From Clostridia bacterium (GTDB taxonomy: Bacteria; Bacillota; Clostridia; Christensenellales; UBA1242), in NCBI GenBank assembly GCA_045650505.1, contig JAZRRE010000010.1:15258-79257 (forward strand): a stretch of DNA of 64,000 bases. Reading direction: 5' to 3'. Position numbers and translations under genes: made by a program. The notes under the pieces are model-generated. The model made no database searches. It worked only from the letters and a program-made list of their open reading frames with translations, and was not told the origin of the DNA. Shown in pieces: positions 1-64,000 of the stretch. The number at the start of each line of letters is the position of its first letter. Position 1 is the first letter of the stretch.

Positions 1-751
1 ATGTTTTTTTGATATTTATAATTTTTTCTAAAAGAGCAAAAATAATTAACAAACTATATTGTATTCCATATCCACTATTTTTAATGTCAATATTTTTAGA
101 ATCTTGTAAAGAAAATATTTTAGATAAAAAATCTATATTGCTTAAATTAAAACTAGGTTTTATTTGATTGTCTTTAACAATATTAATTTTGTTTAAAGTA
201 TCTTCGATATATGTTAAAACTTCATTAATATTATCTTTTTTAACAAAATCGCATTCTTCTGAACCTTGCTGGTTTATATAATTTTTTATAATATAATTAA
301 GAAATAGTCCTGCACCCTTTGTTTTGTCAAATGTCAATTCATTTTTAGGATTTCTAATTGAATCGTAGTATATTACATTTGATTGCTTTAATATTTTTGA
401 ATTGATTTCAGTTTGTGATTCTTTATGTTTTGAATTCAAATATAAATCATCTATAGATTGTGAGATTATTAAATTGATTGAATTTCCAGTTTCTGGGTCT
501 ATTAAATCTCCAAACATACCAATCTCATCATCTGATAATGAGAGAGATAATTCAACAGTAATAGGTTTTTCGCAATCATAAAAATCCTGTTCACTAAATT
601 TATAATTGTTCAATATACCATTGATTGCGTTTAAAATATTGGATTTACCAATATTATTTTCACCTACTATATAGTTTATGTCATCATTAAATGAAATGGT
701 AAGTCCTGTCAAATTTCTATAATTATCAAAATACGCACTTTTTATCTTCAT
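1..751 (-). CDS. OLD-family / ABC-type AAA ATPase, N-terminal part only (C-terminus beyond the window start)
   Basis: Absent from the ORF track because it has no in-window stop. The reverse strand from ATG 751-749 (SD GGAGA 5 nt upstream) reads MKIKSAYFDNYRNLTGLTISFNDDINYIVGENNIGKSNILNAINGIL... and stays open to position 1. The F-x-N-Y-R-x-L lead-in, the GENNIGKS Walker A and a later NSGYGIQYSLLI signature-like segment are typical of COG3593/AAA_15 ATPases (P2 Old, Gabija GajA, PARIS AriA, Septu PtuA). Confidence 0.75.
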   Translation of the reverse strand, partial: MKIKSAYFDNYRNLTGLTISFNDDINYIVGENNIGKSNILNAINGILNNYKFSEQDFYDCEKPITVELSLSLSDDEIGMFGDLIDPETGNSINLIISQSIDDLYLNSKHKESQTEINSKILKQSNVIYYDSIRNPKNELTFDKTKGAGLFLNYIIKNYINQQGSEECDFVKKDNINEVLTYIEDTLNKINIVKDNQIKPSFNLSNIDFLSKIFSLQDSKNIDIKNSGYGIQYSLLIIFALLEKIINIKKT

Positions 752-827
752 ATTATTCTCCTATAAATGAATTATATCATATTTTTTATTAATTTTGTAG
801 ATTTATAGAGAAATTTACAAAAATATA

Positions 828-836
828 TGTTATAAT
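828..836 (+). promoter_or_regulatory. Extended -10 promoter (TGtTATAAT) for the zinc-ribbon nuclease gene
   Basis: TG at 828-829 and TATAAT at 831-836. The SD AGAGGAA at 843-849 and the ATG at 855 follow. Confidence 0.45.
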
Positions 837-854
837 CTTATTAGAGGAATATAT

Positions 855-2675
855 ATGAAAAAAAGAACCAAATGGACTACAGAACTATTAAAAGAGCATA
901 TTAAAAGTATAGATAAAGATATTGTAATTGTTGGAGAATATACTAACATAGGTTCAAAGATTGAATGTAGTTGTCTAAAATGTAAAAATGTCTGGCATCC
1001 AACTGCTGGAAATTTAATTGGCGGGAAATCTCATTGCCCAAAATGTAGTAAAATAAATAGTGCTTTATTAAGAAAAAAATCACATGAGGATTTTTTGCAA
1101 ACAATTCAATCATTAAATCCTAATGTGGAGATTTTAGGAGAATATTTATCTAATAAAAAACGCATTAAGTGTAAATGTAAAATTTGTGGAAAGATTTGGA
1201 ATCCTATTAGTGGAAGTTTATTGCAAGGATGTGGATGTTCGTCTTGTGCATATAAAGTAAGAGGGAAAAATCGTAGAACAACACAACTTGATTTTGTTGA
1301 TAAACTTTCAAAAAGCAATCCTGGAATTGAGATAATTGGTGAATATTCAGGAGCTTTTGAACCAATTAAATGCAAATGTAAAGTATGTGGTAATATTTGG
1401 AGTCCGAGAGCGCATGATGTTTTATTGGGAAGCGGGTGTCCGGAATGTTCTCATTCGGCAACATCTTTTGTAGAACAATTTATTTTAAAATCATTTAGAA
1501 ACGTTTTAGGAATTGAAGAAGTTTTTAGTAGAGATAAAAAAACAATAGGAAAAGAACTTGATATCTTTATTCCAAGCTACAATATTGCGATAGAGCCAGG
1601 TGCTTGGAGCATGCATAAAAGAGGTGTGAAAAAAGATATCGAAAAACAGAGATTATGCAAAGAAAAAGGTATTAGATTAATAACTATATATTATGGTTGT
1701 AAAGAGAAGTTTGAAGAAAATGAAAATCTAATAATATATACTCACAATTTCGAAAGAGAGACATCATTCCATGAATTAAAAGAACTAATTAGTAAACTTT
1801 TTGATAAAATTGGTATAGAGTGTAATTTTTCGGATGAAGATTGGTTAATGTTAAAAAATGAAGCCTATTTATGTTCTAGAAAAATAACAACCAAAGAGTT
1901 TGTGGGAAGATTAAGTAACATCAACAGCAATATCATTGTTTTGGGAGACTATAAATCTTCAAGCGAAAGAATTGAATGTAAGTGTAAAATATGTGGGCAC
2001 ATTTGGAATCCTATAGCGAACACTTTAATGCAAAGAAGAAGCTGTCCGAAATGTAAAAATCAAGCTACTGGAAATAGATTAAGGTTTTCGCAAGAAAAAT
2101 TTTTAGAAAAACTACATACACAAAATCCTAATATTATACCTTTAGAAAAATATATAGATAGCAAAACAAAGATTAAATTTAAATGTCTTAAATGTCAATA
2201 TGAATGGGAAACTATTCCGGGCATTCTATTTAGTGGGAGTGGATGTCCTAATTGTGCCGGTAGACCAAAAATTACAACAGAAAGTTTCAAAAAAAGAATG
2301 ATTGAGATTAATCCCAATATTGAAATACTGGGAGAATATATAAATACTGGAACAAAAATTAAATATAGGTGTAAAGTTTGTGGATATGAAGGATGTGCAA
2401 CACCTAACTATCTTCAAGATGGAAATAAATGCCTTAATTGTATGGGGCGAAGAAATATTAATACAGAAAGTTTTAAAGAACGTATGTTAAGAATCAATCC
2501 TAATATAGAAATACTAGGAGAATATAAAAATACAAGCACAAAAGTCTTATGTTTTTGTAAGGTCTGTAGTTTCGAATGGATGGGCACCCCTAGAGACTTA
2601 CAAACTGGTCACGGATGTCCGGAATGTGGAAGAAAAAGAAAAGGAAGAAGAAAAATAACTAACACTCAATCTTAA
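855..2675 (+). CDS. Protein with seven treble-clef zinc-ribbon modules (DUF4379-like) and a central Vsr/DUF559-like PD-(D/E)XK endonuclease core
   Basis: There are seven copies of the module NPN-IEILGEY-x6-KI-x-CKC-x-CG-x-W-x10-14-GCP-x-C, three before and four after aa 203-282. The core reads GKELDIFIPSYNIAIEPGAWSMH...DIEKQRLCKEKGIRLITIYY. This fits the D...IE.G..H...D..R...L...G pattern of Vsr/DUF559-type nucleases. Confidence 0.7.
   Translation: MKKRTKWTTELLKEHIKSIDKDIVIVGEYTNIGSKIECSCLKCKNVWHPTAGNLIGGKSHCPKCSKINSALLRKKSHEDFLQTIQSLNPNVEILGEYLSNKKRIKCKCKICGKIWNPISGSLLQGCGCSSCAYKVRGKNRRTTQLDFVDKLSKSNPGIEIIGEYSGAFEPIKCKCKVCGNIWSPRAHDVLLGSGCPECSHSATSFVEQFILKSFRNVLGIEEVFSRDKKTIGKELDIFIPSYNIAIEPGAWSMHKRGVKKDIEKQRLCKEKGIRLITIYYGCKEKFEENENLIIYTHNFERETSFHELKELISKLFDKIGIECNFSDEDWLMLKNEAYLCSRKITTKEFVGRLSNINSNIIVLGDYKSSSERIECKCKICGHIWNPIANTLMQRRSCPKCKNQATGNRLRFSQEKFLEKLHTQNPNIIPLEKYIDSKTKIKFKCLKCQYEWETIPGILFSGSGCPNCAGRPKITTESFKKRMIEINPNIEILGEYINTGTKIKYRCKVCGYEGCATPNYLQDGNKCLNCMGRRNINTESFKERMLRINPNIEILGEYKNTSTKVLCFCKVCSFEWMGTPRDLQTGHGCPECGRKRKGRRKITNTQS
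2277..2648 (+). repeat. In-frame tandem duplication (2 x 186 bp) encoding zinc-ribbon modules 6 and 7
   Basis: The copies start at 2277 and 2463 (acagaaagttt...). By eye the first ~75 nt of each copy are about 80% identical (aatcc[ct]aatat[ta]gaaatact[ga]ggagaatata[ta]aaatac). The 3' parts have diverged. Confidence 0.7.
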
Positions 2676-2706
2676 TGATTGGGCGTTTTTTATTGTCTAA
2701 TTTTAT

Positions 2707-3110
2707 CGTGTGGACAGATGGTGTCACAGCGGTAGTTGTATAATATAAAAAATTAGTGTTTCACCAAATGGTGGTGAAACACTTGTATTATAATAAAATA
2801 AATTTTACTGATACGACAAATGGTGTCGAATCACTTGTTGTATAATGTGTAAAATTATTTTCCGCTGTAAAAGATGTCTTTACAGCGGACATGATAAAAT
2901 ATTAAAAATTAATTGCCGTGGTATCAGATGGTGATACTTCGGTAGTGCTAAAATATTAAAAAAATTTTTAACCGCTTGACCAGAGGGTAGTGAATCGGCT
3001 ATGCAATAATATAGAAAAAATTTCCCGATGGGAACAATGTGGTTACAACGGGAATGTTAGAATATATAAAATATTTCTTGCGTGTCTAAACGGTGAACAC
3101 GCGGATATGT
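2707..3110. repeat. Array of 8 tandem units (period 49-56 bp). Each unit has a unit-specific 10-12 bp inverted repeat around a conserved CA-RATGG-TG centre, plus a conserved AT-rich linker with a -10-like TGnTAnAAT and an A-tract.
   Basis: Hairpins lie at 2707-2732, 2756-2782, 2809-2833, 2861-2889, 2916-2942, 2972-2999, 3024-3052 and 3080-3102. Unit 2 (GTGTTTCACCA-AATGG-TGGTGAAACAC) and unit 4 (CCGCTGTAAA...TTTACAGCGG) are perfect. Units 1 and 3 have one bulge or mismatch, unit 5 has two, and units 6-8 are more degenerate. No ORF of 60 aa or more exists on either strand. Confidence 0.85.
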
Positions 3111-3438
3111 AATAATTAACGAAAGGAGGTGTAAGAGAATGTAAAAATTATTTGGAAAGTCTTGGTTATTATGAAAAGTCCATATAAGTCGATAATATTG
3201 GATTATTTTATAGTAAGCAGGATAAGAGTTGTATGCATTTTGACAAATTTTTAGGTTTAAAATCCCTAAAAATCAGCACTTTTGACGTATGCACTTTTCA
3301 AAAGTCGCTGTTTACAAATTTGCATACACTCCCTTTGTTTCGGCAAGTAGGAAACCTACTTCCATTTTGGCTTAATTAAGCCACTTTTACATTGCTCGAT
3401 GCAAGTAAATTTTATTAGTTTATAGGAGGTAAATTTTT

Positions 3439-3453
3439 ATGATTAAGGAGTAA
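3439..3453 (+). promoter_or_regulatory. Four-codon upstream mini-ORF (MIKE-stop) whose AAGGAG codons form the SD of the downstream gene
   Basis: The strong SD TAGGAGGT lies at 3423-3430, 8 nt before ATG 3439. The ORF is ATG ATT AAG GAG TAA. The AAGGAG at 3445-3450 sits 5 nt before ATG 3456. Confidence 0.35.
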
Positions 3454-3455
3454 CA

Positions 3456-3662
3456 ATGAGTAAAAAATTAAAATCAATTTCTTATGCTAAAAACATACAA
3501 AGCATAAATCTAATCACAAACAAAGAAAGAAAAGGACAATCTAATTTTTATTCGTCAGTAATTGAAAATTGTGGAACAACACTTGCAAATTTACTAATAG
3601 ACTACATTAAAAAAGATGGAGATATAAATAATCTCACACCTGATAATATTTTTAAAAAATGA
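3456..3662 (+). CDS. Hypothetical small protein (68 aa)
   Basis: ORF with SD AAGGAG 5 nt upstream. No recognisable motif. Its stop lies 4 bp from the stop of the convergent 269-aa gene. Confidence 0.45.
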   Translation: MSKKLKSISYAKNIQSINLITNKERKGQSNFYSSVIENCGTTLANLLIDYIKKDGDINNLTPDNIFKK

Positions 3663-3666
3663 TTTT

Positions 3667-4476
3667 TTAATCTTGTTTAAAATAATGTAGGTAAGATAAA
3701 TCTTTTTTATTAACCTTTTTTAAATATTCTTTTTTTACAAATCCAGCATCTTTAGAGTTCTCTTTTATTGAGTAGTATTCAATAAATTTAAAGAATGAGA
3801 GGTTTTCATCTTTTTCAATAAGAGTTTTTACTGAGTTTAGTAAAAAATGGTATGTATCAGGAATCGCTTCGGTAATCCTATTGTCGTTAAAAATTTCGAT
3901 AATCCAGTTATAATCATAAATGATATTTTCAAGCAACTTTTCAATTTCTAAATCAATAATTCCATTAATAGCACTTGCATATAGGCGATTGTTTATGTTG
4001 TTTAAAAAGAATTTAAAGTTTTTTCTTTGCTTTACAAGAAAATGTACATCGTCCATAATTTTGATTTGTTTTTCATAAGAAAATTTTGTAAATTTTTTAA
4101 ACTTTTCTTTATATTGTTCACTTTGATATTCTAGCATTTCAATAGTTTTTAAATTAGATTTATCAAGAAGAAAACTAGAATAATATAAAAATTCTGCAAC
4201 GAATTTTTTTACATCTGAATAAAATAATGCCTTTAGATTTTGCTTTGTGTTATGTGATGAAATTATATGAATAATTTCAACAAGCAAAGAAACAATGCCT
4301 GAAGTTAATAGTCCTGTGCCTACACTTATATAAACACTATTTAAGGAATCGTTGGCTTTGATAATGAAGAAGATTCCAAGCCCCAATATAAAAATATTTA
4401 ATATAATTAAACAATTGTTTAGAGATAAAAAACATTCTAATTTTTTAGCAAACTTATGTTTTTTTGTTTTTTCCAT
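3667..4476 (-). CDS. Membrane protein with two N-terminal TM helices and a ~190-aa helical cytoplasmic domain
   Basis: TM1 is CLIILNIFILGLGIFFII and TM2 is VYISVGTGLLTSGIVSLLVEII. The start ATG at 4476 is separated by 1 nt from the TAG stop of the upstream HTH gene, suggesting translational coupling. Confidence 0.7.
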   Translation of the reverse strand: MEKTKKHKFAKKLECFLSLNNCLIILNIFILGLGIFFIIKANDSLNSVYISVGTGLLTSGIVSLLVEIIHIISSHNTKQNLKALFYSDVKKFVAEFLYYSSFLLDKSNLKTIEMLEYQSEQYKEKFKKFTKFSYEKQIKIMDDVHFLVKQRKNFKFFLNNINNRLYASAINGIIDLEIEKLLENIIYDYNWIIEIFNDNRITEAIPDTYHFLLNSVKTLIEKDENLSFFKFIEYYSIKENSKDAGFVKKEYLKKVNKKDLSYLHYFKQD

Positions 4477-4477
4477 A

Positions 4478-4681
4478 CTAATTTTCCAATCCTATTAAAT
4501 AATCTGATGAGCAACCAAAGAAGTGACAAAGTATAATTATGCTGTCAATATTTGGAACTCTTAAATTCTTTTCCCAACGGTTAATACAAGCTGTGCTTAT
4601 ATTAACTTTTTTAGATAATTCATATTGTGTAAGATTTTGTTCTTCTCTTAACTCTTTTAATCTTTCTGCGAACTTGTTCAT
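4478..4681 (-). CDS. XRE-family helix-turn-helix transcriptional regulator (67 aa)
   Basis: FAERLKELREEQNLTQYELSKKVNISTACINRWEKNLRVPNIDSIIILCHFFGCSSDYLIG is a canonical Cro/CI-type HTH. SD AAGGAG is present. Confidence 0.85.
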   Translation of the reverse strand: MNKFAERLKELREEQNLTQYELSKKVNISTACINRWEKNLRVPNIDSIIILCHFFGCSSDYLIGLEN

Positions 4682-4708
4682 ACTTACTCCTTATTTTGAA
4701 TTAGTATA

Positions 4709-4782
4709 TACCAAATGGTAATAAAATACTTGACTTTTACCAAATGGTAAATATATAATATATATGCATATACCAAATGGTA
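4709..4782. promoter_or_regulatory. Three direct copies of the operator-like 12-mer TACCAAATGGTA between the divergent HTH genes. They overlap a rightward promoter.
   Basis: Exact copies lie at 4709-4720, 4738-4749 and 4771-4782. TTGACT at 4730-4735 and TATAAT at 4754-4759 (18-nt spacer) bracket the middle copy. Confidence 0.75.
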
Positions 4783-4795
4783 AAATGGAGTAATT

Positions 4796-4996
4796 ATGAA
4801 AAATACAATTAAAACTGAAATTATAGAAAAATATATAAATGAAAACAAATTAAGCAAAACGAAATTCTGTAAAATGTGTAAGATTAGTCCTAGCACATTA
4901 AATAAGATTATGACTAATGATGATAACTTTGGAATAATTGCACTTTTTAAGATTGCAAGAGTAATTAAGGTTCATGTATATCAAATGTTTAATTAG
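4796..4996 (+). CDS. Small HTH DNA-binding protein (66 aa), co-oriented with the recombinase
   Basis: KLSKTKFCKMCKISPSTLNKIMTND is HTH-like. SD GGAG is present. The gene ends 11 nt before the recombinase start. Confidence 0.7.
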   Translation: MKNTIKTEIIEKYINENKLSKTKFCKMCKISPSTLNKIMTNDDNFGIIALFKIARVIKVHVYQMFN

Positions 4997-5007
4997 GAGG
5001 TATTATA

Positions 5008-6549
5008 TTGAAAAAAAGAGCTGTTATATATGCGAGATTTAGTTCGCATAGTCAAACTGAACAATCTATTGAAGGTCAACTTCGTGAGTGTTATGAGTTT
5101 GCAAGAAGAAACAAATATATAGTTTTGGAAGAATATATTGATAGAGCAATTTCTGGAACAACAGACAAAAGACCTGATTTCTTGCGAATGATAGAAGATG
5201 GCAAGAGTAAAAACTTTGATTATGTTATTGTTTACCAATTAGATAGATTTGCAAGAAATAGATATGATAGTGCTCACTATAAAAATATTCTCCATAAAAA
5301 TGGTATTAAGGTTTTATCGGCAAAAGAAAATATTTCAGACGAACCAAGCGGTTCCCTTATGGAATCTGTTTTGGAAGGTATGGCAGAATATTATTCCAGA
5401 GAATTAGCACAAAAGGTTAAAAGAGGTATAAGAGAAAGTTTGATTAAGGGAAATTATATAGGTGGTTATATCTTGTATGGGTATAATGTTGAGAATAAAA
5501 AGTATGTGATAAACGAAAAAGAAAGTGCTATTATAAGACAAGTTTTTGAAAACTATGCTAATGGCATTAAGGCACAAGAAATAGTTAATGAATTAAACAA
5601 CAAAGGACTTAAAACAAAATATGGCAGAGATTGGACTTTAAACATAATTGCTAAAATGTTACGAAATCCTAAATATATTGGAAAGTGCATTATAAACGAA
5701 GTTGAGTATGATAATGTTTTTCCACCAATTATTGATGAAAAGATATTTAAACAATGTAATGATATTATGGATTCACACAAACATAGACAAAGAAAAGAAA
5801 TAGATGATGAAGATATTTATATTTTAAGTGGAAAACTTTATTGTGGTGAGTGTGGTCATTTAATGACTGCTGAAACAGGAACAAGTTCAACAGGTGTTGT
5901 TTATAGATATTACAAATGTTTTGGTAAAAAGAAACGAGCGAATAATTGTGGCAAACATAATGTTAAAAAAGATGAGATTGAGAACTTTGTTTTTGAAAAG
6001 ACAAAAGAATATGTCTTGGAACCTAAAACTACTGAAAGTATAGCCACAGTTGTTGTAGATAAGTTTAATAGCGAACTTGCTAATAACTATGTTTTAATCA
6101 AACTACAAGAAGCATTAAAAGAAAAAACAAGAGCAATAAACTCTATGCTTGATGCTATTGAAAAAGGAATTTACACAAGGTCAACCCAAGAAAGATTGCT
6201 TAAACTTGAACAAGAACAAGCAGAACTTGAAGATAAAATTGCTTATGAAGAAAGTCATCAACTTAAACCACTTGAAAAGTCTAAAATTGTTGAGTTTTTA
6301 AAAATATATGCAAAACAGAAATTTGAAAGCAAAAGAGATAGAAATGATTTCTTTAATAACTTCATTTCAAGAGTTAACTTATTTGATGACCGAATTACAA
6401 TTGTTTATAATACAAGTCTAAATCCTGCAACTGAAATATACAATAGACCCGAAAGCGACCCCGATGACGACACAAATGATAGTGGCACAACAATTTATAA
6501 GCAAGATGTGGAATTGACTGAAAATGACATAAAAAAAATTGCCGTTTGA
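5008..6549 (+). CDS. Large serine recombinase / integrase
   Basis: The N-terminal resolvase domain reads AVIYARFSSHSQ...VIVYQLDRFARN, with the catalytic Ser in YARFSS. A recombinase domain follows. The zinc ribbon is CGECGH...YRYYKC, followed by a coiled-coil tail. It uses a TTG start with SD AGGAGG 7 nt upstream. Confidence 0.9.
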   Translation: MKKRAVIYARFSSHSQTEQSIEGQLRECYEFARRNKYIVLEEYIDRAISGTTDKRPDFLRMIEDGKSKNFDYVIVYQLDRFARNRYDSAHYKNILHKNGIKVLSAKENISDEPSGSLMESVLEGMAEYYSRELAQKVKRGIRESLIKGNYIGGYILYGYNVENKKYVINEKESAIIRQVFENYANGIKAQEIVNELNNKGLKTKYGRDWTLNIIAKMLRNPKYIGKCIINEVEYDNVFPPIIDEKIFKQCNDIMDSHKHRQRKEIDDEDIYILSGKLYCGECGHLMTAETGTSSTGVVYRYYKCFGKKKRANNCGKHNVKKDEIENFVFEKTKEYVLEPKTTESIATVVVDKFNSELANNYVLIKLQEALKEKTRAINSMLDAIEKGIYTRSTQERLLKLEQEQAELEDKIAYEESHQLKPLEKSKIVEFLKIYAKQKFESKRDRNDFFNNFISRVNLFDDRITIVYNTSLNPATEIYNRPESDPDDDTNDSGTTIYKQDVELTENDIKKIAV

Positions 6550-6573
6550 CTTTTCGTTCAAACGACAATTGTC

Positions 6574-16305: not shown

Positions 16306-17043
16306 TTATTCTCCAAAGGTTTGGCAGACAAATCTGTTTGCGATATCGTTTGTTGCCTTTTTCACAGTGATTTCTTTTGGCTTTTCTGTGGCGTAAAGAG
16401 TGTCGCAATCAATAGTGTAAGAAGCAAAAGGTTCATAAGATTTTCCGCTTTCTAAATAGAGTGCATTTTCAAAGTCTTTCGCTCTGCCTTCAAGTGATGC
16501 GTAGGTTTTTCCAGGTTTCAAATAAACCACCATTCCAAAACGATTTAAAAATCTTGAAAGTCTAGATTCAACAATATCATAAGGCATATAAAGTTCTTGC
16601 GAAACATTTAATGCTTCTGCACCGGTGAGATTATAAACTGCGCCAACATCAGCCCCTGCATCTAAAATGAAAGGGGTTTTAAGCATACTCACAGCATCTT
16701 CTAAAAGGCGGGCTTTCCAATAACTCATTGCAACTTTTTTTGCTTTTGGAGTGAGTGATTTTGCATAGTTGCAGTTTGAAAGTCTTTGAACAATTGGTGA
16801 AAGTTCTTTGAAGTCAAAAGTTCTCTTATAAAATTCACCGATATCTTTAAGTTCTGTGGTTTCAACAAGGTCGTGCCATCTGCCAGCCATATCAAAAACA
16901 ATTAAATTTGTGAGCAAATCACTGCTTAAAACAAAGTTTGGCATATTTTTTTCCATAGCAAGATTTTCGCAAACAAAAGTTTTGCCAACTTGTTTTGGAC
17001 CAACCATTGCAATTGATTTTTCTAAAAGTTTTTCATTTACCAT
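16306..17043 (-). CDS. P-loop NTPase-like hypothetical protein
   Basis: Walker A-like MVGPKQVGKT and a possible Walker B FILDAGAD. No further family assignment is possible by eye. Confidence 0.5.
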   Translation of the reverse strand: MVNEKLLEKSIAMVGPKQVGKTFVCENLAMEKNMPNFVLSSDLLTNLIVFDMAGRWHDLVETTELKDIGEFYKRTFDFKELSPIVQRLSNCNYAKSLTPKAKKVAMSYWKARLLEDAVSMLKTPFILDAGADVGAVYNLTGAEALNVSQELYMPYDIVESRLSRFLNRFGMVVYLKPGKTYASLEGRAKDFENALYLESGKSYEPFASYTIDCDTLYATEKPKEITVKKATNDIANRFVCQTFGE

Positions 17044-17106
17044 AATTTTATTTTACACCACTTTTATTTGAATTGCAACAATAAAAAAGACACCCAAAAA
17101 GGTGTC

Positions 17107-18126
17107 TTAAACTTCAATAATGTTAAAACCAGCAGAACGAATCAGTCTGTTATAAACAGCGAGGGAAACGCCTGTGGTTTCAGGGCATCTCACAAACACT
17201 TGCTTTGCGTTTTCTTTGTCAAGTTCACGAAGCACCGCAAACAAGTTGTGGGCTTGTGATTTTGGGTCATCAATCTTTCCATAAGAAATTGCTGAAACAG
17301 GCATAAGTTTTTCTTCACCATCAAAACACATAACAAGAGTGTTTTCTTTTTTGTTGAGTTCAACAAATTTAACAAAGTTTTCAAGTGAGCCTTTCACAAT
17401 GGTTACTTTTGCGTTTGGGGCATAGTGTTTATATTTCATTCCGGGAGAGCGAACAATGCTGTCTGCCTTCACGCCTTCTGTTACTTCTTTTGCGACTTTG
17501 ACTTCTTTGTTTAAAACTTTTTCAATGTCTTCTTTTGTAACAATTCCTGGGCGCAAGATGATAGGGGTTTCTTCAAGCACAGAAATAACGGTTGATTCAA
17601 CACCTGCGTCACTTTCGCCACCATCAATAATGAGTGGAATTTTTCCATTCATATCGGCATAAACATCACTTGCGGTTGTTGGGCTTGGCTTTCCACTTAA
17701 ATTCGCACTTGGGGCAGAAAAGGGAACACCAGAGCGTGAAATAATTTCTCTTGCAATTTCGTTTGCCGGCATTCTAACACCAACACTGTCAAGCCCTGCA
17801 GAGGTTTCTTTGCAAACCTTATTTCCTTTAGGCATAATAATTGTGAGTGGACCTGGCCAAAATTTTTCTGCAAGTTTTTGTGCGTCAGCATTAAATTCAC
17901 TCACAATTCCATCAAGCATATCGATGCTTGCAATGTGAACGATTAGTGGGTTGTCGGCGGGTCTGCCTTTTGCTTCAAAAATCTTTTTGATGGCATTTCC
18001 GTTTGTTGCATCACCAGCAAGACCATAAACGGTTTCAGTTGGAACAGCAACCACTTCGCCACACTTTAAAAGTTTGCAAGCAAGATTTATGCTTTCTTCA
18101 TTTGGTTTTAATAATTTTGTTTCCAT
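17107..18126 (-). CDS. tsaC: L-threonylcarbamoyladenylate synthase (Sua5/YwlC type, with Sua5 C-terminal domain)
   Basis: VVAVPTETVYGLAGDA, ...KGRPADNPLIVHI and SAPSANLSGKPSPT are YrdC/Sua5 motifs. The length fits the two-domain Sua5 form. ATG at 18126 is preferred over GTG at 18132. Confidence 0.85.
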   Translation of the reverse strand: METKLLKPNEESINLACKLLKCGEVVAVPTETVYGLAGDATNGNAIKKIFEAKGRPADNPLIVHIASIDMLDGIVSEFNADAQKLAEKFWPGPLTIIMPKGNKVCKETSAGLDSVGVRMPANEIAREIISRSGVPFSAPSANLSGKPSPTTASDVYADMNGKIPLIIDGGESDAGVESTVISVLEETPIILRPGIVTKEDIEKVLNKEVKVAKEVTEGVKADSIVRSPGMKYKHYAPNAKVTIVKGSLENFVKFVELNKKENTLVMCFDGEEKLMPVSAISYGKIDDPKSQAHNLFAVLRELDKENAKQVFVRCPETTGVSLAVYNRLIRSAGFNIIEV

Positions 18127-18225
18127 AAACACATTTTAGCATTATTAGTAAATTTGTTCAATTATATTTTCACAAATAAAAATAAAAAACTCACGAAATT
18201 TCGTGAGTTTTTGTTTTGGTTTAGT

Positions 18226-18807
18226 TTAGAAAAATAAGTGTTCAATCAAGATTTTTGCACCGATTAAAACGATTACAAGTCCACCAAGAAAAGTTGCGAT
18301 TTTTCTGTGTTTTTCACCACAGCGTTTGCCGATGAGTGCGCCAACAAAACTTAAAGAGAAAGTGAAAATTCCAATAAGTGAAACGGCTAAAACAATGTTT
18401 GTTTCAACCATTGCAAATGTTACGCCAACTGCAAGTGCATCAATGCTGGTTGCAATTGCAAGAAGAAGCATTTTTGAAATTGATAAATCATTTTTATCTT
18501 CTTCGTTGTCATCTGCTTCAAGTGGAAGTTCTTTCTTTGAAAGAGCTTCAATAATCATTTTTCCACCAATGAAGAGAAGAAGCACAAATGCAATCCAATG
18601 GTCGAATCGTTCAATCATTTCAGAAAACACGCTTCCAATAAGGAAACCGATTAGTGGCATTATCATTTGAAATAAACTAAACCAGATTCCGCAAAGTAGG
18701 GCAGTTTTTCGTGTTTTGCATGGGCACGATAATCCTTTGCAAACTGAAACTGCAAATGCGTCCATTGACACGCCAACAGCAATAATAAGTAGTTCTAAAA
18801 TTCCCAT
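18226..18807 (-). CDS. mntP: Manganese efflux pump MntP (DUF204)
   Basis: MGILELLIIAVGVSMDAFAVSV and the second-half motif ATSIDALAVGV are present. The start is moved to ATG 18807 (SD AAAGGA). The 38 codons upstream in the ORF track are AT-rich leader. Confidence 0.85.
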   Translation of the reverse strand: MGILELLIIAVGVSMDAFAVSVCKGLSCPCKTRKTALLCGIWFSLFQMIMPLIGFLIGSVFSEMIERFDHWIAFVLLLFIGGKMIIEALSKKELPLEADDNEEDKNDLSISKMLLLAIATSIDALAVGVTFAMVETNIVLAVSLIGIFTFSLSFVGALIGKRCGEKHRKIATFLGGLVIVLIGAKILIEHLFF

Positions 18808-18989
18808 AAAAATTCCTTTGTAAATTATACGATTAAAGTTTAGCAAAAATAAACAAAGAAAGCAAATTTTATTTAGCAGATTATTAAGTGTTTTTATATT
18901 CAAAAATTGACAAATTTTCAAATTAGCAAATTTTAAGTTTGACTAGTTCAAAATTCGTTTGTTATACTTTTGTTAGAGTAGGGGGATTT

Positions 18990-19832
18990 ATGGCAAGAAT
19001 TGCAGTAATTTCAGATATTCACGCTAATTTAGAGTCACTTAAAAGTGTTTTAGATGACATAAAGAAACAAAATATTGACCAGATTATTTGCCTTGGTGAT
19101 ATTATTGGCAAAGGTGTTAATGCGCATGAATGTATTAAGCTTGTTCGAAAGCACGCTGACATTGTGATTATGGGCAATGTTGATGAGCGTTTTTGCGAAA
19201 ACCCTGAAGAGTTTAAAGATGACAAACTTGAACATATGAGAATCTCTTTTAATCAGTCACTTATGACCGCCGAAGATATGGATTATCTTCGAAGTTTGCC
19301 TTATTCAACAGAGTTTTATTTGTCTGGCAATTTGGTTAGAATGTATCATTCAAACCCTAAATCGTTTAAAATTAACATAAACCATTTTGACACAAACTTT
19401 AAAAAGAAACTTAAAATGTTTGAACCGGGAGAGTTCACCATTTCAAACAAAATTGCTGACCTTGTTGTGTTTGGGCATTTGCATTATCAGTTTATGGAAA
19501 AGTTTTATAACCGAACACTTGTCAACTGTGGAAGTGTGGGAAATTCTGGCTGTTTGATTCACGATGAAAAATATAACGCAGAGCCTCGTGAAATTGTGCA
19601 AGCGCATTATTTGATTTTAGAAGGCGAACTTGACAGTGAAGATAAAAGTGATGAGTTAAGCATCATTTTTAGAAGTGTTAATTATGACATTGAAAAAGAA
19701 CTTGAATCAGGGCTTAATAACCCTGAATTTGAAGATTATGAAAAAGAACTCAAAAAGGCAAGATATCGTTATATTCAAAGAGAAAAAGAAACCCTTAAAA
19801 CATTTGGCTATAAGTTTGAAGATGAAAATTAA
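18990..19832 (+). CDS. Metallophosphoesterase (calcineurin-like)
   Basis: The motifs are ISDIHAN, GDIIGKG, GNVD and GHLH. The start is moved to ATG 18990 (SD GGGGGA). Confidence 0.8.
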   Translation: MARIAVISDIHANLESLKSVLDDIKKQNIDQIICLGDIIGKGVNAHECIKLVRKHADIVIMGNVDERFCENPEEFKDDKLEHMRISFNQSLMTAEDMDYLRSLPYSTEFYLSGNLVRMYHSNPKSFKININHFDTNFKKKLKMFEPGEFTISNKIADLVVFGHLHYQFMEKFYNRTLVNCGSVGNSGCLIHDEKYNAEPREIVQAHYLILEGELDSEDKSDELSIIFRSVNYDIEKELESGLNNPEFEDYEKELKKARYRYIQREKETLKTFGYKFEDEN

Positions 19833-19833
19833 A

Positions 19834-19861
19834 AAGACGGAAAACTTCCGTCTTTTTTTTG
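19834..19861. terminator. Bidirectional intrinsic terminator shared by convergent genes
   Basis: GACGGAA-aac-TTCCGTC with an A-run before and a T8 run after. Confidence 0.8.
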
Positions 19862-19862
19862 T

Positions 19863-20171
19863 TTAGCAGTAGCCGTCTTGACCTGGTTTGCTTGGGTCAG
19901 AGTAAAGATTTTTATATGTGTTTAAATTTGTGAGAGTTTCTTTTTCAACTTTGTTAAATTGAGTTAAAATGTTTTCAAGCAAATCGTTAAGAGCAGTGCC
20001 TTTATAATGTGTGCTTAAAAATTCAAGTTCTGATTTGATGATTTTGTAAAGATTGAATTTGTCTTGAACTCTAAAATTATCTTTTGAAATTGAAATGAGT
20101 TGTGAAGAAACATTTACGCAAATGTTATATGCTTCAATATCTGAAAGCATTGGAATATTATTTTCGTTCAT
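19863..20171 (-). CDS. Hypothetical protein (102 aa)
   Basis: ORF with SD (AGGAGGG upstream of ATG 20171). No recognisable motif. Confidence 0.5.
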   Translation of the reverse strand: MNENNIPMLSDIEAYNICVNVSSQLISISKDNFRVQDKFNLYKIIKSELEFLSTHYKGTALNDLLENILTQFNKVEKETLTNLNTYKNLYSDPSKPGQDGYC

Positions 20172-20309
20172 AATATAGCCCTCCTGAATTTAGCATCAGT
20201 ATAAGAAACGAAAAGTTTGTTGTCAATATATGATTAGTTTTATTTATAGTGGGGAATAATATGATAAAAATGGGTGATAAAAATTTTTTAAAAAAATTGA
20301 TAAAAAGTG

Positions 20310-20338
20310 TTGCATTATTTTAAAAGGTGTTATATAAT
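20310..20338 (+). promoter_or_regulatory. Promoter for tRNA-Asn
   Basis: TTGCAT at 20310-20315, a 17-nt spacer and TATAAT at 20333-20338. Confidence 0.55.
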
Positions 20339-20372
20339 ACCATTGTTCGCTTGAAGAACAATAACTTAATAT

Positions 20373-20447
20373 TCCCCAGTAGCTCAGTGGTGGAGCACTC
20401 GACTGTTAATCGATAGGCCGTAGGTTCGAACCCTACCTGGGGAGCCA
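20373..20447 (+). tRNA. tRNA-Asn (anticodon GUU), encoded CCA end
   Basis: The sequence is TCCCCAGTAGCTCAGTGGTGGAGCACTCGACTGTTAATCGATAGGCCGTAGGTTCGAACCCTACCTGGGGAGCCA. It has a 7-bp acceptor stem, anticodon loop CTGTTAA and a GGTTCGAAC T-loop. Confidence 0.9.
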
Positions 20448-20451
20448 AATT

Positions 20452-20478
20452 GGAAGACTGAAAGGTCTTCCTTTTTTT
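20452..20478 (+). terminator. Intrinsic terminator after tRNA-Asn
   Basis: GGAAGAC-tgaaag-GTCTTCC followed by T7. Confidence 0.8.
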
Positions 20479-20543
20479 GTGGAAATTTTATTGGATTGAT
20501 TTTAGTGTGAAAATATGGTATAATGAAATTAGGAGGGTTTGTT

Positions 20544-21938
20544 ATGAGTGTAAGTGATAATATTGCATTATTTAATTCGAAAATTGACAAAACCTATTGG
20601 ACAGAACAGGTGATAAACAATCACACAATTGCAGTTCTTTCTGATGAAAATTATTATAAACTTTTGCAAAAACCTTATGTTAAAGTGGGGGAAAACAGCG
20701 GAACAGCAACCAGATTTAGCACAAATAATTTTGCAGAATATTTTGTTTGCAGGAAAACAGAAGATACTGTTGCGGTTGTAAACTCTGTGAAAACACAAGG
20801 TTCGATTCCAACAAAAATTTCTATTGCAACATATTATGCATATTTTGATGAAAGAGAGAGTGCACGAAAAATTGCAATTTTGAACAGGTTTGACCAAACA
20901 GGGCACCCTCACGAAAATCATTTAGATGTTTATGGCTATGCTCCAACATCAAAAGAGTATGCTTTTTATAAAAAATATTTGGCTGATATTGTGATTCCTG
21001 ATGCTGGAGGCGAAAAATATCAAGTTAAGTTGCCACATATGCATTTCAACACAAGAAGTCAAACTTTGAGATTCAATCATCACGACAAGGCAAATGCTAT
21101 TAGTATTGAAAAATTGATGGAATATATTGCTGATTTGAAGGCTGAAATTGACCCATCGGCTATTATCAATAATGTTGATATGGGTATGCCTTTTCTTGAT
21201 TTAAAAAATGCAAAACTCACATACTCTTCAACAATGCTTTCAGCACTTAACAATATTGTTGGTTTTTTTGAGGCAGAACAAAGAATTCGACCAGATAAAT
21301 TTACGGAGTATGAAAAAGAAACAGTTAATTTAATGAAGTCTTTAATCAATATTGACCCTGATTCATATATTAGCAGTGCAACACATGCACCAACACCAGT
21401 TTCAGGCCCTTCTGGCGGGCCGGTTTCAACACCAACCGGCAGTGGTTCAACAGATTCAACCGGTGGCGGTTCGGGTTCATCTTCAACTGTTTCAGGGCCG
21501 GCTTCAAGACTTCGCGATGATGACATAAGATATATCATTAGTGAACTTCCTGTGCTTGATGATTTAAGACTTGTTGAACTTTATGAAGTTAAGGCAGAAC
21601 TTTCAAGGTATGTTAGATATCTTGAAAAAGATGGTAAAGAGATTTATAGGGAAGCAGGTGGTGAATCTTTACAAAGAAGAAATAGAGAAGGCGAAGAACA
21701 ACGAAAAATTTATAAGGCTTATTTGAAATATGTTAAGGGATTGATTAATCTTGAATCAATTTCAAAAGACCTTAAAAAATATATGATGATTTATAATTTT
21801 TTGAACGAAAGAGACAATTTGCTTATGAGTTTTGTTTCAAAAGAATTGCTTAAAAATTTAACGGTTAACATTAAAACCCCAAGCAATTTTGAAAAAGGAG
21901 GCGTTAATTATGACCCAACAGAAAGTCAACCTTATTAG
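20544..21938 (+). CDS. Hypothetical protein with a central Gly/Ser/Pro/Thr-rich linker
   Basis: The start is moved to ATG 20544 (SD AGGAGGG). The linker is PTPVSGPSGGPVSTPTGSGSTDSTGGGSGSSSTVSGP, followed by a charged helical C-terminal part. No family recognised. Confidence 0.6.
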   Translation: MSVSDNIALFNSKIDKTYWTEQVINNHTIAVLSDENYYKLLQKPYVKVGENSGTATRFSTNNFAEYFVCRKTEDTVAVVNSVKTQGSIPTKISIATYYAYFDERESARKIAILNRFDQTGHPHENHLDVYGYAPTSKEYAFYKKYLADIVIPDAGGEKYQVKLPHMHFNTRSQTLRFNHHDKANAISIEKLMEYIADLKAEIDPSAIINNVDMGMPFLDLKNAKLTYSSTMLSALNNIVGFFEAEQRIRPDKFTEYEKETVNLMKSLINIDPDSYISSATHAPTPVSGPSGGPVSTPTGSGSTDSTGGGSGSSSTVSGPASRLRDDDIRYIISELPVLDDLRLVELYEVKAELSRYVRYLEKDGKEIYREAGGESLQRRNREGEEQRKIYKAYLKYVKGLINLESISKDLKKYMMIYNFLNERDNLLMSFVSKELLKNLTVNIKTPSNFEKGGVNYDPTESQPY

Positions 21939-22263
21939 TGAATTGAAAAAACTGAAAACTGTTGCAAATTGTTATGAATATTATGAATATATTAAGATTG
22001 ATACAACTTGCTCAATTGAATATAGTCACGAATTTTTAACTTTATATGCAAAACAAAATGGAAATGATATTTTAATTTCTGATTTAAATGAAATTTTAGA
22101 AGATGCCGATTATTATAAGCTTGCAGATGAAGACGTTAAAAATGTTGCAGAAAAAAATGGTTTAGATTTTGATGGGGTTTCAATTTTTAAAACCATTACC
22201 ATTAAAGAATTGGCTAAAACCATTGATAGTTTTTTCAATGTTGTTAAGGCTTTGAAATTATAA
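21910..22263 (+). CDS. Hypothetical protein (117 aa), overlapping the upstream gene by 29 nt
   Basis: SD GGAGG at 21897-21901 lies 8 nt before ATG 21910. No recognisable motif. Confidence 0.55.
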   Translation: MTQQKVNLISELKKLKTVANCYEYYEYIKIDTTCSIEYSHEFLTLYAKQNGNDILISDLNEILEDADYYKLADEDVKNVAEKNGLDFDGVSIFKTITIKELAKTIDSFFNVVKALKL

Positions 22264-22290
22264 AAAAAGAAGACCATTTGGTCTTCTTTT
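22264..22290. terminator. Bidirectional intrinsic terminator between convergent genes
   Basis: GAAGACC-attt-GGTCTTC with A7 before and T4 after. Confidence 0.8.
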
Positions 22291-23207
22291 TACATTCCTA
22301 AATCTTTGCCGATGGTGTTTTGATTATATTCCCAAAGGCGATTTATTGGGTCAATAATTTTATTTTTTGATTTGCCGTGAAGATGTTTTTCTTTAACGGC
22401 TTGTTTTATGTCGGCGGGAAAGTCGTGTTTTAAAGCACTTATCAAGGTTTCAAGGTTGTGTTTTGAAAGAACACCATCTTGAATAAGCTCACGAATGTCT
22501 TTCACTCTTTGCATATAATTTATGTGGTCGTATTTTTGCTGTGGAGTTGCACTTTCATAAGGTATAAGCAAAAAGTTTGAAAAGTCATCTTTGCCGCCAT
22601 CACAATGAAAATATATGGCCATTTGTTCAATGTCAAAAGTGATAACTCCTTCATATTTGTCGGCATATTTAGATTTATAAAAGAAATAGTTTCTTGTGTG
22701 TCTATCGATATCGGTTCGAAGTTCATCTATTAAAAACACATTTTTAAGTTGGTCTAAACAATCTGGTGTCATAAAATTTAAAAGTCTGTTTATAAGGTTT
22801 GTGTCATAAAAGATATCCCATTTGTTTTTGCCAAAAAAATCTTTTACAATTTGGCTATATTCATAATCACAGCCAGCAAGAATGGTGTAAAGAAAATCTA
22901 TGCTTGAAATGTCTTGCTGAAGGGTTGATGAGTTTTGTTTATCGTTATCGTGAATCAAGTGAATTTGTGGGGTCAAAATGCCAATGTCGTTATACATTGT
23001 TGATGATGCCATTCCTGCAAGGGCAGATTGATTGTCGGTCTGTTTAAAAATAAAATGGTTTGGTGCGTTTGGAATTTGTATTTTTTTTGTTGAAAGACTT
23101 AAGTTTTCAATGGTTCTAACAAATCTTGATTCTTTTTTTGAACCTAAAATTTTTGCTGAATCTTCAACACTTTTGCTATTTAAAAATTCTGCAATTTTCT
23201 TTTCCAT
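22290..23207 (-). CDS. Hypothetical protein with a HipA-like / protein-kinase-like catalytic-loop motif
   Basis: The start is moved to ATG 23207 (SD AAGGAGG 5 nt upstream). The motif is VFLIDELRTDIDRHTRNYFFY...(24 residues from the DRH Asp)...ITFDIEQ. This resembles the HipA_C pattern N-x-D-D-H-x-K-N-x-S ... P-x-Y-D. Confidence 0.55.
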   Translation of the reverse strand: MEKKIAEFLNSKSVEDSAKILGSKKESRFVRTIENLSLSTKKIQIPNAPNHFIFKQTDNQSALAGMASSTMYNDIGILTPQIHLIHDNDKQNSSTLQQDISSIDFLYTILAGCDYEYSQIVKDFFGKNKWDIFYDTNLINRLLNFMTPDCLDQLKNVFLIDELRTDIDRHTRNYFFYKSKYADKYEGVITFDIEQMAIYFHCDGGKDDFSNFLLIPYESATPQQKYDHINYMQRVKDIRELIQDGVLSKHNLETLISALKHDFPADIKQAVKEKHLHGKSKNKIIDPINRLWEYNQNTIGKDLGM

Positions 23208-23348
23208 TTGCACCTCCTTTTAGTTTAAGATATTTTACAATCAAAACAACCTCGTGTCAATATGGAATGTGTTTTAAATATTGAGAAAAGTTTTGATTTG
23301 TGGTATAATGTTATTATCAAATATATCGGTTAAGATTGGAGAAGTTTT

Positions 23349-24866
23349 ATGGATATTAAAACCATATTGAAAGATTCGAATTTTATTGATTTTGTTGACG
23401 ATGTTTCAAAGATGAAAATTGATATTTTTGAAACCGTTGACAAAAGTCGTGGTTTTGGAATAACTCGTTCAAAGTTTAGAGTTTCTTATGATAAAGTGAT
23501 TGAAAATTCTAATATTTATTGCGATTGTTATAATTTTTATGTTAAGGCTATGCAAAACTTGAAAGATTTATATTCCTCTTATACTGCAGAGTTTGCAACC
23601 ATTGATGATTTTGCAGAGGCTTTATTTGAAAAGTTAAAAAATTATGTTGTGAACTCAAATGTTTTGCCATCTAATAACAATGCTTCAAAAAGAGTGTTGA
23701 GCCCAACAGAAAAGACATATTATGATGGTAAAAAACTTGATTATTTAAAACTTGTTTTAACGCAGGTTATTCCTGAACTAAACACTTTGTCGGCAGTTAA
23801 AGTTTTAGAAAATGCTAGTGCTGAAGAAATTGCAAACTTTATTGATGAGGCAGAATTAAAGGTTGATGAGATTATCGATGCGTTGGGCAAGGATAAAACA
23901 AACACCAAGATTAGAAATACAATTTTGCATGAATATCTTGTGACTTATCTTCCAGAATCATTTATGCAAGGTGATAATCTTGCAACACAAAAGATTGAAA
24001 TTAACACAACTAGATTTAGTGGCAAAGACCCAAAGTATGCTGCAACTCCAGGGCATCTTAAATCACTTGCATTTTTAGAAAATTTTATCTTGGCAAACAA
24101 ACTTGGACTCACCGCAAAAAATATTGCATTTGATGGGTTTAGATTTTTTGATTTAACAACAGGAAATTCAATTGGTGTTAACACAAGAAATTTGCATAGC
24201 ACAATGCTCTCAAACGCAGACAGATATTTGCAATCTAACTTTGTTTTAGATGAAGATTTTGCAAGAGCACTTTTAACACTTCCAAAGAAGTTTTCTAAAA
24301 TTCGTGGAAAAGATTGTGTTCAAACAACCACAGTTGTTGATGGTGACACCATTGAAACAACAAAACTTCTTTATCGTAAAAAATTTGTTACTCACGACCC
24401 AATCAGAACAAAGGCTTTTCATTTAAATTTAGAACTTGGAAATTTCTGCAAGGTTAGAGAAGTTAATAAAACAAAGGGCACATATAGTTATATGTTGTTT
24501 TATTATCCAGACCAAGAGGGAGAACAACCAATTCAACTTTTTAGAATTGATAAGGTTGAGAGTACTTTTAAAGGTGCTCCGGCAAGTCATAATTTGAGAG
24601 GTAAAGAAAAAATAGAAACAACACTTCATGCTCACACATATAATCTTATTGATGCAACACTTAAAAATTATACAAAAGATGAAAGTTTGGGAAAAATGGA
24701 TTTGAGTCATATTTTTTCTGACACAAGTGATTTGGATAGAAAAATTATTGAAGAATACTTTGATTGTTTTTGCGGAATTCACGGTCAACATTTAAGAAGA
24801 GTGAATCAGGCAAAGTTTGCGGGTTATTTTGGAAAATATGAGCCCGTTGAGTATGGTTTTGATTAA
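23349..24866 (+). CDS. Hypothetical protein (505 aa)
   Basis: Long ORF with promoter-like TTGAGA-17-TATAAT upstream (TGgTATAAT). No family recognised. Confidence 0.6.
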   Translation: MDIKTILKDSNFIDFVDDVSKMKIDIFETVDKSRGFGITRSKFRVSYDKVIENSNIYCDCYNFYVKAMQNLKDLYSSYTAEFATIDDFAEALFEKLKNYVVNSNVLPSNNNASKRVLSPTEKTYYDGKKLDYLKLVLTQVIPELNTLSAVKVLENASAEEIANFIDEAELKVDEIIDALGKDKTNTKIRNTILHEYLVTYLPESFMQGDNLATQKIEINTTRFSGKDPKYAATPGHLKSLAFLENFILANKLGLTAKNIAFDGFRFFDLTTGNSIGVNTRNLHSTMLSNADRYLQSNFVLDEDFARALLTLPKKFSKIRGKDCVQTTTVVDGDTIETTKLLYRKKFVTHDPIRTKAFHLNLELGNFCKVREVNKTKGTYSYMLFYYPDQEGEQPIQLFRIDKVESTFKGAPASHNLRGKEKIETTLHAHTYNLIDATLKNYTKDESLGKMDLSHIFSDTSDLDRKIIEEYFDCFCGIHGQHLRRVNQAKFAGYFGKYEPVEYGFD

Positions 24867-24868
24867 TA

Positions 24869-24901
24869 AAAAAGGAAGACTGAAGAGTCTTCCTTTTTTT
24901 G
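24869..24901 (+). terminator. Intrinsic terminator
   Basis: AAGGAAGACT-gaag-AGTCTTCCTT followed by a T-run. Confidence 0.8.
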
Positions 24902-24964
24902 TTTGACATATAAATTTGTTTTTTGCAATAATGAAAGCGAAAAATAAACAAAAGAGGTTTTTAT

Positions 24965-25474
24965 ATGAGCAAAATAAAAAGTTTTTTTAAGCACAAATTT
25001 GTTATTGTGGCACTTTGCATTTTTCTTTCTGGTGTTGCAACTTTTAGTGTTTTGCAAATGATTCCAAGAGCAGCAAGTTACACAAGTTTGGTTGAAATGA
25101 CAGTTATGGAACAAGAGTTTGAAATGAAAGTTAAATTTAAAGGTGGAAAGATTGTTACAACAAACAAGATAGGTGACGGAGAAGAAACTGTGGTTTCTGA
25201 AAAAGATTATGAAATTACAGATGGCGAGCTTTATGTTGAAGGTGAAAAATGGGGCGAAATTGATGTTTATGGAATACACATAAAATCAGGAATCGTTTTT
25301 AACGGAAAGGCTGCTGATGTGGGTTATGAGTGCAAACCTGCAAAAATTGCAAGAATTGTTTCATTTGGTTTTATTGCACTTGGTGGTTTGATGCTTGGAC
25401 TTGCTGTTTATGTTGGTGTTACAAAAAAGCCAAAGGTAAGCAAGACAATATCAGGAACATCAGAACAACAATAA
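24965..25474 (+). CDS. Small membrane protein (N- and C-terminal TM helices)
   Basis: FVIVALCIFLSGVATFSVL and IVSFGFIALGGLMLGLAVYVGV. SD AGAGG is present. Confidence 0.6.
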   Translation: MSKIKSFFKHKFVIVALCIFLSGVATFSVLQMIPRAASYTSLVEMTVMEQEFEMKVKFKGGKIVTTNKIGDGEETVVSEKDYEITDGELYVEGEKWGEIDVYGIHIKSGIVFNGKAADVGYECKPAKIARIVSFGFIALGGLMLGLAVYVGVTKKPKVSKTISGTSEQQ

Positions 25475-25583
25475 ATTAGAAAGAAGACCAGATTTCCTGG
25501 TCTTTTTATTTGGCTTATAAAAGTGCTATATTTTTTTGCGTTTAAATATTTTCAAAAATACTATATACAAAGTGGCATAAATA

Positions 25584-26219
25584 ATGTATAATCAAATTTA
25601 TATTATGAAAAATGTAAGAATTAAATTAATTAAAGAAGAACACAGACCGATTGTTTTTGAATTGCTTTCAAAGCTTAAAGAACATTCAGATGAAAGTTTT
25701 AAGCATAGCATTGATGTTGCAGATAAATCGCTTGCACTTGCAAGGGTTCTTGGCATTAAAGGTGTTCATTTAGAAAGGTTATATGTTGCAAGTTTGCTTC
25801 ACGATATTGGAAAAACTTGTGTTGATAGGGAAATTTTGCATAAAGAAAATGCAAACGAAGAAGAAAGAGAATATATTAGAGTGGTTCACATTGAAGGAAC
25901 AAGGGCTATTTTAAGTGAATATTTTGATAAAGAACTTGTTGACCTTGCTGCTCATCATCATGAAAGACTCAATAGTTCAGGTTATCCAATGCACTTAAAT
26001 GCAAACAAACTTGGTCTTTTAGATAGAGTTTTGCAGGTTGCCGATGTTACAAGTGCTCTTGAAATGAGCAGATGTTATAAAGATGCATATGCTCCAGAGC
26101 AAGTGATTGAAATTCTTGATAAACTTGTTAGTCGTGGAGAACTTGACAAGAGATGTGTTTTAGAAATTGAAAGGCTTTTTTTAAAACCGATTCGTGATAA
26201 ATCACAAATGATATCATAA
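25584..26219 (+). CDS. HD-GYP-type HD-domain phosphohydrolase (stand-alone)
   Basis: The motifs are HSIDVA, LLHDIGKT and HHHERLNSSGYP. The exact start is uncertain (ATG 25584 or 25605). Confidence 0.75.
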   Translation: MYNQIYIMKNVRIKLIKEEHRPIVFELLSKLKEHSDESFKHSIDVADKSLALARVLGIKGVHLERLYVASLLHDIGKTCVDREILHKENANEEEREYIRVVHIEGTRAILSEYFDKELVDLAAHHHERLNSSGYPMHLNANKLGLLDRVLQVADVTSALEMSRCYKDAYAPEQVIEILDKLVSRGELDKRCVLEIERLFLKPIRDKSQMIS

Positions 26220-26429
26220 AAACACAGGTACTTGCCTGTGTTTTTTGTTGCAAGAATTCAGTTGAATAATAAAATTTTGTTTTAAATAAAAATATCTTGG
26301 TTAAAAGAAGGTTTTTTTTGTGAAAAAAGTGAAAATTGGGTGAATTTTAAACACCAATTAAATTGACTTTAAAGGCAATTATGTATAAACTTATATATGA
26401 TATATTAAATATTTGTAAAAAGGTGAAAA

Positions 26430-28121
26430 ATGGAAGTCAACCAAAGAAAGCAAGTTCTCAAAAAGAGAATTTTGCCTACAACTTTAATTTCTTTAATCAT
26501 TCCTATTATGTTATGCATCTGCATACCATTTGAAATATATGCAAATAACTCACAAGAATTTTTATTTTCAATGGCAGACTTTATGCCAATTTGCATACTT
26601 TATGGTGTTGTTTTAGCGTTAATATTATTCTTTTCAATTTTTTTCTTACCAAATAGAGCATACAAGATTGTTAGTGCAGTAATTATTTCAATTGCTTTAA
26701 TGTTCTTTGTTCAAAGTTTATATTTGAATGCGGGGCTTAAATCTTTAGTAGGTGATACACTTGAAACAACAAAAACACCAATTGGTAAAAAGATTTTTAA
26801 CCTTATTATTTGGTTAGTTATTATTGCCGGTGCTGTTGTTTTATCAATTTTGAAAGACAAAAAAGGATATATTTCAATTGTTGGAGTTATTCTTTCAGTT
26901 GTTGTAATTATCACACAAGTGATGACACCGGTTACATTGATGATTTCAAAACCCGATGTTATGAAGTCTAAAATTCAAAGTGAAAATGATTCATTTACCA
27001 ATTTTGGAATTTTATCTAATAGGAATTTAACCAACATATCTACAAGTAATAATATTTTTTATTTTTGTATAGATAAATTTGATGGCAGGTTTGCTGAAGA
27101 AACTTATGAAAACAAGCCAGAAGTGTTTAGTGAACTCACAGGCTTTACCTGGTTTAAAGATAATGTTTCAAGATATAGTCATACTTATCCATCTGTTCCA
27201 AGTATGCTTACAAATGTTGCTTATGATGCTGAAAAATCAAGAGTTGAGAATTTATCAAGCATTTACAATGAAGCAAATACATTTAAAGATTTAAATGAAA
27301 ATGGATATGATATCAATATTTACACTGAAAATTATTATGTTTATGAAAAAGCAGAACATTTTCCAGAATTCGTTGATAATATTTCATTGAAAACAAAGTA
27401 TAACATTACTAATAAGTTTGCCCTTGCGTTTAGATTAGTTCAAATGGCTCTTTATAGAGTGGTTCCTTTATTTTTGAAAAATCTTACAGGTGGAATAACA
27501 TCTAACACTTGCAATAGATATATAAGAATTGTTGATACAGAAAATAATGAACAATGTTCAGTTGACACAAATTCTGTTTATGAAACTGTTAAAGAAATGG
27601 GTTTCAAAAAGACTGATAACAAACAATTTTCTTATATTCAAACTTGGGGTTGTCACGATGTTGAACCTAATATGGTTGAAGTTATCCCAACAGTTGAAAA
27701 GAATTTTAAAATCATTAATGAATATATTAAAGCAATGAAAGAGTTTGGTGTTTATGAAGATGCGACAATTATCATTACAGGCGACCACTCAACTGCTTAT
27801 GATGGATATCGTCAAACAACAGCATTAATGGTTAAACCATCAGGCTCAAGCAGTGGGGCAATGACAGTTTCAATGGCTCAAACATCACATGATAATATTT
27901 GGGCAACCATTATGAAATCTGAAAACATCACAACCACTAATGATTATGGAAAATCGGTTTTTGAAATCGTTGAAGGTGAAAACCAAACAAGATATTATTC
28001 TTGGCATACTTGGGGTGAACTTTTGGTTGAATATAACTACACAATCACAGGCCCAGCAAGAGACCTTGCAAATTGGACTCTTACTTCAACAAGAGAATTT
28101 GATAAAACTTTAATGGATTAA
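26430..28121 (+). CDS. Polytopic membrane protein with an extracytoplasmic sulfatase-fold (LtaS / phosphotransferase-like) domain
   Basis: It has about 5 N-terminal TM helices. The soluble domain carries YSHTYPSVPSM and ITGDHS motifs typical of the alkaline-phosphatase superfamily. Confidence 0.6.
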   Translation: MEVNQRKQVLKKRILPTTLISLIIPIMLCICIPFEIYANNSQEFLFSMADFMPICILYGVVLALILFFSIFFLPNRAYKIVSAVIISIALMFFVQSLYLNAGLKSLVGDTLETTKTPIGKKIFNLIIWLVIIAGAVVLSILKDKKGYISIVGVILSVVVIITQVMTPVTLMISKPDVMKSKIQSENDSFTNFGILSNRNLTNISTSNNIFYFCIDKFDGRFAEETYENKPEVFSELTGFTWFKDNVSRYSHTYPSVPSMLTNVAYDAEKSRVENLSSIYNEANTFKDLNENGYDINIYTENYYVYEKAEHFPEFVDNISLKTKYNITNKFALAFRLVQMALYRVVPLFLKNLTGGITSNTCNRYIRIVDTENNEQCSVDTNSVYETVKEMGFKKTDNKQFSYIQTWGCHDVEPNMVEVIPTVEKNFKIINEYIKAMKEFGVYEDATIIITGDHSTAYDGYRQTTALMVKPSGSSSGAMTVSMAQTSHDNIWATIMKSENITTTNDYGKSVFEIVEGENQTRYYSWHTWGELLVEYNYTITGPARDLANWTLTSTREFDKTLMD

Positions 28122-28143
28122 CAAAGGAGAAATTTACTTACTT

Positions 28144-30249
28144 ATGGATACTATAATTTATTATATTTGCATTCCACTTGGATACTTAATGAAGTGGAGC
28201 TATATGCTTCTTAAAAACTATGGTTTGGCAATAATTTTATTCACTCTTGCAACCAAAGTTATTTTGCTTCCAATTTCTATTTGGATTCAAAAAAATTCAA
28301 TTTTAATGGTTAAAATTCAACCACAAGTAAACTTTATAAAAGCAAATTTGAGCGGAAATATTGATGCTATTGCGGAAGAACAATCTAAACTTTTCAAGAA
28401 AGAAAAGTATCACCCAATGGCTTCACTTGTTCCACTTATCTTGCAACTTGTTTTGCTTCTTGGTGTTGTTTATATCATTAACCACCCATTGAACTATTTA
28501 TTTGCAGTTTCTGATGAAGTTGTGACATCAATGGCAAACTTCATTGGTGCAAATATGGAAGATTCATCTTTCCAATTATCAATTGTTGAAGCAATTAAAA
28601 ATGGAACAATAACAGCGTCATCTGCAATTGAAGGTGTGACAAGTGCAGAACTTGCTTCAATTGTTGAGAAGGTGAGTGATTTTAGATTAAGTTTTTGTGG
28701 AATGAATTTAACAACAATTCCAGCTGATGTTTGGGGTTGGTATATTTTAGTTCCAATTTTAGCAGGTGCTTCATCTTGGGTTATGTGTTGGACACAAAAT
28801 ATGTCAAACGTTATTCAACACGAACAAGGCAAGCTTAATCAATATGGAATTATGATTTTGAGTGTTGCTCTTTCACTTTATTTAGGAATTTTTGTTCCTG
28901 CTGGAACAGCACTTTATTGGATTGCTAGCAACTTGATGTCTATTGCACTTATGTATATTTTAAATGCTGCAATTAATCCTAAAAAATATGTTGATTATGA
29001 AGCATTAGAGCAAAGTCGAAAAGCACTTGCAGATTCAAAAGCTTATGGTGCAATTGATAAAAAAGACCCACTTTACAAACAAATGAAGAAGAGGGAAAAG
29101 GCAGACTATAAAAAGTTTAAACATATTGCTAACAAACATATTGTAATTTATTCAGAAAAGAGTGGTTTTTATAAATATTATAAAGAACTTATCGAAGAAT
29201 TGCTTAAAAAATCAAACCTTGTGATTCATTATGTTACAAACGATTATAACGATAAGATTTTTGAACTTGCTGAAAAAGAACCAAGAATTAAACCATATTA
29301 TATCGGTTTGAAGAAAATGACTATTTTAATGATGCTTGTTGAAACTGATATCTTTATTATGACAACACCTGATTTAGATAAGTATTATTTAAAGCGTTCA
29401 TTTATTAAAAAAGATATTGAATATATTTATGTTCCACACGATTCAATGAGTGTGCATATGGGATTCAATGAAGGTGCTCTTGATGCATTTGACACAATCT
29501 TTTGTTCAGGTGAACACGTTAAAACAGAAGTTTTGGCAACAGAAAAGGTTTATAATTTAAAGAGCAAGAAGCTTGTTGAATTTGGTTTCCCACTTTTAGA
29601 TAATTTGGTTAAATCTGTTAAAGAGGAAAATAAGGATAAAAAATCTGGAAGCAAGAAAGAAATCTTGATTGCTCCTTCTTGGCAAGAAGATAACTTGCTT
29701 GACTCTTGCATTGATGGCTTGATTGAAAAACTTTATTCGAAAGATTATCACATCACAGTTAGACCTCACCCTGAATACGTTAAGAGATATCAATATAAGT
29801 TAAATCAACTTATTGAAAAGTATAAAGACTATGATGAAAAGCTTTTAACATTTGAATTAGATTTTTCAAGCAATAAATCAATTTATTCATCAGATTTGCT
29901 AATTACTGATTGGTCAGGTATTTCTGCTGAATTTGCATTTGCAACCGGAAATCCTGTTGTATTTATCAATACAAAGATGAAAGTTTGCAATCAAAATTGG
30001 CAAAAAATTGAAATCACTCCAATTGAAATTAAATTAAGAAATATTATTGGTGTGAATGTTGACAAAGAGGATGTTGTTAAAATTGATGAAACAATAAAGA
30101 ACTTATTTAAAGATAAGAAAGAATACAAAAAGAAGATTGAGGAATATTTTGAAACCTTTACATATAATCACGGCACCGCTGCAGAGAAGGGAGCTAAATA
30201 TATTCTTCAATCATTGATTGAAAAAAAGAAAAACAAAAAGGAGAACTAA
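28144..30249 (+). CDS. Fusion of a YidC/Oxa1-family insertase domain (N) with a TagB/TagF-like CDP-glycerol glycerophosphotransferase domain (C)
   Basis: The N-terminal part reads YGLAIILFTLATKVILLPISIWIQKNS...KIQPQ...PAGTALYWIASNLMSI, as in YidC. The C-terminal part reads ILIAPSWQED...ITVRPHP...LITDWSGISAEFAFATGNPVVFIN, as in the Glyphos_transf family. Confidence 0.65.
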   Translation: MDTIIYYICIPLGYLMKWSYMLLKNYGLAIILFTLATKVILLPISIWIQKNSILMVKIQPQVNFIKANLSGNIDAIAEEQSKLFKKEKYHPMASLVPLILQLVLLLGVVYIINHPLNYLFAVSDEVVTSMANFIGANMEDSSFQLSIVEAIKNGTITASSAIEGVTSAELASIVEKVSDFRLSFCGMNLTTIPADVWGWYILVPILAGASSWVMCWTQNMSNVIQHEQGKLNQYGIMILSVALSLYLGIFVPAGTALYWIASNLMSIALMYILNAAINPKKYVDYEALEQSRKALADSKAYGAIDKKDPLYKQMKKREKADYKKFKHIANKHIVIYSEKSGFYKYYKELIEELLKKSNLVIHYVTNDYNDKIFELAEKEPRIKPYYIGLKKMTILMMLVETDIFIMTTPDLDKYYLKRSFIKKDIEYIYVPHDSMSVHMGFNEGALDAFDTIFCSGEHVKTEVLATEKVYNLKSKKLVEFGFPLLDNLVKSVKEENKDKKSGSKKEILIAPSWQEDNLLDSCIDGLIEKLYSKDYHITVRPHPEYVKRYQYKLNQLIEKYKDYDEKLLTFELDFSSNKSIYSSDLLITDWSGISAEFAFATGNPVVFINTKMKVCNQNWQKIEITPIEIKLRNIIGVNVDKEDVVKIDETIKNLFKDKKEYKKKIEEYFETFTYNHGTAAEKGAKYILQSLIEKKKNKKEN

Positions 30250-30250
30250 A

Positions 30251-30601
30251 ATGAGTATTTTAAGTGGTATTCAAGAAGCATCAAGAATGCTTTACATTGA
30301 CCCAGCTGCAACATCTGTATTATTATCTTCAATCACTGCAATTGTTGTCGCTATTGGTGCATCAGTTATTATTTTCTGGAGAAAATTCAAGAAAAAAGTT
30401 GGAAAAACTTTACACCTTGACCCAAATGCTGGAAAAGAAATTGAAGATGAATTAGTTGTTACTGATGCTGAAATTGTTGAAGAAACAGAAGAAGTTGCTG
30501 AAACAGAAGTTAAAGCTGAAGAAACAACTGATGTTGTTGAAACAGAAGTTAAAACTGAAGAAACAACTGAAACAGAAGAAACAAAAAAAGAAGATAAATA
30601 A
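30251..30601 (+). CDS. Small single-TM protein with an acidic repeat tail
   Basis: The start is moved to ATG 30251 (SD AAGGAG). The TM is SVLLSSITAIVVAIGASVIIFW. The tail reads ETEVKAEETTDVVETEVKTEETTETEE. Confidence 0.55.
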   Translation: MSILSGIQEASRMLYIDPAATSVLLSSITAIVVAIGASVIIFWRKFKKKVGKTLHLDPNAGKEIEDELVVTDAEIVEETEEVAETEVKAEETTDVVETEVKTEETTETEETKKEDK

Positions 30602-30765
30602 GGAAATTAAAAAGAAAGAAACAATTGTTTCTTTCTTTTTGTTTAAATTAATGCTTAATAATAAAAATTTAAGGTTAAATGATATAAATTATGAAAATAT
30701 AATGTTTTATGATTTGACAATAGTAAAAATTTTTAAGTATATTATATCTAGTAGGAGGGAATTTT

Positions 30766-31140
30766 ATGGCACAACCACAAGCTGCGTTAAAAAATGTTTA
30801 TGAAGAATTACAATCCGCTAGGAATGTTTTAGCTTGTTTTGAAGGTCTTGAAGGAAAGTCAAAAGAAGAAATTGTTGCTGAAATTCAAAATGTTGTTGGA
30901 GATTTAGAAGTTGTTTTCGCACCAAAGAGAAAAGGTAGTGGAGATTATGGTTTAGAATCAACAAGCGGTTGGGGGCTTCAATCTGATATGGCAAGTGCTT
31001 ATTTAAGACAAGCAACAGAAGAATTAAATAAAGCAAGAAAAAAAATTAAAGAATATAAAAATCAATATAGAATGCAAATTTTCCAAGCAAAAAGAAATAG
31101 TAAAAAAGAACATGGTTTAGAGCAACCAAGTAATGGTTAA
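30766..31140 (+). CDS. Hypothetical protein (124 aa)
   Basis: ORF with SD AGGAGGG. No motif recognised. Confidence 0.5.
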   Translation: MAQPQAALKNVYEELQSARNVLACFEGLEGKSKEEIVAEIQNVVGDLEVVFAPKRKGSGDYGLESTSGWGLQSDMASAYLRQATEELNKARKKIKEYKNQYRMQIFQAKRNSKKEHGLEQPSNG

Positions 31141-31174
31141 AAAAACAGCCAACTCAAATAGAGTCGGCTGTTTT

Positions 31175-31783
31175 TTAATTTTCCATTTCTTTATCATTAA
31201 GGTCAGCGGCTTTTGCTTCTGCTCGTTTTTGTCTTTTTTCTTCAATATCCATTTCGCGTAATCTGTATTTTGCTAGAATTAAAGATGAAATAAGAACTGA
31301 ACTTAATGATGCTATTGAAAGACCAGAATAAACTTTATTAATTTTTTCAATGTCATCGGCGTATTCATCGTATTTTGAAATAGTTTCTTGAACGTGTTTA
31401 TCATCTTCTAAACTTCTTAAAAATTCTTCAAAAGTTTTATTGTTTTTTGTGGTATCAATTATATGTTGATATTCATCAGCGGTAATTTCTCCACGTGTGA
31501 GTTTATCGATGGCATTTTTTTGAATTTCAGAAACATAATCTTTATAAGCATCTGAATCTTGATAACCTGAAAGTTCATCTGCAAGAGGTTGTTTGATTGG
31601 AATTTTATTCATTTGATGTTGGGCAAATAAGCCATTAAAAAGGTAAATTGCAGCGGCAATGGCATAGATTGTCCAAGCAAAATTAATAGGCTTTTTGCAA
31701 GCTTGATATTTTCTTTCTTCTTCGGCAAGTTCTTCAGGTGTAAGTTCAAATTTTTCAGGTTCTTGCTTTTTATTTTTTTTCAT
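31175..31783 (-). CDS. Hypothetical membrane protein (two TM helices)
   Basis: INFAWTIYAIAAAIYLFNGLF and LSIASLSSVLISSLILA. Confidence 0.55.
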   Translation of the reverse strand: MKKNKKQEPEKFELTPEELAEEERKYQACKKPINFAWTIYAIAAAIYLFNGLFAQHQMNKIPIKQPLADELSGYQDSDAYKDYVSEIQKNAIDKLTRGEITADEYQHIIDTTKNNKTFEEFLRSLEDDKHVQETISKYDEYADDIEKINKVYSGLSIASLSSVLISSLILAKYRLREMDIEEKRQKRAEAKAADLNDKEMEN

Positions 31784-31923
31784 AATTTCACTCCACTAAA
31801 ATTATTATAACATATATTTTTAATTTTTCAAGAGGGATAAAATTGTAATATATTTAACAATCCTTGATTTATATTTAATTATGTTTATAATTTACATTAT
31901 AAATATAATTATAGGAGAATTTT

Positions 31924-32463
31924 ATGTTTGTTATTTGGGGTGTTGGAAGTCGAAGAAATTATACTAATGTATTTATAAAAGAAACTTGTGATAGATGTGG
32001 AAATACTAATGATATCAATATTATCACTGATTATAAGTGTGGGACAATTTTCTTTATTCCGATTTTCAAGTTTGGCAGAAAATATTATGAAGTTTGTCCA
32101 AATTGTGGAGCGTTTAAAGAAATTAGCAAAAGAGAATTTAAAGAAATTAAAGCAGCAAACAGAAGTGGCTTGATTTATGAAGCAAAAGATGTTGTTGTAA
32201 CAAGTGAACCTATTAAAGCAATAGAAAGTGCTGAAAATATTACAACTGTTGAAATTAAAGAAGCTGCAGAAGTTAAAGAAAACAAAGAAGATGTAACAAA
32301 AGAAATTAATAATATTATTAAGAAGTTAAAAGAAAAAAATTATGTTTTAACAGCTGATAAATTAGATAAGTTTAAACAAGTTTTAAAAGGACAGCTTATG
32401 AAAAAGTTTACAAATGAAAAGGTTGTTGAAGAAGCAATTGCCGATTATTTTAAAAATGTATAA
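31924..32463 (+). CDS. Zinc-ribbon domain protein
   Basis: CDRCGN...CPNCG four-Cys ribbon with an embedded hydrophobic segment and a charged helical tail. Confidence 0.55.
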   Translation: MFVIWGVGSRRNYTNVFIKETCDRCGNTNDINIITDYKCGTIFFIPIFKFGRKYYEVCPNCGAFKEISKREFKEIKAANRSGLIYEAKDVVVTSEPIKAIESAENITTVEIKEAAEVKENKEDVTKEINNIIKKLKEKNYVLTADKLDKFKQVLKGQLMKKFTNEKVVEEAIADYFKNV

Positions 32464-32491
32464 AAAAAGACCACAAATTGTGGTCTTTTTT

Positions 32492-33247
32492 TTATGATTG
32501 CTTTAGCCATATTATGTTTGTTACATAAAAGATTTCGCAAGCACCATCACCGTGGTCAGTGCGTGTTAAACTTGAATTCCAATCAGCGTATCCGTATTCA
32601 AAGTGAACATAAACTAAATAGCCTTCAATTTTAATGTATTGTCCTTCTTTTACATTTCGAATTAGCTTTAAAACACGATTGTTGGCATGAATTAGGTGAT
32701 TGTTTGAAATTGAGTTTACGATGGCTTCTCGGCTGCCAAGTTTTTCATTTAATGTGACAGGATATTCATAGTGCAAGAATCTTCTTCCATCATTTCTAAA
32801 TTTAATTTGACTAATATTTTCTTCATTTGCAACTTCGCCCCAAGCCATTCCAAAATCATAGCGAGAAATTTTGTTTGGTGTGTTGTGTGGAAAATAATAG
32901 TGTTTCTTAACAACGCGGCCCACAAGTGTATAATTTGCCTTAACGGTGTATGTTATGGTGCAGTCATCAACTTCGTGCGTTAAGATATTTGCAGATTCTA
33001 TTTGAATCGGTTCTGGAAGGTTTAATAGGCTAGCAATATATTCGTAATCTTTTTTAACAGCAAAAAGACTCAAAATGTATGACCCGAAAGCTATTATCAC
33101 CACCATAAGCAAGCTGATGATAGCAATAATCTGTTTTTTGCGTTTTGACATTTTTTTAGCTTCAGGTGAAAAGACTTCATTTATTTGAGTTTCATCAATT
33201 ATCTCATTATTTGTTTTATTTTTTCTTCTAAATAAGTTAAAAGCCAT
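32492..33247 (-). CDS. Single-pass membrane-anchored hypothetical protein
   Basis: N-terminal TM IIAIISLLMVVIIAFGSYILSLF, then a ~180-aa soluble domain. Confidence 0.55.
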   Translation of the reverse strand: MAFNLFRRKNKTNNEIIDETQINEVFSPEAKKMSKRKKQIIAIISLLMVVIIAFGSYILSLFAVKKDYEYIASLLNLPEPIQIESANILTHEVDDCTITYTVKANYTLVGRVVKKHYYFPHNTPNKISRYDFGMAWGEVANEENISQIKFRNDGRRFLHYEYPVTLNEKLGSREAIVNSISNNHLIHANNRVLKLIRNVKEGQYIKIEGYLVYVHFEYGYADWNSSLTRTDHGDGACEIFYVTNIIWLKQS

Positions 33248-33392
33248 TAATTTCCTCTTGGTGTAATTATAAGAATAAATAAATTATAATGTCAAATAAA
33301 ATCGAAATGTAGGAAATTAATATTATTTAACAATTAAATTTTGTGTTGATAAAAAATTATATCTATGATAAACTTTTGGTGTAGGAGAGATT

Positions 33393-34301
33393 ATGTCGCA
33401 AAAAAACTTTAAAAAAGATGGTGTGCTTTATGATTCAAAGGGTGCAATTGTTTCAAATTTGCATGCAGAAGAAAATAAAAACTTTGCAGTTATTGCAAGA
33501 TGCGGCCATTGTGGTAGGGGTTATTATATTCCTGTGTTATTTTCAGTTTATTGCAAGGATATATATGCAGCAATAGAAAGAGTTAAAGCAATTCCAAGAG
33601 TTAAAAGAGACCAAAAAGATGTTATTATTGATGCGTTTGAAATAACTCAACTTGAAGACCATCTTATCAATTCCATAAGTGATAGGGATTCTTTTTTAAA
33701 GGGATTTTATGATAAAGATTCTCCAGAAATTCAAGCACGCAGATTAATGATTAGTTCAAGAGTTGAAGATGTTTTTAATGAAAATATTGATATTCCAGAA
33801 ACTGAATTAAAAGAAATGATAAAGACAGCTGATACTTTTGATGAAACCTTTGTGCTTCAAAGACAGTTTGCTCCAATAATTCAGGGAAATCGAATTACTT
33901 ATTCAAGTCGTTATGATAGAAAACAATTAATAGAAGATTATTTTACACAGGCTGTTTTAAGACATGGTGTTAGAAAGGCAAATGTTTATTTTATGTCTAT
34001 GTATTATCAAATTTATGGAAAAAACAACAAACTTGGATTAGTGTTTGATAATGGTTGGTTTGTTTTTAGAGGAAAAGATGGAAAACTTCATTCATATGCG
34101 GTTGATGATGTGTATTATCAAAAGCTTGTAGAATCAGGTGTTTTCGAAAGAGATAAAATAGTTGAAGAGGAAAAACCATTATTTGAAAATGGACAGACAA
34201 AACAAGTTTCGGCAATTGATAGATTTAATAGAAGAATGTCTAGATATAATGAAAAGAGAAATAATGATTTAAAAGAAAAACAACCAGGTGAAGAATGTTA
34301 A
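33393..34301 (+). CDS. Hypothetical protein (302 aa)
   Basis: ORF with SD AGGAGAG. A CGHCGRG motif lies near the N-terminus. No family recognised. Confidence 0.55.
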   Translation: MSQKNFKKDGVLYDSKGAIVSNLHAEENKNFAVIARCGHCGRGYYIPVLFSVYCKDIYAAIERVKAIPRVKRDQKDVIIDAFEITQLEDHLINSISDRDSFLKGFYDKDSPEIQARRLMISSRVEDVFNENIDIPETELKEMIKTADTFDETFVLQRQFAPIIQGNRITYSSRYDRKQLIEDYFTQAVLRHGVRKANVYFMSMYYQIYGKNNKLGLVFDNGWFVFRGKDGKLHSYAVDDVYYQKLVESGVFERDKIVEEEKPLFENGQTKQVSAIDRFNRRMSRYNEKRNNDLKEKQPGEEC

Positions 34302-34352
34302 AACAAAAAAAGACTAACTTAAATGTTAGTCTTTTTTATTTTTAATTTATTT

Positions 34353-35306
34353 TTAGTCTTTAGTTTTAAGGCTTGCCCATAAGTTTGATGGGTATTCACC
34401 TTTGTTAACAAGATTTTTAAGAGCTGCAACAACTTTATCTTTGTCTTCTTTATAAGTCATTCCATACCAAGTTGCTGTTGTTGGGTGCATTTCAATTGAG
34501 ATGCTTCCATCAAGAATAAACTCTGTGAGTGTTTGAGAAAGAATTAACTCTGCTTTTGCGAGGTTGTCTTTTTCATTTTCTAAAAAGTTGTCAAATGAAG
34601 TTTGCAATTTTTCAGTGAAGTCTTTTTTGAAACTGAACATATTCATTGATACAGGTGTGTCATTTGAAACTTCATAAGGTTTGATATCTGGGAAATCAAG
34701 TGGGGCAGCACGAAGAACTCCATCTTCATCTCTACCAATAACAGATTCAGCAATGCCTAAAAGTTTGCCATCATCGTTAACTGCGCAGATGCCACGTTTA
34801 ACTTTTCCATTTTCGCCAATTGTGTTTGCAGCCTCATAGCCGATAACTGCATAGTTATTAGCTCTTGAAGTTTGTGTTTGTTTTTCAATTTTCTTTTCTG
34901 CTTTCAAAAAGTCTGCTGCGGTTTTGAATGCATCATAACCATAGAAATCATCAGCGTTGATAACAACAAAGTCATCTTTAATTTCAGGAACCGCGCATAA
35001 AAGTGCGTGAGTTGTTCCAAGTGGTTTTTGTCTGTCTGCTGGAATGGTGTATTGAGCTGGAACGTTTGTGTTTTCTTGGAAAACATACGCAGTGTCAATA
35101 AATTGTTCAATTCTGCTTCCAACTGTTTTCTTGAAAAGGTCTAAATGTTCTCTTTTGATAATGAATACAACTCTGTCAAAACCACATTTAATTGCATCGA
35201 AAATAGAATAGTCAATAATAAAGTTTCCGTTTTCATCGATTGGTTCAGCTTGTTTGAGTCCGCCAAATCTTGAACCCATTCCGGCTGCTAAAATAACAAG
35301 ATCCAT
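34353..35306 (-). CDS. Sugar-phosphate nucleotidyltransferase family protein
   Basis: The N-terminal LVILAAGMGSRFGGLKQ matches the GxGxR nucleotide-binding signature. INADDFYG is also present. Confidence 0.75.
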   Translation of the reverse strand: MDLVILAAGMGSRFGGLKQAEPIDENGNFIIDYSIFDAIKCGFDRVVFIIKREHLDLFKKTVGSRIEQFIDTAYVFQENTNVPAQYTIPADRQKPLGTTHALLCAVPEIKDDFVVINADDFYGYDAFKTAADFLKAEKKIEKQTQTSRANNYAVIGYEAANTIGENGKVKRGICAVNDDGKLLGIAESVIGRDEDGVLRAAPLDFPDIKPYEVSNDTPVSMNMFSFKKDFTEKLQTSFDNFLENEKDNLAKAELILSQTLTEFILDGSISIEMHPTTATWYGMTYKEDKDKVVAALKNLVNKGEYPSNLWASLKTKD

Positions 35307-35526
35307 AAAAATTCCCCCTAAATTCGAGAAGTGTTATTTCTTCTCACTTATTACATTATATCATTATAAAAATTTAGTATCAAGATTAAATTTAAAATAA
35401 TTGTAGTTAAGTTATATAAAAAACGAATAGAACCTATAAATTTTGTTAAAGTTGTTGAGATTATATTAATAAAAAAGGTTTTACATTTACACTTTGATTT
35501 TCTATAATTAAAATAGAGAGGTGTTT

Positions 35527-36558
35527 ATGGAAAGTTTGAATAAACAAAAGTTTTCATTTAGATATATAACCATTGCTTATTTAATTCCATTTATTTTGCA
35601 AATAATGCTTTTTGGTTATCAAGTTTCAAAGGGCATTGTTTCAGTTTGGAACATTATTACTATTGTAATGATGATTTTTCTTTATGGCTATGCAATAAGA
35701 AATATGAAAAAGGCGAATTTTAATGTCGAAGAAATAATAACCAAAAATAAAGAAAAGTTTAATACAATCATCAAACAGCAAAAAGAAAAAACTAGTAAAA
35801 AAACAAGGCTTATTGTTTTGTTTATTGCAATTATTTTTGGTGCGATTTCAGCCTTATTCTTTTATTTGCATTCTTCAAAAACAGAAGGATTAGAAATTGT
35901 AAATTCAAGGGTTGTTGACCAATGGGGAGAAACAACTGTTGTGATTGAAGAAACAGATGAGGGAATTCAAGAAACTGAAAGCGATTATATTGAAGTTACT
36001 GTTGAGTATGAGTTTAAAGGTGAAACAAAAGGTGCTGTGATTAAGGCAACAACAACTGATAAAATTTATGTTGATGAGCTTAAAATCTTTATTGATGAAG
36101 AAGGTAAGTTTGTTGCAGATTATGGCAGATTGATGGTTTGGAAATTTGAGGCAATTGTATTTTTAAGTTGTGCGATAATATTACTTCTTTGTTCAATGTT
36201 TGCACTTGCTGGTGAATTTATTGGCGGCTCTATATTTATGCTTATTGGAACAGCTTTAATGTTTGTTATTAGCAGTCCTTTGTTTGAGAATTTCTTATAT
36301 AACGATTTAACTTGTTTTACTCTTCTTTTTGCCAATGTGGGTGTATGTTTACTCATTTGCGGAATATTTGTTATGATTTTTGGCAGATATTCGGTTTATG
36401 GATTGTATAATACTGAACTTGCAAACAAATCAACATTTAATGAATTTGGTGAGACAATAATGGTTGAAGATGTTGAACAAAAATGTGAATGTTGCGGAGA
36501 AAAAATTGCTCCAACAGATAAATTCTGTGGAAATTGTGGTATGAAGATTAATCGCTAG
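35527..36558 (+). CDS. Polytopic membrane protein with a C-terminal zinc ribbon
   Basis: Several TM helices are present. The C-terminus reads CECCGEKIAPTDKFCGNCG. ATG 35527 is preferred (SD GAGAGG). Confidence 0.55.
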   Translation: MESLNKQKFSFRYITIAYLIPFILQIMLFGYQVSKGIVSVWNIITIVMMIFLYGYAIRNMKKANFNVEEIITKNKEKFNTIIKQQKEKTSKKTRLIVLFIAIIFGAISALFFYLHSSKTEGLEIVNSRVVDQWGETTVVIEETDEGIQETESDYIEVTVEYEFKGETKGAVIKATTTDKIYVDELKIFIDEEGKFVADYGRLMVWKFEAIVFLSCAIILLLCSMFALAGEFIGGSIFMLIGTALMFVISSPLFENFLYNDLTCFTLLFANVGVCLLICGIFVMIFGRYSVYGLYNTELANKSTFNEFGETIMVEDVEQKCECCGEKIAPTDKFCGNCGMKINR

Positions 36559-36574
36559 AAAAAGGACGATTTAT

Positions 36575-37258
36575 ATGAATGATTTTAAATTGACAGTTGA
36601 ACAGAGTGCCAAAAACACAGAAATAGTGCTTGCTTATTTTTTGCAGAAAAAAATTTATTCAGCACAAGAATTTATTGTGGGTGACGGATATGGAAAATTT
36701 CCAGACATTCGTTCAGTAGATAATTCTCTTGGTATAGAGGTTGTGCAGGCTGAATTTCCAGAAGACTTTGTTTCAAATATTATTTGGAAAAAGTATGAGA
36801 AGTTTAAGGGGAATGCAAGAAAGATTAAAACTTATGTAAAAACAAAGCTTAAATCTTTTGAAACAATGCTCTTCATAAACAAAAACAAAGTTGAGGCTTG
36901 GTCAGTGAAAAAAGCCGGTCAGACAGCATATTATTCAAGAAATATTTTTGAAAAAGCGATTTGTAAAAAACTTGAAAAATTAAATGATGGAAATTATGCT
37001 TCTATTAATGGTGAAATAAATTTAGCACTTATCAGTGTGTTTAGAGAAAAGCCTGATAAAGTGATTAGTTTAATACAACAAAAATATGCAGAAGTGCGTG
37101 ATTTGTATGTTCAAATATTTAAAAAAATATTTGTGCTTTTCACAGATGCCATTTTTGAAATAGATGGCGAAAATATCACAAAATACGAACTTTCAGATGA
37201 TGAGCTTAAAACACTTGAAAAGGATTTTAAAAAGATTATAAAAAATACCAAAAAATAG
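36575..37258 (+). CDS. Hypothetical protein (227 aa)
   Basis: ORF 16 nt after the preceding stop. A weak PD...E motif (FPDIRSVDNSLGIEVVQAE) is not enough to call a nuclease. Confidence 0.5.
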   Translation: MNDFKLTVEQSAKNTEIVLAYFLQKKIYSAQEFIVGDGYGKFPDIRSVDNSLGIEVVQAEFPEDFVSNIIWKKYEKFKGNARKIKTYVKTKLKSFETMLFINKNKVEAWSVKKAGQTAYYSRNIFEKAICKKLEKLNDGNYASINGEINLALISVFREKPDKVISLIQQKYAEVRDLYVQIFKKIFVLFTDAIFEIDGENITKYELSDDELKTLEKDFKKIIKNTKK

Positions 37259-37267
37259 GAGTTTATT

Positions 37268-37642
37268 ATGAGTCAAAAGGTTTTTGTTTCGTGGGAAGAT
37301 ATTAATAAATATCTTGACGGTGTTGTTGAAGATGTGAAAAAAAGAGGTTTAAAGCCTAGTGGCGTTTATGGTGTTCCAAGAGGAGGGCTTATTTTTGCCA
37401 CAATGCTTTCTTATAAAATGGATATCCCTCTTCTTTTAAATGCAGCAAAAGATTGCATTATTATTGATGATATCGCAGATAGCGGAAGAACACTTATGCA
37501 CTTTACAAAAAACGATACACAATTTCATAAATTCTATATAACAACGATGTATTATCACGAAAGAAGTATGGTGAAACCCGACTATTTTATGTTTGAAAAG
37601 AAAGATAATTGGATTGTGTATCCTTATGAATTTGATAACTAA
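37268..37642 (+). CDS. Minimal phosphoribosyltransferase-domain protein (124 aa)
   Basis: The PRPP-binding loop is CIIIDDIADSGRTL, preceded by GVPRGGLIFA. Confidence 0.7.
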   Translation: MSQKVFVSWEDINKYLDGVVEDVKKRGLKPSGVYGVPRGGLIFATMLSYKMDIPLLLNAAKDCIIIDDIADSGRTLMHFTKNDTQFHKFYITTMYYHERSMVKPDYFMFEKKDNWIVYPYEFDN

Positions 37643-37651
37643 AGGTGAATT

Positions 37652-38197
37652 ATGGAAATTTTGGTAATGCGTCACGGAACAACTGTTTGGAATGAGAAAA
37701 AGATTGTTCAAGGACGAACAAATAACCGTTTGAGTGTGGCGGGAAAAGAAATTGCAAGCGAGAGAGCAAAAGAATTTAAAAATGAGAAAATTGACCTGAT
37801 TTTTGCCTCTCCACTTATGCGAACAATGCAAACTGCAAACATAATGAATAAATTTCATAATGTGAAAATTGTTAAAGACGAAAGAATTATAGAAATCGAC
37901 CAAGGCATTTTTGCTGGAAGAAAAAAATCGACTTTGACACCTGAAGAAATTGCATTTAAAAGGGCACAAGCAGAAGGAACAAAAATGGAAAAATTTTCTG
38001 CCGTTTTTAAAAGGTGCACAGAGTTTATTGAGTTTTTAAAAAAAGAGTATAGTGATAAAAGAATTTTGATTGTTACTCACAATATTGTTGCTAGTTTTAT
38101 TGAGCTTGCAATAAAAAATGGGTATCGCTATAGAGAAGAATATATTGATAAGCCATGCATATTTAAAAATGCAGAGCTTAAAATTTTTGAAATATAA
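37652..38197 (+). CDS. Histidine phosphatase family protein (phosphoglycerate mutase-like)
   Basis: LVMRHGTTVWN (RHG catalytic motif) and IVTHN. Confidence 0.8.
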   Translation: MEILVMRHGTTVWNEKKIVQGRTNNRLSVAGKEIASERAKEFKNEKIDLIFASPLMRTMQTANIMNKFHNVKIVKDERIIEIDQGIFAGRKKSTLTPEEIAFKRAQAEGTKMEKFSAVFKRCTEFIEFLKKEYSDKRILIVTHNIVASFIELAIKNGYRYREEYIDKPCIFKNAELKIFEI

Positions 38198-38223
38198 AAA
38201 GAAGACTAATCTAGTCTTCTTTT

Positions 38224-38949
38224 TTAATCGGAAACTTTTGCCCTAACAGGACACTCATAACTCATTATTTCATTGAAAGGATTTCTTTCAAGATTAGGTG
38301 AAAAATAAAAATCTTCAATTGTGAAAGGTTTTGTTTGAGGATTTTGTTTCAAAAAGTCTAATGCGGATAAGAATGCTGCGATGTCAATTTTATATTGTTT
38401 TCCATCAAGTGTGATTACATTGTAATAATGGTGCATTAATCTCAAATTATTCATTTCAATAGGTTCGTTATTTGTGTTAAAACCATAAAATCCATCATAG
38501 CAATAGGCTGGTTCTTCAATAATTTCGCAATCGATGTCAAAGTCCATCGCAAAACGTTTTATTTCATTTGCAAAAATTTTGCAAGTGCCTTTTTTGAGGG
38601 CAAATATAGTTGGATAAATTTTGGCAATTTTTCCATTTCGAATATCATTATCTGCTTGATGAAGGGTAATTGCTTTTTTTGTTGGGGTGTAATAATCGTA
38701 AACTTGTTTTCTTGGAAAGGTTGCTCTGTGGTCTTCTAAAAAGCTGTAATCGTATTCGAAAAGTTTAAGATAGAGTGGGTCAACAGAGTCTATTTCTAAA
38801 ATTTCACTTACCGGAAGGTTGTTTAAAAAATAGTCAACCACAAACTTAATTTGTTCAAGTTTTGTGTTAAATTGTTTTGCTTTTTCTAAAAGTTTTTCTC
38901 TGCGGGCATTATTAAACTGATAGACTTCTGCCATTTCAAAATAGTTCAT
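38224..38949 (-). CDS. Transglutaminase-like (Cys-His-Asp) domain protein
   Basis: KKGTCKIFANE (Cys), LMHHYYNV (His) and KQYKIDI (Asp) occur in the usual order and spacing. Confidence 0.5.
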   Translation of the reverse strand: MNYFEMAEVYQFNNARREKLLEKAKQFNTKLEQIKFVVDYFLNNLPVSEILEIDSVDPLYLKLFEYDYSFLEDHRATFPRKQVYDYYTPTKKAITLHQADNDIRNGKIAKIYPTIFALKKGTCKIFANEIKRFAMDFDIDCEIIEEPAYCYDGFYGFNTNNEPIEMNNLRLMHHYYNVITLDGKQYKIDIAAFLSALDFLKQNPQTKPFTIEDFYFSPNLERNPFNEIMSYECPVRAKVSD

Positions 38950-39076
38950 AACACCTCCTAAAACAAAGTGATTCTATTCTACTATAATCTTATCTCTTTG
39001 TAAATAGGGGATATTGTTTTCTTTTAAAATTTTTTGCACAAAAAAAGCAGTGGGGTTCACTGCTTTTTGTTTTTTA

Positions 39077-39499
39077 TTATCTTAAAATGATTGTTGTGCT
39101 GGTTGGGCAAATTTCATCACCTTCAGCTAAAACAATTTCTTGACCATGTTTATATTCTTGAACATAGTTGCCAATTCTGATGTTGAAAACTGAAGTTGCA
39201 TCGTTTGAAGCAAGAACTGTCCATTTGCCTGGTTTGATTCCGCCTTTGCCAACGTGCATTTTGTTTCTAGGTTTAATGATGATGTCGCCTTGAATGTATG
39301 TAACATTGTCATTACCTTTTTCATCAACGATTGTTGCTTCAGGTGTATATCTTACGCCATGTTTAACAACAACTTCGTCAACTTCACGAGTTTTTTCTTC
39401 AGCACGAATTTTTGCTTTTTTAACTGTTGCGATAACTGATGAAAGAACTGTTAAAACAACAATACCAATTATCACGCCACCAATAATATAATCTACCAT
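39077..39499 (-). CDS. Single-pass membrane-anchored small protein
   Basis: The start is moved to ATG 39499 (SD GGAGG 5 nt upstream). The TM is YIIGGVIIGIVVLTVLSSVIATV. Confidence 0.55.
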   Translation of the reverse strand: MVDYIIGGVIIGIVVLTVLSSVIATVKKAKIRAEEKTREVDEVVVKHGVRYTPEATIVDEKGNDNVTYIQGDIIIKPRNKMHVGKGGIKPGKWTVLASNDATSVFNIRIGNYVQEYKHGQEIVLAEGDEICPTSTTIILR

Positions 39500-39570
39500 A
39501 TTTTCCTCCAAGGTACTTTTAACTGATTTAAATATAGCACAATAATTTTTGTTTTTGCAACTAATTTGGT

Positions 39571-41784
39571 TTAATAGTTGAAATTTTTAACAAAGAATTT
39601 ACTTTGTTTCTTGTTTATTTGTTTTAAAAGTTCAAATCTGCAATTTTTAAGTTTGATTCGCCTTATTTTATATTCACCAAGATTAGGATTTTTATAAGTT
39701 AAATCATAATTAAATTTGCAAGATGAACAAGTTGTTTTTGTTGCTGCTTTATAAGGGCAGTGGGCAAATGTCATAAGAGGAAAACTTCCACCCTCGAAAC
39801 CTATTAAATTGTTTTCTTGAATAAAACTTTCATCCGCTTCTATGCTTGCTGCGATTGTTTTGATATTTAGGGCGTTTAGGCATTTTATTGCGTAATTATT
39901 TTTTATATTTAGAAGAGGTGAAACAATGATTTTATGACCCACCTTGCCATAATAAATTGCACTAATGTTGTTTGCGTAAAGTGTAATTTTTTCTGGAAGT
40001 TTGTTTAAAATTTCTTCAAGATAAATTCTATCTTCAAAAGAGAGAATTGTTGGAATAAAAAGTGCAAACTGTTCATTTAAAGCTTGATAAGCATTTAAAA
40101 TGTCGTTTGGCAAATAATTATCTGGTGCAAAAACATATATTGTGTTTTTGTTAATGTTTGATAGTTCGTTTATGTTTCTAAAAAGAACAACATTTGTTGG
40201 CTTTGAAATGGTTTTATTACTTTTTAAAGTGTTAAAGTTTAAATCATTAAATTTTGCATTTATATGTTCTTCGTTTTCTTTGATTATTGAGTTTTCAAGA
40301 ATTGAAATAATTTCACGCCTTGCTTCATTAATTTTGCTTTTTGGAAGAAAGATGTTATCTGTTTCAAATTCAAAATTTTGAAGAATGAAAGGTGTTTCAT
40401 TTAGTTTTTCAAACTGTGTTTTAAAGTCGGTTTCGGTTGCAGGAAGTTTGCTGGCTTTTTCAAGCAAATAGTTTGATTTGAAAGTTGAATTTATGCTGTT
40501 TGCTATTGCAATAACTTCAAGAGATTTTCCTGCAAATGCATTTATTTTGATATTTATTTTTATTTTTTTGGTATTTTTTAATATTTTTTCTTCATTTTTA
40601 AAGCTTTGTGTTAAATGTACGTCAAGTCCGGCTTCAAATTTATTTTTTGTATAAATGATATATTTGTCACTACTTATATTTTCAACATTTCCAACACCAA
40701 GTGAAGCAACTTGTGTTTTTGTTTTTGAATTGATTATTTTCAAGCCATCACCGGCAGAAATCTCTCTATCAAGTTTAAGGGTTGCTTTGACTAAATCATT
40801 TTTAAAAGGCTCAACCTTTAGCACGGTTCCAATTTTAATGCCGATATGGTTTTGGTAATCACTGAAAATAACAGGTTCTTCTTTTGTGTTTTCAAGATAT
40901 GCTGATTTATTGTAAGCACCCCTTGAATAAGTGATTTTAAGTTCTTCTTCAGCCTTGCTTAAAAAGTCTTTTGAAAAACCCCCATCTTTAATTTTTTCAA
41001 GTGCTGTTTTATAAATTTTTGTTGCGGTGGCTGTGTAGCCAGCGTGACGCATTCTGCCTTCAATTTTAAAACTTGTGACACCTGCGTTTATTAGTGTTTC
41101 AAGATTTTCAAGAAGGGAAAGGTCACGAGTGCTTAAATAATAAGAAGTCTCATTGTTTAAAGAATTTTCATAAGGAAGTCTGCAAAGTTGCAAGCATTTG
41201 CCTTCATTTCCACTTGCATTCTTTTCGAGTGAACTTAAATAGCAGTTTCCTGAAAAGGCAACACAGAGAGCACCTTGAACAAAATATTCAATTTCAAGAT
41301 TTGTGTTGTTTTTAATTTCTTTAATGTCTTCAAGTGTGGTTTCTCTTGAGAGAACTATTCTTGAAAAACCAAGTTCTTCAGCAACTTTTGCACCATTTAA
41401 ATTGTGAATGCCCATTTGTGTGCTTGCGTGAAGTTCAATGCCATCAAAAGAAGATTTTAAAAGGTGAGCAACGCCAAAATCTTGAACAATGAAGGCATCA
41501 ACTTTTGAGTCAATTAAAACCTTAATCATTTCAATAAATTTTTCAAAGTCTTCATTTTCGATAAGAGTGTTGACAGTGATATAAACTTTCACTCCAAATT
41601 TATGAGCATATTTAACGTATTCACGAATATTTTCTTCTGTAAAATTTTCAGCTTTTATTCGTGCATTAAAAGATGACAGTCCAAGATAGACTGCATCTGC
41701 ACCATTATTTATGTTTGCATAGAAACACTCTGGGTTTCCAGCAGGGGATAATATTTCAAGTTCGTTTAAGTTTATATTTTTCAT
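39571..41784 (-). CDS. Peptidase U32 family protein (YegQ/RlhA/TrhP-type) with a long C-terminal extension
   Basis: LEILSPAGN...GADAVYLG...SRETTLEDI...EYFVQGALCVAFSGNCYLS...KCLQLCR are typical U32 motifs. Confidence 0.8.
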   Translation of the reverse strand: MKNINLNELEILSPAGNPECFYANINNGADAVYLGLSSFNARIKAENFTEENIREYVKYAHKFGVKVYITVNTLIENEDFEKFIEMIKVLIDSKVDAFIVQDFGVAHLLKSSFDGIELHASTQMGIHNLNGAKVAEELGFSRIVLSRETTLEDIKEIKNNTNLEIEYFVQGALCVAFSGNCYLSSLEKNASGNEGKCLQLCRLPYENSLNNETSYYLSTRDLSLLENLETLINAGVTSFKIEGRMRHAGYTATATKIYKTALEKIKDGGFSKDFLSKAEEELKITYSRGAYNKSAYLENTKEEPVIFSDYQNHIGIKIGTVLKVEPFKNDLVKATLKLDREISAGDGLKIINSKTKTQVASLGVGNVENISSDKYIIYTKNKFEAGLDVHLTQSFKNEEKILKNTKKIKINIKINAFAGKSLEVIAIANSINSTFKSNYLLEKASKLPATETDFKTQFEKLNETPFILQNFEFETDNIFLPKSKINEARREIISILENSIIKENEEHINAKFNDLNFNTLKSNKTISKPTNVVLFRNINELSNINKNTIYVFAPDNYLPNDILNAYQALNEQFALFIPTILSFEDRIYLEEILNKLPEKITLYANNISAIYYGKVGHKIIVSPLLNIKNNYAIKCLNALNIKTIAASIEADESFIQENNLIGFEGGSFPLMTFAHCPYKAATKTTCSSCKFNYDLTYKNPNLGEYKIRRIKLKNCRFELLKQINKKQSKFFVKNFNY

Positions 41785-41837
41785 AGCCTATTAAAAAATG
41801 ATACAAGAAATGTATCATTTTCCATAATAAATTTATT

Positions 41838-42518
41838 TTAAAGTTTGCCAAGTTCTTTAAGTTTTTCAACGGCAAGGTTATAACAATGTTCAATGGTTTG
41901 AGGAATTGTCATATTTGTGTTGTCAACAACAATAGAGTCATGTGTTACGACCATTCTTGAAAATTCACGGTGTGTATCACGATAATCTCTCTTTTTGAGG
42001 CTTTCAAGCACTTCAGCATAAGTGGTTTGAATTCCACGATTATAGTCATCTTGAAGTCTTCTGTTTGCTCTGCATTCAACGCTTGCATCTAAAAAGAATT
42101 TTACATCAGCATTTGGAAGAACTTCGCTTGTGATGTTTCTTCCATCAATAACGCAGTCAAAATTTTCTGCAAATTCACGACTGATGTTGTTCATTTTTTC
42201 CATTGCATCTGGATAGATTGCAAGTTTTGAAGCGAGTCCACCCATTTTTTCACTTCTAATTTCTTTTGAAACATCTTCACGATTTAAAAGTGTGATTTGT
42301 TTGTCATCTTCAAAAACAACTTTGACTTCAAATGTTTTAATGTATTTATCAATAATGTCTTGTGTGAAGTCTTCAATGTTAAGTCTTGCAAAATATAGAC
42401 CCATTGCACGAAGAATTGCTCCTGTGTCTAAATGTTTTAAATTTAACTTTTTAGCAAGTCCTTTTGAAAGTTCACCTTTGCCACTTCCAGCGTAGCCATC
42501 GATTGCTATATTTATCAT
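41838..42518 (-). CDS. cmk: Cytidylate kinase
   Basis: IAIDGYAGSGKGELSKGLAKKLNLKHLDTGAILRA and VIDGRNI. Confidence 0.9.
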   Translation of the reverse strand: MINIAIDGYAGSGKGELSKGLAKKLNLKHLDTGAILRAMGLYFARLNIEDFTQDIIDKYIKTFEVKVVFEDDKQITLLNREDVSKEIRSEKMGGLASKLAIYPDAMEKMNNISREFAENFDCVIDGRNITSEVLPNADVKFFLDASVECRANRRLQDDYNRGIQTTYAEVLESLKKRDYRDTHREFSRMVVTHDSIVVDNTNMTIPQTIEHCYNLAVEKLKELGKL

Positions 42519-42642
42519 AGGTTTTCTCCTTAAATTTGTAAAATTTTGTGTTTTGTTATTTTAATAATACATAATAGACAAAATATTGTCAAATATCAGT
42601 TTTAATATTGACAAAAAAATCATAAAATTGGATAATTGATAT

Positions 42643-43386
42643 ATGAATTTATTTAGAAAAATTAAGAAATTGTTACTCTCTATCGAAGATTCACTTTCAA
42701 AAGAACATTCTTGCATTTGTTGTGGAAATGAAATTTTAGATGGAAGTGAGTTTCAACTTTGTGAAAAATGTTTAAATAATATGCAAAAAATTAATGAACC
42801 TATTTGTTTAAGGTGTGGTGAATCTTTAGAGAATGGTAAATTAAATTGTGAGTTTTGTGAGCATTTTAATTACGCATTTAAATCAAACAGGTCGATTTTT
42901 TATTATGATGACACATCTTCGAAAATTATTAAAGGGTTAAAATATAATCAAAGAAAATATTATGCGAAATTTATTGCAAGAATGATGACTGAAGATAAGT
43001 CAATTTTTGAAAATATTGATGTGATTACATTTGTTCCAATCAGCGGTAAAAGAAAAAGGGTTCGTGGGTTCAATCAAGCGGAAGAAATTGCAAAAGAAAT
43101 TTCAAAGATTGTTGGTATTGAAACAATTGAGTTGCTTGAGAAAGTGAAAGACAACAAAACACAAGCAGGTTTGTCACAAAAAGAAAGACTTGAAAATTTG
43201 AAAGGAACTTTTGCGGTTAAAACAGGTCTTGAAGATAAAATTGTTGGAAAGAATGTTTTGATTGTTGATGATGTTTTTACAACAGGCGCAACACTTAATG
43301 AGTGTTCAAGTGTTTTAAAGAAGGAAAAACCAAAAGTTATTAAAACTTTAACCTTTGCAAAAACTAAATTATTTTCGATAAATTAA
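42643..43386 (+). CDS. comFC: ComF family protein (double zinc ribbon plus PRTase domain)
   Basis: CICCGN...CEKC and CLRCGE...CEFC ribbons, with PRPP loop VLIVDDVFTTGATL. Confidence 0.85.
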   Translation: MNLFRKIKKLLLSIEDSLSKEHSCICCGNEILDGSEFQLCEKCLNNMQKINEPICLRCGESLENGKLNCEFCEHFNYAFKSNRSIFYYDDTSSKIIKGLKYNQRKYYAKFIARMMTEDKSIFENIDVITFVPISGKRKRVRGFNQAEEIAKEISKIVGIETIELLEKVKDNKTQAGLSQKERLENLKGTFAVKTGLEDKIVGKNVLIVDDVFTTGATLNECSSVLKKEKPKVIKTLTFAKTKLFSIN

Positions 43387-43498
43387 GCATAAATTTGATA
43401 AAAAATTAGAGCTACTTAAAAAATAAAATGATACTAAACTTTACATTTTGGTTAAAATAATGTAATATGTTAGTGATTTATAAATAAAAGGGGAAATT

Positions 43499-46195
43499 AT
43501 GGGATTATTTTCTGCACTTAAAAACTTTGATAATAATAGAAGTTTAAAGAAACTTGAAAAGATTGCTTCAAAGGTTGAAGCGCTTGCTGATAAATATCAA
43601 AAGATGAGTGATGATGAACTCAAAAAACAAACAGACATTTTGAAAGAAAGATTTAAAAATGGCGAGACACTTGACGACCTTTTGCCAGATGCTTATGCGG
43701 TTGTTCGTGAAGCATCAACAAGAGTTTTAAATATGCGTCACTTCCATGTTCAAATTCTTGGTGGCATTGTGCTTCACCAAGGAAGAATTGCCGAAATGAG
43801 AACCGGTGAAGGTAAGACCCTTGTGTCAACACTTCCAGCATATTTAAACGCTCTTTCTGGCAGACCTGTTCACGTTGTTACTGTTAACGAATATCTTGCA
43901 AAGCGTGACGCTGAATGGATGGGTAAAGTTCATAGATTTTTAGGACTTTCAGTTGGTTTCATTTATTCAGGACAAGAGCAAAGTGATAAGAAAAAAGCTT
44001 ATGCTTGTGATATTACTTATGGCACAAACAGTGAATTTGGTTTTGACTATCTTCGTGATAATATGTGCACAAGAAAAGAAGATATCATGGGCAGGGGCCT
44101 TATTTATTCAATCGTCGATGAAGTTGACTCGATTTTAATCGATGAAGCTAGAACCCCGCTTATTATTTCTGGTCCTTCAGGTGAATCTTCTGACCAATAT
44201 GTGGTGGCTGCAAAGTTTGCAAAAACACTCAAAGAAGATGATGTTGAAATTGATGAAAAACAAAAAACTATTCACCTTACTGAAAGTGGTATTGCAAAAG
44301 CTGAAAGATATTATCGTATTGAAAACCTTGCAGATGTTGAAAACACTGATATCAACCACAATATCAACAACGCGATTCGTGCAAGATTTATTATGCATAA
44401 AGACGAAGATTATATCATTCGTGATGGTGAAATTTTGATTGTTGATGAATTTACCGGTCGTATTATGATTGGTAGAAGATATAGTGATGGTTTGCATCAA
44501 GCAATTGAAGCAAAAGAAAGTGTTAAAATCAAAGGTGAAAACAAAACATTTGCAACTGTTACTTTCCAAAATTTCTTTAAGCTTTATGAAAAAGTTGCCG
44601 GTATGACCGGTACTGCAAAAACCGAAGAAGGTGAATTTAGAGAAATTTATGGTCTTGATGTTGTTACAATTCCAACAAATATTCCTGTAAAGAGAATTGA
44701 TGAAAATGATGTTTTCTTCTTCTCTCGTGAAGCTAAAATTAGAGCAATTTGTAATGATATTTTAGAAACTCATAAAACAAATAGACCTGTGCTTGTTGGT
44801 ACACTTTCTGTTGCTAAATCTGAAGAACTTGCAAAAGAACTTACAAAAATTGGTATCAAACACAATATTTTGAACGCTAAAAACCATTTAAGAGAAGCAG
44901 AAATTATTGCTCAAGCTGGTCGCCTTGGTGCAGTTACCATTGCAACAAATATGGCTGGTCGTGGAACCGACATTTTGCTTGGCGGAAACAGTGAGTTTAT
45001 GGCAAAACAAGAACTCAAAAAACAAGGATATGATGAGTATGATATCGACATTGCTGCATCATTCTTCCCAATAGAAAATGAAAAACAACAAGAAGCAAGA
45101 GATTTATATTTTGAGCTTAAAGCAAAGTTTGATAAAGATGTTAAACAAGAAAAAGAACAAGTTGTTGAACTTGGTGGTCTTCGAATTATTGGCACAGAAA
45201 GACATGAAAGCAGGCGTATTGACAACCAGCTTCGTGGTCGTGCTGGTCGTCAAGGTGACCCTGGTTCTTCAGTGTTCTACATTTCAGCTGATGATGACCT
45301 TGCTCGTGTGTTTGGTGGTGAAAGATTTAAGAGAATGGCTGAATTCTTTAAGCTTGACAGTGATACTTCTGTGAATTATAAATTCTTTTCAAGAAGCATC
45401 GAATCAGCACAGAGAAAAGTTGAAGGAAACAACTATTCTATTCGTAAAAACGTTGTTGAATTTGACAATGTTTTAAACCGTCAAAGAGAAGAAGTTTACA
45501 CAGAGAGAAATCGTATCATTAATGGCGAAGATATGCACGAAAAGATTCTTTCAATGATTGATGATGTTGTTGATGATGTTGTTGATGATTTTTCACACTT
45601 TACTAAACCTGAACAAGTTGATATTGAAGCATTTAATCAAGCGTTAGAACGCCGCTTGCTTGAACCCGAAACAAACTTTATCACTCTTGAAATTTTGTCA
45701 GATTACACAATTGATGAAATTAAAGGTGAAATTTTAAAACGTGCAAAAGCAAGATATGAACTTCGAAAATCTGGATATGAAAAAGAAGGTATTAATTTTG
45801 GCGAAGTTGAAAGAGATGTGCTTCTTCGAACATTAGACAGAAAATGGATTGACCATATTGATGATATGGACAATCTTCGAACAGGTATTGGCCTTCGTGG
45901 ATATGGAAACAAAAATCCTATCACTGTTTATCAAGCAGAAGGTTTTGATATGTTTGATGAAATGATTATGTCAACAAGAAGAGATGTTGCTAACTTTATG
46001 ATGGGCATTAATATTAGAATCGGTGTTTCTCCAGAACAACTTGTTCAAATGAGAAAACAAAAAGCTATGGCTACAAATCTTCGAACAAATGGTGGCGAAC
46101 CAGCTACTCCTGTTACAAAAAAGAAAGAAGTTAGCAGAAATGCACCTTGCCCTTGTGGTAGTGGTAAAAAATACAAACAATGCTGCGGGAAATAA
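43499..46195 (+). CDS. secA: Preprotein translocase ATPase SecA
   Basis: MRTGEGKTLV, VDEVDSILIDEARTPLIISG, TNMAGRGTDI and the C-terminal zinc motif CPCGSGKKYKQCCG. Confidence 0.95.
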   Translation: MGLFSALKNFDNNRSLKKLEKIASKVEALADKYQKMSDDELKKQTDILKERFKNGETLDDLLPDAYAVVREASTRVLNMRHFHVQILGGIVLHQGRIAEMRTGEGKTLVSTLPAYLNALSGRPVHVVTVNEYLAKRDAEWMGKVHRFLGLSVGFIYSGQEQSDKKKAYACDITYGTNSEFGFDYLRDNMCTRKEDIMGRGLIYSIVDEVDSILIDEARTPLIISGPSGESSDQYVVAAKFAKTLKEDDVEIDEKQKTIHLTESGIAKAERYYRIENLADVENTDINHNINNAIRARFIMHKDEDYIIRDGEILIVDEFTGRIMIGRRYSDGLHQAIEAKESVKIKGENKTFATVTFQNFFKLYEKVAGMTGTAKTEEGEFREIYGLDVVTIPTNIPVKRIDENDVFFFSREAKIRAICNDILETHKTNRPVLVGTLSVAKSEELAKELTKIGIKHNILNAKNHLREAEIIAQAGRLGAVTIATNMAGRGTDILLGGNSEFMAKQELKKQGYDEYDIDIAASFFPIENEKQQEARDLYFELKAKFDKDVKQEKEQVVELGGLRIIGTERHESRRIDNQLRGRAGRQGDPGSSVFYISADDDLARVFGGERFKRMAEFFKLDSDTSVNYKFFSRSIESAQRKVEGNNYSIRKNVVEFDNVLNRQREEVYTERNRIINGEDMHEKILSMIDDVVDDVVDDFSHFTKPEQVDIEAFNQALERRLLEPETNFITLEILSDYTIDEIKGEILKRAKARYELRKSGYEKEGINFGEVERDVLLRTLDRKWIDHIDDMDNLRTGIGLRGYGNKNPITVYQAEGFDMFDEMIMSTRRDVANFMMGINIRIGVSPEQLVQMRKQKAMATNLRTNGGEPATPVTKKKEVSRNAPCPCGSGKKYKQCCGK

Positions 46196-46379
46196 AGTCA
46201 AAAATTAGCGAATAACTTTGTTACTAATAAAAAAACTAGACACTCGTTTACTCTATTGTAAAGTCGTGTCTAGTTTTTTTATTTTTTGCTTTTTATTTAA
46301 TTTTTGGTGTGTGTTATTTTTAAAAAGATATTGAAAATTAGTTAAGTATGTTATAAAATAATGGGCAAGGAGAGTTGAT

Positions 46380-46796
46380 ATGGCAGAAAAAAGATTTGAA
46401 AAAGAAGCACAAATTGCTGCAAATTGGTGGAAAAACAACATTGGTGTTAATGCAAAACAAAATAATGGAGATGAATTTGCATCTTTATTAATGCTTATGA
46501 ATTCGTTAAAAATTAAAGTTGGTGATGAACAAAAAGAAGTTTTTGCAGAAGCTTTAAAAGAGTCAATAAAAACAGAGCTTGGTTATCTTGGAAGGGTTTA
46601 TGTTTCGGTGGATTACGGTCCTGATATATATCTTGCTGATGCGGCTGATAAAGCGGGAATTAGTTACGGAGCATTTCCTGTTAAAACTGCAATGTGGATT
46701 TATGAAGGAAAAGTTCAAGTTGCTTGTGGTTATGGGGCAGAGGCAAAAGAAATTTATAATGCAGAGCAATCTTCGCCACAACCAGGTCAACAATAA
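46380..46796 (+). CDS. Hypothetical protein (138 aa)
   Basis: ORF with SD AAGGAGAG. No motif recognised. Confidence 0.5.
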   Translation: MAEKRFEKEAQIAANWWKNNIGVNAKQNNGDEFASLLMLMNSLKIKVGDEQKEVFAEALKESIKTELGYLGRVYVSVDYGPDIYLADAADKAGISYGAFPVKTAMWIYEGKVQVACGYGAEAKEIYNAEQSSPQPGQQ

Positions 46797-46923
46797 ACTA
46801 AATAAAAATGGTGGATTTTTTCCATCATTTTTTTATTTGTTTTTTATTATTTTAAAGTTATTTTATTTGCGAAAAAGAGACTGTGTGTGGTAATATTATG
46901 TTGAGATTATTTTGGGGGATTTT

Positions 46924-48192
46924 ATGTTAGTTAAAAATGTTAACGGCGAAGCGGTTGGTGCTTCAATGGTGCGTGATTCAGAGTTTTATATTGAACTTGC
47001 TAAATTTGTTCAAGCTTACACCTTGATAATTAACAATCCAAATGAATTTTTGGCAGAAGTTGGCGAAAGTTCTATTAATGAAAAAACAGGCAGAGTAACT
47101 TGGCCACAACTTGTTAAAATTATAAGTAAATGTGATTTTGGTTTTGTTAGCATTCCAACAGAAACTGAACTTAAGGTGTTTTATAACTATGCACTTGAAA
47201 TTGGTTCGCTTGATTCAGTAAAGAAAAAAGTTGCAACTGTTAGTGATGTCGCAGACGCTCAAAAGCATTATTATAATTTTGTTGACAAGGCAAAAGACAA
47301 AGCTGAAAACGAATATTTAAAACAACACGATATTTATCTTTCTCGTGAAAGCGAAATGAGAAATATTGATAATGAACTTTCAAAAATAAAAGCAGGAAGC
47401 ATCTTTGCGTTTGTTATGATGGTTATTTCTTGTTTTATTAGTGTTTTTGGAATCATTAGCTTTTTCTGGAACAATGTTATCGCTTCAAGCGTTGGAAAAA
47501 TTATTCCTGTTTGGAATGAGCAATATATCGGCGGATTAATTTTAATGTTTGTTGGCATTTTACTATTTTATTTATTTGATAAATTGCATGAACAATTTAA
47601 AAGAAAATATTTTAAGCTTGATAGGGCAACAAAAACAATTTTTGAGCGTGGAAATGAAGTTTATATTCAAGAAATCACGCTTAAAAGAAAACTTGATAGA
47701 CTTACAAATGAACTCAAAATTGTTCAAGCTGAACTTAACGATAAAAATAAAAAATATGATGTTCAAGAAAATATCAACCGACTAAAAACAACAAATAAAT
47801 ATTATAAAAAGTACGCTGAAAATGAAGAAGAAATGTTTACAACAACTTCTCCTGCAACTGATGATGAAAGAAATATGAGAGCGGAAGATTTTGCTCCTGT
47901 AACCCTTACTCGTGAGCAAGAAGAAAACCTTCGCCGCGTAAGCAAAGAAGCTATTGTTCTTGAAGGTCAATTTGATGAAGAAGCTTACAAAGAGCAAGTT
48001 GAAGGCACTGCTAGCAGAAGGAAAGAAAAAGAAGAAGCTGAAGCTAAAACTGCTGAAGAAAAAGCTCAAGAAGCTGAAGCAAAAACTCAAGAACAACTCA
48101 AAAATCAAGAGAAAGAACTCTTGGATTCAATTGATTATATTAAAGAAATTTTGGGTTTCACGAATGATGAAGACCTTGAAAAGGGTAAATAA
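46924..48192 (+). CDS. Hypothetical membrane protein with two central TM helices and a Glu/Lys-rich coiled-coil tail
   Basis: The start is moved to ATG 46924 (SD GGGGGA). The TMs are IFAFVMMVISCFISVFGIISFFW and GGLILMFVGILLFYLF. The tail reads EKEEAEAKTAEEKAQEAEAKTQEQ. Confidence 0.6.
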   Translation: MLVKNVNGEAVGASMVRDSEFYIELAKFVQAYTLIINNPNEFLAEVGESSINEKTGRVTWPQLVKIISKCDFGFVSIPTETELKVFYNYALEIGSLDSVKKKVATVSDVADAQKHYYNFVDKAKDKAENEYLKQHDIYLSRESEMRNIDNELSKIKAGSIFAFVMMVISCFISVFGIISFFWNNVIASSVGKIIPVWNEQYIGGLILMFVGILLFYLFDKLHEQFKRKYFKLDRATKTIFERGNEVYIQEITLKRKLDRLTNELKIVQAELNDKNKKYDVQENINRLKTTNKYYKKYAENEEEMFTTTSPATDDERNMRAEDFAPVTLTREQEENLRRVSKEAIVLEGQFDEEAYKEQVEGTASRRKEKEEAEAKTAEEKAQEAEAKTQEQLKNQEKELLDSIDYIKEILGFTNDEDLEKGK

Positions 48193-48304
48193 AATTTGTT
48201 ATGATTTTATTATCAAAAGGTATTCCATTTTCGGTATTTATGTGATATAATATGTCTAACTAGATAATGAGACATAAAAGAAACTCAAAGGGAGGAATGT
48301 GTTT

Positions 48305-51300
48305 ATGGCAGATGATAAAGCACCAAGCGGACCATCAAGTCCTTATTCAAGTTCACCATTTTACCCTCACGTTGCAACAAACACAAGGCAAAAACCTTCT
48401 GTTTACTATAACATTGGTGTATATACAACGCTTTACAATCGTATTAAGGGTGACCTTCAAAACAACTTCGACGGTGATTTGTCAACATTCGACACAGTTA
48501 TCAATGAGAAAATTAAGGAAGGCTTAACAGGACCAAAGGCAAAAGTTGAAGCCTTTTTAAGACAATATGGCTATGAAGGCATAGTCAAGCTTTACAATGA
48601 TGATGAAGTTGATACACCTGAAAAGCTTAAAGCATTAAAAGATAAAGATTATGATTTTCCGGTATCAAGCATTAGTTTTGTTAAAGATTTTGACAAAACT
48701 GTCGCACTTGCCAGAGATTTTGCCAGAGTAAAATATGGCGCTGATAAGAAAAGAACAATGCTTTCTTATGATGATGCCCGTGAAATTATGCTTATCAAAG
48801 AAGAAAAATCTGATAAGATGTTTTATGAGGCTAACAGAACTCTTTTGACAAACGTTGGTGGTTTGGACGGAAAAGGTAAACTTGCTGGTGGTCCACTCAC
48901 TCAAGCGGTAAATAACGCACAAACAAAACTTCGCGGTATGAAGAAAAATCTTCGACTTGGAAGACTTAAGGCTCTTGGTTGGACAGCTCTTGCACTTGGT
49001 GCAGGTGCACTTACCGGTGGTCTTGGATTTGCAACACTCGGGCTTGGAGGATATGCTCTTGGCGGTGTGTTTGGCGCACTTTACACAACTTCTAGTGCAG
49101 CTGCAACACTTGGTGGTTTAGTTGCTACCGGTGCTGCTGGTTATACCACTTATAAAGGTATTCAAGGTTTTATGTCTAGACTTGGTCAAAACTGGAAGGA
49201 TAGAAAGAAACTTGTTCAATTTAAACGCTCAAGAGGCAAATATGCTGAAGCTAAAGAAGATGAATGGGATAAAATGGGCTTTGACAGAGTTAATAAAGCT
49301 TATGATGAACAGGTTGCACTCAGCATTTTCTATAAAAACTTTAATTCAGGAAAAGTTGTTAATCAACGTAAATTGGATAAAAATGGAAAAGTGCTTCCAA
49401 AATATGCAGATTCATTAGAAGCAGCTGACTATGTTCCAAAAGAATATCTTAAAGCTTTTAACAGATATATTTCTAGACAAGAAGAATGGTTTGGACCAAA
49501 AGCTAGAGATGCGAAAGTGTTATTCACAAACGCAAAACACCATAGATTCGTTGCTAACCAAGATTTAAAACCAGGTGAAATGGGATTCTATAATCTTTAT
49601 AGATATATGACTCACGGTGTTGAAGGATATGAAACTTCAGATCTTACACCTGATGAAGTTATTTTAAACTATGGAACAGAAGTTACTTCTGGAACAGGTG
49701 CTAAACCTAGACTTCACCCAGATGTTATCAAAGAACACAAAAATTATCCTGATGAACTTTCATATATCACAGCTAGACTTAAAGAGTATGTTGGATATGA
49801 AGAATCGTTCAAGAAAAAAGGTGCTCTTGGTGAATATCAACAAGGTTTAGAGTTGTTTGTTAAGGCATATAACAATTCATTTAATGGTTCATTATTTGAA
49901 AATGCTTACACTTCAAAAAGTATTGGTGATGCGCTTGCTATCATTGATTCTGATACATTCAAAACTATGATTACAACAACACAATCATCAACAACCGAAT
50001 CTCAATTAAAAGGTATTGTAAGTTTCCTTACAGCTGAAAGAGATAATAACGTTAGACCTGTGAAAGTGCTTTCAGAAAGTGTTGGTGTTGGTGTTGAACA
50101 TCAAATTGATATGTCTGAAACTTCACTTATTAAAGGTTGTGAATCAGTTGGAGATACAACAGCTGAAGCACAAGCAGCGGCTGCTGCACTTGCTGCAATG
50201 AATACTTGTTCAGTTAAGTTTGATGGTGGCAAGGTTGTTCGTGTGGCTAATCCTGCAGTTGTTGCAGCAATCAATGCTGTTGCAGAGCCTAAAACAAAAA
50301 ATTATTTAACACACATACTTAATTCTAAACTTATTGCGTGCAAAGTATCAAATGATACTTACACAACAACACTTCATGGTTCAGAAAAAACCACAGCTCA
50401 AACATTCACTACTAGAATTTATGGACTTGGTTCAAGTGTAGATGCTGCAACTATTAGAAGAGATATCGCAGCTTCTTCACTTTCAACTGCTGTGAAAACA
50501 AACTTAAATGCAATTTTAGATGAACAAATTGATGGTTTAGAAACCGATATTCGTGATAAAGCTAGAGTTAGTGCAGTAAGAGGAATTAAACACGGTTCAA
50601 CAAAATTCACAGAACTTGTTCAAGCTATTGATGAAATCAAGAGTTTCAAAAAAGAAGAACTTCACGATTTGTGGATTAAGATTGAAAAAGTTGATGACCC
50701 AGACCTTCTTAAATATTTAGAGCTTCGTTTTAAAGATAAAGTTACTCACGAACTTATGGAGTATGCTACTGATACTTCTAAATTTGGTGGCGAAAATATT
50801 GAAGCTCAAATGAAGACTCTTAAAGATTTCTTGCTTCAAGCAAGAGCGCTTTGTCCTCAAAGTGGTGTGGGTGATAAATTTATTGATGAATGGCAACTTC
50901 AAGAATGTATTTCAGCATTAAGTGTTCAAGTTAAAACAACATTTAACGCATACCTTGATAATCTTGAAAAGACATTCCTTACAGACACACAAGCAAAGAA
51001 AACAGAGCTCACAAACCTTATCAATCAACCTATTCCGGTTGGTTTAAAAGAGTTTTTTGATACAAAGACTCCTGAAAGTGAGGCTATCTTGAACAGGGCT
51101 AGAAGATTTACTCTTTCTGCGAATGTTTATAACTTTATGACAGTATCATCAATTGGTGGTTATACTGGTCTTATTGACCCTGATTCAGCTGACTCTAAAG
51201 CAGCGCTTAACATCTACTTTAGAAAAGACAGGGGAAGCAGTGATAACCTTCTTGGAATGCTTCAAAGACTTAACTCTGATATTGACCATACTGAAATTAA

Positions 51301-51901
51301 TAGTAGAGACCCTGATATTATTTCAGCTATTCCTGATTTAGATACCACCACTCCAACAGAAACGATTACTATTGGTGGAGAATCTATCACATTCCCTAAA
51401 TTTGCTTCACCGATTGGTCCAAACTTCCATTGTTCAAGAATTATTCGTGATACAACTGGTGGTTATGACCTTTCAGTTCCAACAGGTCAAATGAAGGGAA
51501 GTTTCTTATACAGCACACTTGAAACACTTAAAAGTCCAGATTTCATCAATGCTCCTGCAGATGAAAGACTTGCAGCTCTTGCAATTCTTAAAAAGAAGAT
51601 TACTGCGATGATGAGGGTTCAAATGATTAAGTTGTTTGAAAAGAAGAGAGGAAGTGCAACAACATATCCTGACTTCGTATTGGCTCACAGAGCTGACCTT
51701 GATGCTAACTTGATTACAAATTGGGAAAGCGTTGCTATGATTATCGATAAGCTTATTGATAATGCTAAAAATAATTTAACAACTGCTGATAAAGAAATTT
51801 ACAACGGTGTTGCAAGTGATACAGTTAATGCTGTTCGTGCAATTTGTAACCTTGATGAATATCAAAGAAAAGTTAATGAAACTAGAGTATTTGGTGCATA
51901 A
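48305..51901 (+). CDS. Very large hypothetical protein (1198 aa) with an internal glycine-zipper hydrophobic segment
   Basis: The start is moved to ATG 48305 (SD GGGAGG). The hydrophobic segment is LGWTALALGAGALTGGLGFATLGLGGYALGGVFGALYTTSSAAATLGGLVATGAAGY. There is no signal peptide. No family recognised. Confidence 0.65.
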   Translation: MADDKAPSGPSSPYSSSPFYPHVATNTRQKPSVYYNIGVYTTLYNRIKGDLQNNFDGDLSTFDTVINEKIKEGLTGPKAKVEAFLRQYGYEGIVKLYNDDEVDTPEKLKALKDKDYDFPVSSISFVKDFDKTVALARDFARVKYGADKKRTMLSYDDAREIMLIKEEKSDKMFYEANRTLLTNVGGLDGKGKLAGGPLTQAVNNAQTKLRGMKKNLRLGRLKALGWTALALGAGALTGGLGFATLGLGGYALGGVFGALYTTSSAAATLGGLVATGAAGYTTYKGIQGFMSRLGQNWKDRKKLVQFKRSRGKYAEAKEDEWDKMGFDRVNKAYDEQVALSIFYKNFNSGKVVNQRKLDKNGKVLPKYADSLEAADYVPKEYLKAFNRYISRQEEWFGPKARDAKVLFTNAKHHRFVANQDLKPGEMGFYNLYRYMTHGVEGYETSDLTPDEVILNYGTEVTSGTGAKPRLHPDVIKEHKNYPDELSYITARLKEYVGYEESFKKKGALGEYQQGLELFVKAYNNSFNGSLFENAYTSKSIGDALAIIDSDTFKTMITTTQSSTTESQLKGIVSFLTAERDNNVRPVKVLSESVGVGVEHQIDMSETSLIKGCESVGDTTAEAQAAAAALAAMNTCSVKFDGGKVVRVANPAVVAAINAVAEPKTKNYLTHILNSKLIACKVSNDTYTTTLHGSEKTTAQTFTTRIYGLGSSVDAATIRRDIAASSLSTAVKTNLNAILDEQIDGLETDIRDKARVSAVRGIKHGSTKFTELVQAIDEIKSFKKEELHDLWIKIEKVDDPDLLKYLELRFKDKVTHELMEYATDTSKFGGENIEAQMKTLKDFLLQARALCPQSGVGDKFIDEWQLQECISALSVQVKTTFNAYLDNLEKTFLTDTQAKKTELTNLINQPIPVGLKEFFDTKTPESEAILNRARRFTLSANVYNFMTVSSIGGYTGLIDPDSADSKAALNIYFRKDRGSSDNLLGMLQRLNSDIDHTEINSRDPDIISAIPDLDTTTPTETITIGGESITFPKFASPIGPNFHCSRIIRDTTGGYDLSVPTGQMKGSFLYSTLETLKSPDFINAPADERLAALAILKKKITAMMRVQMIKLFEKKRGSATTYPDFVLAHRADLDANLITNWESVAMIIDKLIDNAKNNLTTADKEIYNGVASDTVNAVRAICNLDEYQRKVNETRVFGA

Positions 51902-51908
51902 TCTAAAC

Positions 51909-51938
51909 AAAAAATCGAGAGAAATCTCGATTTTTTTT
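51909..51938 (+). terminator. Intrinsic terminator
   Basis: ATCGAGA-gaaa-TCTCGAT followed by T8. Confidence 0.8.
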
Positions 51939-52057
51939 ATGTTTGTTTATTTTTGTGCGTTATTTAAAGTCAATTAAGTGCTTTTTTTAATACTTAATTG
52001 ACATTTTCGGTGGTTTGTGCTATTTTTTATATATTATTGTTATTAGGAGGGTTCACT

Positions 52058-53632
52058 ATGCATTGGAGTGAAAGATTAGCAGATAAAGTTATTGAGAGAA
52101 ATCCAAATAAAGAAGTTTATGTTTGTGCAGCAGGAACAAGCCCTTCAGGTAGTGTTCATATTGGCAACTTTAGAGATATTGCAGTGCCTTATTTTGTTGC
52201 GCTTGCACTTAAGAAAAAAGGTAAAAAGGTTAGATTTATACTTTCTTGGGACGACTTTGACAGATTTAGAAAAGTTCCTGTGAATGTTTCAAAAATTGTA
52301 GATGGCTACGAAAATTATGTTGGTTGCCCATATAACCTTATTCCAAACCCATATAATGATGGTTTAGAAAGTTATGCAGCTCATTTTGAAAAAGAATATG
52401 AAGATTCACTTAAAGACCTTGGTATTGAAGTTGAATGTATTTATCAATCAAAAGAATATATGTCAGGCAGATATGCTAAAAAGGTTGTTTATTCTCTTGA
52501 AAGACGTAAAGAAATTTATGATATTTTAATGAGCTTTAAAACACAAGAGGCAAATGATGAAGACAGAGAAAAATATTATCCTGTCGCTGTTTATTGTAGT
52601 GCTTGTAACAAAGATTCAACCGTTGTTGAATCTTACAATGAAGAAACTCATGAACTTACATATTATTGCAAGGCTTGTGGAAAGAAAGAAACAGTTAATG
52701 TTTTAGAATATTTTAAAATTAAACTTTCTTGGAAGATTGACTGGCCAATGAGATGGCAAGAAGAAGATGTTGACTTTGAACCAGGTGGAATTGACCATTC
52801 AACACCAGGTGGAAGTTATGATGTTTCTTCAAGAATTGCAAGAGAAATCTTTAACCATGAACCACCACTTTTCCAAGGTTATGGCTGGCTTGGTTTTGCA
52901 GGTGTTTCAAGTATGCACTCATCAAGTGGTGTAAATATTACTCCTGCAGGTGTTTTAAAATTCTATACACCAGAAATTGTTCGTTGGCTCTTTGCTAAAT
53001 ATGAACCAGAAGATGCTTATAACTTCTATTTTGATGACACAATTATTCGTCATTACTCTGAATTTGATAAAGGTCTTCAAGCATATCTTGCAGGTGAGGC
53101 TGATGAATTCACAAAATCACTCTTTGACCTTTGCTTGATTGAAGGAAAAGAATATCAAAACGAAACATCGTTTAACACAATTTCAAGCCTTGCACCAATT
53201 GTTAACTTTAACCATGATAGTTTGGTTAAAGCAATTTCAAAACTTGATTTGCCTTGGACACCAAGAGCAGATGAAAGATTTGAAAAGGCAACATATTTCA
53301 TCAACACATATCAACCAGAAAAACTCTTCAAACTTTTAGAATCTAAAAATGAAGCATTTATTGCTGATATGACAGAAATTGATAAAGATGTTGTTCGCAA
53401 ACTTCATGATTATCTTGCTTCTCAAGAAGAAGTTAAAGATAAAGAAGTTCAACAATTTATTTATGATACAGTGAATAATCCAAACCTTACAAAGAAAGAA
53501 AATATGGCTATTCAACAAAAATATTTCAAGATTTTCTATAACTTGTTGTTTGGAACAGATGCTGGTCCAAGACTTTATTTGTTCTTTGCTGCTTCTGATA
53601 AAAACACTTATATTGAACTTTTGAATGTTTAA
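52058..53632 (+). CDS. lysK: Lysine--tRNA ligase, class I
   Basis: The start is moved to ATG 52058 (SD AGGAGGG). The motifs are HWSERLADKV...GTSPSGSVHIGNFRD...VRFILSWDDFDRFRKVP...YPVAVYCSACNKDST...KLSWKIDWPMRWQEEDVDFEPGGIDH...SSSG...TPEIVRWLFA. These match the class I LysRS signatures known from spirochaetes and archaea, not class II LysS. Confidence 0.85.
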   Translation: MHWSERLADKVIERNPNKEVYVCAAGTSPSGSVHIGNFRDIAVPYFVALALKKKGKKVRFILSWDDFDRFRKVPVNVSKIVDGYENYVGCPYNLIPNPYNDGLESYAAHFEKEYEDSLKDLGIEVECIYQSKEYMSGRYAKKVVYSLERRKEIYDILMSFKTQEANDEDREKYYPVAVYCSACNKDSTVVESYNEETHELTYYCKACGKKETVNVLEYFKIKLSWKIDWPMRWQEEDVDFEPGGIDHSTPGGSYDVSSRIAREIFNHEPPLFQGYGWLGFAGVSSMHSSSGVNITPAGVLKFYTPEIVRWLFAKYEPEDAYNFYFDDTIIRHYSEFDKGLQAYLAGEADEFTKSLFDLCLIEGKEYQNETSFNTISSLAPIVNFNHDSLVKAISKLDLPWTPRADERFEKATYFINTYQPEKLFKLLESKNEAFIADMTEIDKDVVRKLHDYLASQEEVKDKEVQQFIYDTVNNPNLTKKENMAIQQKYFKIFYNLLFGTDAGPRLYLFFAASDKNTYIELLNV

Positions 53633-53636
53633 TAAG

Positions 53637-53670
53637 CAAAAACCCTTGAATTTTCAAGGGTTTTTATTTT
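53637..53670 (+). terminator. Intrinsic terminator
   Basis: CCCTTGAA-tt-TTCAAGGG followed by a T-run. Confidence 0.8.
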
Positions 53671-53717
53671 GCGTTTTTTAATAAAACCGCTATAATGTTT
53701 TATGTTAGGAGGGGTTT

Positions 53718-54227
53718 ATGGCAAAATTTTTAGTGGCTTCAGATTTTCATGGTTCACTTATTGCACTTCAAAAAACTTTAGATTTATTTAAAGAACATCA
53801 AGCAGATAAACTTATTATTCTTGGTGACACATTTGGAACAGATGCAGAGGAAATGGTTGAACTTTTAAATTCAGTTGCAAACAGACTTACTATTGTGAAA
53901 GGGAATAATGATTGGTACTATGAGTCTGAAAATGCAAAGTTTAAACTTTTTAATGAAACTTATGAAAATATTAATGGAAAAATTGCATATCTTTCACATG
54001 GTCATAAACTCAATGATATGTATCTTGAAGGGTATGGTGCGAAGATTGTTATGATTGGTCATGTGCACAGACCAATTCTTCAAAAAAATGGTGAAATTAT
54101 ATTTATGTGTCCTGGTTCAATGGCAAGACCAAGATATGGAACAGATAAATGCTATGCGCTGATTGATGAAAAAACTATCAAAATTTTGACCGAAGATGGC
54201 GAAATTTATGATGAACTTCCTTATTAA
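53718..54227 (+). CDS. YfcE/MJ0936-family metallophosphoesterase
   Basis: The motifs are ASDFHGS, LGDTFG, GNND, SHGH and GHVH. Confidence 0.8.
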   Translation: MAKFLVASDFHGSLIALQKTLDLFKEHQADKLIILGDTFGTDAEEMVELLNSVANRLTIVKGNNDWYYESENAKFKLFNETYENINGKIAYLSHGHKLNDMYLEGYGAKIVMIGHVHRPILQKNGEIIFMCPGSMARPRYGTDKCYALIDEKTIKILTEDGEIYDELPY

Positions 54228-54389
54228 AATACTAGAAAAATAAAAATAAAATAAGAAAAAAATAAAATTTAATATTTTTTAATCATAACTATTTACAAAA
54301 AATTTTTTTTGGTTATAATTAGAATTACAAAAGCAATATAAATAAATTTTATATTTAACATAAAAAATTCTTATAAAAAGGAGTTCAAT

Positions 54390-54800
54390 ATGGAAAAGAA
54401 AGTTTATGAAGTTCAATTAGATAAGAAAAGTCTTGAAACAACTGCTTCAAAATCAGCAAAAGTTCAAGTTTCAAAATCACAAAAAGAAGTTGAAAAATTT
54501 GGTGTTGTTGAAATTGCAAATAAGTCTTCAAAATGCAAAGTTAAGAAAACAACAGATATTGGATATGAAAAGAATGTAGTTTCTTCTGCAAAAAAATCAA
54601 TCAAGTCAAATCTTGCACAAATTGATGATTATTTTGATTTTAGTTTTAGACCAAATGCTAATAGAACAGCAAAAGTTGAAGCCGTTGCACAAAATGAAAC
54701 AAAAATTGTTGGTGATGCTCAAATTTGCAGCACATATACATTAAATGAAGAAGCAAAGAAAATTATTTCTATTGCTAGAGCGGGTTCATTATTCGGTTAA
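54390..54800 (+). CDS. Hypothetical protein (136 aa)
   Basis: ORF with SD AAAGGAG. Lys/Ser-rich. No motif recognised. Confidence 0.5.
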   Translation: MEKKVYEVQLDKKSLETTASKSAKVQVSKSQKEVEKFGVVEIANKSSKCKVKKTTDIGYEKNVVSSAKKSIKSNLAQIDDYFDFSFRPNANRTAKVEAVAQNETKIVGDAQICSTYTLNEEAKKIISIARAGSLFG

Positions 54801-54883
54801 TAAGAAAAAGACATACGGGTTAGTATGTCTTTTTTACTTTTATTTTAAACATAAGAAAAACACCTCGGGCGCGAGGTGTTTTT

Positions 54884-55606
54884 TTAATCATTTTTTCTAA
54901 AAATCATTGCGTAACTTAAAAATCTTAAGAAATAAAGTGCTGAAACAATGAGTGTTCCTACATATGTTTGAATAGCTGCTTTTAAAACGCGTTTTGCACT
55001 ATCAATTTCACCGCCTGTGAAATCTCCTGTATCTTTAAGAAGCAAAAGTGCATTTTTTGATGCATCGTGTTCAAGAGGGAGGGTTACTAAATAAAAGATA
55101 GTGTTTGCACCATACATTATTATTGCTGCCCATGTGAGAATGTAACCAAAAGATACAAGGGTTGTTGCCATACCTAAAATTGCACCGACAAAAATGAGTG
55201 GAATGTAAAGTTTTGACAAGAAATTAACAACCGGAACAAGTGAACTGCGAAGTCTAAAAAGAAGAGTTCCTTTTGCATCTTGAATTGCGTGGCCAACTTC
55301 GTGAGCACAAACGCCAGCAGCTGCAATTGATGTTGAGTTATAAGTTGAATCTGAAAGCTTAATAACTTTGTTTCTTGGGTCATAACAATCAGTTAAAAAA
55401 CCATTGATTTGAACGACTTCAACATTAGTTATTCCTGCAATTGATAAAAGCTTTTTAGTTAGTTCGTGAGCCGGCATTCCTTTTTGATTTAAACTTTCTG
55501 CGTATTTTTGAAAAGTGTTTTCTGCCATAATGTGACTGATTCCACCATAAATGAAGGCTGGAAGAATCATTAAACAGGCAACAATATAAACAAGTGTCCA
55601 ATCCAT
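54884..55606 (-). CDS. Membrane zinc metallopeptidase (Zn_peptidase_2 / YugP-like)
   Basis: HEVGHAIQD is the HExxH motif. There is an N-terminal TM and C-terminal TM helices with LPLEHDAS. Confidence 0.8.
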   Translation of the reverse strand: MDWTLVYIVACLMILPAFIYGGISHIMAENTFQKYAESLNQKGMPAHELTKKLLSIAGITNVEVVQINGFLTDCYDPRNKVIKLSDSTYNSTSIAAAGVCAHEVGHAIQDAKGTLLFRLRSSLVPVVNFLSKLYIPLIFVGAILGMATTLVSFGYILTWAAIIMYGANTIFYLVTLPLEHDASKNALLLLKDTGDFTGGEIDSAKRVLKAAIQTYVGTLIVSALYFLRFLSYAMIFRKND

Positions 55607-55737
55607 AATATATCTCCTAACAGGTTACATTTTATAATAATTATGCTCTTGTTGTCAAATTTATTATTGGATACTATTTTTGGAGAACTTTGTTGAAATA
55701 TCGTTTAGAATAATGTAAAATAAAATTGGAGATTCAA

Positions 55738-58700
55738 ATGAAAATAAATTATATTTTATCAGATACAACAAAAGGTGCAACATCGGCTGCACTTCAAAAT
55801 GTTATCAAGAAGGCGGAGTCTAATCTTTTTAATGATTATGTGGTGATTGTGCCTGAAACAAAGTCAATTATTATTGAAAAAGAGCTTCTTTCTTTATCAA
55901 AAAATGGCGCATTTGCAAATATTTATGTTTATAGTTTTGTAAGACTTATTAACAGACTAGGTTTTGTGTCTGCTGAAAAAACTATGTCAAAACAAATTTG
56001 CATACTTTTGCTTCGCAAAATTATTTATGATAACTATGAAAATTTAAAGTGTTATAAAAAAACGGCAAAAACTATTGGTTTTGCAGAAAAAATGTATGAA
56101 ACAATTGCACAGTTTAAATCAAGTGGGGTTTCCGCCCAAGACCTCAAGCTTTCTCTTGCAACAAAAGCAGAAGCACTTAAAGCTAAACTTGAAGATATTG
56201 TGCTTTTATATGAAGAGTATGAAAAAGTGCTTGGTGAAGACAGTTTTGATGATTTGGATAAGCTTGCATTAATTGCAAAGTTTGCTAAAACAAATGAGTT
56301 TATTAAAAATGCTGAAATTTATGTGGTTGGGTTTGATAATATTACTTATGAAATGGTTTCGGTGCTAAAAGAAATGGCAACACATTCAAAAGAAATTACT
56401 TTTTCGTGTGTTTATTTTAATGAAAATAGAGAAGATAGACACATTCAGACAAATGAGTTGTATTCAAAGTATAAAAGAATTGCCGAAGAACTTAAATATC
56501 CTTATGTTCCAACATTTGTGAAAACTAAAAAATCAGGTGATTTTTATAATATTCAAAATTATTTATTTGCAAAAAAGCAAAAGACAGTAACACCTAAAGG
56601 TCAGGTTGAAATTTTTGAAGCAAAAAGCAAAAAACAAGAAATTGATGCACTTGCTTCTAAAATTGTTTTAGAGATTGATGGTGGCAAAAAATATCGTGAT
56701 ATTGGTGTTTTTGTTTGTGATTTAGAGGCTTCTAAAAACTTAATTAAAGAAGTGTTTGAGGAATATAACATTCCTTATTTTATCAATGAATCGCACGATA
56801 TCTCTGGCCATTTCTTTGTTAGGTTTATTATTGGTGCTTTTGAGCTAATTCAAAGCAAATGTTCGGCAGAAAAAGTGCTTAATTTTATTTCAAATCCGCT
56901 TTGGAAAAATGATGATTATTCATTGTTTTATAAGTATGTTCAAGAGATAGGTATGTCTTATGAGCAAATGCTTGAATTTGAAGATGTGACAATTTATTCA
57001 GATGCTATAAACAAAAAATTAAAGAAAATAACAGATAGGCTTAAAGAATTTTATTTTGAATTTAAAGACAGGCTTAAAAATTGTTTAAAATTCAAAGATT
57101 ATGCGACAGAAATAAGCTATTTGTTTGAAAAATTTAATGTGAAAAAAACACTTGAAGAACTTGCTGAAGATGAAAGAAATAACGGTTGTTTTGTTGAGGC
57201 TGAAATAATTGAACAGCTCTTTGAAAAACAAGAGAAATTTAGCAAGGCGGGGGCTGTGTTTATGGGTGAGCTTGAACTTTCACTTGAAGAGTTTGTGCAA
57301 ATTTATTTCACAGGTTTTTCATCAATGAAGCTCAATGTTTCGCCTGTGTCGATAGACTGTGTTATTATTCAAGATAATACAGATGGTTTCTTTTCAATAA
57401 AAGATATGTTTATTGTTGGGGCGGAAGAAGGTAAATTTCCTGTTAAAATTGATGATAGTGGCATTATTTTAGATAGAGAAATTGAAGAAACTATTAGTAT
57501 TATTGGCAAACCTGTTGAACCAACAGTAAAAGAGATTAATAAAAGAGAAAGTTTTAGAGTCTATGAAGCATTTTTAGAGCCAACAGAAAAACTTTTTGTG
57601 TCATATAGTTTAAATGGTTATGATGGAAAATCTTTAAAGCCTGCAAGGGCGGTTTTAAGGCTTGATAAACTTTTTGGAGAGAAGTTTATTCAAAAAAATT
57701 ACACAAAGCCAGAGTTTGTTGGATATGAAAATTATTCTAAAAAATTTGCTAAAAATATAAACAAATTTTTGAATGGAGAAGAAACTTTAAGAAGTGACTT
57801 AAATAAAGAATATAGCAGACTTTATGAGCATTTGGGTTCACATTTTAAAAATTATTTAGAAAACTTAACTTTTACAGATAAAGATTTTGTTTTGAAAAAT
57901 TCAAATGGACTTTATTTTTATGGTGACAAAACAAGTGTGTCACAACTTGAAAAATATTTTAATTGTCCATATTTATTCTTTGCAACTTATGGACTTCGCT
58001 TAAAAGAAAATAAAAATGCAAAACTTTCAAGTTTAGATGTGGGTACAATTATTCACAGAGTTGCAGAACTCTTTATTTATGAGGTTAAAAACCTTGAAAA
58101 TGCAACAGATGAAGAGTTTGAAAACAAAGTTAAAGATTTGTTAAAACAAGCTGTTGAAGAATCTAAAATTATTGTGCAAAAAAATCAGGCAATTCTTGGT
58201 GTTATCTTGACAGAGTGCAATAAACTTTGCAAGAGTATTTTTGTTGAGCAAATAAATTCTTCATTTAAACATAAGGTGTCAGAATGGAGTTTTGAGGGTG
58301 AAAGTGCTATTACTCTTAATCTTTCAAATGGAAATGTGATTCGAATTGAGGGCAAAATCGATAGAATTGATGAATATTCAAACTATGTTCGTGTTATTGA
58401 TTATAAAACCGGTGGAATTGATAGTGAATTTAGTTCAATATATTTTGGCACAAAAATTCAGCTCATTTCCTATGTTTCAGCTGTTACAAAATTAGATGGA
58501 AAAAAAGTTGCTGGCGTGTTTTATCTTCCGGTGCATAGTGATTATGCAACTAGTGAAAAAATGCTTAAAGATATGTATAAAATGGAAGGTTTTTTACTTG
58601 ATGATATTGATGTTGTATTAAAGATGGATGCAACACTTTCTCTTGAAAAGAAAGAAAGCAATTTTGTTCCGTTTAAAATTAAAGAAGATAAACACAAAGG

Positions 58701-58995
58701 ATATGATTTTTCGGGCACACATAGCCATAATTTAAGTGAAAAAGACTTTGAAAATGCCAAAGATTACACAGAAAAACTTTGCACGGGAGCAATTGAGGAA
58801 ATTTTATCGGGTTACATTGAGCCTTCGCCAATTTCTGCAAATGCATCAAAAGGACTTGCAAGATGTGAATATTGCAAGCTCAAGGGGTTCTGTGGTCTTG
58901 AAAAATCAAGATTTAAATTTGGAAGAATTTGCTCATCAAAAGTAAATGTTTCAAGTTTTGATTTAAACAAAAAAGAGGAGGTGCAAGATGAGTAA
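55738..58995 (+). CDS. addB: ATP-dependent helicase/deoxyribonuclease subunit B
   Basis: It lies directly upstream of and overlaps addA. The C-terminal RecB-like nuclease has Fe-S cysteines (CPYLFF...CEYCKLKGFC) and IDRIDEY...VIDYKTG. ATG 55738 is preferred (SD GGAGA). Confidence 0.85.
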   Translation: MKINYILSDTTKGATSAALQNVIKKAESNLFNDYVVIVPETKSIIIEKELLSLSKNGAFANIYVYSFVRLINRLGFVSAEKTMSKQICILLLRKIIYDNYENLKCYKKTAKTIGFAEKMYETIAQFKSSGVSAQDLKLSLATKAEALKAKLEDIVLLYEEYEKVLGEDSFDDLDKLALIAKFAKTNEFIKNAEIYVVGFDNITYEMVSVLKEMATHSKEITFSCVYFNENREDRHIQTNELYSKYKRIAEELKYPYVPTFVKTKKSGDFYNIQNYLFAKKQKTVTPKGQVEIFEAKSKKQEIDALASKIVLEIDGGKKYRDIGVFVCDLEASKNLIKEVFEEYNIPYFINESHDISGHFFVRFIIGAFELIQSKCSAEKVLNFISNPLWKNDDYSLFYKYVQEIGMSYEQMLEFEDVTIYSDAINKKLKKITDRLKEFYFEFKDRLKNCLKFKDYATEISYLFEKFNVKKTLEELAEDERNNGCFVEAEIIEQLFEKQEKFSKAGAVFMGELELSLEEFVQIYFTGFSSMKLNVSPVSIDCVIIQDNTDGFFSIKDMFIVGAEEGKFPVKIDDSGIILDREIEETISIIGKPVEPTVKEINKRESFRVYEAFLEPTEKLFVSYSLNGYDGKSLKPARAVLRLDKLFGEKFIQKNYTKPEFVGYENYSKKFAKNINKFLNGEETLRSDLNKEYSRLYEHLGSHFKNYLENLTFTDKDFVLKNSNGLYFYGDKTSVSQLEKYFNCPYLFFATYGLRLKENKNAKLSSLDVGTIIHRVAELFIYEVKNLENATDEEFENKVKDLLKQAVEESKIIVQKNQAILGVILTECNKLCKSIFVEQINSSFKHKVSEWSFEGESAITLNLSNGNVIRIEGKIDRIDEYSNYVRVIDYKTGGIDSEFSSIYFGTKIQLISYVSAVTKLDGKKVAGVFYLPVHSDYATSEKMLKDMYKMEGFLLDDIDVVLKMDATLSLEKKESNFVPFKIKEDKHKGYDFSGTHSHNLSEKDFENAKDYTEKLCTGAIEEILSGYIEPSPISANASKGLARCEYCKLKGFCGLEKSRFKFGRICSSKVNVSSFDLNKKEEVQDE

Positions 58996-61900
58996 AGAAA
59001 AAGAATTTAGCTGGACTGATGAGCAGATTGATGCGATAACAGACAGAGATAAAAGTTTGCTCGTTTCTGCATCTGCTGGTTCGGGTAAAACAACTGTTAT
59101 GATTGCAAGAATCATTGAGCTTATGCTTGGCAAAAAGGCAGAAAAAACTCCTATCACAAACTTCTTGATTGTGACTTTTACAAAAGCAAGTGCAACTGAT
59201 ATGAAGAAAAAACTTATTGATGAGCTTTTAAAACTTGATGCAGATGACTATATTTTGGAACAAATTGAAAATGTTTCAATTGCTGACATTTCAGACCTTC
59301 ACAGTTTTTATTCAAAACTTATATCAACTTATTTTTATGAAGTGGGAATTGACCCAGCTTATAAGATTGTTGATGCTGATGCGAGTGTACTTTTAAAAGA
59401 TAGGGCAATTTCAAAACTTTTTGAAAACAAAGAAAAGTCTGGAGATGTTGATTATTTCAGGGTTTATGATATTTTTCAAAAGAAAAGACAAAACACTGAT
59501 TTGAAAGAAACAATTTTTAAATTTAACGACTTTTTAAACTCAATCAATAATGGAAAAGTTTGGTTTAAAGAAAGACTTGATGAGGCATATAATTTAGATT
59601 TAGATACAAATGTTTGTGCAACACTTATAAATAATTATGTTTCAAATTCAATTTTGAAAGATGTTAAAATTTGTGAAAGTTTTGCTGACAAGTGTCTAAA
59701 ACTTGGTTGTAATGAAATGTATGATTATTTTTCTAAAATGGCTGATGAACTAAAAACTGTCAATAAAAATAATTCATATTTAGTAAATGCAAAAAATGTT
59801 TATGAAATTTCTTTTGATAAGGCAAAGAAAACTCCAAAAGAGTTTGACTATTTAAAGCCTGAAGCAGAAAAAATTAAAAAGCATATAAAAGATAGTCTTA
59901 AAAATTACAAGACAAATTTTGTGTCTAGTGATAAAGATGAGCTTATTTTGGGGCTTTCTTCGGTTAGAAATATTTTAGAAACACTCTTTAATTTAACTGA
60001 AGAATTTGATGAAATTTATTCAAAACTCAAAAGAGATTTGAATGGTTTAGATTTTAATGACCTTGAAAAATATGCACTTAAAATTCTTGAGAATGAGGCA
60101 ATAAAAAAGGCCGTTCAAGATAAATATAAGTATGTTTTTGTTGATGAATATCAAGATATTAACGAAGTGCAAGAAAAAATAATTTCTCTTGTTTCTGGAA
60201 AAGAAAACAGGTTTATGGTGGGCGATATTAAACAAAGTATTTATCGTTTCAGACACTGCGACCCTGAAATTTTTATTTCAAAAAGCAAGGAATTTTCGAG
60301 TGAACAAAATTATGCTAAACTCATAAAGCTCAATGCAAACTTTAGAAGTGATAAGAAAATTTTGAAGTTTGTTGATGAGGTTTTTTCTGGTGTTATGACT
60401 GAAGAATTTGGTGGTGTTGACTACGCAAAAGACTCACAATTTGTTGCGGGAAAAGACAATATTGATGCTCCTCTTGCTGTGAATTTGTGTTTTATTGATA
60501 CCACTAAAAAAACACAAGAAAAAACTGACGCGAGTGGTGTTTATTCGGTTAAAAATCACGAAAATATTATGGAAGAAGAAACCGAAAAAGCGGTTGCTGA
60601 AGCTGGTTATGTTGCAAATAAAATTTTAGAACTTGTGAATCCTCTTAATGAAAAAGCAATAGAGTATAAAGATATTGCAATATTAGTGCAATCTAGAAAT
60701 GATGATACCAATAGATTTTTAGAGGTTCTTCGCGGGTTTGGAATTCCTATTGCAAGTGATGAAAAAAGTGATTTAATGGCAAAGAATTATATTCAGGAAA
60801 TTTATAATTTTATTGCCTATGTTTGCGCGGGTAATGATGATATTTTGCTTTTCAAAGTGTTAAAAAGCAAACTTTTCAATTTTACAGATGAAGAACTTGT
60901 TGAGCTTCGAAAATTAAATATGGGTGCTAAATTTTATGAGGTTATAAATTTCTTTGAAAATCTTGAAGATGAAACCTTAAAGGCAAAAGTTAAAGAATTT
61001 AAAGAGATTTGTGAAAAATATCAAAAACTCGCAAAAACAAGAAGTTTTGCAGATGTTGCAAAGATGGTGGTTCAAGAATTTGAGCTTTATAAAATCAATA
61101 TGTTTGAACTTGAGGGTGAAAAAATCAACGATGAAATTGATAAGTTTATTTTAAAACTTCCTGAAAAGACATCTTATGAATATTTGTCAACATTTCAAGA
61201 TTTATCAATGGTTTTTGAAAGTGAATTTTCAGGTAATGCAGTTACCGTTATGACCATTCACAAGTCAAAAGGTATTGAATTTAAAGCGGTTTTTGTGGTG
61301 GGAACACGAAAGAAATTTAATCTTCGAACAACCACTGAAACTGTTGTGTTTAATAAAAATTTCGGTGCAGGGCTTGATTATTTTGATGCGGGAACTCGAA
61401 CAAGAAAACCATCGGTGGTAAACTCTGCTGTTAAAATTTATGAAACTAGAAAACTTGTTGAAGAACAACAAAGACTTTTATATGTTGCACTTACTCGTGC
61501 AAAAGAGAAATTGTTTATTGTTTGTGCAAAGAAAAAAGAAGATTTAAAAGAAGAATTTTCAGCAAGGCCAACAGCATTTATAAATTGGTTTGAAAAAATG
61601 ATTTATAATGAGCTTGAAGGCAAACATAATGATATAGTTCATTTTGAAAGTTATTCAATTTTTGACCTTATCGATGTAAAACAAAAAGAAATTACTCAAT
61701 TGCTTTTAAAGAAGGAAGATGTTGAAGGATTAGAAGAACGCATTTATGAAAATAGTGCAAGTGTTGATATTCCGCTTAAAAGTTCTGTATCTAAAATTCT
61801 TTATAAAAATCAAAATAATTGTGCAGAAAAAGATGAAGATGATGAAAATTACGAAAAATACAGACTTTCAGAAGAAGCTATTTCATCGGCTGAAAGGGGA

Positions 61901-62365
61901 ACTGCTTATCATAAATTATTTCAATTTGTTAATTTGAAAAATCTTCAAGATATTGATAAAGCAGTTGAACTTGCAAAATCTTATTTGTCGCAAGAAGAAC
62001 TTGAATTAATTGATGAAAAAGTTGCTTGCAAAGTGCTTGAATTAGACTTTTTCAAAGAAATTAAAGACACAAGCATAATCTTGAAAGAACGTGAATTTTA
62101 TGCTAATTTGCCTGCAAATATTTATAAAAATGAGGCAAATGAAAACGATAAATTTATTATGCAAGGTGTTATTGATCTTTTGATTTTTGATGGTGAAAAG
62201 GTTGTTTTGCTTGATTATAAAACAGGAAAATTAGATGATAAAAAATTAGAAAAATATAGTTTCCAAATGAATATTTATGCTGATGTAGCTGAAAAAGCAT
62301 TTAACAAAAAGATTACTCATAAATTTTTATGCTTAATTGATTTACAAAAAATAATAGAAATTTAA
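58988..62365 (+). CDS. addA: ATP-dependent helicase/nuclease subunit A (UvrD-like helicase plus RecB nuclease)
   Basis: The motifs are VSASAGSGKTTVM, FVDEYQDIN, TIHKSKGIEF and LLYVALTRAKEKL. The C-terminal nuclease reads GVIDLL...LLDYKTG. Confidence 0.9.
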   Translation: MSKEKEFSWTDEQIDAITDRDKSLLVSASAGSGKTTVMIARIIELMLGKKAEKTPITNFLIVTFTKASATDMKKKLIDELLKLDADDYILEQIENVSIADISDLHSFYSKLISTYFYEVGIDPAYKIVDADASVLLKDRAISKLFENKEKSGDVDYFRVYDIFQKKRQNTDLKETIFKFNDFLNSINNGKVWFKERLDEAYNLDLDTNVCATLINNYVSNSILKDVKICESFADKCLKLGCNEMYDYFSKMADELKTVNKNNSYLVNAKNVYEISFDKAKKTPKEFDYLKPEAEKIKKHIKDSLKNYKTNFVSSDKDELILGLSSVRNILETLFNLTEEFDEIYSKLKRDLNGLDFNDLEKYALKILENEAIKKAVQDKYKYVFVDEYQDINEVQEKIISLVSGKENRFMVGDIKQSIYRFRHCDPEIFISKSKEFSSEQNYAKLIKLNANFRSDKKILKFVDEVFSGVMTEEFGGVDYAKDSQFVAGKDNIDAPLAVNLCFIDTTKKTQEKTDASGVYSVKNHENIMEEETEKAVAEAGYVANKILELVNPLNEKAIEYKDIAILVQSRNDDTNRFLEVLRGFGIPIASDEKSDLMAKNYIQEIYNFIAYVCAGNDDILLFKVLKSKLFNFTDEELVELRKLNMGAKFYEVINFFENLEDETLKAKVKEFKEICEKYQKLAKTRSFADVAKMVVQEFELYKINMFELEGEKINDEIDKFILKLPEKTSYEYLSTFQDLSMVFESEFSGNAVTVMTIHKSKGIEFKAVFVVGTRKKFNLRTTTETVVFNKNFGAGLDYFDAGTRTRKPSVVNSAVKIYETRKLVEEQQRLLYVALTRAKEKLFIVCAKKKEDLKEEFSARPTAFINWFEKMIYNELEGKHNDIVHFESYSIFDLIDVKQKEITQLLLKKEDVEGLEERIYENSASVDIPLKSSVSKILYKNQNNCAEKDEDDENYEKYRLSEEAISSAERGTAYHKLFQFVNLKNLQDIDKAVELAKSYLSQEELELIDEKVACKVLELDFFKEIKDTSIILKEREFYANLPANIYKNEANENDKFIMQGVIDLLIFDGEKVVLLDYKTGKLDDKKLEKYSFQMNIYADVAEKAFNKKITHKFLCLIDLQKIIEI

Positions 62366-62446
62366 AATTTAATGCATAATTTATTAGTTTTTTTTAATAT
62401 ATTATGTTATATTAAAATAGTATAGTAATCGGAGGTTAAAAAAACT

Positions 62447-64000
62447 ATGTATGATTATTTGTTAACTGTTTTTAAACTTATTATCGGTCTTATTACTGCT
62501 GAAAGATTAATTTATGCATCTATTGCAGCACTTGCAATTTATATTATTTGGATTTGCTTTTCACTTGCTTTCAGTTTTCAACGCAGATTTAACAGAAATT
62601 GCGTAAAATTGTATAATTTTGTGAAAAAGAATGGAATAAATGCAAATGACAATAATTCTGTAGATATTAAAGCAAGTAAGATTTCAAGTGGTTTTTCACA
62701 CGGCTGGAAAAAGTTTAAAACTTCATCTTTTGGTAAACCTTCTGATTTTATCACAAGAAGAGATGCTCTTGATGTTGAAGTTAGCGGTGGTGTTTTAAAC
62801 CAAGGCAAAACAATTATGAGAACTTTTGTTAACATTATTACTTTTGTTTTGTTTGTTGCTAACTTTGCTTATCTTGGAAACAATAGTACAATCACATTCT
62901 ACATTTTAGCAGAATCAATGGTGCTTCCAACTGTTTTATTTGTTATTTTAAAAATATTATATTTTGTTTACACATCTGTAAAGCAACAACTCTATAAAGC
63001 TGATATTGAATGTTTATATGAACTTTTAGATTTGCTTGACCAAGTGTTTGCAAAAGGGGATAAAGCTGTGATGGCTCAAATTCCAACTTCTTTCGTTCAA
63101 GGTGAAGATATGATTGCAACAAGTGAAGGTGAAGAACTTCCTGTGCTTGAAAATAAAGAAGAACCTGTTAGTGTTGAAACTGAAGAAGAGATTCCTGTTG
63201 CTGAAGAAGAAGTTTCTGCAGTGGTTGAAGAAAAAGAAGAAAATGAAGAGGAGAGTATTGCAAGCAAATATGACTTCTTTAAAAAGAAAAATATTGACGT
63301 AGATAAAATTTTGAACGATGGCGCAACAATGTCTAGTTCATCAGCACTTCCTTATATTAATGTTGATAGTGATTACGTTATCAAAGATGATGAAGGTGCT
63401 GTTTCAAAAACAATTACAAATCTTGAAAACGGAAGTGAACTTCTTGGAAGTATGATGCAAGATATGGGAAGCATCAAAAAACTCAAAAAAGAAGAAGAGG
63501 AAAAAGCTGAAGCTGAAAAAGCTGCTGCAGAAGCAGAAGCTAAAGCCAAAGAAGAAGCTGAAAAAGCTGAAGCGGAAGCCAAAGAAAAAGAAAGTGATGA
63601 CCCATTTGGAAATCTTGGTCAATTTGAAGTTGCAGAAAATGCAAAAATTGAAATTCAAGAAGATGTTGAAAATGTAGAAACTTCTGCTGAAGAAACTGAA
63701 AAAATGGAAGAAACAGAAGAAGTTGAAGAAGTTAAGCTTGAAATTCCTGATGTTGAACCTATTGAAATAGAAAAACCAGAAGTTGAAGAGATTGAACCAG
63801 AAATTTCACAAGATGATATTTCTGATGAAAGAAGAGAAAATATAGCTTCAGTTGTTGGTGGATTCAAGGCAAAATCAAAACTTGCTAGTGGTGGTGTTGT
63901 TATTGAAAGAAATCAACCAATTTCAAGAAGAGAAAAAACTCCAACTTATACAAATGATTATAATGATGAAGAAGACGATTATGATGAAGGAAATAATTAT
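62447..64000 (+). CDS. Membrane protein with a long Glu/Lys-rich acidic tail, partial (continues beyond the window end)
   Basis: Absent from the ORF track because it has no in-window stop. ATG 62447 has SD GGAGG 11 nt upstream, and 518 codons are open to position 64000. The N-terminal TM helices include LIIGLITAERLIYASIAALAIYIIWICFSLAF. The tail reads EEEKAEAEKAAAEAEAKAKEEAEKAEAEAKEKE. Confidence 0.7.
   Translation, partial: MYDYLLTVFKLIIGLITAERLIYASIAALAIYIIWICFSLAFSFQRRFNRNCVKLYNFVKKNGINANDNNSVDIKASKISSGFSHGWKKFKTSSFGKPSDFITRRDALDVEVSGGVLNQGKTIMRTFVNIITFVLFVANFAYLGNNSTITFYILAESMVLPTVLFVILKILYFVYTSVKQQLYKADIECLYELLDLLDQVFAKGDKAVMAQIPTSFVQGEDMIATSEGEELPVLENKEEPVSVETEEEIPVAEEEVSAVVEEKEENEEESIASKYDFFKKKNIDVDKILNDGATMSSSSALPYINVDSDYVIKDDEGAVSKTITNLENGSELLGSMMQDMGSIKKLKKEEEEKAEAEKAAAEAEAKAKEEAEKAEAEAKEKESDDPFGNLGQFEVAENAKIEIQEDVENVETSAEETEKMEETEEVEEVKLEIPDVEPIEIEKPEVEEIEPEISQDDISDERRENIASVVGGFKAKSKLASGGVVIERNQPISRREKTPTYTNDYNDEEDDYDEGNNY

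What the first reader, a model, noticed from the sequence alone, without database searches (positions are those of the whole stretch)
2707..3110. Eight-unit tandem array of covarying hairpins with a conserved loop and a phased -10-like A-tract linker
About 30 nt after the stop of the zinc-ribbon nuclease gene, a 400-bp ORF-free stretch resolves into 8 units with a 49-56 bp period.

Each unit has a 10-12 bp inverted repeat. The arm sequence is different in every unit but remains complementary:
- U2 is GTGTTTCACCA/TGGTGAAACAC and U4 is CCGCTGTAAA/TTTACAGCGG, both perfect.
- U1 and U3 have one bulge or mismatch, and U5 has two.
- U6-U8 decay progressively.

The centre is conserved (CA-RATGG-TG). 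The stem bases carry a GC clamp (CCG...CGG) in an AT-rich background.

The linker is conserved as TG-n-TA(T/A)AAT followed by A5-7TT. That is an extended -10-like element plus an A-tract, recurring roughly every 5 helical turns.

Arms that differ in sequence while keeping their pairing indicate selection on folding (RNA or single-stranded/cruciform DNA). A dsDNA protein site would instead conserve the arm sequence. The phased A-tracts also predict intrinsic curvature.

I do not recognise this as any described element. It is not CRISPR, the identical-repeat ToxI type, or integron attC. The closest analogies are tandem structured motifs on mobile elements such as STAXI or ssDNA hairpin promoters.
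Basis: seen in the sequence. Interest (0 to 1): 0.85.

Follow-up and report, generated by a model that had tools for sequence, protein, structure and literature searches.

The report
Hairpin-plus-promoter repeat array in a mobile element
The eight-unit hairpin array is real and belongs to the inner left end of a small mobile element inserted next to a tRNA gene, where it most likely acts as a stack of promoter-and-RNA-hairpin modules, a repeat type not found in the databases and papers searched.

Summary
There are eight units at 2706-3116 with 50-56 bp spacing. Each has an inverted repeat whose arms differ between units but stay complementary, a conserved tip, and a -10-like hexamer at a fixed distance.

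A covariance model built from the units found homologous arrays of 2-9 units in 17 other loci and nowhere else in about 0.7 Mb searched. The family consensus is A5-n-T3, then YCGC-N5-CAAATGGTG-N5'-GCGA, then a 6-nt spacer (cAaTtG), then TAnAAT.

The array is not linked to the zinc-ribbon gene. It is the leftmost part of a ~3.9 kb integrative element (~2692-6574) inserted at tRNA-Ser. It always points into an optional 155-193 aa gene (orfA), a conserved non-coding RNA-like region and the recombinase module.

Best reading (~0.4): reiterated sigma-A promoter modules (UP-like tract plus -10) whose upstream palindrome is transcribed from the preceding unit into an RNA hairpin. The conserved tip may be read by OrfA or a host factor.

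Rivals are a multi-hairpin RNA protein-binding array and a dsDNA or cruciform binding array. There is no Rfam, CRISPR, ToxI, attC, REP or TIGR membership. Function is untested.

The parts
2665..2691 (.). Bidirectional terminator-like hairpin plus T-run that forms the left flank (target side) of the element
   Evidence: Terminator scan. The same hairpin precedes the element next to three different upstream genes: the window, L001 (twice) and L043.
2692..2698 (.). ATTGTCT, inferred left crossover region (attL core). The same heptamer occurs at the right end.
   Evidence: Read from sequence. Homology between the window and L001 breaks at 2694. L043 has the identical junction TTGTCTAATTTTATCGTGTGGAC. 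The role as crossover is inferred.
2706..2744 (+). Unit 1: hairpin 2706-2732 (TCGTGTGGACA/TGTCACAGCGG, tip CAGATGGTG) and hexamer TATAAT at 2739-2744. It is a fusion of two ancestral units.
   Evidence: The fusion is shown by comparison with L043 units V1 and V2.
2756..2794 (+). Unit 2: perfect 11-12 bp hairpin 2756-2782 (tip CAAATGGTG) and hexamer TATAAT at 2789-2794
   Evidence: Fold z = -5.2; model hit at 58.4 bits.
2808..2846 (+). Unit 3: hairpin 2808-2834 and hexamer TATAAT at 2841-2846
2862..2900 (+). Unit 4: perfect hairpin 2862-2888 (tip AAGATGTCT) and TGnTAAAAT at 2892-2900
   Evidence: Fold z = -6.7. The hairpin is identical to L043 unit V3.
2916..2954 (+). Unit 5: hairpin 2916-2942 with a conserved T.T and G.T pair, and TGCTAAAAT at 2946-2954
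   Evidence: Fold z = -4.5. The ortholog is L043 V4.
2972..3010 (+). Unit 6: degenerate hairpin 2972-2998 and TGCAATAAT at 3002-3010
   Evidence: Fold z = +0.2; model hit at 52 bits.
3025..3063 (+). Unit 7: weakened hairpin 3025-3052 and TGTTAGAAT at 3055-3063. It carries two uncompensated changes relative to L043 V5.
3080..3116 (+). Unit 8: short hairpin 3080-3102 and TGTAATAAT at 3108-3116
   Evidence: Fold z = -2.5; model hit at 40 bits.
3125..3148 (+). Conserved end of the array: Shine-Dalgarno-like GGAGGTG (3125-3131), ATG-TAA start-stop (3139-3144) and a last -10-like TGTAAAAAT (3140-3148)
   Evidence: The GGAGGTGT-N3-7-ATGTAAAA pattern ends the array in 11 other loci. Variants occur in L011 and L035.
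3217..3370 (+). Conserved non-coding RNA-like region that the array points into. It starts with GCAGGATAAG and ends with a covarying terminator hairpin.
   Evidence: Alignments A2 and A6. The start motif matches 22 loci; 20 of the 21 distinct copies extracted align with the region and L010's does not. No Rfam hit.
3456..3662 (+). Gene for a 68-aa orphan protein that follows the non-coding region in serine-recombinase elements
   Evidence: No Pfam or PHROG match.
4709..4783 (.). Three TACCAAATGGTAA operators around the TTGACT-18-TATAAT promoter, between the divergent HTH genes (the element's immunity switch)
5008..6549 (+). Large serine recombinase gene of the element
   Evidence: Pfam Resolvase, Recombinase and Zn_ribbon_recom domains.
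6552..6579 (.). Conserved right end of the element, TTCGTTCAAACGACAATTGTCTGGCGG, abutting or overlapping the 3' end of tRNA-Ser (6574-6661, minus strand)

Best explanation
The array is the inward-facing control region at the left end of a ~3.9 kb integrative element inserted at the 3' end of a tRNA gene.

Each unit is a promoter-plus-leader module with four parts in a fixed register:
- an A5-n-T3 tract in the position of a distal UP element (about -56 to -47);
- a 27-bp palindrome at -45 to -19, whose conserved tip CAAATGGTG sits where a -35 box would be;
- a conserved 6-nt spacer;
- a TAnAAT -10 hexamer, often preceded by TG.

Host sigma-A RNA polymerase is proposed to start a few bases after each hexamer and read rightwards. 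Every transcript would then begin just upstream of the next unit's palindrome, which folds into an 11-bp RNA hairpin with an AAUGG loop. All transcripts run through the terminal Shine-Dalgarno/AUG-UAA site into orfA (when present) and the conserved non-coding region. That region's terminator precedes the 68-aa gene, or xis-int in tyrosine-integrase elements.

Reiteration would give high, context-independent transcription into this module. The hairpins and the SD site would act as 5' stabilisers. The conserved tip would be a recognition site for a regulator, with OrfA (putative ribbon-helix-helix N-terminus) or a host factor as candidates. Making the arms different in each unit keeps the repeats from recombining while preserving folding.

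Shown here: the anatomy, its conservation, the covariation, the genomic position and the orientation.

Inferred, not shown: promoter activity, transcription, RNA folding in vivo, stabilisation, and OrfA binding.
For: Fixed register
- In 66 distinct units from 12 loci the hexamer always starts 6 nt after the palindrome. Its base frequencies are T79 A92 a61 A82 A86 T92. The strongest positions match A-11 and T-7 of -10 elements and the weakest is the third.
- TG precedes the hexamer in U4-U8 of the window and in many homologues.
- A5 then T3 lie directly upstream of the palindrome.
- Length variation between units (50-77 bp) falls after the hexamer, where a transcription start would lie.

Selective constraint
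- Between close orthologous units, divergence is 3.0% in stems, 3.3% in the loop, 3.5% in the spacer and 4.8% in the hexamer. It is 11.9% in the mid linker.

Orientation and position
- Every array found has the same orientation as the downstream genes, and all that are not cut by a contig start lie at the left edge of the element module.
- The arrays end in a conserved SD plus ATG-TAA.

Pairing
- About 90% of stem cells are paired across arrays, with 3-4 pair types per position.
- G.U outnumbers A.C on the + strand: 45 against 21 cells (p = 0.004), or 29 against 17 distinct events (p = 0.10).
- L043 unit V1 keeps its helix only through three G.T pairs.

Other
- No arm type is repeated within an array, while the same types recur across elements.
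- The exact tip CAAATGGTG is kept in 25 of 42 units in arrays with orfA, against 2 of 16 in arrays without it.
Against: - No transcript data were available, so promoter activity is purely a sequence inference.
- No -35 box is present, although the element's own switch promoter uses TTGACT-18-TATAAT.
- In the spacer, T at -15 (95%) is far more conserved than G at -14 (39%). That is not the usual extended -10 pattern and suggests the palindromic CAATTG has its own role.
- 5' stabilisation does not explain a conserved loop.
- RNA polymerases bound 53-65 bp apart would occlude one another.
- The strand test is only moderate, and whole-array folding is equally good on both strands.
- Arrays are dispensable. 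Related elements have none (L001, L028, L036-39).
- The ribbon-helix-helix assignment for OrfA rests on a sequence pattern only. Pfam, PDB sequence search and fold search found nothing.
Confidence: 0.4

Rival explanations
1. The array works as one long structured RNA. A leader transcribed from one or a few promoters carries 2-9 hairpins that display the AAUGG loop.

These would be reiterated binding sites for a protein, which could act in one of three ways:
- as a sponge, like CsrB or RsmZ;
- as nut- or put-like sites that make RNA polymerase read through the terminator of the downstream non-coding region;
- as loading sites for OrfA.

In this view the UAnAAU motif after each hairpin is part of the RNA recognition site, not a promoter.
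For: - Stems covary, while the conserved loop and closing pairs are kept.
- G.U outnumbers A.C on the + strand.
- Copy number varies and arm types are non-redundant.
- The array lies directly upstream of a terminator-containing conserved RNA and of excision or integration genes.
- The loop consensus is better kept when orfA is present.
- The hairpin, spacer and hexamer evolve as one slow block.
Against: - The hexamer's base-by-base profile is that of a -10 element, which an RNA site has no reason to copy.
- An A5-T3 tract in UP-element register upstream of each hairpin is also unexplained by an RNA role.
- No known RNA-binding domain is encoded nearby.
- The loop does not contain known motifs such as GGA, and there is no Rfam hit.
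Confidence: 0.25
2. The array is a double-stranded or cruciform DNA binding array. A dimeric protein would bind the conserved outer YCGC/GCGA bases, the tip and the CAATTG of each palindrome.

Candidates for the protein are OrfA (as an autoregulating ribbon-helix-helix repressor), the recombinase, or a host protein.

The resulting higher-order complex would do one of three things:
- control the promoters;
- assist recombination at the adjacent attachment site;
- serve as a transfer, replication or segregation site for the excised circle.

Short GC-clamped palindromes in AT-rich DNA would extrude as cruciforms under supercoiling.
For: - The array starts 8-14 bp from the inferred left crossover, so unit 1 lies inside the expected recombinase half-site (half-site size is from general knowledge of large serine integrases).
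- The conserved right end follows the unit grammar: A8TTG-CCGTTTGAC...TCAAACGA-CAATTG-TCT. It shares AACGACAATTGT with array units.
- The arm 'types' are conserved in sequence, not only in pairing.
- Arrays sit directly upstream of orfA, as with autoregulated ribbon-helix-helix or iteron systems.
- Both strands fold equally well.
Against: - A dimer reading half-sites does not explain why the five central arm positions vary between units yet stay complementary.
- The same arrays occur in elements with tyrosine integrases.
- Arrays occur in elements whose repressors use a different operator (ATTCC-N6-GGAAT) while the tip is unchanged.
- A 94%-identical recombinase works from an element with no array (L001).
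- Unit lengths of 52-77 bp give no common helical phasing.
- No replication, relaxase or partition gene was recognised in the ~3.9 kb element, and its 269-aa and 68-aa genes have no family match.
Confidence: 0.2
3. The array has no function of its own. It would be a slowly decaying tandem duplication of one promoter-hairpin unit, or scars of repeated insertions at the same tRNA hot spot. It would persist because it is neutral.
For: - Arrays are dispensable and vary from 0 to 9 units.
- In the window, units 6-8 are degraded and unit 1 is a fusion.
- tRNA sites do accumulate tandem elements: L001 carries a 400-bp mini-element 3.3 kb from a full one.
Against: - Neutral decay would not keep about 90% pairing with compensatory changes.
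- It would not keep 27 of 27 identical hairpins in elements whose recombinases are each only about 70% identical to the window's.
- It would not give a 3-4 fold lower substitution density in hairpin-to-hexamer than in the linker.
- It would not avoid repeated arm types within arrays.
Confidence: 0.05

Closest known systems
Tandem sigma-70/sigma-A promoters with UP element and extended -10, and Gram-positive 5' mRNA stabilisers (5' stem-loops of the ermC/aprE type, the STAB-SD of cryIIIA). From general knowledge, not tested here.
   Same: - TAnAAT hexamer with the A-11/T-7 conservation profile, frequent TG, and an A/T tract at -56 to -47.
- A hairpin close to the predicted 5' end.
- A strong SD that is not followed by a real ORF.
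   Different: - 2-9 complete modules are packed head to tail at 52-77 bp.
- There is no -35 box.
- A conserved palindrome with covarying arms occupies -45 to -19.
- No described promoter cluster was found with this build (paper searches).
CsrB/RsmZ-type sponge RNAs
   Same: Many hairpins with different covarying stems, one conserved apical motif, AU-rich linkers, and variable copy number.
   Different: - There is no GGA motif and no CsrA link.
- Each unit carries a promoter-like element in fixed register.
- The array lies on a mobile element as a leader, not as a free-standing sRNA gene.
- No Rfam match.
TIGR stem-loop arrays of TIGR-Tas systems (PMC12045711)
   Same: Tandem units on mobile elements and gut metagenome contigs, whose stems are 'variable but consistently palindromic'. 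These arrays are transcribed and processed.
   Different: - TIGR stems enclose large loops holding two 8-12 nt spacers flanked by box C/D motifs, and sit beside a Nop-domain Tas protein.
- Here the loop is a conserved 5-nt tip, the variable parts pair with each other, and no Nop-domain protein is encoded.
Type III toxin-antitoxin antitoxin repeats (ToxI/ToxN)
   Same: A tandem non-coding repeat array directly upstream of a ~160-aa protein gene, on mobile DNA.
   Different: - ToxI repeats are near-identical 34-36 nt pseudoknot units followed by a terminator (general knowledge).
- Here units are 50-77 nt, diverged, and simple hairpins.
- OrfA is predicted to be all-helical with no match to any family.
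- Arrays exist without orfA (window, L011, L043).
Iteron or operator arrays bound by ribbon-helix-helix proteins (omega heptads, parC/ParR, CopG operator)
   Same: Reiterated sites in the promoter region upstream of the gene for a small putative ribbon-helix-helix protein. The site overlaps the -35 position.
   Different: - Those repeats conserve sequence and need no intra-strand pairing.
- Here five arm positions covary.
- The ribbon-helix-helix assignment for OrfA is unproven.
Structure-conserved single-strand DNA sites (integron attC, REP/BIME, HUH nick-site hairpins)
   Same: Hairpins whose stems vary while folding and a few bases are kept. A conserved short sequence follows the hairpin.
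   Different: - No integron integrase or HUH enzyme is present in the element.
- The units are not dispersed: there are no other copies in 64 kb or in the flanks of the other loci scanned.
- They are not separated by cassettes.

Membership tests
CRISPR array | Near-identical direct repeats separated by unique spacers, usually with cas genes nearby | tested here: not met
   Units share only about 62% column identity, and the variable parts are self-complementary arms rather than spacers. No cas domains were found in neighbouring genes.
Type III TA antitoxin (ToxI-like) | Near-identical 34-36 nt tandem repeats, then a terminator, then a ToxN-family endoribonuclease gene | tested here: not met
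   - Units are 50-77 nt and diverged.
- The downstream OrfA is absent from the window.
- OrfA matches no family.
Integron attC | Sites separated by gene cassettes, beside an integron integrase | tested here: not met
   - Units are contiguous with no ORFs between them.
- The recombinase is a large serine recombinase.
REP/BIME or other dispersed extragenic repeats | Many copies scattered through the genome | tested here: not met
   - The model finds no other copy in the 64-kb window (best other hit E = 0.09).
- It finds none outside the arrays in the other loci scanned.
- The whole host genome could not be scanned.
Any Rfam 15 family | Covariance-model match at or near the gathering score | tested here: not met
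   The best hits are chance-level snoRNA or sRNA matches far below gathering scores.
TIGR stem-loop array | Stem enclosing two 8-12 nt spacers flanked by box C/D motifs, with an adjacent Nop-domain Tas protein | tested here: not met
   - The loop is 5 nt and conserved.
- No Nop domain is present in neighbouring proteins.
- The family definition was taken from PMC12045711.
Sigma-70-type extended -10 promoter | TAnAAT with dominant A-11 and T-7, optional TG at -15/-14, correct orientation to a downstream gene | tested here: met
   - Hexamer profile T79 A92 a61 A82 A86 T92 at a fixed position.
- TGnTAnAAT is present in U4-U8.
- All arrays point at downstream genes.
- This is met by sequence only.
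Sigma-70-type extended -10 promoter | Transcription initiates 5-9 nt downstream of the hexamer | not testable with these tools
   No transcriptome or 5'-end data were available.
UP element | A/T-rich tract (A-run then T-run) at about -57 to -47 | tested here: met
   A at 77-91% over five positions, then T at 82-97% over three, directly upstream of the palindrome. This corresponds to -56 to -47 if the hexamer is at -12 to -7. It is a positional match only.
CsrB/RsmZ-like sponge RNA | Repeated GGA or ANGGA motifs in hairpin loops | tested here: not met
   The loop consensus is AAUGG within CAAAUGGUG.
Operator array of the element's own Xre-type repressor | The site sequence co-varies with the repressor type | tested here: not met
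   - Window-type elements use TACCAAATGGTAA x3.
- L016, L019 and L011 use ATTCC-N6-GGAAT x3, yet L016 and L019 keep CAAATGGTG tips; L011's two units have other tips.
Phased A-tract curved DNA | A-tracts repeated in phase with the helix (multiples of about 10.5 bp) across the family | tested here: not met
   Unit lengths cluster at 52-54, 56-60 and 64-67 bp, plus 72-77 bp.

The most novel reading that the evidence does not exclude
The array may be a new class of mobile-element nucleic-acid device. In this reading it is a set of about a dozen anciently diverged, individually conserved hairpin 'alleles' with a common tip and flanking motif, transcribed from their own internal promoters.

Together with the adjacent conserved non-coding RNA (and OrfA where present), the array would control excision or integration. 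Alternatively it would titrate a host or rival-element factor. Either way this would be a reiterated, structure-specified recognition array distinct from CRISPR, TIGR, ToxI and Csr-type RNAs.
Probability: 0.3. Interest if true: 0.85.

Novelty: new variant of a known kind. Interest (0 to 1): 0.66.

Why it matters
- If the units are promoter-plus-hairpin modules, this is a natural design for strong, recombination-proof, context-independent expression at the edge of a mobile element. That would be useful for understanding how very small integrative elements in gut Firmicutes control excision, and as a parts source for Gram-positive synthetic biology.
- If the hairpins are instead reiterated recognition sites on RNA or extruded DNA, the array and the neighbouring conserved RNA define an undescribed regulatory system. 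It is shared by elements with serine and with tyrosine recombinases.
- Either way, the array is a clean marker for a family of ~4 kb tRNA-targeting elements that break metagenome assemblies and sit beside defence-type genes.

Tried and rejected
**Database and literature searches with no match**
- Rfam scans of the window and of L014 gave nothing above chance.
- blastn of 2600-3700 against plasmids and phages gave no match.
- An exact-pattern scan of IMG/VR viral contigs for the unit consensus gave no match. Protein-guided scans of viral contigs gave nothing relevant.
- Three paper searches found no description of such arrays. TIGR-Tas was the nearest and was read and excluded.

**Hypotheses tested and rejected**
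- Link to the 606-aa zinc-ribbon gene. Rejected because L001 and the other homologue loci scanned lack arrays.
- Operator array for the element's repressor. Rejected by lack of co-variation.
- Helical phasing and curvature as a conserved property. Rejected.
- Intrinsic terminators. On the + strand no U-run follows the stems. On the - strand the U-run starts 6-7 nt after the stem.
- Coding potential. Unit lengths are not multiples of three, and only short mechanical ORFs are present.
- tRNA-end or anti-Shine-Dalgarno pairing of the loop. Considered from the sequence and judged unconvincing.

**Tests that were uninformative**
- OrfA function: Pfam, PHROGs, PDB sequence search, AlphaFold model and Foldseek gave no match. 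The model is mostly one long helix.
- The 68-aa protein is an orphan family and its model is low-confidence (pLDDT 67), so no fold search was run.
- Strand assignment by folding energy: both strands give the same z-score.
- Exact-sequence look-ups of window proteins in public assemblies found nothing on record.
Full report
**1. The observation**

Reading 2500-3400 shows eight head-to-tail units.
- Anchoring on the -10-like motif gives positions 2736, 2786, 2839, 2892, 2946, 3002, 3055 and 3108, spaced 50-56 bp.
- Tandem Repeats Finder misses the array because the copies are too different.
- An almost ungapped alignment of the units (A1) has a 10-pair helix that is paired in 83% of cells, against 59.5% after shuffling (0 of 500 shuffles reach it). 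Nine of ten pairs change on both sides, and slid registers give only 31-51%.
- Folded singly, U2, U4, U5, U3 and U8 beat dinucleotide shuffles (z = -5.2, -6.7, -4.5, -3.0, -2.5). U1, U7 and U6 do not (z = -1.2, -1.1, +0.2).
- The whole array folds at z = -7.7.

The description is therefore accurate, including the decay towards the 3' end.

**2. It is a conserved family feature, but not of the zinc-ribbon gene**

- The 606-aa protein has DUF4379/CapR zinc-ribbon repeats and matches phage HNH/homing-endonuclease PHROGs.
- Its closest relative (97% aa, L001) sits in the same arrangement but has no array. Homology between the window and L001 stops at 2694 and resumes at 3480. Other homologue loci also lack arrays.
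- A covariance model of the eight units (R1) found clustered hits, all on the same strand as the downstream genes, in:
  - L014, L015, L016 and L019;
  - L026, L027, L029 and L030;
  - L035 and L040-42;
  - L043, L044 and L047-49.
- Two more units were read by eye in L011.
- There was no convincing hit elsewhere in the 64-kb window or in the flanks.
- Nothing matched in Rfam, plasmids or phages, or IMG/VR.

**3. Family anatomy**

The relatives have cleaner units than the window. Over 66 distinct units the register is fixed:
- A at 77-91% over five positions, then T at 82-97% over three;
- the palindrome Y-C-G-c-N5-C-A-A-A-T-G-G-T-G-N5'-G-C-G-a (27 nt, an 11-bp stem with an AATGG loop);
- a 6-nt spacer, cAaTtG, with T at 95% at its fourth position;
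- a hexamer with frequencies T79 A92 a61 A82 A86 T92.

Other properties:
- Unit length varies from 50 to 77 bp, in clusters at 52-54, 56-60 and 64-67 bp, with outliers at 72-77. All of this variation lies after the hexamer.
- Stems are about 90% paired in ten arrays, with three or four pair types at the central positions.
- The arms fall into a limited set of types that recur in different elements, some 27 of 27 identical, but never twice in one array.
- Between close orthologous units the substitution density is 3.0% in stems, 3.3% in the loop, 3.5% in the spacer and 4.8% in the hexamer. It is 7.9% in the A/T tract and 11.9% in the mid linker. Hairpin-to-hexamer is thus one constrained block.
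- Arrays end with GGAGGTGT-N3-7-ATGTAAAA, a strong Shine-Dalgarno sequence plus a start-stop. This holds in the window (3125-3144) and 11 other loci, with variants in L011 and L035.

**4. Where the array sits**

Right end of the element:
- The right end is conserved in recombinase-bearing relatives as GTTCAAACGACWATTGnnTGGCGG. In most of them it abuts the 3' end of a tRNA gene.
- In the window this is tRNA-Ser(tga) at 6574-6661 on the minus strand.

Left end of the element:
- ATTGTCT occurs at both 2692-2698 and 6568-6574.
- The left flank is a bidirectional terminator. The same hairpin is found next to three different upstream genes, in the window, L001 and L043.
- L001 also holds a 400-bp miniature made only of left end, non-coding region and right end.

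I infer a ~3.9 kb element (about 2692-6574) whose first feature is the array.

The conserved gene order across loci is:
1. the array;
2. an optional 155-193 aa orphan gene (orfA);
3. a conserved non-coding region that starts with GCAGGATAAG and ends in a covarying terminator;
4. either a 64-68 aa orphan gene followed by the immunity and serine-recombinase module, or xis-int of a tyrosine integrase.

This order is supported.

All four combinations of array and orfA occur:
- both in most loci;
- array only in the window, L011 and L043;
- orfA only in L028 and L036-39;
- neither in L001.

The array is therefore an optional add-on to this module. It is not tied to one recombinase type.

**5. What the window copy looks like in that light**

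L043 carries the closest array, with six units.
- Window U1 is the 5' arm of L043 V1 joined through the shared tip to the 3' arm of V2. This explains its mismatches.
- U4 is identical to V3.
- U7 has two uncompensated changes relative to V5.
- Arrays without orfA keep their pairing (87% against 90%) but rarely keep the exact tip: 2 of 16 units against 25 of 42, Fisher p = 0.0025, not corrected for phylogeny.

**6. Mechanism**

The hexamer profile, the frequent TG, the A-then-T tract in the position of a distal UP subsite, the variable segment after the hexamer and the uniform orientation together read as sigma-A promoters. These promoters would lack a -35 box. The resemblance to UP elements, to Gram-positive extended -10 promoters and to 5' stabilisers rests on general knowledge of those features.

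On that reading, each transcript would start just upstream of the next palindrome, giving a 5'-proximal RNA hairpin. The last would start at the Shine-Dalgarno/start-stop site.

The strand test leans to the + strand. G.U against A.C is 45 to 21 cells (p = 0.004), or 29 to 17 distinct events (p = 0.10). Folding energy does not discriminate between strands.

I therefore commit, at about 0.4, to reiterated promoter-leader modules feeding the orfA / non-coding RNA / excision module. The conserved tip would be a regulator site.

OrfA has a ribbon-helix-helix-like N-terminal sequence pattern followed by a long helix, but it matches no family or fold. Its role is a guess.

Rivals:
- A multi-hairpin RNA binding array (0.25).
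- A duplex or cruciform binding array (0.2). This is helped by the closeness to the attachment site and by the right end sharing AACGACAATTGT with units. It is weakened by arrays in tyrosine-integrase elements and by L001 working without one.
- Neutral decay (0.05), which the constraint pattern argues against.

**7. Comparison with known systems**

Tested and not met:
- CRISPR, ToxI, attC, REP, TIGR stem-loop arrays (PMC12045711) and Csr-type sponges;
- operator arrays of the element's own repressor. Its operators are TACCAAATGGTAA x3 in window-type elements and ATTCC-N6-GGAAT x3 in others, without any change in the tip.

Tested and met, by sequence only:
- the promoter and UP-element features.

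I class the array as a new variant of known kinds (tandem promoters, leader hairpins, reiterated recognition arrays). There is a real chance that it is a new kind of device.

Noticed in passing
window 3217-3370 (+); also L001, L011, L014-L019, L026-L030, L035-L042: A conserved ~150-nt non-coding region starts with the invariant GCAGGATAAG and ends in a terminator hairpin. Six of the hairpin's 10 pairs show compensatory changes. The start motif matches 22 loci and 20 of the 21 distinct copies align with the region (L010's does not); where its context was read it lies just upstream of the 64-68 aa gene or of xis-int. It has no Rfam match, so it is a candidate new leader or regulatory RNA of these elements.
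   Followed up: partly
window 4709-4783: Three TACCAAATGGTAA palindromic operators bracket a TTGACT-18-TATAAT promoter between the divergent HTH genes. This is a lambda-like immunity switch. Related elements with a different repressor carry ATTCC-N6-GGAAT x3 instead.
   Followed up: yes
window 2692-2698 and 6568-6579; tRNA-Ser 6574-6661 (-): A ~3.9 kb integrative element is delimited by ATTGTCT at both ends. It is inserted at the 3' end of tRNA-Ser(tga). Its right end, GTTCAAACGACWATTG..TGGCGG, is conserved in 17 loci.
   Followed up: partly
L001 2030-2436: A 400-bp miniature derivative of the element consists of left end, non-coding region and right end only. It lies 3.3 kb from a full copy, which suggests non-autonomous copies mobilised in trans and tandem accretion at the site.
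   Followed up: partly
window 748-2694: The zinc-ribbon/HNH-like 606-aa gene and its flanks are 96% identical to L001 3832-5777, but the sequence upstream differs. The gene may itself lie on a separate inserted segment at the same hot spot.
   Followed up: no
window 3139-3144: A minimal ATG-TAA start-stop lies 7 nt after a GGAGGTG Shine-Dalgarno sequence. It is conserved at the end of arrays in 11 other loci, but L035 has a 9-codon ORF in its place.
   Followed up: partly
window 7036-10941: A 1301-aa DUF4011 / superfamily-1 helicase / MTES_1575 nuclease protein is encoded just beyond the tRNA. Its domains (superfamily-1 helicase plus restriction-endonuclease-like) suggest a possible defence gene next to the integration hot spot; no defence-system library was searched.
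   Followed up: no
L009, L010, L017, L018 and many ~1 kb contigs of orfA and 68-aa homologues: Metagenome contigs often break inside the recombinase gene or beside the array. This suggests the elements are multi-copy or variable within populations.
   Followed up: no
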